Source of the DNA: Gammaproteobacteria bacterium | GTDB taxonomy: Bacteria; Pseudomonadota; Gammaproteobacteria; SZUA-229 | Length of the DNA: 24,000 nt | Direction: 5' to 3' | Assembly: GCA_003228405.1 (NCBI GenBank) | Contig: QIDK01000269.1 | Span: forward strand, 2,782 to 26,781 | Part shown: piece after piece, positions 1 to 24,000 of the stretch | Layout of the letters: every line of letters starts with the position of its first letter | Numbering within the stretch: the first letter of the stretch is position 1 | Program-made: the position numbers and the translations under genes | The notes under the pieces: generated by a model | What the model was told of the DNA's origin: nothing | Databases searched by the model: none | The model's input: only the letters and a program-made list of their open reading frames with translations

Positions 1-108
1 CCAGTATGAGCCATCCGGCGCCGATGTAGCAATCTTAAACGTTTTTGCCTGCACTGATGCAGTGAATAGAAGGCTGATAATAATAGATAGTATTTTGATA
101 GTTTTCAT
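1..108 (-). CDS. TRAP-type transporter periplasmic substrate-binding protein (DctP-like). Only the N-terminal 36 codons are present; the gene continues past the left window edge.
   Basis: Not in the ORF track because the window edge truncates it. The reverse complement of 1..108 starts at ATG (108..106) and reads MKTIKILSIIISLLFTASVQAKTFKIATSAPDGSYW without a stop. That is a Sec signal peptide (VQA|K) followed by a K-I-A-T-x-x-P-x-G-S-type start typical of DctP-family binding proteins. It lies 20 nt downstream of the TatT-like gene and is co-oriented with it. Confidence 0.5.
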   Translation of the reverse strand, partial: MKTIKILSIIISLLFTASVQAKTFKIATSAPDGSYW

Positions 109-128
109 CTTTGTGATATTTGTCATTA

Positions 129-1040
129 TTAAAAATAATCTTCTGCACTGATCTGTAGAGCCCGGGCTTTTTGTATAGCCAGCGTATTGAGCAATATAAA
201 TTCATGCTGCGTTTCACTGGACGCTAAAACATCTGCAACAAGCTGTTTATGTAATTCGCTATTAAAGGTTAAACGTGCATAATATTCTGCGTATAGAACT
301 TTAGCCATCAGATTTTTACCGTCTGTTAGTCTTATGGCCGCTTCAAAGTGCATTTTACCCTGCTCAGGTTTCCCGCCTAAAGTTGCAGGTAATAAACTGT
401 TGAGTACACCCAGGTACATATGTGCACCGGCATTATCCCAGGTTTCATCTTTGCTTATGACGGTTTGCATGATTAATTTAATCTGTGGTAACTGAGCCAG
501 TGCATTCCAGTCATCACTATTTACCTGAAGCCATGATGCCCAGCTTATTCCCAGGCTATAGAGCATGTCTATATCATCTTCATCAACGGACTGCAGGCGG
601 GCAACAAATTCTGCATATTGAATAGTGGTTAAATTACACAGATTATCATCATATAGGCAAATGGCTTTAGCGGCACGGCTTAGGGCTTTCTCACTTAATT
701 TTTTTTGCTGGCGGCTGATGATGTTTCGTTGATAGTTATATTGCTCACCCTCTAATTCAACTGACATTAACTCCTGTTGCGTCGCCAACAGTGCCCCATA
801 GGCATTCATTAGTCTGGAAGATGCGATCAGCAAAGCCTCATCCTCAGGGTCGCTCTCAATTAAGGCGTCCAGTAATACCAGATAAGCAGGCAAAGCCTGG
901 AGTACAGTCTGTGGGTCATTATTCGCCCTGACTACTTTATTCAGGTTCTCCGAGAAAGAGCTAACAGAAAATGAGCAAGCCATTAATAGCAGAGGGATAG
1001 AAATCAATAGCAGGAATATGCTAAGTCTTTGTTTCATCAA
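129..1040 (-). CDS. TatT-like (TRAP-transporter-associated) helical-repeat lipoprotein
   Basis: 303-aa ORF. The N-terminus MMKQRLSIFLLLISIPLLLMAC carries a lipobox (LLMA|C). The remainder looks all-helical and TPR-like, with segments (LPAYLVLLDALIESDPEDEALL, AKVLYAEYYARL) that match my recollection of the TatT family. Adjacency to a DctP-like gene supports the call. The family assignment is from memory, not from a search. Confidence 0.55.
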   Translation of the reverse strand: MMKQRLSIFLLLISIPLLLMACSFSVSSFSENLNKVVRANNDPQTVLQALPAYLVLLDALIESDPEDEALLIASSRLMNAYGALLATQQELMSVELEGEQYNYQRNIISRQQKKLSEKALSRAAKAICLYDDNLCNLTTIQYAEFVARLQSVDEDDIDMLYSLGISWASWLQVNSDDWNALAQLPQIKLIMQTVISKDETWDNAGAHMYLGVLNSLLPATLGGKPEQGKMHFEAAIRLTDGKNLMAKVLYAEYYARLTFNSELHKQLVADVLASSETQHEFILLNTLAIQKARALQISAEDYF

Positions 1041-1327
1041 TATTGAGTCAGTTTTCAGCGTTTTGTGAATGGGCTAATCTGGAATACCGGAATTATACCT
1101 GTATTTTGCAGGCATGTTCTTAAAATTGTGTGTTTAAACGTTGATGTGTCGTCTCCTGCTTACTTTACCCGGTGGTTAAAGGGAATGGGCTCTTGATTCA
1201 GGCACAATTATCCTGCCACAGAGGCGCCGAGAACTCAGGGTAACAACCTGGCGTGGCATGCACCCTGAAGCAACTGCATTTTCTGCGTACTCTGTGTCTC
1301 TGTGGCGGTTTTTGATTTAAACTAGTC

Positions 1328-1355
1328 TTAAGTATTAAGTATTAAGTATTAAGTG
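1328..1355. repeat. Heptanucleotide microsatellite: (TTAAGTA)x3 followed by TTAAGTG
   Basis: Read directly from the sequence: ttaagta ttaagta ttaagta ttaagtg. It is intergenic and lies just after the T-run at 1309..1313. Confidence 0.9.
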
Positions 1356-1418
1356 TCATTTGACGCAGATACTTTTTGAACCTGGTTATTGAGCAAGTAA
1401 AGCAAATGGTCCGGGGTG

Positions 1419-1427
1419 TTATACACA
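1419..1427 (+). promoter_or_regulatory. DnaA-box-like 9-mer TTATACACA (one mismatch to TTATCCACA; identical to E. coli oriC box R2)
   Basis: Direct sequence match in the ORF-free region upstream of priA. Confidence 0.4.
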
Positions 1428-1597
1428 ATCCTTGCAAACAGCTGTATTTATTTGCTTATTTTTTGATCAAATGCGGAATAGTTAATTTAACTCTTTGTTT
1501 CATATAGTTTTTATTGGGAGGTTAAAGAGTGATCAGGTGCTAAAAATGTGCATAAACAAAGGTTTTCAGGACATTATTCCAACTGTTTTCAACAGAC

Positions 1598-1606
1598 TTA
1601 TCCACA
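1598..1606 (+). promoter_or_regulatory. Perfect consensus DnaA box TTATCCACA
   Basis: Direct sequence match (acTTATCCACAgat). Confidence 0.5.
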
Positions 1607-1930
1607 GATTGAGCGAGTGCGTTACATTTCTAACGTTTTCAAGGAGTTAAGAGGCGATTGATAATATAGAACTTTAAGTTTATATGCTAAATTTACTTAT
1701 TTATAGGCCTGATATTATGAAAATATACTCTGGACAGAGCATTGAAGCGAATACTTATGCACATCATGATGGTGATATTTCAATAGTATGACAGAAAGAC
1801 TGTATATATAGCATTTAATCAGTAGCGCACTCGTAACCAACTGAATTATATGAATTTTTTGAGTGGTTAAAATTTAAGCAATTTAGCGGAAGTAACGCTG
1901 GAGCAATGAATTTATATACTTAATGTCATG

Positions 1931-1965
1931 TTTTCCACAGAGTTATCCACAGCTTTTGTGGAAAA
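1931..1965. promoter_or_regulatory. Compact cluster of three DnaA boxes: TTTTCCACA (1931..1939, +), TTATCCACA (1943..1951, +) and TGTGGAAAA (1957..1965, an inverted TTTTCCACA)
   Basis: Direct read of tgTTTTCCACAgagTTATCCACAgctttTGTGGAAAAatc. It holds one perfect and two one-mismatch boxes within 35 bp, two direct and one inverted, 84..118 bp upstream of the likely priA ATG at 2049. Confidence 0.6.
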
Positions 1966-2048
1966 ATCGATATGCTGCCACCTGAGTGCATTTTTTGAAG
2001 TTTATTACAAGTCTCCAATTTGCATCCATTCACTGGCACAATACCCCT

Positions 2049-4268
2049 ATGACCCACCCAATTATCATTCAGATTGCTGTGCCAGTTCCACTGTACGGTC
2101 TTTTTGATTATCTGCTGCCGGCTTCCGCTGAGCATATTCCTGTTAAAGGCTGCCGTGTTCAGGTGTCATTTGGTCGAAAGCAGCTAGTGGGCATGGTTAT
2201 TTCAGTAGGTAGTAACTCCAGCTTTCCACTGTCTAAACTGAAGCCGATTTCCGAGCTTATTGATATTGAGCCGGTTTTACCCGACGACTTAATTAAGCTG
2301 CTGGAATGGGCCGCCAGTTATTACCACCACCCTCTGGGGGATGTTATTTTTAGTGCCCTGCCTAAACAGCTTAGATCAGGGGCCGCAGCAGAGCTGAAAT
2401 GTGAAACCCATTGGGCCTTAACCGAGATGGGTCGGCAGACTGACTCCTGCTCACTAAAGCGGTCACCAAAGCAGGCGGCACTTCTCAGCTATTTGCAGAA
2501 TATGCCTGAAACAGAGCTGACGGCCAGCCAGTTAAATACAAACTGGAATAACTGGCGATCCCCCATGCGTGCACTGGTGGAAAAATCACTACTGGTGGCC
2601 ACAGAAAAAACTCAAACGGCAACCATTTCTGAATATTCACCAAATACCACTCAAAAATCGCCGAAGTTTCAGCTGAACCAACAACAGGCCGATGCAGCTA
2701 ATGACGTCATTCAGGCTCTGGGGCATTACCAGACCTTTTTATTACAGGGCATTACCGGCAGTGGCAAAACAGAAGTGTATCTGCAGGTTATAGAATCTGC
2801 GCTGGCAACAAATTTACAGGTGCTCGTGCTGGTGCCAGAAATCAGTTTAACGCCGCAGCTAACCCGTCGCTTTAGTGAGCGTCTACATGTGCCCATTGCC
2901 AGCCTGCACTCCGGCCTGAATGACACTCAGCGACACAGTGGCTGGGTACAGGCCAGTAAAGGGCTTGCACGGGTGGTAATTGGTACTCGCTCAGCACTTT
3001 TTACGCCTCTGCCCGAGCTGGGTTTAATTATTCTAGATGAAGAACACGATGCATCTTTTAAGCAGCAGGAAGGTTTTCGCTACCATGCAAGAGACCTGGC
3101 ACTGGTACGCGCGAGAAATAAAAATATTCCTGTGTTGTTAGGTTCGGCCACGCCCTGTTTTGAAAGCCTGGAAAATGTATACCGCGATCAATATAGATTG
3201 CTGCAATTAACACGCCGGGGAGCGACTGGAGCACAGCCGCCCAAAGTCAGTTTACTGGATGTGTGCCGTCAGCCAATGGAAGATGGTATATCGGAACTTT
3301 TACTAAAAAAAATAGAAGAGCATCTGCAGAATAAGGGGCAGGTGCTGCTGTTTTTAAACCGGCGGGGTTATGCGCCGTTATTGATGTGTCATGAATGTGG
3401 CTGGACCACGGTCTGTCACCGATGTGATGCGAATCTGACATTGCATCAACATAATAAGCGTTTGCGTTGTCACCATTGTGGCTATGAAAAGGCTGCACCG
3501 GTGCAGTGCCCGCAATGCCAGCATGAAAGTTTAATACTGCCAGGGGCCGGAACGGAGCGTATAGAGCTTGCGCTAACAGAAAAGTTTCCTGCGCTGGTGA
3601 TCAGCCGCATAGATCGAGATACCACCCGCCGCAAAGGTGAGCTGGATAAAAAATTAAATCAGGCAAGAACCGGTGAAGCACAAATTTTAATTGGCACGCA
3701 AATGCTGGCCAAGGGCCATGACTTTCCGAATGTCACGCTGGTGGGCATACTCAATGCAGATCAGGGGCTATTCAGTGCGGATTTCCGTGGCACAGAGCAT
3801 ATGGCACAACAAATTATTCAGGTGTCAGGTCGCGCCGGGCGAGGTGAAAGAGCCGGAGAGGTGATTATTCAAACCCATCACCCCGAGCATCCCTTGCTAC
3901 ACACATTACTTCACACAGGCTATGCAGGCTTTGCAAAACAGGCTTTAGAAGAAAGAAGGCTGGCCAGCTTTCCGCCCTATAGTTATATGGTAATTGTGCG
4001 CTGTGATGCCATACAAAAAGAACACGGTCAGGTATTTTTGCATGAATGCCAGCAGGCATTTACTTACCAGGGTATACAGTTGTTCGGGCCTCTACCGGCA
4101 CCCATGGAGCGCCGCGCCGGGCGCTATCGCTGGCAGCTGATTTTAATATCAGATGAACGTAAAAAATTACACGGCGCTTTGGGGCAATGGGTACCGGCAA
4201 TGAGCAAAATGAAAAGTGCAAATAAAGTTCGCTGGTCGATTGATATTGATCCGCAGGATATGTTTTAG
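2049..4268 (+). CDS. priA: Primosomal replication-restart helicase PriA
   Basis: From ATG 2049 the protein begins MTHPIIIQIAVPVPLYGLFDYLLP, which parallels the E. coli PriA N-terminus. It has Walker A GITGSGKTEVY, the DEEH box (ILDEEHD) and the PriA-specific Cys-rich zinc region CHECGWTTVCHRCDANLTLHQHNKRLRCHHCGYEKAAPVQCPQCQ. The track ORF starts at GTG 1986, but those extra 21 residues have no PriA counterpart. Confidence 0.95.
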   Translation: MTHPIIIQIAVPVPLYGLFDYLLPASAEHIPVKGCRVQVSFGRKQLVGMVISVGSNSSFPLSKLKPISELIDIEPVLPDDLIKLLEWAASYYHHPLGDVIFSALPKQLRSGAAAELKCETHWALTEMGRQTDSCSLKRSPKQAALLSYLQNMPETELTASQLNTNWNNWRSPMRALVEKSLLVATEKTQTATISEYSPNTTQKSPKFQLNQQQADAANDVIQALGHYQTFLLQGITGSGKTEVYLQVIESALATNLQVLVLVPEISLTPQLTRRFSERLHVPIASLHSGLNDTQRHSGWVQASKGLARVVIGTRSALFTPLPELGLIILDEEHDASFKQQEGFRYHARDLALVRARNKNIPVLLGSATPCFESLENVYRDQYRLLQLTRRGATGAQPPKVSLLDVCRQPMEDGISELLLKKIEEHLQNKGQVLLFLNRRGYAPLLMCHECGWTTVCHRCDANLTLHQHNKRLRCHHCGYEKAAPVQCPQCQHESLILPGAGTERIELALTEKFPALVISRIDRDTTRRKGELDKKLNQARTGEAQILIGTQMLAKGHDFPNVTLVGILNADQGLFSADFRGTEHMAQQIIQVSGRAGRGERAGEVIIQTHHPEHPLLHTLLHTGYAGFAKQALEERRLASFPPYSYMVIVRCDAIQKEHGQVFLHECQQAFTYQGIQLFGPLPAPMERRAGRYRWQLILISDERKKLHGALGQWVPAMSKMKSANKVRWSIDIDPQDMF

Positions 4269-4665
4269 TTAAAGCCATTTTGTCCCTGAGCTAATCCCTC
4301 GAAATTCACTGAAAGTCAAAAGCATTTTTACCGCAAATAAACGTAAATCACGCTAATTTATGTTTGTACGCCAGTTTTGTACAGGGCAGGCAAGCACCCT
4401 AATTTTATGCCCGGTACAATTTTCAGGGCGCTCAGCGCCTTTAATATATAACGTTTGTTATTTGCATATTTTGCGTTTTTTGCTGTAAAAATGTGTTTAT
4501 CTCTGGATTTTAAAATACCAGCAATTCATTAAAACCACGAAATAGTTCACCTGGGCAGAAATATAAAAAATAAACTGTAAGGAATTGCTGTCAGTGGCGA
4601 CTACCTGTTGTGTCTACTCAAAAACTCAGTTACATGCGTAGTTTACTTTAACCCGGGAGAAAAAT

Positions 4666-4971
4666 ATGAACTCATTCACAATTACAAAAAAACTTGCTGT
4701 GGCTACTGCAGCCGCATTTATATTAAGTGTCAGCAGTGGCATTGTAGCGGCGACTAATATCAATCCGTTTGGAATGACTGATCTGAGTCAGTCCTATCAG
4801 CTTGCCGGAAAAGAAGGTAAATGCGGTGAAGGTAAATGTGGTGGTAGCAAGCCTGACGCATCAAAGGGCAAAAGTGGTGAAGGCAAGTGTGGTGGCGGTA
4901 AAGATAAAGCAACAAAGGAAAATGCAGATAAAGCCAGTTCAAAAGGGTCAGTCAGTAAGTGCGGGGGTTAA
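4666..4971 (+). CDS. hvfA: Secreted Cys-repeat peptide, HvfA/bufferin-type RiPP metallophore precursor-like (GKCG repeats)
   Basis: 101 aa with a Sec signal peptide (..SSGIVAA|TN) and then NPFGMTDLSQSYQL. The core is Gly/Lys-rich with four Cys, each in a K-C-G context: KEGKCGEGKCGGSK, SGEGKCGGGK and SVSKCGG at the C-terminus. A good Shine-Dalgarno (gggaga) lies 8 nt upstream. The EGKCG repeat pattern is the hallmark of the HvfA family as I recall it. Confidence 0.7.
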   Translation: MNSFTITKKLAVATAAAFILSVSSGIVAATNINPFGMTDLSQSYQLAGKEGKCGEGKCGGSKPDASKGKSGEGKCGGGKDKATKENADKASSKGSVSKCGG

Positions 4972-5083
4972 TATATAGCCGCTAAAAATATATATACCTA
5001 TATAAACCGGCGACAACAATAATCCTTTCATATTTGTCTGCTAACGACTACCTTATTAGTAACTTCTATTGTAGAGCAGATGA

Positions 5084-5688
5084 ATGGGCAAAAATTCAGT
5101 TCGCCATAAGCATGATAAAGGACAGCCACAGGAAGGCATTGCCAGTCAGCTGGGTAGCATGCGTGAAGAAATGCTGCGTTTTGCCACACTTCAGCTACGC
5201 GATACCATTGTGGCTGAAGATGTCGTCCATGAAGCCATTAATGCCGCCCTGGTGCCCGATCGTTATTCAGGGAAGGGCAGCCTGAAAAGCTGGGTGTTTG
5301 CCATATTACGGAATAAGATTATTGATGTTATTCGTGAACGCAGTCGTCATCCGACTGAGCAGTTTACTGAAGACGATGGAAGTGATCTGAATGAGCCGTT
5401 TAATCAGAAAGGCGCCTGGAAACAGACCCAGAAACCGCTAACTGGGGACATCCAGAAGCATTTCTGGCGAATGAACAGTTCTGGATTATTTTTGAGATTT
5501 GCATTAATAAGCTACCGCAGAATACGGCACAGGTATTTATGATGCGCGAGCACCTTGGGCTTGAACTTAAGGAAATATGTAACGAGCTTAATCTTAGTGA
5601 GAGTAATGCCTGGGTCATTATGCATCGGGCACGGGCGCAATTGCGCAAATGTCTGGAAAAGAATTTTATTCATGGAGCACAGTTATAA
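5084..5688 (+). pseudogene. ECF-type sigma-70 family RNA polymerase sigma factor, interrupted by a frameshift (apparent 1-nt deletion or 2-nt insertion near 5437..5445)
   Basis: The frame starting at 5084 encodes region 2 (EDVVHEAINAAL, SLKSWVFAILRNKIIDVIRE) and then runs into nonsense (..GDIQKHFWRMNSSGLFLRFALISYRRIRHRYL*). The frame open from 5404 reads ..NWGHPEAFLANEQFWIIFEICINKLPQNTAQVFMMREHLGLELKEICNELNLSESNAWVIMHRARAQLRKCLEKNFIHGAQL* (stop 5686..5688). That is a clean region 4 with its helix-turn-helix. Both frames are open across 5404..5542. Confidence 0.8.
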
Positions 5689-5861
5689 TGATGAATTGTA
5701 AGCATGCGAGCCAGTTAATTTCCCGCTCACAGGATCAAAAACTAACACTAAAAGAGCGCATTTATTTAAAGTTTCATTTAGTCATGTGTTCCGGTTGCAC
5801 TAACTATAGAAAACAGATGGAATATATTCGTAAGGCAATGCAGCAGCTTAGAGAGTGGTGA
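5688..5861 (+). CDS. Small zinc-binding (ZAS, zf-HC2) anti-sigma factor
   Basis: Its ATG overlaps the sigma stop codon (TAATG at 5686..5690). The 57-aa product is MMNCKHASQLISRSQDQKLTLKERIYLKFHLVMCSGCTNYRKQMEYIRKAMQQLREW. It carries the H-x3-C-x2-C ZAS motif (HLVMCSGC) plus an N-terminal Cys/His, and has no TM segment. The track ORF start at 5649 lies inside the sigma reading frame and is less likely. Confidence 0.7.
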   Translation: MMNCKHASQLISRSQDQKLTLKERIYLKFHLVMCSGCTNYRKQMEYIRKAMQQLREW

Positions 5862-5868
5862 TATTTAT

Positions 5869-6316
5869 ATGTCTGATCTGCAACGAAAATTTAAAGCCTA
5901 TTATTTTACCGCCGTTTTCAGCATGATATTTGCGGTAACAGGTTTTAGTTACAACGCCTGGCGCATGGAGGTTAGCGAAGCTAACAATAATATACGCACG
6001 GCTTCATAATATACGCACGGCTTCATTCGAAGTTTTAACTGAACTGGCTGAATTGCAACAGCTTATTTATGCAGCACATTATGATCAGGATATGGTTGCA
6101 GGCAATCCCCGCACAGGCTGGGTTAAGGTTGGGCTTATTGTCGATCTTAGTGCGCTCATTAGTGAGCCGGTGTCAGCAAAGGCATTACAGTTAAAGAAAA
6201 CATGGGCCGCTAACTGGGGCAATATGCAGAGCAGCAGGCAGGCCACTGATTTACTTGTAAATGGGATTGATGCGGTGCGGGTGGAAATAAAACAGTCACT
6301 AAAAAATCTTGAATAA
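5869..6316 (+). pseudogene. Single-pass membrane protein of unknown function, disrupted by a 19-bp tandem duplication
   Basis: ATG 5869 gives MSDLQRKFKAYYFTAVFSMIFAVTGFSYNAWRMEVSEANNNIRTAS and then a stop at 6007..6009, inside the second repeat copy. Removing one 19-bp copy joins it in frame to FEVLTELAELQQLIYAAHYDQDMV...KQSLKNLE*, which is the track ORF 6053..6316. The restored protein is about 142 aa with one N-terminal TM helix. Confidence 0.7.
5987..6024. repeat. Perfect 19-bp direct tandem duplication (ATAATATACGCACGGCTTC x2)
   Basis: Positions 5987..6005 and 6006..6024 are identical. The match continues 2 nt further (AT) after each copy. Confidence 0.95.
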
Positions 6317-6333
6317 ACAAATAATATAAAAAT

Positions 6334-6909
6334 ATGATTGATTATTTACTAAACCTGTCAACCCAACCAGCATGGATATTTCTAGCCATCATACTATCTT
6401 CCTATCTACTGGAAGACGTGGCGATTATTTCAGCCGCGGTTATGGCGGCCGATCAGATGATTTCCGTGCAGCTGGCTGTTTACGCAATTCTTATCGGTAT
6501 TATCAGTGGCGATATCGGTCTGTATTTACTGGGTTACCTGTTGAAAAAACATTCTGTATTTCAACAGTGGTTAGTGAAGAAAAATCGTCAGCAACATTAT
6601 GCGACCCTGTTTGGGCATAATCTGATTAAAAATATTCTGCTAATTCGCTTTGTGCCAGGTTTGCGCTTTGTTTGCTACACATCCTGTGGCCTGTTCAGGG
6701 CACATTTTGGACAGTTTATTATAGCTGTGACTGTTGCGGGAGTTATCTGGGTGTTTGCTGTGTTTACTCTGATATACCAGTTAGGAAGCAGTATATGGTT
6801 AGAGCATAGCGACTGGAAATGGATATTGATTCCTGTGGTGCTAATGCTGTTAGTCGGTACTAATCGACAAATCATGCGGCGTATACAACTGCAGGAAAAA
6901 CAAATATGA
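6334..6909 (+). CDS. DedA / VTT (SNARE-associated) family inner-membrane protein
   Basis: 191 aa and polytopic. It has the DedA-type segments LLEDVAIISAAVMAA and LIRFVPGLRFVCYTSCG (an R-x-x-P-x-x-R...G motif). Its stop overlaps the next gene's start (ATGA at 6906..6909). Confidence 0.7.
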   Translation: MIDYLLNLSTQPAWIFLAIILSSYLLEDVAIISAAVMAADQMISVQLAVYAILIGIISGDIGLYLLGYLLKKHSVFQQWLVKKNRQQHYATLFGHNLIKNILLIRFVPGLRFVCYTSCGLFRAHFGQFIIAVTVAGVIWVFAVFTLIYQLGSSIWLEHSDWKWILIPVVLMLLVGTNRQIMRRIQLQEKQI

Positions 6910-8030
6910 CGCAGCCACTAAAATCAATTCAGGAAGTGCATCGTGGTATGCCAGAACTGACAACGACTACTAAAAAGAGTACATCGTTTTTTGAATTCTG
7001 GCCGAGTCACATTATTTACCTGCCCATTGTAATACAATGGCTATACCTGGCTTTGCGCTATCGTAGTTTGACCTTGCCGTTAATTTCCAATCCAGGGATA
7101 TATCTTGGCGGCATGGTCGGCGAGTCCAAATCAGCAGTACTGGCATTAGCCGGTAAAAAAGCGGCTGAGCACGTGGCGCCTTATATATCTATTTTTAATG
7201 ATAAATTTAAGTCAATTGATATCCGCCTGGGAGAATCAATAGATAAAATGAAGGCAGCCAGACTCAAATTTCCAGTTATTGCCAAACCAGATATGGGATG
7301 TCGAGGGGCAGGCGTAAAAATAATTGCTGATGAGGAGGCGCTAAGAAATTATATTCAGGAATTTCCAGATAAGGCGACTTTACTGTTACAGCAAAAAATC
7401 CCCTATGAAGCAGAAGCGGGTATTTTTTATATTCGTCACCCGGATAGACAGCAGGGAGAAATATTTTCAATGACACTGAAATATGCACCCTATGTAAGCG
7501 GAGATGGAAAACGTAGTTTGCGTCAGTTGATAAAGGATGACCAGCGCGCAGCTAAAATTTCCAGTCTCTATTTTAGCCGACATCAGAATAAGCTGAACAA
7601 TATAATTCCTGAGAACCGTGCCTTCCGACTAGCTTTTGCCGGAAGCCACTGCAAAGGCAGCATATTTAGAAATGGTAACACTTACATCACTGAAAAGCTG
7701 CGGCAGAAGTTTGATGATATCAGTAACGATATAGATGGTTTTTATTATGGGCGTTTTGATGTGCGCTTTGAAAGCATAGAAAAATTGATGCAGGGTGAAA
7801 ATTTTCACATTCTTGAAATCAATGGCGCCAGTTCAGAGGCCGCCCATATCTGGGATGTGAATACAAGTTTTAATGAAGTATATAGAACTCTGTTTTATCA
7901 ATATCGTACCTTATTTTATATAGGTAATATAAATCGTCACGCAGGTTACAAACCACCGCCGATCTGGCAATTGTATAACGCCTGGCGGCAGGAAAAAAAA
8001 CTTGTTAATCAATATCCAGCTACGGACTAG
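6906..8030 (+). CDS. Membrane-anchored ATP-grasp family carboxylate-amine ligase (D-Ala-D-Ala ligase/RimK-like fold); substrate unknown
   Basis: 374 aa. There is an N-terminal hydrophobic helix (FFEFWPSHIIYLPIVIQWLYLALRY). ATP-grasp signatures follow: FPVIAKPDMGCRGAGVKII, LLLQQKIPYEAEAGIFYI and the C-terminal FHILEINGASSEAAHIWD. Confidence 0.7.
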   Translation: MTQPLKSIQEVHRGMPELTTTTKKSTSFFEFWPSHIIYLPIVIQWLYLALRYRSLTLPLISNPGIYLGGMVGESKSAVLALAGKKAAEHVAPYISIFNDKFKSIDIRLGESIDKMKAARLKFPVIAKPDMGCRGAGVKIIADEEALRNYIQEFPDKATLLLQQKIPYEAEAGIFYIRHPDRQQGEIFSMTLKYAPYVSGDGKRSLRQLIKDDQRAAKISSLYFSRHQNKLNNIIPENRAFRLAFAGSHCKGSIFRNGNTYITEKLRQKFDDISNDIDGFYYGRFDVRFESIEKLMQGENFHILEINGASSEAAHIWDVNTSFNEVYRTLFYQYRTLFYIGNINRHAGYKPPPIWQLYNAWRQEKKLVNQYPATD

Positions 8031-8035
8031 ACTCT

Positions 8036-9802
8036 ATGAAATCACAGGCCACCCCCTTTCAGTTAGGTGTTGCAGAAAATAGTGCAGTTTACTGGCACTG
8101 GCTGGCACATGTCAGTGAGAGCCTGCTTGGTCTGAGTGAACTAGACGCCTATTATCGGCAGCGGCAAAGCAATATGAGTAGCCGCGAATTCTTACGCTAC
8201 ACACTGGAAAAACTCGATGTTAATTACACAGTTGCCAGTGGAAATTGTCAGCAGATACCCGGCGAAGGTACGACTATTGTTGTCGCTAATCACCCCTATG
8301 GTGCTATAGAAGGCGTTATGCTGGCAGAACTTCTTCTCACGCGCAGAAGTGATGTGAAGGTGCTGGCGAATCATTATCTGCAACGTATTGATGAACTATC
8401 CGAGTTATTTATTGGTGTTGATGTGTTTGAGAATAACCGCTCAAAAAAATCAAATTCCCATGGCGTCAAACAGGCATTGAATCATTTAAAAAAGGGCGGA
8501 CTATTGCTGGTATTTCCTGCTGGAGAAGTCTCCAGTTTTAATTTTAAAAATAGAAAAATTACGGACAGGAAATGGAACCGGATTATCGGTATGCTGGCTC
8601 GTAAAACCTGTGCCTGCACCACACCGGTTTATATTGAAGGCCATAATAGTAGATGGTTCCATTTTGCAGGTTTGTTACATCCACGCTTACGAACATTATT
8701 GCTGGTTAGAGAAATGCTCAATAAACGGCAGAAGATCGTTAATTTACATATTGGAGAGACCATTCCCCATGACGAACTAAAAACGCTTTCATCAGATGAA
8801 GATATTACCGATTATTTTCGGCTGAATACCTATTTGCTGATTAACCAGGCAAAAAATAAATCTGCTATAGTCAAAAAAAATAAGCGATCAATGCAAACTA
8901 TCGCCCCGGCCGTTGAAAAACAAAAACTACAAAATGATATAGATGCGTTGGGCGCTGATACATTACTATTAACCAGGGATATTTTTTCAGTGTATTGCAC
9001 TACAGCGCAGCAGTTGCCCAATGTGTTACAGGAAATTGGGCGTTTACGGGAAATAACCTTCCGCCAGGTGGCTGAAGGAACGGGCTTTGCGCAAGATCTG
9101 GATGACTATGATAATCATTATTTACATATGTTTATCTGGAACAGCGAACAGCAGGAAATTGTTGGAGCCTATCGGCTGGGTCTGGTGGATAAACTGGTTA
9201 AAAAATCTGGCCTGAAAGCCCTCTACAGTCGAAGTCTGTTTCGTTATGAGAAAACATTTGTGGATGATCTGGGAATGTCAATTGAAATGGGGCGCTCGTT
9301 TATTCGCGTGGAATATCAGCGTAGTTTGAGCGCGCTACTGCTCTTATGGAAGGGTATTAGCACCTTTGTGTCACGCAATCCACAATATACGACACTATTT
9401 GGCCCGGTCAGTATCAGTAGTGGCTATTCAGAGTTATCGCGTCATCTTATGACGCAGTTCCTGCAGTTGCATCACTATGACCCTGTGCGGGCAAAAATGG
9501 TGAAAGCAAGCAGCCCACAGAAAAAATTACCGGATATTATCTGGAGCAGAAAAATACTCGAGAGACTAAAAGATAATCAGTTGATTTCCAGACTGATTTA
9601 TCGCATGGAAGGCGATAAGGGCCTGCCCATAATACTCAAACAATACCTGGGCCTGAATGGTAAACTGGTTAGTTTTAATCTAGACAGAAAATTTAACAAT
9701 ACATTAGATGGAATGATCATAGTAGATCTGCTGAAAGTCTCAGAAAAATTACTCGGCAAATATATGGGCAAAGAAAACGCAAACAACTATTTAAACAGGT
9801 AA
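8036..9802 (+). CDS. OlsF-like bifunctional acyltransferase: an N-terminal PlsC-type (lysolipid O-acyl) domain fused to a C-terminal OlsB/COG3176-type GNAT N-acyltransferase
   Basis: 588 aa. The N-terminal domain has VVANHPYGAIEG (an HX4E variant of the HX4D acyltransferase motif) and LLLVFPAGEVS (FPxG motif). The C-terminal domain has LREITFRQVAEGTGFAQDLDDYDNHYLHMFIW..IVGAYRLG, typical of the putative-hemolysin/OlsB-like GNATs. The domain order matches OlsF-type aminolipid synthases. Confidence 0.7.
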   Translation: MKSQATPFQLGVAENSAVYWHWLAHVSESLLGLSELDAYYRQRQSNMSSREFLRYTLEKLDVNYTVASGNCQQIPGEGTTIVVANHPYGAIEGVMLAELLLTRRSDVKVLANHYLQRIDELSELFIGVDVFENNRSKKSNSHGVKQALNHLKKGGLLLVFPAGEVSSFNFKNRKITDRKWNRIIGMLARKTCACTTPVYIEGHNSRWFHFAGLLHPRLRTLLLVREMLNKRQKIVNLHIGETIPHDELKTLSSDEDITDYFRLNTYLLINQAKNKSAIVKKNKRSMQTIAPAVEKQKLQNDIDALGADTLLLTRDIFSVYCTTAQQLPNVLQEIGRLREITFRQVAEGTGFAQDLDDYDNHYLHMFIWNSEQQEIVGAYRLGLVDKLVKKSGLKALYSRSLFRYEKTFVDDLGMSIEMGRSFIRVEYQRSLSALLLLWKGISTFVSRNPQYTTLFGPVSISSGYSELSRHLMTQFLQLHHYDPVRAKMVKASSPQKKLPDIIWSRKILERLKDNQLISRLIYRMEGDKGLPIILKQYLGLNGKLVSFNLDRKFNNTLDGMIIVDLLKVSEKLLGKYMGKENANNYLNR

Positions 9803-9806
9803 TTAT

Positions 9807-10343
9807 ATGCATGATGTTATAAAAGGTTGTATAGAAACTCTGGATCAGGCTGAGAAGTTTCTTAATTCTGTTAGTGATGAAGCGTATATAAAAATTGTTA
9901 AGCCATTTTTTATCAGCTCATCAGGTGAGCACATGAGGCATATTATGGACCATTTCCAGGAGCTTAAAAAAAGCTGGCAAAGCGGTATTATAGATTTTAA
10001 CAATCGAAGACGGGGCAGCCGCATTGAACAGAGTAGAAAATTAGCACTAGTACAGATTGAAGAAATAAAACAATGGCTTTCAAAACTGGATGAGAATGAA
10101 TTAAATCAGCCTCTATCGATTAAAACAGAGGTGGCAATATCAGAAACCCTGATAGTTGAAGTGACATCAACGCTGGCTCGTGAACTGGTGTTTGCCTCCA
10201 GCCATGCAGTGCACCATTATTCGAGCATAGCAACGGCGATACAGATGCAGGAAGTTATATTAGATAAAAACTTCGGTATTGCACCTGCCACAGCAACTTA
10301 TTTACGTAGTGGCGATGAATCATGTGTACGCTCACCTGGTTAA
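9807..10343 (+). CDS. DinB-superfamily (four-helix-bundle, His-triad metal-binding) protein
   Basis: 178 aa. His-rich motifs sit at the positions expected for DinB-like proteins: SGEHMRHIMDHF near the N-terminus and ASSHAVHHYS near the C-terminus. It starts 4 nt after the acyltransferase stop. Confidence 0.5.
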   Translation: MHDVIKGCIETLDQAEKFLNSVSDEAYIKIVKPFFISSSGEHMRHIMDHFQELKKSWQSGIIDFNNRRRGSRIEQSRKLALVQIEEIKQWLSKLDENELNQPLSIKTEVAISETLIVEVTSTLARELVFASSHAVHHYSSIATAIQMQEVILDKNFGIAPATATYLRSGDESCVRSPG

Positions 10344-11056
10344 TTCACAAAAAGGGTTACGAGGTTTTTTTTAATCGTGATGAGCAGCTCAGTCGACCCA
10401 GAGCAACCCCTCCCTGCTTCGCTATAAACACAAAGAGCATCATGCCGGTAGACCCACAGTCTAAAGGCACATGGATTGCGGTTAATAGTTGCGGCGTAAG
10501 CCTGTGTTTACTCAATAATTATCAGGCATATTCAGACGAAAAAACAGTGACAAAAAATAATGAAAATTACACCAGCCGTGGCCTGATAATACCGGCTTTA
10601 TTGCAACTACAAACCAGTGATCATATTTATCATAAGCTTAAAAAAATAAACCTGGTAAAGTATTTGCCGTTTTCACTATGTGTCTTTTCGGCTAACTTAA
10701 ATACCCACACGACAGAAATTACTATTTATCAATGGGACGGTATTAAGCTAAGCCAACTGGCTGCAGATCAGCCCGTGGTTTCATCGGCAGTTTTGCTGAC
10801 TGAAGTGAAGCAACAACGCAGTGATTTATTTAATCAAGTGACTAAGCAGAATGCCAATTCTAAAGATCACTTAGCGTACCATTCATCTCACAAACCGGAA
10901 AAAGGTAAATACTCTGTGTGCATGCATCGACAAGATGCATGCACACAGAGCTTAAGTCACATCAGTGTTAATAACAGCATTGTGTTTCGTTATCATGATG
11001 GCCCACCATGTGAAGATGAGCACTGGTCAGAAACAAAGATGGAAAAATCAGTCTGA
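10322..11056 (+). CDS. NRDE-family (TANGO2-like, Ntn-hydrolase-fold) protein
   Basis: 244 aa. It begins MCTLTW, so Cys2 is the predicted N-terminal nucleophile. The eponymous NRDE motif is at residues 18..21 (FFNRDEQLSRP). The start overlaps the DinB-like ORF by 22 nt. Confidence 0.65.
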   Translation: MCTLTWLIHKKGYEVFFNRDEQLSRPRATPPCFAINTKSIMPVDPQSKGTWIAVNSCGVSLCLLNNYQAYSDEKTVTKNNENYTSRGLIIPALLQLQTSDHIYHKLKKINLVKYLPFSLCVFSANLNTHTTEITIYQWDGIKLSQLAADQPVVSSAVLLTEVKQQRSDLFNQVTKQNANSKDHLAYHSSHKPEKGKYSVCMHRQDACTQSLSHISVNNSIVFRYHDGPPCEDEHWSETKMEKSV

Positions 11057-11284
11057 CTAATGTTTTTTATCTTTCATCATAAAAAATATTTTTATAAGTA
11101 ACAAAATCAGCGCAATGCCATGCAAAAACAGATCAAAGATATCAATCGGCCTGCTGAGGCTGTCATTAAATAGCATTCTTAGTTTCTGCAACAAATGAGG
11201 CTCTGATACGAAAGGAGCCAGTGCCAGAATAATAGCGATAATAGCCAGGGTAGGAGTTGGGATATAACTCAGGAATTTTCTCAT
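11057..11284 (-). CDS. Small two-helix membrane protein of unknown function
   Basis: 75 aa: MRKFLSYIPTPTLAIIAIILALAPFVSEPHLLQKLRMLFNDSLSRPIDIFDLFLHGIALILLLIKIFFMMKDKKH. It has two hydrophobic helices, and APF..EPHL..KL.ML resembles a conserved small-protein family I recall seeing in proteobacteria. Its stop codon directly abuts the NRDE stop. Confidence 0.5.
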   Translation of the reverse strand: MRKFLSYIPTPTLAIIAIILALAPFVSEPHLLQKLRMLFNDSLSRPIDIFDLFLHGIALILLLIKIFFMMKDKKH

Positions 11285-11600
11285 TATTACTTTTGGGTAT
11301 ATGACATATTGAATGAGATAGTAGAGTCAGCTTAAATTTGAGTCAAGCTTCGCTATTAAGCGAGTAAAATTATATTCTCAGCCAAACGGTCTTAAATTAT
11401 TCTTATATATGCATTAAACTAGCTTATTCATTAATTTTAAGGGCCGAGGGTATATAAATAAATATTACATATACATAAAATTCTAATATGTTAATATGTC
11501 GCGCGAAATTTTAGTTGACCGGTGAAAGCTCTACCCCCAGGTATATATACCCCACAGGGCGCATTTTCAGGTCTGTTATAGACACAGTTGGAGTCGTATT

Positions 11601-12608
11601 ATGACCACAGGTATGAAGTTAAAGCAGTTTTTGCTGCATGCAAAGCGCGCGGGTGTTGACCTGCCTTATGATCTTATTGAGTTGATTCACGAAGTGACAA
11701 TCACCTGCAAGGAGATTGCAACCATTGTAAACCGGGGCGAGCTTTCAGGTGTTTTAGGTGTTGCCGGCTCTGAAAATGTACAGGGTGAAACCCAGAAAGA
11801 GCTGGATATCATCACCAATGATATTATGGCTGATCACCTGAGTCTGAGCGGTCTGGTCGCGGGCATGGGTTCTGAAGAAGTCGATGACCCGATTGATGTG
11901 CCTGCACAGGAACGGGGTGAATATCTGCTAATGTTTGACCCGCTCGATGGCTCTTCTAATATTGACGTTAATATTTCAGTCGGCACTATTTTTTCAGTTA
12001 TGAAAGCCCCCATGGGTTGCAAGGAAACGCCTAAACTGAATGATTATCTGCAAAACGGTACGCAGCAGAAAGCGGCGGGGTTTGTAGTGTACGGCCCTTC
12101 AACTGTGCTGGTACTGACCACCGGTCAGGGGGTAAACATGTTTACCCTGGATAATTCAATTGGTGAGTTTGTATTAACCAGCGAAGGCGTGCAAATTCCA
12201 GAAGAAACCACCGAGTATGCGATCAATATGGCCAACCGCCGCTTCTGGGATGAGCCGATGAAGCAATACATCGAAGACTGTCAGATGGGCGAAGATGGCC
12301 CATTAGGCAAACGCTACAATATGCGCTGGGTAGCTTCAATGGTGGCTGAGGTATATCGTATTCTGATACGCGGTGGTATTTTTATGTATCCCTATGATAA
12401 TCGTGATCCCTCAAAAGCCGGCAAGTTGCGCTTAATGTATGAAGCCAATCCAATGGGTTTTATTATAGAACAGGCAGGGGGCATGGCCTCAACCGGGCAT
12501 GGTCGTATTATGGAAGTAGAATCAACGGGTTTGCATCAGCGTGTGCCGGTGGTATTAGGTTCGGCTAAGGAAGTGGCAAAGGTTGAGGAATATCACCAGA
12601 AAGTTTAA
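11601..12608 (+). CDS. fbp: Fructose-1,6-bisphosphatase, class 1
   Basis: 335 aa with class-1 FBPase signatures: GSENVQGETQKELDIITND, FDPLDGSSNIDVNISVGTIFS and GKLRLMYEANPMGFIIEQAGG. A Shine-Dalgarno (ggag) lies upstream. Confidence 0.95.
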   Translation: MTTGMKLKQFLLHAKRAGVDLPYDLIELIHEVTITCKEIATIVNRGELSGVLGVAGSENVQGETQKELDIITNDIMADHLSLSGLVAGMGSEEVDDPIDVPAQERGEYLLMFDPLDGSSNIDVNISVGTIFSVMKAPMGCKETPKLNDYLQNGTQQKAAGFVVYGPSTVLVLTTGQGVNMFTLDNSIGEFVLTSEGVQIPEETTEYAINMANRRFWDEPMKQYIEDCQMGEDGPLGKRYNMRWVASMVAEVYRILIRGGIFMYPYDNRDPSKAGKLRLMYEANPMGFIIEQAGGMASTGHGRIMEVESTGLHQRVPVVLGSAKEVAKVEEYHQKV

Positions 12609-12636
12609 AACGGTAATAGTTTTAGTGTGAAGGAAG

Positions 12637-12661
12637 CCAGCTTATTAAGCTGGTTTTTTTT
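12637..12661 (+). terminator. Rho-independent terminator after fbp
   Basis: The stem ccagctt (12637..12643) pairs with aagctgg (12647..12653) around a 3-nt loop, followed by an 8-T run (12654..12661). Confidence 0.75.
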
Positions 12662-12715
12662 GTGTTTCTGGTGGGGATAAAAAACTCACCAGAATAACAA
12701 ATCAAAATACGCTTT

Positions 12716-13522
12716 TTATCGCAAAAACTTTTTTTTGTATTCTTCAAACAGAGTTAACGCCTGTTGTTGATCAAGCTTATTCAACTGCCTGAATGTAAAC
12801 TGCGCATTTTTTTCCGCATTTTGATTATTCTGTTCTGCAGCCAGCTTAAACCAGACAAAAGCTAAAATCTTATCCTGTGCGGTGCCCCTGCCACTAAAAT
12901 AAAGTTGGCCTAAATTTGCCTGTGCATCAGCTGCGCCTTTTCTTGCTGCTTTATCATACCAGCGAAAAGCTTCTGGCAGGTTTACCGGAACCCCCTGCCC
13001 TGTTTCATGAATATAAGCCAGGTTATACATTGAGGCAATATCATTGTTTTTTGCGCCCCGATAATACCAGCGCAGGGCCAGGTCATTATCCTGTTTTAAG
13101 CCTTTGCCATGGGCATAAAACTGCGCCAGATAGTAGCTGGCTGCACCATGTTCATTAAGTGCGGCCTGTCTTAGCCAGCGTTCGGCGATGACTAAATCCT
13201 GCTTAAGTTCTTCTCCGTTTGTGTAAAGTTTGCCCAGGCGGAACTGTGCATCTGCATCATCCTGTTCAGCTGCCCTGTTTAACCATATAAGTGCCTGTTC
13301 AATATTTTTTTCAACTCCGCGACCTTCGCTGTACATAACGCCAAGATTATATTGAATTTCACGGTCTCCGGCTTCGGCCAGGGGTAACCATAAATTCAGA
13401 GCTAGCTCATAGTTACCCTGCTTAAATTCTCTTAGACCATCATCACGCTCATCTGCATTGCTGGGCGGTATCGCACAACACAGAATAAATATACATAAGG
13501 AGATGATTGTTTTTAATGGCAT
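12716..13522 (-). CDS. Sel1-like repeat (SLR/TPR-type) periplasmic protein
   Basis: 268 aa with a signal peptide (MPLKTIISLCIFILCCAIPPSNA). It has about six tandem Sel1 repeats of the form A..W(Y/L)..AA..G...AQ..LG.(M/L)Y..G.GV..(D/N). Confidence 0.85.
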   Translation of the reverse strand: MPLKTIISLCIFILCCAIPPSNADERDDGLREFKQGNYELALNLWLPLAEAGDREIQYNLGVMYSEGRGVEKNIEQALIWLNRAAEQDDADAQFRLGKLYTNGEELKQDLVIAERWLRQAALNEHGAASYYLAQFYAHGKGLKQDNDLALRWYYRGAKNNDIASMYNLAYIHETGQGVPVNLPEAFRWYDKAARKGAADAQANLGQLYFSGRGTAQDKILAFVWFKLAAEQNNQNAEKNAQFTFRQLNKLDQQQALTLFEEYKKKFLR

Positions 13523-13581
13523 AGTAGACGTAATTTAGTTTTGACCGGATGTTCTTACCCAGATGTTTTATCCCAGATATT

Positions 13582-14088
13582 TTACTCCAGGAGTTGTCTC
13601 ATTTTCAGCGTATGGTATGCGTTTACTTTATCTAAAAAAATATTTTTCTGTTGCCGGCTTGCTAAGCCATTTTCATCGCTTATCGGCAGTTCAGGGTATT
13701 GCTGTATGATGGCGTGAGCAAAAACACCCTGGATTGTCTGTAATATTTCACCCTGGCTGTTAAATAACGGAATATCCTTTATTCCGCAGCTGGGTGATCT
13801 GCTTTTAAAAATATAGGCACAAATAGAGTTTAGTTGAGGTGGGCGCTGATTACAGTAATTTTGCATGGCTTCTGTAATGTCGATCGACGGGTCATCGCGA
13901 CCGGTCATTTTTATGGCCTGTAGACTGCCGCCAAGTTGCAGCGGGGGGCGCGGTGTGCTGAGACCAATTTCAACCTCAGGGCATACGCCAATAATTTCAA
14001 AATGCTGCTGTATAAAATCTAGCAGCACCGGCTCGTATTTAATTTCTCCATCATACCTTACCCGGTCACCTAGCAGGCAGCGGCTCAC
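13582..14088 (-). CDS. DUF523 family protein (TudS/YbbK-like Fe-S protein)
   Basis: 168 aa with the DUF523 motifs CLLGDRVRYDG, CPEVEIGLSTPRPP and SRSPSCG. Confidence 0.7.
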   Translation of the reverse strand: MSRCLLGDRVRYDGEIKYEPVLLDFIQQHFEIIGVCPEVEIGLSTPRPPLQLGGSLQAIKMTGRDDPSIDITEAMQNYCNQRPPQLNSICAYIFKSRSPSCGIKDIPLFNSQGEILQTIQGVFAHAIIQQYPELPISDENGLASRQQKNIFLDKVNAYHTLKMRQLLE

Positions 14089-14108
14089 AGCAATGAAGGC
14101 TTTGCTGC

Positions 14109-15224
14109 TTATTGGCCTGCACCCATTTTGGTGGCTCGCTCCCGGGTTTTATTGGCTTCAACCGCCTGTAGCCCAGCATCCCAGCCGGGCATGGTTTCCG
14201 GCCAGCCAAAGCTGTGCTGGATAACCAGTTCACAGAGCGCGTTAATGTGAAAGTCACCGGCATTTAAACAGGGGATATAATCAAATTCGATGCCGCCACG
14301 GCTTATAAAGATGTCGCGATTTTCCATATTGATTTCTTCCAGGGTTTCCAGACAGTCCGCGGAAAAGCCCGGGCACACGACATCCACAGATTTCACTCCC
14401 TGGTGTGCCAGTTGCTTCATGGTGTTGTCTGTATAGGGCTGCAGCCATTCTTCATTGCCGACCCGGGATTGAAAGGTGACTTTCCATTTGCTGTCTTTAA
14501 GCAGCAATTTTTTAGCGACCAGCCGTGCGGTTTTATGGCAATGGCAGAAATAAGGGTCACCCTTATCAACATATTTTCTGGGCAGGCCGTGAAATGAAAA
14601 GACCAGTACATCCGGTTTACTATCCCGGTTGCTCCAGTAGTTAATAATGGTTTTGGACAGCGCATCAATATAGGCTGGATGATCATGGTAGCTGTTAATA
14701 AAACGCATATCCGGGAGCCAGCGCCAGCTTTGTAGCTCAGAGGTTACCGCATCAAATACAGACGCGGTGGTGGTCGCAGAATACTGTGGATACATGGGCA
14801 AAATCAGTAAACGTTTGGCGCCTGCAGAGCGCAGGCCACGCATTGAATCTCGGATAGTGGGTTTGCCATAGCGCATAGCGACATCTACCAGCACATTGCC
14901 GCGAATTTTAGCCTGCAGCTTTTTCTCCAGTTTCTGCGCCTGTAGCTTTGAAATACTGATCAGGGGTGAGCCTTCATCTGTCCAGATTTTTTTATACAGG
15001 GCGGCACTATGGCGGGGGCGAAAGCGTAGAATAATGCCATTTAATATGAGCCACCAGAGTGGGCGCGAGGTTTCTACAACCCGTGGATCCCAGAGAAATT
15101 CGGCCAGATATTTGCGCACGGCCTTTTCAGTTGGGGCTTTAGGTGAACCAAGGTTAACCAGTAAAACCCCCAGGCGTTCTTTTGAGCCGTGGGAATAAGT
15201 TGTGTGATTCAGGTAGGTTGTCAT
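14109..15224 (-). CDS. hemH: Ferrochelatase
   Basis: 371 aa with LGVLLVNLGSPKAPTEKAVRKYLAEFLWDPRVVE, LILPMYPQYSATTT, FSFHGLP and CPGFSADCLETLEEI. Confidence 0.95.
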   Translation of the reverse strand: MTTYLNHTTYSHGSKERLGVLLVNLGSPKAPTEKAVRKYLAEFLWDPRVVETSRPLWWLILNGIILRFRPRHSAALYKKIWTDEGSPLISISKLQAQKLEKKLQAKIRGNVLVDVAMRYGKPTIRDSMRGLRSAGAKRLLILPMYPQYSATTTASVFDAVTSELQSWRWLPDMRFINSYHDHPAYIDALSKTIINYWSNRDSKPDVLVFSFHGLPRKYVDKGDPYFCHCHKTARLVAKKLLLKDSKWKVTFQSRVGNEEWLQPYTDNTMKQLAHQGVKSVDVVCPGFSADCLETLEEINMENRDIFISRGGIEFDYIPCLNAGDFHINALCELVIQHSFGWPETMPGWDAGLQAVEANKTRERATKMGAGQ

Positions 15225-15567
15225 TCAATATATCTTGTCTGTTTTGATGTACATGCATGAAACATTATGCTTATCTCCCATACTACTAGCAGGGGTAATG
15301 AACGCATAGTGGGCTTTTTTAAGCTGCTTTCATGCAAAGCCATCTTATTATTAATATTTAAACGAAAATAGGCGCAATTGTGATGTTTTTGCCATTTAAG
15401 CCTTTGTCTTCTGACTGTATAATAGCCCGCAAATTTTCTACCTTACAAGGGTTTTGATCATCTTTTTCTGATTTTATTAAAAGATTAAGTACCCCTTACT
15501 AAAATTCCATTATCGAAAGCTATTTAAGAATATAGCTTATTTACACTGCAAAAGCAGGAGTTAAAGA

Positions 15568-16704
15568 ATGCCAATACGTCTGGCAATACCGAACGAAATA
15601 GCAGCGGGTGAACGTCGCATTGCGTGTGACCCGGTGGTTGCAAAAAAATTATCTGAACTGGGTGTTGCTGTCTACATGCAAAAAGATGCTGCTGCGTCTG
15701 CGCATTTTTCCGATGATCAGTTTGCAGACGTCACGCTTATCGAGTCGGCTGAAGAGCTGTATAAAGATGCGGATATTGTTTTTAAGGTTCAGCCGCCTAC
15801 GCTGGAAGAATTAGATATGATGCCCGATGGCTGTGTAATAGCCAGTTTTATGTCACCCCACATCAATCAACATCTCACCCAGCGGATGTGTGAGAAGAAA
15901 ATGACCAGCCTGGCCATGGAACTGGTGCCCCGAATTAGCCGTGCCCAGTCTATGGATGCCCTGTCATCTCAGGCGGGTATAGCCGGATATAAAGGTGTGA
16001 TTATGGGGGCGGATAAAGCCTCAGTGTTTTTCCCCATGCTAACCACGGCGGCAGGCACAATTCGCCCGGCCAGGGTATTAATTATTGGTGCCGGAGTTGC
16101 GGGCCTGCAGGCGATAGCAACCGCAAAACGCCTGGGTGCGATAGTTGAAGCTTATGACGTACGTGGGGCAACTAAAGAGCAATGCGAGTCATTGGGGGCC
16201 AAATTTGTTGATACCGGTGTCAGCGCAGATGGTGAAGGGGGTTATGCCCGGGAACTCAGCGACGAAGAAAAACAGCAACAGCAGGAAGTACTGGATAAAC
16301 ACATCGCTATGTCTGATGTAATTGTCACCACTGCCGCGATTCCCGGCCGACCATCGCCGAAAATAATCAGCGCAGCAGTGGTTGCCAAAATGAAAGTCGG
16401 CTCGGTCATAGTGGATCTGGCTTCAGAAGGCGGCGGCAACTGTGAATTAACTCAGCCGGGTGAAAGCGTAGATTTTGAAGGCCGGGTAACTATTCTCGGG
16501 CCGCTGAATGTTGCCTCTCAGGTGCCGATTCATGCCAGTGAAATGTATGCAAAGAATTTATTTAATCTGCTGTCTCCGTTTATTAAAGAGGGTGAGCTAG
16601 AGTTTGACTGGGAAGATGAGGTCATAAAAAACACCGTACTTACCCATGAGGGTGAAATTAAAGCTGAACGCTACAAGAATACAACAGGGGAGCAGCAATC
16701 ATGA
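15568..16704 (+). CDS. pntAA: NAD(P) transhydrogenase subunit alpha, part 1 (dI, NAD(H)-binding)
   Basis: 378 aa with alanine-dehydrogenase/PNT-type domains and the Rossmann motif VLIIGAGVAGLQAIATAKRLGA. A Shine-Dalgarno (aggag) lies upstream. Confidence 0.9.
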   Translation: MPIRLAIPNEIAAGERRIACDPVVAKKLSELGVAVYMQKDAAASAHFSDDQFADVTLIESAEELYKDADIVFKVQPPTLEELDMMPDGCVIASFMSPHINQHLTQRMCEKKMTSLAMELVPRISRAQSMDALSSQAGIAGYKGVIMGADKASVFFPMLTTAAGTIRPARVLIIGAGVAGLQAIATAKRLGAIVEAYDVRGATKEQCESLGAKFVDTGVSADGEGGYARELSDEEKQQQQEVLDKHIAMSDVIVTTAAIPGRPSPKIISAAVVAKMKVGSVIVDLASEGGGNCELTQPGESVDFEGRVTILGPLNVASQVPIHASEMYAKNLFNLLSPFIKEGELEFDWEDEVIKNTVLTHEGEIKAERYKNTTGEQQS

Positions 16705-17003
16705 TAGAAATTGGTGGCTTCACAGCACTTTATATATTTATGTTATCTGCCTTTACAGGTTATGAAGTCATTAGCCGCGTGCCGGTTATTCTACATACAC
16801 CGATGATGTCAGGCTCTAACTTTATCCACGGCATAGTACTGGTGGGAGCCATTGTTGTAATGGGCGGAGCACAGTCAATATTAGAACAGGTGATTGGCTT
16901 TTTCGCCGTCGCGCTTGCTGCGGGTAATGCGATGGGTGGTTATGTGGCGACGGTGCGCATGCTGGAAATGTTTAATCCTAAAGAGAAGAAGGGCGAGGCG
17001 TAA
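16701..17003 (+). CDS. pntAB: NAD(P) transhydrogenase subunit alpha, part 2 (membrane dII segment)
   Basis: 100-aa hydrophobic protein. It overlaps pntAA by 4 nt (ATGA) and abuts pntB (TAATG), as in three-gene pnt operons. Confidence 0.85.
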   Translation: MIEIGGFTALYIFMLSAFTGYEVISRVPVILHTPMMSGSNFIHGIVLVGAIVVMGGAQSILEQVIGFFAVALAAGNAMGGYVATVRMLEMFNPKEKKGEA

Positions 17004-18415
17004 TGGATATAGTTATTCAGGTAGTATATTTCCTCGCGGCCATTTTATTTATTCTTGGTCTGAAAAAAATGAGCTCCCCGGTAACGGCTACAGGCGGTAT
17101 TGTCTGGGCGGGTATTGGTATGCTGGCCGCCTCGCTAGTTGCCTTTTTTGAACCACATGTGTTTGATCATATGAGCAATGTGGTGCTGATAGTGATTGCG
17201 ATTTCAGTGGGCGCAGGCGTTGCCTATATCACCGCTAAACGGGTACAGATGACCGATATGCCGCAGATGATTGCTATCTATAACGGCATGGGTGGCGGTG
17301 CTGCCGCAGCCATTGCGGCAGTAGAATTAGTGAAAATGGCGGCGGGTTCCGGTGCCGAGGGTGTGCCACATGAATTAAGCGCAACTGCACAGATACTGGC
17401 GGTTATTGGTGCCTTAATCGGTGCTGTTTCATTCTCAGGTTCAGCCATCGCATTTGCCAAACTGCAGGGCATAATGAAGAAAACCATTCGTTTGCCATTG
17501 CATATGATGATAAATCTGGTCCTGTTTACACTTACCCTGGCGGCGGGTGCGATTATTGGTTTCGGTGACGATGTCAGTATTCAGCTGGTACTGCTGTTCT
17601 TTGTTATGGCGCTGGCATTTGGTGTGCTGTTTACTACCCCTATTGGTGGCGCAGATATGCCGGTGGTAATCTCGCTGTTTAATGCATTAACAGGGCTGGC
17701 AGTCGCATTTGAAGGTTTTGTACTGGAAAACGCAGCGATGATTATCGCCGGTACCGTAGTGGGTTCTGCGGGTACCCTGCTGACTCAGTTAATGGCAAAG
17801 GCCATGAATCGCCCGCTTACCAATATCCTGTTTGCCAGCTTCGGCTCCGATGGTGGAGCTGCGGCAGAAGAAGATATCGAAGGCAGCATGAAAGAAATAC
17901 AGGGCCAGGATGCAGCGATTATGATGGCCTATGCCGAAAAAGTTATTATCGTGCCGGGTTATGGTATGGCAGTAGCGCAGGCCCAGCATAAAGTGGCCGA
18001 ACTGACACAGTTACTGGAAAAACGCGGTGTAAGTGTGAAGTTTGCCATCCACCCGGTCGCGGGACGCATGCCGGGGCATATGAATGTACTGCTGGCAGAA
18101 GCGGGAATAGATTATGACAAAATACTGGATCTGGACGAGGTTAATCCCGAGTTCCCAACCGCCGATGTGGCGTTGGTCATAGGTGCCAATGATGTCGTTA
18201 ATCCGGTGGCACGTACTAACCCTGATAGCCCGATATACGGAATGCCCATACTTGATGCCGATATGGCAAGGAACTGTATCGTGATTAAACGGGGCAAGGG
18301 CTCCGGTTTTTCAGGCATTGAAAACCACCTGTTTTATGCTGATAACACCCGTATGTTATACGGTGATGGTCAGAAAGCCGTGGGGGAACTGGTGAGCGGC
18401 ATTAAAGAACTGTAG
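17003..18415 (+). CDS. pntB: NAD(P) transhydrogenase subunit beta (dII+dIII)
   Basis: 470 aa. The N-terminal half is polytopic membrane. The C-terminal NADP(H) domain has PGYGMAVAQAQH, HPVAGRMPGHMNVLLAEA and VIGANDVVNP. Confidence 0.95.
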   Translation: MDIVIQVVYFLAAILFILGLKKMSSPVTATGGIVWAGIGMLAASLVAFFEPHVFDHMSNVVLIVIAISVGAGVAYITAKRVQMTDMPQMIAIYNGMGGGAAAAIAAVELVKMAAGSGAEGVPHELSATAQILAVIGALIGAVSFSGSAIAFAKLQGIMKKTIRLPLHMMINLVLFTLTLAAGAIIGFGDDVSIQLVLLFFVMALAFGVLFTTPIGGADMPVVISLFNALTGLAVAFEGFVLENAAMIIAGTVVGSAGTLLTQLMAKAMNRPLTNILFASFGSDGGAAAEEDIEGSMKEIQGQDAAIMMAYAEKVIIVPGYGMAVAQAQHKVAELTQLLEKRGVSVKFAIHPVAGRMPGHMNVLLAEAGIDYDKILDLDEVNPEFPTADVALVIGANDVVNPVARTNPDSPIYGMPILDADMARNCIVIKRGKGSGFSGIENHLFYADNTRMLYGDGQKAVGELVSGIKEL

Positions 18416-18527
18416 GCTGGGGTGGGAAGGAACCCCAATAAGTTGCACTAGCTGATTTTCTGGTAATTTCGTATATACTCAATAAGACCCATAAAAATTA
18501 TTAAATAGATTAACCAAGAGATCGATC

Positions 18528-19523
18528 GTGCATCAGCCAAATAGTGAAGTTCTAAGTTTATCAAAAGCAGGCAAAAAGCTGATGAAACAGCGTCGTTTTC
18601 GTGATGCTGAAAAGGTCTTTATGCAGGCACTGGATATTGAACCGTCTAATAGTTACATACTGGTTGGCCTGGGCGATCTATTTCGAATTTCCAATGATTT
18701 TAATAAGGCCATTGGTTTTTATACGCGCCTGTTAAAGTCTGATGAATCTAATGTGTTTGCACTGCGTGGAATCGGTGACTGTTTTCGTGGCCTGCGTCAG
18801 CCTGAAAAAGCGGTTGAGTTCTGGGCCAGGTATCTGCAGATAAACCGGGGTGATGTGCATGTTATGGTGCGTCTGGCAGATGCCTGCAAAAGCATGGATC
18901 AGCTGGATAAAGCCGAAAAACTGTATATCGACTCCATTAAAATCCAGCCAAGAGACCGTTATGCACTCATGGGGCTGGGTAATCTCTACTACAAAAATCG
19001 CGAAGATGATAAAGCACTGGGTTATTTTGAAACACTACTCGGGCTAGATGAACATTATGTCGCGGTGCTCACCATGGTCGGCAATATTTATCAGCGTAGA
19101 AGTGATTATACGAATGCTGAGAAATATTATCGCAAGGCAACCGAACTGGAGCCTGATAACTCTTATGCGCTATATGGTTTAGGTAACTGCCAACGGGGTG
19201 CTGGCAATATTGATGAAGCCATTGAGCTATGGGGCAGAATTCTCGATAAAGAACCTTATAATCAAAATATATTAAGCCGCCTGGGCGATGCCTGGATGAG
19301 CAAAGATGAAGCTGATAAAGCCAGAGAGCTTTATGAGCGCAGTCTTGATATGAGCTTTGATGCCTTTGCCTTAATTGGCATGTGTCGCATTTACCGCTCT
19401 CTGGGTGACTTTGTAGAAGCTGAAGCCTGTTGTAACCGGGTGCTCATGGAAAAACCCGGATTTGAACGCGCGATTGAAGAGCTATCACTGGCACTGATTG
19501 ATAAAGATCTGGCTAATAAATAA
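18528..19523 (+). CDS. Tetratricopeptide-repeat (TPR) protein
   Basis: 331 aa made of repeated 34-residue units (A...Y...L...P.N..AL.GLG(D/N)). The start is uncertain: GTG at 18528, or the in-frame ATG 18 codons downstream. Confidence 0.8.
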   Translation: MHQPNSEVLSLSKAGKKLMKQRRFRDAEKVFMQALDIEPSNSYILVGLGDLFRISNDFNKAIGFYTRLLKSDESNVFALRGIGDCFRGLRQPEKAVEFWARYLQINRGDVHVMVRLADACKSMDQLDKAEKLYIDSIKIQPRDRYALMGLGNLYYKNREDDKALGYFETLLGLDEHYVAVLTMVGNIYQRRSDYTNAEKYYRKATELEPDNSYALYGLGNCQRGAGNIDEAIELWGRILDKEPYNQNILSRLGDAWMSKDEADKARELYERSLDMSFDAFALIGMCRIYRSLGDFVEAEACCNRVLMEKPGFERAIEELSLALIDKDLANK

Positions 19524-19628
19524 GCACTTATATGTAAAAGATCTAGCGCGGATAACGGTACTTTATATAAAATCAAAAGCGGTTTACCTCTGTGGTAAAT
19601 GCTTTAAGTCTTTTATACGTTAAGGTAT

Positions 19629-19657
19629 AAAAAAAAGCCCCTCAATGAGGGGCTTTT
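19629..19657. terminator. Bidirectional Rho-independent terminator between convergent genes
   Basis: Reads aaaaaaaa-gcccctc-aat-gaggggc-tttt. An 8-bp stem (19636..19643 pairing with 19647..19654) is flanked by an 8-A run on the left, which gives 8 U for the minus-strand transcript, and a 4-T run on the right. Confidence 0.85.
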
Positions 19658-19683
19658 CACTGCATGTGTATTAACGGGCTGAC

Positions 19684-20622
19684 TTAAAAGTCGTCAGTTT
19701 CGCCACTACCCACTTTCTTTAGTGCATCTTCGATAGCGTCTGGAGCACACATAATACTCATGAACGTTGCGCCGGTTTCACTGGCCATCATAGGAAGATG
19801 TGGCCAGCTAAGCGCTATGCGGAAACGAGCAAACAGGGCTTCAACTGATGATCCATAGACGAGTACCTCATAAGGCAGGTGAGCGCTAGAACGAGGTGTA
19901 TCCCTGTCTATTTTATTCATAATGAATTTATCACCACTGCAGTCTTCATCGTTTTTGCCTTTGAGGGCAACACCGATCAGAGTCATTTGTTTGCCTTCCG
20001 TATCCTTACCTACGTTGATGCTGTAAATCTTGGCAGTGGCACCAAGGCCAGATGCAAGATTAGTTTCAACGGCCTTAACGGCGGCTTCATGGCTGTCATA
20101 TTCGCCCAGATCACTTGGCTCATCAAAATATTCCATCATAATGGTGTAGTGATATTTGCGCATGTCTTCAGCGCTAAGTTCTTTATCGCCTGAACTAAAC
20201 TGGGCTTGTGAGCCCAGTGCTGATTTGAGCTTAGATGAAACACCGTCAAGATTACTGGTCAGTCTATAGGCATTTGCCCAGTATTCAGGATTGGTATAAG
20301 CAACTTCTATTTTGCCCGCATTATCGGTGACTGAGGCACGCATAGCGGCACCATAGCCGCCACGCTCAGATTTTCTGGCCGTAGACTGGAGTTCATCGTT
20401 GGTGAAAATGATGATTTCTACACCACTGTATGGTGCATAGGTGCCAGAAATTTCAAATCCAGCCTCGGTTAGTTTACTTTTGGTAGCCGTAACTGTTTCT
20501 GCCATGTCGCCTGCAGCCGAAGATGCGAGAATAAATGGTTGTACTCTGGCTATGGCATTACCCGCTGATACTAAAGCGACAAGTCCTGCCGCAATGACTA
20601 AACTTCTTGTGGTTCTTATCAT
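19684..20622 (-). CDS. Secreted protein of unknown function
   Basis: 312 aa with a signal peptide (MIRTTRSLVIAAGLVALVSAGNAIA|R) and a Shine-Dalgarno (aggggat) upstream. I do not recognise the family with confidence. Confidence 0.6.
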   Translation of the reverse strand: MIRTTRSLVIAAGLVALVSAGNAIARVQPFILASSAAGDMAETVTATKSKLTEAGFEISGTYAPYSGVEIIIFTNDELQSTARKSERGGYGAAMRASVTDNAGKIEVAYTNPEYWANAYRLTSNLDGVSSKLKSALGSQAQFSSGDKELSAEDMRKYHYTIMMEYFDEPSDLGEYDSHEAAVKAVETNLASGLGATAKIYSINVGKDTEGKQMTLIGVALKGKNDEDCSGDKFIMNKIDRDTPRSSAHLPYEVLVYGSSVEALFARFRIALSWPHLPMMASETGATFMSIMCAPDAIEDALKKVGSGETDDF

Positions 20623-20735
20623 TTTGATCCCCTAAATATAATAATTATGATGAGAGCTGCTTAATCTACTTTCAAAAGTCTAAGAAGGCAAGCAATTGAA
20701 ATTTCTTTTAGTGGGATTTGAGTAAGGGGGGTATC

Positions 20736-21844
<1,109 letters not shown>

Positions 21845-21952
21845 TTATTCTGACGTCCCCGCGTACCTGTGTCGAGAATGCGGTGTCTTTTAAGTCACTG
21901 GATTCTGGCCACAGGCATGACGGAGTATTGTGTCTGCTGTAGAAGTATATAA

Positions 21953-23329
21953 TTAAAAAGTCAAATTAATCGAATTATCTGTCGCTAAAATCTGTTTACG
22001 AAATTTATCCTGAATCTCAGCTAAAGATGCTTTATCTTCTGCTTCAAATCGTAGCACCAGGCAGGGGGTTGTATTAGATGGGCGAATCAGGCCCCAGCCT
22101 TTGTCCCATGTAACACGTAAACCATCAATCGCAGAAATATCGGCATCCCCAAAATCTGCAGAGGATTTAAATTTTTCCATAAAGGCATAATGCTCGCCTT
22201 CTTTAAACATAATCTGAATTTCAGGTGTATTGTAACTATCCGGTAACAAGGAAAAAATTTCTGCAGACGTGCCTTCTTTTTTGCTTAGCAGTTCAAGCAT
22301 GCGGGCGGCACTGTATAATCCATCATCAAAACCATACCAGCGTTCCTTAAAGAAAATATGGCCGGACATTTCACCGGCTAATGCGGCGCCGGTTTCTTTC
22401 ATTTTGGCTTTGATTAAAGAATGGCCTGTTTTCCACATGAGGGGTTCCCCACCCATTTTGGTAATTTCCCTGCCCAGATTATAACTGGATTTAATGTCAT
22501 AAATAATTAATGCACCCGGTTCGCGTGATAACACATCTTCAGAATATAAAATCATCTGCCGATCGGGCCAGATTACGTTCTGTTTATTATCAATAACGCC
22601 AACACGATCGCCATCTCCGTCGAAGGCTAAACCTAATTCTAAATTATTGTCTTTAATGGCGGCACAAATATCAACTAAATTCTCAAGCTTGCTTGGGTCC
22701 GGGTGATGATTTGGAAAAGTACCGTCAACATCACAGAATAATTCGGTCACTTCACAGCCTAATTTTTCAAAAAGCTGGGTAGCGATAACTCCGGCAACAC
22801 CATTGCCACAGTCAACCGCTATTTTCATTGGACGTGCCAGTTTTACATCAGAAACAATGCGCTCTAAATAAGTATCCAGTAACTCTACTTCTCGGTAGCC
22901 ACCTGTAGCCGAATTGAATTCATTAGATTCAATTAAGTCATACAGGCTGGTAATGTCATCACCATAAAGTGTTTTACCTGCCATCGACATTTTAAGGCCA
23001 TTGTATTCTGGTGGATTATGACTGCCGGTCACCATAATGCCAGTGCCAGTTTTTAAATGGTGTGTAGCAAAGTATAAAACCGGTGTGGGTACCATGCCCA
23101 CATCAATTACATCACAACCCCCGGCGTTTAAACCTTCGGTTAGGGCGACGGACAGTTCTTTGCTGTGCAAACGGCCATCACGGCCGATGCAGACTTCTTT
23201 TACATTCTGTTGTAGACATTGCGTGGCAAATGCCTGGCCTACTTTGCGAACTGTATCCGGGGTTAAATCAGTGGCGACTACACCGCGGATATCATACATT
23301 CTAAAAATTGCCGGGTTTACATTACTCAT
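21953..23329 (-). CDS. algC: Phosphomannomutase/phosphoglucomutase (alpha-D-phosphohexomutase)
   Basis: 458 aa with the active-site loop TGSHNPPEYNG, the Mg site FDGDGDR and the sugar-binding GEMSGH. Its position between argB and dut matches Pseudomonas algC synteny. Confidence 0.85.
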   Translation of the reverse strand: MSNVNPAIFRMYDIRGVVATDLTPDTVRKVGQAFATQCLQQNVKEVCIGRDGRLHSKELSVALTEGLNAGGCDVIDVGMVPTPVLYFATHHLKTGTGIMVTGSHNPPEYNGLKMSMAGKTLYGDDITSLYDLIESNEFNSATGGYREVELLDTYLERIVSDVKLARPMKIAVDCGNGVAGVIATQLFEKLGCEVTELFCDVDGTFPNHHPDPSKLENLVDICAAIKDNNLELGLAFDGDGDRVGVIDNKQNVIWPDRQMILYSEDVLSREPGALIIYDIKSSYNLGREITKMGGEPLMWKTGHSLIKAKMKETGAALAGEMSGHIFFKERWYGFDDGLYSAARMLELLSKKEGTSAEIFSLLPDSYNTPEIQIMFKEGEHYAFMEKFKSSADFGDADISAIDGLRVTWDKGWGLIRPSNTTPCLVLRFEAEDKASLAEIQDKFRKQILATDNSINLTF

Positions 23330-23351
23330 TTAAGATTTCCTGAAAAAATTG

Positions 23352-23807
23352 TTATTTATGGCCTGAAGAGCCAAATCCACCTTCACCACGATCACTGTCG
23401 CTAAATTCTTCTACCATTTCAAACTCAACCTGAGCCACGGGTAGAATCACCAGTTGTGCAATTCGGTCTCCTGCATCAATGGTAAACTCAGCTTTGCCTC
23501 GATTCCAGCAGGAAACAAATAACTGGCCCTGATAATCTGAATCTATTAGCCCTACCAGGTTGCCCAGTACGATGCCATGTTTATGGCCTAAACCAGAGCG
23601 GGGTAAAATAGTGGCGGCATAACCCGGATCACTGATATGAATTGCTAGCCCGGTTGGAATCAGTTCAGTATCACCCGGTTTTAAGGTTAAAGAGCCATCA
23701 ATACAGGCACGTAAGTCCATGCCTGCTGAACCCGGCGTGGCATACTCGGGTAAGGGGATTTCCACGCCAATACGTGAGTCGAGAATTTTAAGCTGTAATT
23801 TATGCAT
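23352..23807 (-). CDS. dut: dUTP diphosphatase
   Basis: 151 aa with [38 protein letters not shown] and the C-terminal [10 protein letters not shown]. Confidence 0.95.
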
Positions 23808-24000
23808 AATATTGTTTTGCCAGTAATGTCAGTAGTTGTCTGGCCAGCTCGGTTTTTCTGCAGCGCTCTAATGTTTGCTCGCCACCCTGCCCATTGCCCT
23901 GCCAGAAGATTTGCAGTGCATTGTATTCACTATTAAAGCCTGTGTCTTGCTGATCTTCGTGTGCTACCTGATTAGCCGCTATCATGTGGATATTTTTCTG
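23800..24000 (-). CDS. coaBC: Bifunctional phosphopantothenoylcysteine decarboxylase/synthetase CoaBC (Dfp), C-terminal fragment. The gene continues past the right window edge.
   Basis: The reading frame is open to the window edge (..[34 protein letters not shown]..). [14 protein letters not shown] parallels the E. coli Dfp C-terminus GFNSDNNALHLFWQ. It overlaps the dut start by 8 nt, the classical dfp-dut arrangement. Confidence 0.8.

Follow-up and report, generated by a model that had tools for sequence, protein, structure and literature searches.

An HvfA-family precursor peptide without maturation enzymes in a reduced, damaged sigmaE/MseR-type operon: a probable relic

Oxazolins and bufferins form a large and recently recognised class of copper-binding peptides, in which, according to the literature, the precursor and its iron enzyme are nearly inseparable. 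Two described systems come closest to the locus studied here. The first is the hvf cluster of Haemophilus influenzae, whose precursor HvfA (Buf_EGKCG) contains 8 Cys, the maximum for the family being 58 (PMC11252979; PMC12452194). Precursors in genomes devoid of any MNIO are on record too: a published survey found them in 67 of 2583 complete genomes and left open the modification and the function of such peptides (PMC12452194). The second system is the sigmaE operon of Neisseria meningitidis (NMB2140-NMB2145). Its anti-sigma factor MseR (NMB2145) is characterised by Cys4, His30, Cys34 and Cys37, and its promoter (GTAAGGTT, a spacer of 12-13 nt, CGTCTAA) drives the sigma operon and msrAB only (PMC2893595).

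The window, i.e. the whole stretch of DNA analysed here, comprises 24,000 nucleotides and belongs to a draft assembly of 3.09 Mb in 283 contigs, 90.6% complete (G000; the other G numbers stand for the genomes compared with it). The features that matter for the argument are the following.

4269-11056, + strand: strain-specific insert of 6.8 kb, holding the peptide operon and a DedA/ATP-grasp/OlsF/DinB/NRDE operon, defined by congener synteny, DNA homology and GC
4577-4603, + strand: ECF (sigmaE-type) promoter motif, GTAAGGAAT, 11-nt spacer, GCGACTA
4666-4971, + strand: precursor gene of the HvfA/oxazolin family, 101 aa, above the NF050137 cut-off
5084-5439, + strand: ECF sigma factor, N-terminal part (region 2), first frame, aligning to residues 1-113 of an intact orthologue
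5437-5688, + strand: ECF sigma factor, C-terminal part (region 4), second frame, residues 114-196 of the orthologue, 75% identity
5688-5861, + strand: MseR-like ZAS anti-sigma factor, 57 aa from the ATG at 5688, NF052368 at 71.5 bits (cut-off 50)
5869-6316, + strand: orfX, gene for a protein of about 141 aa with a membrane anchor, now in two pieces (5869-6009 and 6053-6316); a single ORF in G013
5987-6024, + strand: perfect tandem duplication of 19 bp, throwing orfX out of frame (Tandem Repeats Finder: period 19, 2.1 copies, 100% match)

ORF 4666-4971 truly belongs to the HvfA/oxazolin (EGKCG-repeat) family of precursor genes. The sequence-only reading had described a 101-aa ORF with four Cys in KCG contexts and a terminal KCGG, and its translation agrees with that description. 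The N-terminus (residues 1-29) is made of a basic n-region with KK and a hydrophobic h-region up to VAA, just before TN, as in all orthologues; by eye, it is a putative Sec signal. An NPFGMTDL motif follows, and then a core rich in Lys and Gly with one full double repeat and two single KCG units, in which all four Cys lie within KCG and the last residues are KCGG. Alignment of the orthologues reveals a KSG in place of the expected KCG in one repeat, i.e. a Cys-to-Ser change, and a stretch of 20 residues devoid of Cys before the terminal KCGG. The peptide has 4 Cys as against 5-9 in its 13 orthologues, with which it has in common the putative signal, the NPFGM leader and the terminal KCGG. An HMM search had been proposed as a check on membership of the HvfA family. 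When this was carried out, the repeat model of the family, NF050137 (KCGExKCG_twice), matched residues 50-77 with 27.8 bits (cut-off 19.5, E = 1.5e-6), and a six-frame search of the whole genome with the same model recovered the precursor at 30.2 bits. The HvfA equivalog model NF050188 gave 34.9 bits, below its cut-off of 95; a Pfam scan of the precursor matched no model, and a search for a second contig encoding an identical peptide found none. The window peptide resembles the H. influenzae HvfA in its Sec-type signal (putative here), in the shortness of its N-terminal region, in having repeats of the EGKCG type and in matching NF050137; unlike HvfA, it has 4 Cys instead of 8, does not reach NF050188 and lacks the two N-terminal disulfide Cys.

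When the 220 nt that precede the peptide gene were aligned across 14 orthologous loci, a single conserved block emerged, TGTAAGGAAT, about 11 variable bases and GCGACTAC, situated 60-90 nt before the start codon in all 14. The exact pattern occurs once in the window's own genome, at 4577-4603, and a search tolerating one mismatch per half added a single near-match with two mismatches, on contig C45. Among 12 genomes of the genus, it is present once in each of the three that bear the sigma gene (G000, G003 and G006) and in none of the nine others. On the evidence of this conserved motif, the peptide gene is the predicted first gene of an autoregulated operon of the sigmaE/MseR type. The resemblance to Neisseria extends from the end of the operon, where an ECF sigma factor is encoded together with a small ZAS anti-sigma factor of the cytoplasmic kind that has Cys4, His30, Cys34 and Cys37 at identical positions, to the promoter (GTAAGG..., a spacer of about 12 nt, CG.CTA) and to a predicted regulon of very small size. 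That an ECF/ZAS pair lies beside the precursor as in Neisseria had been noted in the sequence-only reading; it is borne out by the NF052368 score of 71.5 bits and by a layout that matches the published one (PMC2893595). There are also differences: the window sigma gene is frameshifted, the genes found in Neisseria between the first gene and sigma are absent, and the second copy of the promoter, which in Neisseria precedes msrAB, was not found in the window's genome. Tandem repeats stand just upstream of the sigmaE-type promoter in two genomes of genus g10, with GTAACTT units in one (locus L047) and ACGACTT units in the other (L053).

The sigma gene (5084-5688) is split by a deletion of 1 nt near 5437-5440, as read in one draft assembly. 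TIGR02943 and related models match the first part only, with profile positions ending at about 107-139, while the region-4 sequence is carried by the stop-to-stop frame 5404-5688. Alignment with 14 orthologues places the deletion between the codons of ...TQKP and (A)NWGHPE..., with well-conserved sequence on both flanks. The window locus has no intact ECF sigma gene with regions 2 and 4 in one frame; the called product has 152 aa and PF04542 is the sole domain recorded for it. By comparison, all of the 119 other homologues listed are single-protein sigma factors, most of them of about 190-235 aa with both sigma domains, and the nearest sigma among the matches listed, from 5.8 billion proteins, is 74% identical. 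A tblastn search of the window's genome for a paralogous sigma factor of the sigmaE/MseR-operon type found none. The anti-sigma gene, whose ATG at 5688 overlaps the sigma stop codon by one base, appears intact; counted from that ATG, its product has Cys4, His30, Cys34 and Cys37, that is an H-x3-C-x2-C ZAS motif and an N-terminal Cys. In one relative, G024 (L049, at about 5798-6530), no stop codon separates the sigma frame from the anti-sigma sequence, so that the two may form a fusion ORF; a search reported one internal TAG within the G024 sigma match.

As judged from these sequences, the peptide is most likely no longer induced, because its only recognisable promoter needs the frameshifted sigma factor and the genome holds no paralogue. 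The main rival reading, in which the peptide functions unmodified as one of the options of the sequence-only reading had it, is that the gene is still expressed and its product serves in the periplasm as a thiolate buffer for Cu(I) or oxidants, the frameshift being either an assembly error or bypassed by another promoter. The integrity of the peptide ORF, of its promoter and of the anti-sigma gene speaks for it, but in scans of 4200-6400 for sigma-70 promoters and terminators the matches were no commoner than expected from shuffled sequence, and the operon is broken at a second gene, orfX. We consider this reading possible, although rather unlikely; the chemical and comparative evidence that bears on it is given below.

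The counterpart of orfX in G013 is one ORF of 141 aa, with a single N-terminal hydrophobic helix, which follows the anti-sigma gene (L044:4211-4636). Searches of orfX against Pfam and NCBIfam assigned it to no family. A remnant of orfX is found after the anti-sigma gene in G006, and G045 has a paralogue close to its Rnf-linked hvf cluster (L143:5937-6377). Eight other genes of the window, coding for PriA, FBPase, a Sel1-repeat protein, ferrochelatase, PntA, PntB, a TPR protein and phosphoglucomutase, match their Pfam models from end to end. These eight genes being whole, the damage is concentrated in the peptide cassette. OlsF also covers its model over its full length.

How the operon came to its present form can be approached through its relatives, since 15 orthologous peptide-sigma loci could be sorted into three types.

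Type I, peptide-MNIO-DUF2063-HvfX-sigma-antisigma: G003 (same genus), G013, G014 and G043
Type II, peptide-HvfX-sigma-antisigma: G006 (same genus), G016, G020, G022, G024, G048, G073 and G076
Type III, peptide-sigma-antisigma: G045 and G056, with an intact sigma gene in both, and the window

A partial copy at the start of a contig in G051 (DUF2063-HvfX-sigma-antisigma) is consistent with type I. The gene that lies between peptide and sigma in type II codes for a DoxX-like protein of the HvfX family (NF050144, 238 bits, cut-off 80). In the window, there is no such gene in the 112-bp spacer between the peptide and sigma genes, and the genome's only HvfX gene lies on contig C30, next to a different GKCG peptide. 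The likeness to the H. influenzae hvf cluster extends to relatives, where orthologues of the window peptide gene sit directly before the MNIO, DUF2063 and DoxX-like HvfX genes; the window's genome, unlike H. influenzae, is without HvfB and HvfC, and its operon without HvfX. A tree of the sigma factors, several forks of which are unresolved, has a clade of nine members (support 97/99) that includes the window and consists exclusively of types II and III. Within this clade, G006, G045 and genus g12 form a subgroup with the window (97/96). G056, of type III, is outside this subgroup, and therefore type III would have arisen at least twice. The two genomes that combine type III with an intact sigma gene belong to two other genera.

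The sequence-only reading had noted that no DUF692 or DUF2063 partner lies in the window and had called for a search of the full genome. Six-frame HMM searches with PF05114 (MNIO/DUF692) and PF09836 (DUF2063) gave no match in the whole assembly, window included, nor did PF10048 (DUF2282) in this 90.6%-complete assembly, and when HvfB and HvfC from a relative in the same genus served as tblastn queries, noise alone was returned with E up to 10. In the absence of an MNIO in the genome, the peptide would not be convertible to the oxazolone/thioamide or thiooxazole form. Maturation in trans, one of the options raised earlier, is left unsupported, because MNIO, DUF2063 and DUF2282 are all missing from the assembly. 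It would require that an MNIO/DUF2063 pair be hidden in the unassembled 9% or so of a genome in 283 contigs. There are precedents for such a division, since G020, G022, G045, G048, G073 and G076 combine a sigma-linked operon of type II or III, without MNIO, with a second MNIO cluster elsewhere in the genome; an MNIO was found neither in G016 (97% complete) nor in G006, G024, G056 or the window's genome. As background, in 72 of 80 loci of other Pseudomonadota the MNIO gene comes immediately after the precursor. Against trans maturation stand the empty HMM and tblastn searches, which turned up not even a fragment, as well as the genome's own Rnf-linked hvf locus, which is assembled and ends at HvfX, whereas its counterpart in G045 goes on with MNIO-DUF2063. 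Moreover, seven of the 11 congeners are also without MNIO and DUF2063, two of them (G004 and G011) at 99% completeness. We therefore regard it as improbable that the peptide is matured in trans.

The window's genome encodes two further GKCG peptides, of 148 aa (contig C30) and 96 aa (contig C72). The former belongs to an Rnf-Nth-(139-aa protein)-peptide-HvfX locus (L058, 5000-20000). This Rnf-linked peptide, without MNIO, is kept at 11 same-genus loci, and at eight of these HvfX follows downstream. Eight relatives from the same genus, as well as G045, encode between the peptide and HvfX a membrane-anchored protein of about 495 aa that bears an FMN domain of the glutamate-synthase type (e.g. 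L032, L033, L035, L143). The MNIO survey makes no mention of this oxidoreductase (PMC12452194), which may represent an additional partner or else a substitute modifying enzyme. The C72 peptide (L025, 6078-6368), the third GKCG-type peptide of the genome, has 3 Cys, a His/Asp-rich spacer and no conserved neighbours. Met is a usual periplasmic ligand of Cu(I), and several peptides of MNIO-less genomes (G000 on C30; G004, L033; G006, L029; G023, L027) display single-Cys repeats with Met-containing spacers between them, such as KCGGDKKMEGK and CGDSMKK, instead of the double unit EGKCGEGKCG. The pattern does not hold throughout: it is missing from G009 and G011.

A GKCG peptide was present in all of the 24 family genomes sampled first and an MNIO in 12 of them; for the 11 congeners, the figures are 11 and 4. 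Of 81 family genomes, 63 match NF050137 and 61 have an MNIO, and at least 10 have the former and no MNIO, to be compared with the 67 out of 2583 of the literature. The seven congeners mentioned above keep their GKCG peptides in spite of lacking MNIO and DUF2063, most of them beside an HvfX gene; such peptides can therefore persist without the enzyme. The MNIOs of the other congeners were considered as enzymes acting on GKCG peptides and set aside: in G001 and G010 their genes adjoin small Cys-rich ORFs with signal peptides that, by eye, resemble precursors of the DUF2282/bufferin type.

These counts add weight to the reading in which the window peptide functions unmodified, and so do the Rnf-linked peptide kept in the genus, mostly with HvfX downstream, and the peptide-sigma-antisigma layout with an intact sigma gene in G045 and G056. 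In vitro, unmodified HvfA does bind 2-3 Cu(I), but its affinity is low, since it does not compete with BCA for Cu(I) (PMC11252979). The window peptide has, besides, the fewest Cys of its group. A close published parallel is that of the stand-alone precursors (PMC12452194, Fig. 3, Table 3), which likewise have no linked MNIO gene and occur in genomes without any MNIO; what sets the window apart is that its history can be read from relatives as a stepwise loss from a sigma-linked cluster, and that it bears fresh inactivating lesions.

The surroundings of the operon show that it lies in a larger inserted block. In G001, G002, G004, G009 and G011, only 46-166 bp separate priA from a 75-aa ORF encoded on the opposite strand, beyond which lies the FBPase gene; the window counterparts are at 11057-11284 (75-aa ORF) and 11601-12608 (FBPase). 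The gene order of G008 is identical, with priA and the ORF about 2 kb apart, and in the stretch of G007 that was fetched neither gene was found. The insert is absent from six congeners, DNA homology between the window and congeners ends at the stop codon of priA, and the GC content is 0.37-0.45 in the insert versus 0.47-0.50 in priA and the FBPase gene. The sequence-only reading had overlooked this strain-specific insertion, along with the split of the sigma gene and the absence of hvfX from the operon. Upstream of priA, about 1 kb (window 1040-1986) is without ORFs.

Since the lipid genes lie in the same inserted block, on the same strand and with short gaps, the peptide could have been captured as a substrate of the downstream ATP-grasp and acyltransferase enzymes, for crosslinking or lipidation. 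Such a capture by other enzymes, also put forward earlier, finds no support in the relatives: homologues of DedA, ATP-grasp and OlsF are near none of the 15 orthologous peptide-sigma loci, which indicates that the adjacency of peptide and lipid genes is a local accident and not a pathway. In addition, the downstream genes match the ornithine-lipid synthase OlsF (418 bits), and the broken orfX separates the peptide cassette from the lipid operon. We find capture very hard to believe.

The reading that we favour, with moderate confidence, and that the sequence-only reading had not considered, is that the peptide is an unmaturable and probably silent relic in a reduced, freshly damaged copy of the operon. 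The ancestral operon, still extant in relatives, would have contained the precursor, MNIO (HvfB), DUF2063 (HvfC) and DoxX-like HvfX genes followed by those for sigma and the ZAS anti-sigma factor. In the lineage of the window, hvfB and hvfC would have been lost first and hvfX next, and the remaining cassette would have ended up in the acquired 6.8-kb block, between priA and the small conserved ORF. With the loss of all MNIO systems from the genome, the peptide could no longer be matured. Two fresh lesions, the 1-nt frameshift in sigma and the 19-bp duplication in the last gene, both read in one draft assembly, would have followed, and the Cys repeats of the peptide, a recent evolutionary leftover, would already have started to erode. 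The order of the losses, the loss of expression and the loss of function are the points of this scenario that we infer; the data themselves establish to which family the peptide belongs, the homology of the operon, the conservation of the promoter motif, the lack of maturases in the assembly, the two lesions and the insertion.

Several observations run counter to a relic. Nothing is broken in the peptide ORF, the promoter motif, the leader, the terminal KCGG or the anti-sigma gene, so that either any decay set in very recently or selection still acts on the peptide. Furthermore, the minimal peptide-sigma-antisigma layout exists with an intact sigma gene in two other genera, and most congeners keep other GKCG peptides without MNIO, in most cases beside HvfX. 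A broader interpretation would give these facts more room: in the genus and in parts of the family, GKCG peptides would be independent of MNIO and act as unmodified periplasmic thiol buffers (some of them Met-rich) for Cu(I) or oxidants, usually with HvfX; peptide, sigmaE and MseR would make up a working stress module with the peptide as sole effector, of which the window would be a damaged or mis-assembled example. We advance it tentatively, as a doubtful proposition.

Because it is most likely a relic, the window locus by itself adds little to the chemistry of these peptides. Its interest lies in the family around it, which permits the loss of the enzyme to be traced step by step, and in which many genomes of good quality have peptides, mostly with a DoxX-like partner, without any enzyme. 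Two questions are thereby made testable, that of the function of unmodified EGKCG peptides and that of the role of HvfX/DoxX. The promoter and anti-sigma architecture of the Neisseria sigmaE/MseR system is, at the same time, extended to a distant gammaproteobacterial family.

Follow-up and report, generated by a model that had tools for sequence, protein, structure and literature searches.

What do a DedA membrane protein and a carboxylate-amine ligase do beside a gene for ornithine lipid (OL) synthesis? The question is raised by five co-oriented ORFs at 6334..11056 (+ strand) of the window, the whole stretch of 24 000 nt analysed here, which a sequence-only reading had taken for a candidate pathway to a modified aminolipid. 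We regard the block as a stress-regulated OL operon, the local counterpart of Vibrio cholerae VCA0651–VCA0646, in which the DedA/ATP-grasp pair would act on the OL headgroup; this reading is somewhat better than an even bet (probability ∼0.55).

Organization of the operon

The ORF listing placed the five genes at the coordinates claimed:

6334..6909, + strand: DedA/VTT-domain membrane protein (191 aa)
6906..8030, + strand: divergent ATP-grasp carboxylate-amine ligase (374 aa)
8036..9802, + strand: OlsF-type bifunctional acyltransferase (588 aa)
9807..10343, + strand: DinB-superfamily-like four-helix protein (178 aa)
10322..11056, + strand: TANGO2/NRDE-family protein, putative Cys-Ntn amidohydrolase (244 aa)

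Junctions read directly from the sequence are −4, +5, +4 and −22 nt, from gene 1 through gene 5 on the + strand. The DedA stop codon overlaps the next start in ATGA (6906–6909), the ATP-grasp and OlsF genes are 5 nt apart (TAG-ACTCT-ATG), the OlsF and DinB-like genes 4 nt apart (TAA-TTAT-ATG), and the DinB-like and TANGO2 genes overlap by 22 nt. ORFs, strand and all four junctions are as described for a single translationally coupled operon. The block had also been called AT-rich; its GC content is indeed lower than that of the remaining window (41.2% versus 44.3%), but the gap is small and, gene by gene, the values overlap with those found elsewhere in the window (e.g. TAtT, 42.0%, and orf458, 42.3%).

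Upstream lie further features, among which the sigma/anti-sigma pair was absent from the sequence-only reading:

4666-4971: HvfA-like copper-binding RiPP precursor
5084..5670, + strand: ECF sigma factor gene with a one-base frameshift near 5437 (regions 2 and 4 in different frames)
5688..5861, + strand: short zinc-binding anti-sigma factor (HxxxCxxC; zf-HC2, NF052368)

Comparison with the intact sigma factors of two other loci (L086 and L087) assigned region 2 to the frame 5099–5437 and region 4 to the frame 5419–5667. The anti-sigma factor matched Pfam zf-HC2 (7e-5) and the NCBIfam anti-sigma family NF052368 (71.5 versus a cutoff of 50), and it is 58–60% identical to the anti-sigma factors of the same two loci. 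Close relatives have an intact sigma/anti-sigma pair directly upstream of DedA; this pair is a feature of the window clade, unlike the V. cholerae cluster. Judged from sequence, the ECF sigma factor, with its zinc anti-sigma factor, probably regulates the operon.

The OlsF-type synthase and the V. cholerae counterpart

The OlsF architecture claimed for the 588-aa protein (a PlsC-like O-acyltransferase plus an OlsB-like GNAT domain) was confirmed by Pfam matches to Acyltransf_2 (2.1e-18), Acyltransferase (2.2e-7) and Acetyltransf_5 (5.9e-20), and by a full-length match to the NCBIfam OlsF model (418 bits, E = 6e-125, model positions 21–569 of 570). The equivalog cutoff of this model is 620, and both the window protein and the validated VCA0646 (437.6) score below it. 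Two-domain architecture and full-length model match are shared with OlsF of Serratia proteamaculans and Flavobacterium johnsoniae; the difference lies in the window score under the equivalog cutoff. VCA0646 and Serratia OlsF share only 30% identity (PMC12186959).

All five window proteins have homologues in VCA0651–VCA0646, with 36–51% identity: 41% for DedA (VCA0651; L004 6456-7037), 51% for the ATP-grasp (VCA0650; L004 7034-8170), 40% for the DinB-like protein (VCA0649; L004 8259-8801), 36% for the TANGO2/NRDE protein (VCA0648; L004 8801-9547) and 49% across 555 aa for the 588-aa protein (VCA0646). The V. cholerae genes, including VCA0646, were pinned down by mapping the primers of PMC12186959. 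The two clusters share gene families, a single strand for all genes and the DedA/ATP-grasp overlap, but differ in order: DedA–ATP-grasp–DinB–TANGO2–YHS–OlsF in V. cholerae versus DedA–ATP-grasp–OlsF–DinB–TANGO2 here. The window has no YHS gene, unlike the V. cholerae cluster.

VCA0646 is the low-salinity OlsF characterised by Vences-Guzman et al. 2025 (PMC12186959); alone in E. coli it yields unmodified OL, as confirmed by LC-MS/MS, and both OL formation at low salinity and tolerance to polymyxin depend on it. Since its homologue is a published OL synthase that on its own gives unmodified OL, the 588-aa protein most probably makes plain OL rather than belonging to a new synthase pathway. By close homology, the C-terminal GNAT domain N-acylates ornithine with a 3-hydroxy fatty acid, and the N-terminal PlsC-like domain then esterifies the hydroxyl, giving ordinary OL with no need of the neighbouring genes.

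In V. cholerae RNA-seq data VCA0650-1, 0648-9 and 0646-7 are co-regulated (PMC7600106), and vca0646-0649 was described as a HapR-activated ‘cell death’ operon (bioRxiv 10.1101/2024.09.23.614608). Both that preprint and PMC12186959 count four genes in the operon, with VCA0650/0651 unmentioned. Reports of a modified OL are lacking: when wild-type V. cholerae, whose genome includes the ATP-grasp, DinB and TANGO2 genes, was given [14C]ornithine, only OL and material at the origin were seen (PMC12186959). This weakens the proposed modified-aminolipid pathway. The sequence-only reading had itself named the formation of only ordinary OL or lyso-OL, regardless of these genes, as grounds for its rejection. 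The labelling result comes close to this, yet it is not decisive because the expression of VCA0650/0651 was unmonitored and the TLC was one-dimensional.

DedA and the ATP-grasp protein as one predicted unit

The window DedA matched Pfam VTT_dom (3.7e-13; 50.5 bits versus a cutoff of 33.9), while the ATP-grasp protein matched no Pfam or NCBIfam family above its cutoff. The AlphaFold (AF2) model of the latter (pLDDT 90.5, pTM 0.89) matched ATP-grasp ligases in Foldseek at probability 1.0, with TM 0.35–0.50 and 11–18% identity; the top matches were the cyanophycin synthetase (CphA) G domain/CphA2, GshAB and D-Ala-D-Ala ligase (Ddl), and CphA2 was the best match of the profile against PDB (2.5e-5). 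These enzymes share with the window family the ATP-grasp fold and Mg/ATP motifs; they have an N-terminal substrate domain, whose place in the window family is taken by a short conserved stretch that includes a hydrophobic helix. Invariant motifs of the family are AKPDxGCRG, EAGxFY and ExNG. The name ‘D-alanine--D-alanine ligase’, common for this family in databases, is not supported.

This helix (about residues 28–52) had been claimed as an N-terminal TM helix. It is conserved and hydrophobic, but moderately so (best 19-residue Kyte-Doolittle mean 1.27). Given the invariant polar and Pro residues within it, a true TM helix is no more likely than a monotopic or interfacial anchor.

Among the 150 best family representatives 87 are DedA–ATP-grasp fusions, with DedA as the N-terminal part, and 4 more are abH–DedA–ATP-grasp fusions; the DedA–ATP-grasp fusions are colinear with the split junction of the window. 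With both parts fused in most representatives, comparative genomics shows DedA and the ATP-grasp to be one functional unit, of which the ATGA-coupled pair in the window is the split form. Treated earlier as separate genes, the pair did not reveal this fusion, the strongest clue to its role. The placement of the ATP-grasp outside any described aminolipid pathway did stand: our literature search found no paper describing a DedA–ATP-grasp unit or tying an ATP-grasp or DedA protein to OL.

DinB-like and TANGO2-like proteins

The DinB-like protein is a borderline match to DinB_2 (24.7 against a cutoff of 24.8), but 15 of the 23 members of its family match DinB_2 or DinB (best E-value 4e-8), with invariant residues H45, R67, R69, E74, R125, E126, H133, H136 and H137. 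The TANGO2/NRDE protein matched Pfam TANGO2 (5e-15; 56.8 bits versus a cutoff of 22.6) and has both Cys2 and NRDE, which are conserved in 43 and 44, respectively, of the 44 family members. These searches agree with the DinB-fold and Cys2 NRDE/TANGO2-like identities proposed earlier. The best PDB match of the family profile was TANGO2, a human disease protein (8sv7/9bwa); NRDE, GxW and RG align, though E = 0.016 marks the relation as distant. For human TANGO2, a role as a Cys-Ntn hydrolase acting on fatty-acid amides has been proposed (PMC13044924).

Gene neighbourhoods across genomes

Linkage was counted in 69 species-representative genome loci of the gamma branch with flanks of at least 4 kb. 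OlsF adjoins the ATP-grasp in 65 of them; other partners are DedA (52 loci), DinB (50), YHS (47) and TANGO2 (37), in at least five gene orders around the ATP-grasp and OlsF. The window-type order reappears in Marinomonas, an Acidiferrobacteraceae MAG and three close relatives. Co-occurrence of the five functions across genera, a question put by the sequence-only reading, was found in many genera and several gene orders. DinB and TANGO2 are dispensable members of the accessory set (present at 72% and 54% of gamma-branch loci). The streamlined genomes of SAR86, OM182 and Pseudohongiella keep only the ATP-grasp–OlsF pair.

In other lineages the ATP-grasp adjoins OlsB-like or OlsA-like genes. Of 30 well-flanked second-branch loci, all have DedA and 15 have an OlsB-like gene or one for an O-acyltransferase; in the other 15 no aminolipid acyltransferase was found nearby, as in a few gamma and alpha loci (Curvivirga L018/L024, L050, L076 and L084). 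The unit can therefore stand apart from synthase genes. A DedA–ATP-grasp fusion adjoins OlsF in L172. A single operon in L173 holds OlsB-like, OlsA-like, DinB-like and TANGO2 genes, an abH–DedA–ATP-grasp fusion and YHS; its OlsB-like and OlsA-like genes score about 150 versus equivalog cutoffs of 300–350. L173 and L174 join the same accessory set (DinB-like, TANGO2, DedA–ATP-grasp, YHS) to genes like those of the two-gene OlsBA pathway (Sinorhizobium meliloti type), which are separate, whereas the window has the fused OlsF form.

As family matches show it, the unit travels with three kinds of putative aminolipid acyltransferase: the OlsF fusion, an OlsB-like plus OlsA-like pair and an O-acyltransferase alone. 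Its predicted companions are often DinB-like and TANGO2-like proteins, a periplasmic YHS protein that bears a signal peptide, and p150, a membrane protein resembling MauE/DoxX.

Proposed function and alternatives

Our best guess for the chemistry of the unit, made by analogy with MprF, is headgroup ligation plus flipping; the plain OL seen in V. cholerae, and the fact that OlsF by itself is enough to make it, count against this. The ATP-grasp would work on the cytoplasmic face of the inner membrane, activating a carboxylate as acyl-phosphate that would then be joined to an amine. The candidate is the free α-carboxylate of the N-acyl-ornithine headgroup, because its chemistry is like that of the peptide C-termini on which the nearest structural relatives (CphA G domain, GshB, Ddl) act; this assignment to the OL headgroup we purely infer. 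Presenting or flipping the lipid would fall to the DedA half, the TANGO2-like Cys-Ntn protein may hydrolyse an amide of the same lipid in turnover or editing, and the upstream ECF sigma/zinc anti-sigma pair probably controls expression.

The synthase-plus-flippase logic is that of MprF, which couples a cytoplasmic enzyme of headgroup modification to a membrane domain that translocates lipids; a link to cationic-peptide resistance is also shared (VCA0646, polymyxin). The comparison is one of mechanism, not membership: the two systems are not homologous, MprF draws on aminoacyl-tRNA where the unit would use ATP-grasp chemistry, and the flippase domain of MprF is of a kind other than DedA. A reaction that an OL-linked ATP-grasp could perform is the ATP-dependent transfer of taurine to the OL α-carboxylate (cerilipin, Gluconobacter cerinus), described at the biochemical level but not yet assigned to a gene (PMC12971839). 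No Acetobacteraceae homologue was present among the best 120 matches of an alphaproteobacterial query, therefore a link to the cerilipin taurine ligase is unsupported; taurine-OL is also unreported from bacteria carrying the ATP-grasp cluster.

YHS, DoxX-like and DinB partners, together with genes co-regulated in V. cholerae, may reflect metal, thiol or redox stress instead of lipid tailoring. The accessory set (DedA–ATP-grasp, DinB-like and TANGO2-like proteins, elsewhere YHS and DoxX/MauE-like proteins) could be a copper/thiol/oxidative envelope stress module with chemistry unrelated to OL, a less probable reading that we still take seriously. The ATP-grasp might, for example, make a small peptide or thiol-like compound exported by DedA, the OL genes being merely co-regulated and co-located. 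YHS domains bind metal, DinB proteins typically depend on metals or thiols, and GshAB is among the top structural matches of the ATP-grasp. The zinc anti-sigma factor and the HvfA-like precursor upstream fit as well, as does the half of second-branch loci without a nearby aminolipid gene, and the V. cholerae cluster falls together with copA, copG, msrB, trx2, grx, zraP-like genes and an ECF sigma (PMC7600106). However, co-regulation alone explains poorly an adjacency that recurs with three non-orthologous acyltransferase arrangements in many gene orders and that streamlined genomes retain as just the ATP-grasp–OlsF pair; fusion to DedA, with an alpha/beta hydrolase added in some lineages, speaks for a substrate among the membrane lipids.

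It is unlikely that the ATP-grasp is instead an ATP-dependent N-acyl-amino-acid (lyso-aminolipid) synthase, a fourth route in which a free (3-hydroxy) fatty acid is joined to an amino acid, possibly other than ornithine, to feed the O-acyltransferase. Such a route would be analogous to OlsH, an existing ATP-dependent N-acylation of ornithine (PMC12971839), and would suit alphaproteobacterial clusters (L089-L093, L096) with abH–DedA–ATP-grasp followed by an O-acyltransferase that lacks GNAT and matches only the N-terminal half of OlsF; labelling with [14C]ornithine would not reveal a product built on another amino acid. But the gamma-branch OlsF has its own, sufficient N-acyltransferase domain, and the nearest structural relatives of the ATP-grasp act on amino-acid or peptide carboxylates; activation of a fatty-acid carboxylate is not known to us from any ATP-grasp enzyme. 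Deletion of VCA0646 moreover left neither OL nor lyso-OL at low salinity despite intact VCA0650 (PMC12186959). Slightly less probable again is the supply of a dipeptide or unusual amino acid as acceptor for OlsF, the natural product being a dipeptide lipid and not OL. The Ddl-like, L-amino-acid-ligase-like fold would allow this, and OlsF enzymes can take more than one amino acid (Flavobacterium OlsF makes both OL and lysine lipid; PMC12971839), but a ligase of soluble substrates has no obvious need of a fused DedA domain, and the VCA0646-dependent product of V. cholerae co-migrates with OL, the compound identified by LC-MS/MS in E. coli.

The new part of this system is the accessory set: beside an ordinary OL synthase stand a widespread DedA/ATP-grasp pair and a TANGO2 relative, whose putative OL-linked roles are now testable.

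Composition of the operon

Five ORFs were located on the forward strand between 6334 and 11056, exactly where the sequence-only reading had placed them, and the junctions read from the DNA were as claimed (the first two ORFs overlap by ATGA at 6906-6909, the next two junctions are gaps of 5 and 4 nt, and the last two ORFs overlap by 22 nt).

Features of the operon and its flanks (coordinates within the window)
4666-4971, + strand: HvfA-like RiPP metallophore precursor with KCGExKCG repeats (NF050137, 27.8 versus cutoff 19.5)
5084-5670, + strand: ECF sigma factor gene with a 1-nt frameshift near 5437; region 2 and region 4 in different frames
5869-6316, + strand: 142-aa ORF with an N-terminal hydrophobic segment, between anti-sigma and DedA
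6334-6909, + strand: DedA protein, 191 aa
6906-8030, + strand: ATP-grasp protein, 374 aa
8036-9802, + strand: OlsF-type protein, 588 aa
9807-10343, + strand: DinB-like protein, 178 aa
10322-11056, + strand: TANGO2/NRDE protein, 244 aa
11057-11284, - strand: 75-aa ORF with two hydrophobic segments, converging on the TANGO2-like gene, its end abutting the stop codon of that gene

HMM searches of the five proteins against Pfam and NCBIfam returned a VTT/DedA domain, the OlsF architecture, a borderline DinB_2 domain, a TANGO2 domain and an ATP-grasp protein without a curated family. The 191-aa protein matches VTT (PF09335; score 50.5, cutoff 33.9) and has several hydrophobic segments in a multi-pass profile. 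It has no equivalog-level match to undecaprenyl-phosphate transporters of the UptA type (a DedA subfamily), with ∼17 bits against cutoffs of 250-300. The score of the 178-aa protein for DinB_2 is borderline (24.7 versus cutoff 24.8); DinB or DinB_2 is matched by 15 of its 23 relatives (best E-value 4e-8), the top PDB match is a DinB-like protein (E-value 0.013), and residues H45, H133, H136 and H137 are invariant.

The 244-aa protein scores well above the Pfam TANGO2 cutoff (56.8 versus 22.6), was aligned to human TANGO2 and has both Cys2 and NRDE; among 44 relatives, 43 start with MC(S/T) and all 44 have NRDE. We assign it by sequence to the TANGO2/NRDE family as a putative Cys-Ntn hydrolase. 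Inside its gene, a 17-nt perfect inverted repeat with a 5-nt loop (10912-10950; predicted RNA hairpin of -32.7 kcal/mol) codes for the conserved peptide SVCMHRxDAC; the palindrome is only partial in relatives. The converging 75-aa ORF matches no family and lacks conservation among relatives.

The block had also been described as AT-richer than its flanks, but the difference is small: its GC content is 41.2% versus 44.3% in the rest of the window, which is inside the gene-to-gene spread. A horizontal-transfer island was rejected on the same 3-point difference. In the window, a generic sigma-70 scan and a terminator scan both stayed at background (24 hits versus 20.6 expected, and 6 versus 5.9), and an Rfam search gave no match.

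A divergent ATP-grasp ligase

The 374-aa protein scores below every Pfam cutoff (the best match, CPSase_L_D2, has 16.1 versus 19.8), and in NCBIfam, where the cutoffs are 143-850, no match exceeds 20 bits. The protein is a genuine ATP-grasp ligase, though a highly divergent one. The AF2 model, made with 30 homologues, is confident (pLDDT 90.5, pTM 0.89), and Foldseek relates it with probability 1.0 to the G domain of cyanophycin synthetase (CphA1/2), GshAB and Ddl, at 11-18% identity and TM 0.35-0.50. The conserved nucleotide- and Mg-binding residues are present, with the Lys of the AKPDxGCRG strand and the C-terminal E-x-N Mg site invariant; K127, E170, R283, D285, E304 and N306 do not vary among 30 sequences, and the segment ILEINGAS aligns with IIEINAAPG of CphA2. 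The N-terminal TM helix proposed for this protein from the sequence has only moderate hydrophobicity (highest mean over 19 residues, 1.27).

NCBI and UniRef call many members of the family (P0030, P0047, P0055, P0079 and others) ‘D-alanine--D-alanine ligase’. The name is unsupported, as neither domain nor fold comparison backs it. In Pfam, the window protein has no match to Dala_Dala_lig_N or Dala_Dala_lig_C; its identity to Ddl structures is 11-16%, and a PDB profile match to a Ddl spans only 47 residues.

The probable synthase and its Vibrio cholerae counterpart

The 588-aa protein combines a PlsC-like O-acyltransferase domain (PF19576, Acyltransf_2, 2.1e-18, residues 46-271; PF01553, 2.2e-7) with a C-terminal OlsB-like GNAT N-acyltransferase domain (PF13444, Acetyltransf_5, 5.9e-20, residues 337-438). 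It covers positions 21-569 of the 570 in the NCBIfam OlsF model with 418 bits, below the equivalog cutoff of 620 bits (NF052615). Missing this cutoff says little, because the cutoff also leaves out a proven Vibrio-type member, the validated VCA0646 of V. cholerae (437.6 bits). The two proteins are 49% identical over 555 aa, share the NHPxGAIEG and FPAGEVS blocks and belong to syntenic clusters. By these comparisons the 588-aa protein is very probably an ordinary ornithine lipid (OL) synthase. A search for homologues, in which the query was a Vibrio OlsF of this cluster type, gave the V. cholerae protein (P0231 in our set); it was identified as VCA0646 from the C-terminal sequence AQHYLCSVT and by mapping the primers that Vences-Guzman et al. 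2025 had used. VC0489 of V. cholerae is a phosphate-regulated paralogue.

Gene order in V. cholerae is DedA (VCA0651, 41% identical to the window protein), ATP-grasp (VCA0650, 51%), DinB-like (VCA0649, the 180-aa gene upstream in this locus, 40%), TANGO2 (VCA0648, 36%), YHS (VCA0647) and OlsF (VCA0646, 49%). VCA0646 alone in E. coli produces unmodified OL, as determined by TLC and LC-MS/MS; OL at low salinity requires VCA0646, and polymyxin tolerance is partly due to it; wild-type V. cholerae supplied with [14C]ornithine gave label in OL and at the origin only (PMC12186959). Genes vca0646-0649 are activated by HapR, and overexpression of vca0646 together with vca0647 leads to cell death; the authors call the functions unknown (Bassler-lab preprint, bioRxiv 10.1101/2024.09.23.614608). 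In RNA-seq, VCA0650-1, VCA0648-9 and VCA0646-7 change together with copper, thioredoxin, glutaredoxin and MsrB genes (PMC7600106). VCA0650 and VCA0651 were left out of the operon in both V. cholerae papers on vca0646-0649, which suggests that two genes further upstream, belonging to one functional set with the others, escaped notice.

Conservation of gene neighbourhoods

A survey of gene neighbourhoods, suggested with the sequence-only reading, found the operon functions together across genera in several gene orders. The gamma-branch scan, with one genome per species, gave 590 or more stretches that code for ATP-grasp relatives; the best 80 were fetched, and the closest species-representative relative among them (56% identical) is from an Acidiferrobacteraceae MAG. 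Counts were made in the 69 loci flanked by 4 kb or more on each side. An OlsF-type gene is present in 65 of these loci, DedA in 52, DinB-like in 50, YHS in 47, TANGO2 in 37 and the DoxX/MauE-like membrane protein p150 in 31. Loci without OlsF (L018, L050, L076 and L084) have no lipid-specific neighbour except an alpha/beta hydrolase. The window gene order was also found in three closer relatives (60-75% identity).

Gene orders in the gamma branch
DedA-ATP-grasp-OlsF-DinB-TANGO2 (window type): three Marinomonas and the Acidiferrobacteraceae MAG
DedA-ATP-grasp-DinB-TANGO2-YHS-(p150)-OlsF: Vibrio, Aliivibrio, Photobacterium, Grimontia, Enterovibrio, many Marinomonas
DedA-ATP-grasp-YHS-p150-OlsF, with DinB on the other strand and without TANGO2: Endozoicomonas
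ATP-grasp-OlsF alone: Pseudohongiella, SAR86, OM182
ATP-grasp-OlsF-DinB: Lysobacterales

Pairwise identities of the ATP-grasp and OlsF proteins correlate with r = 0.94 (74 loci), a value that fits co-inheritance and that shared phylogeny alone would also give.

A YHS protein, often accompanied by the DoxX/MauE-like membrane protein, belongs to the conserved set of most lineages; the gene is absent from the window. A YHS ‘(seleno)protein’ of this kind, which has a signal peptide and scores 121-163 bits for NF041384, is encoded in locus L004 (9558-10004), in locus L173 (8615-9145) and in many others. The V. cholerae YHS gene is vca0647, the partner of vca0646 in cell death on overexpression.

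A second branch and gene fusions

Loci of a second branch came from a metagenome scan seeded with alphaproteobacterial-type members. The DedA-ATP-grasp pair is constant there (30/30 loci flanked by at least 4 kb). In 25 of 80 second-branch loci, direct tblastn with a Pfam-verified OlsB-like protein as query placed an OlsB-like gene of the GNAT type within a few kb, on the opposite strand; its best match in NCBIfam is OlsB (143 bits). In a few loci the ATP-grasp gene is followed by an O-acyltransferase that corresponds to the N-terminal half of OlsF only, and an alpha/beta hydrolase is frequently situated upstream of DedA. An aminolipid acyltransferase is present in 15 of the 30 well-flanked loci.

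When 1.84 billion cluster representatives were searched with a profile, 3,407 members of the ATP-grasp family were obtained at E ≤ 1e-3, of which 1,441 reach E ≤ 1e-30. The best 150 include 87 DedA-ATP-grasp fusions, 4 alpha/beta-hydrolase-DedA-ATP-grasp fusions and 55 stand-alone proteins; the fusion joint is colinear with the DedA stop/ATP-grasp start of the window. The suggestion that the ATP-grasp protein is the unusual member of the operon was thus borne out more strongly than the window alone could show, the protein being half of a mostly fused DedA-ATP-grasp family.

In locus L172 a DedA-ATP-grasp fusion gene lies between an alpha/beta hydrolase gene and an OlsF gene. The operon of loci L173 and L174 encodes OlsB-like, OlsA-like, DinB-like (hhalign 99.8%) and TANGO2-like (30% identity, with Cys2 and NRDE) proteins, then the triple fusion, then YHS. 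One accessory set therefore accompanies both aminolipid routes, the fused OlsF and the two-gene OlsBA. In locus L175 the surroundings of a DedA-ATP-grasp fusion (6001-7740) contain no aminolipid gene; upstream of it, on the opposite strand, is an operon resembling the pstSCAB phosphate ABC transporter.

The region upstream of the operon

An intact ECF sigma gene and a short zinc anti-sigma gene are found directly upstream of DedA in two of the three closer relatives. One added base restores the window gene to a 201-aa ECF sigma factor, 55-69% identical to the intact sigma of these relatives (L086 and L087); its frameshift could mark a pseudogene or an error of sequencing. Alignment of three sigma-upstream regions revealed no shared promoter motif. 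The 142-aa ORF, absent from L086 and L087, is broken by a 19-nt perfect tandem duplication (5987-6005 and 6006-6024, ATAATATACGCACGGCTTC); removal of one copy restores the frame. The HvfA-like precursor has a signal-like N-terminus, and no MNIO/HvfB-type partner gene is present beside it.

Possible function of the DedA-ATP-grasp unit

We consider DedA and the ATP-grasp protein to be one unit, with a probability of about 0.75 for its tie to aminolipid metabolism. ATP-grasp enzymes convert a carboxylate to an acyl-phosphate, which is then coupled to an amine. The one free carboxylate of OL would be a candidate substrate; it lies next to an N-acyl amide and can be likened to the peptide C-termini on which the CphA G domain, GshB and RimK act. 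A tentative possibility is that the unit, fused in most lineages, combines a headgroup ligase with a flippase, extending OL or a related N-acyl amino acid lipid in the cytoplasmic leaflet and moving the product outward, and that the TANGO2-like protein is the matching lipid amidase. An aminolipid amide would be a natural candidate substrate of the latter, given its Cys2/NRDE active-site signature as in human TANGO2. The human protein is now proposed to hydrolyse fatty-acid amides >500 Da as a Cys-Ntn enzyme (PMC13044924). The DedA-ATP-grasp fusion would recall the logic of MprF, a headgroup-modifying enzyme joined to a flippase; the likeness is one of logic only. The Pfam and NCBIfam results contain no MprF-domain match. 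ATP-dependent amidation of the OL carboxylate is known, by taurine, in cerilipin (PMC12971839). A search with an alphaproteobacterial query gave no Gluconobacter or Acetobacteraceae protein among the top 120 matches listed that would link the family to cerilipin.

Several facts speak against a headgroup ligase. No modified OL has been reported from V. cholerae, and half of the well-flanked second-branch loci are without a nearby synthase gene. The YHS, DoxX-like and DinB proteins, the zinc anti-sigma and the genes co-regulated in V. cholerae point to metal/thiol stress, and the accessory set could be a stress module unrelated to OL. We regard this as unlikely; the presence of the set with both aminolipid routes is not easily explained by common descent of one operon or by co-regulation alone. 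Two other roles concern the ATP-grasp protein, which stands beside a synthase whose V. cholerae orthologue makes OL unaided in E. coli: that it is an ATP-dependent N-acylase seems very improbable, and that it supplies the acceptor, slightly more so. The sequence-only interpretation of the operon is supported in part. The synthase is known biology, and a counterpart of the cluster has been studied in V. cholerae; the modified aminolipid is a hypothesis, and one published result, the labelling of OL and origin only, leans against it.

OL synthesis was already known and the V. cholerae synthase orthologue already characterized. What is new is a widespread DedA-ATP-grasp family that tracks aminolipid synthases and is misnamed in databases; the literature searched contained neither a description of the unit nor a link of ATP-grasp or DedA with OL. 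The unit is a near-constant companion of the synthase, with ∼1,400 diverse representatives at E ≤ 1e-30, the best ones mostly fused, and offers a concrete handle on how a DedA domain acts in conjunction with an enzyme. ATP-dependent headgroup chemistry on aminolipids is a candidate role of the unit, and the gene of the taurine-OL ligase has been missing since the 1970s. The co-operonic TANGO2 homologue provides a bacterial system for testing lipid-amide hydrolysis by TANGO2 proteins. If the proposed functions are true, they would give the first biochemical job for a DedA subfamily and the first natural substrate class for the TANGO2 family, whose human member causes metabolic disease, and could reveal the kind of OL carboxylate-amidating enzyme that has long been sought.
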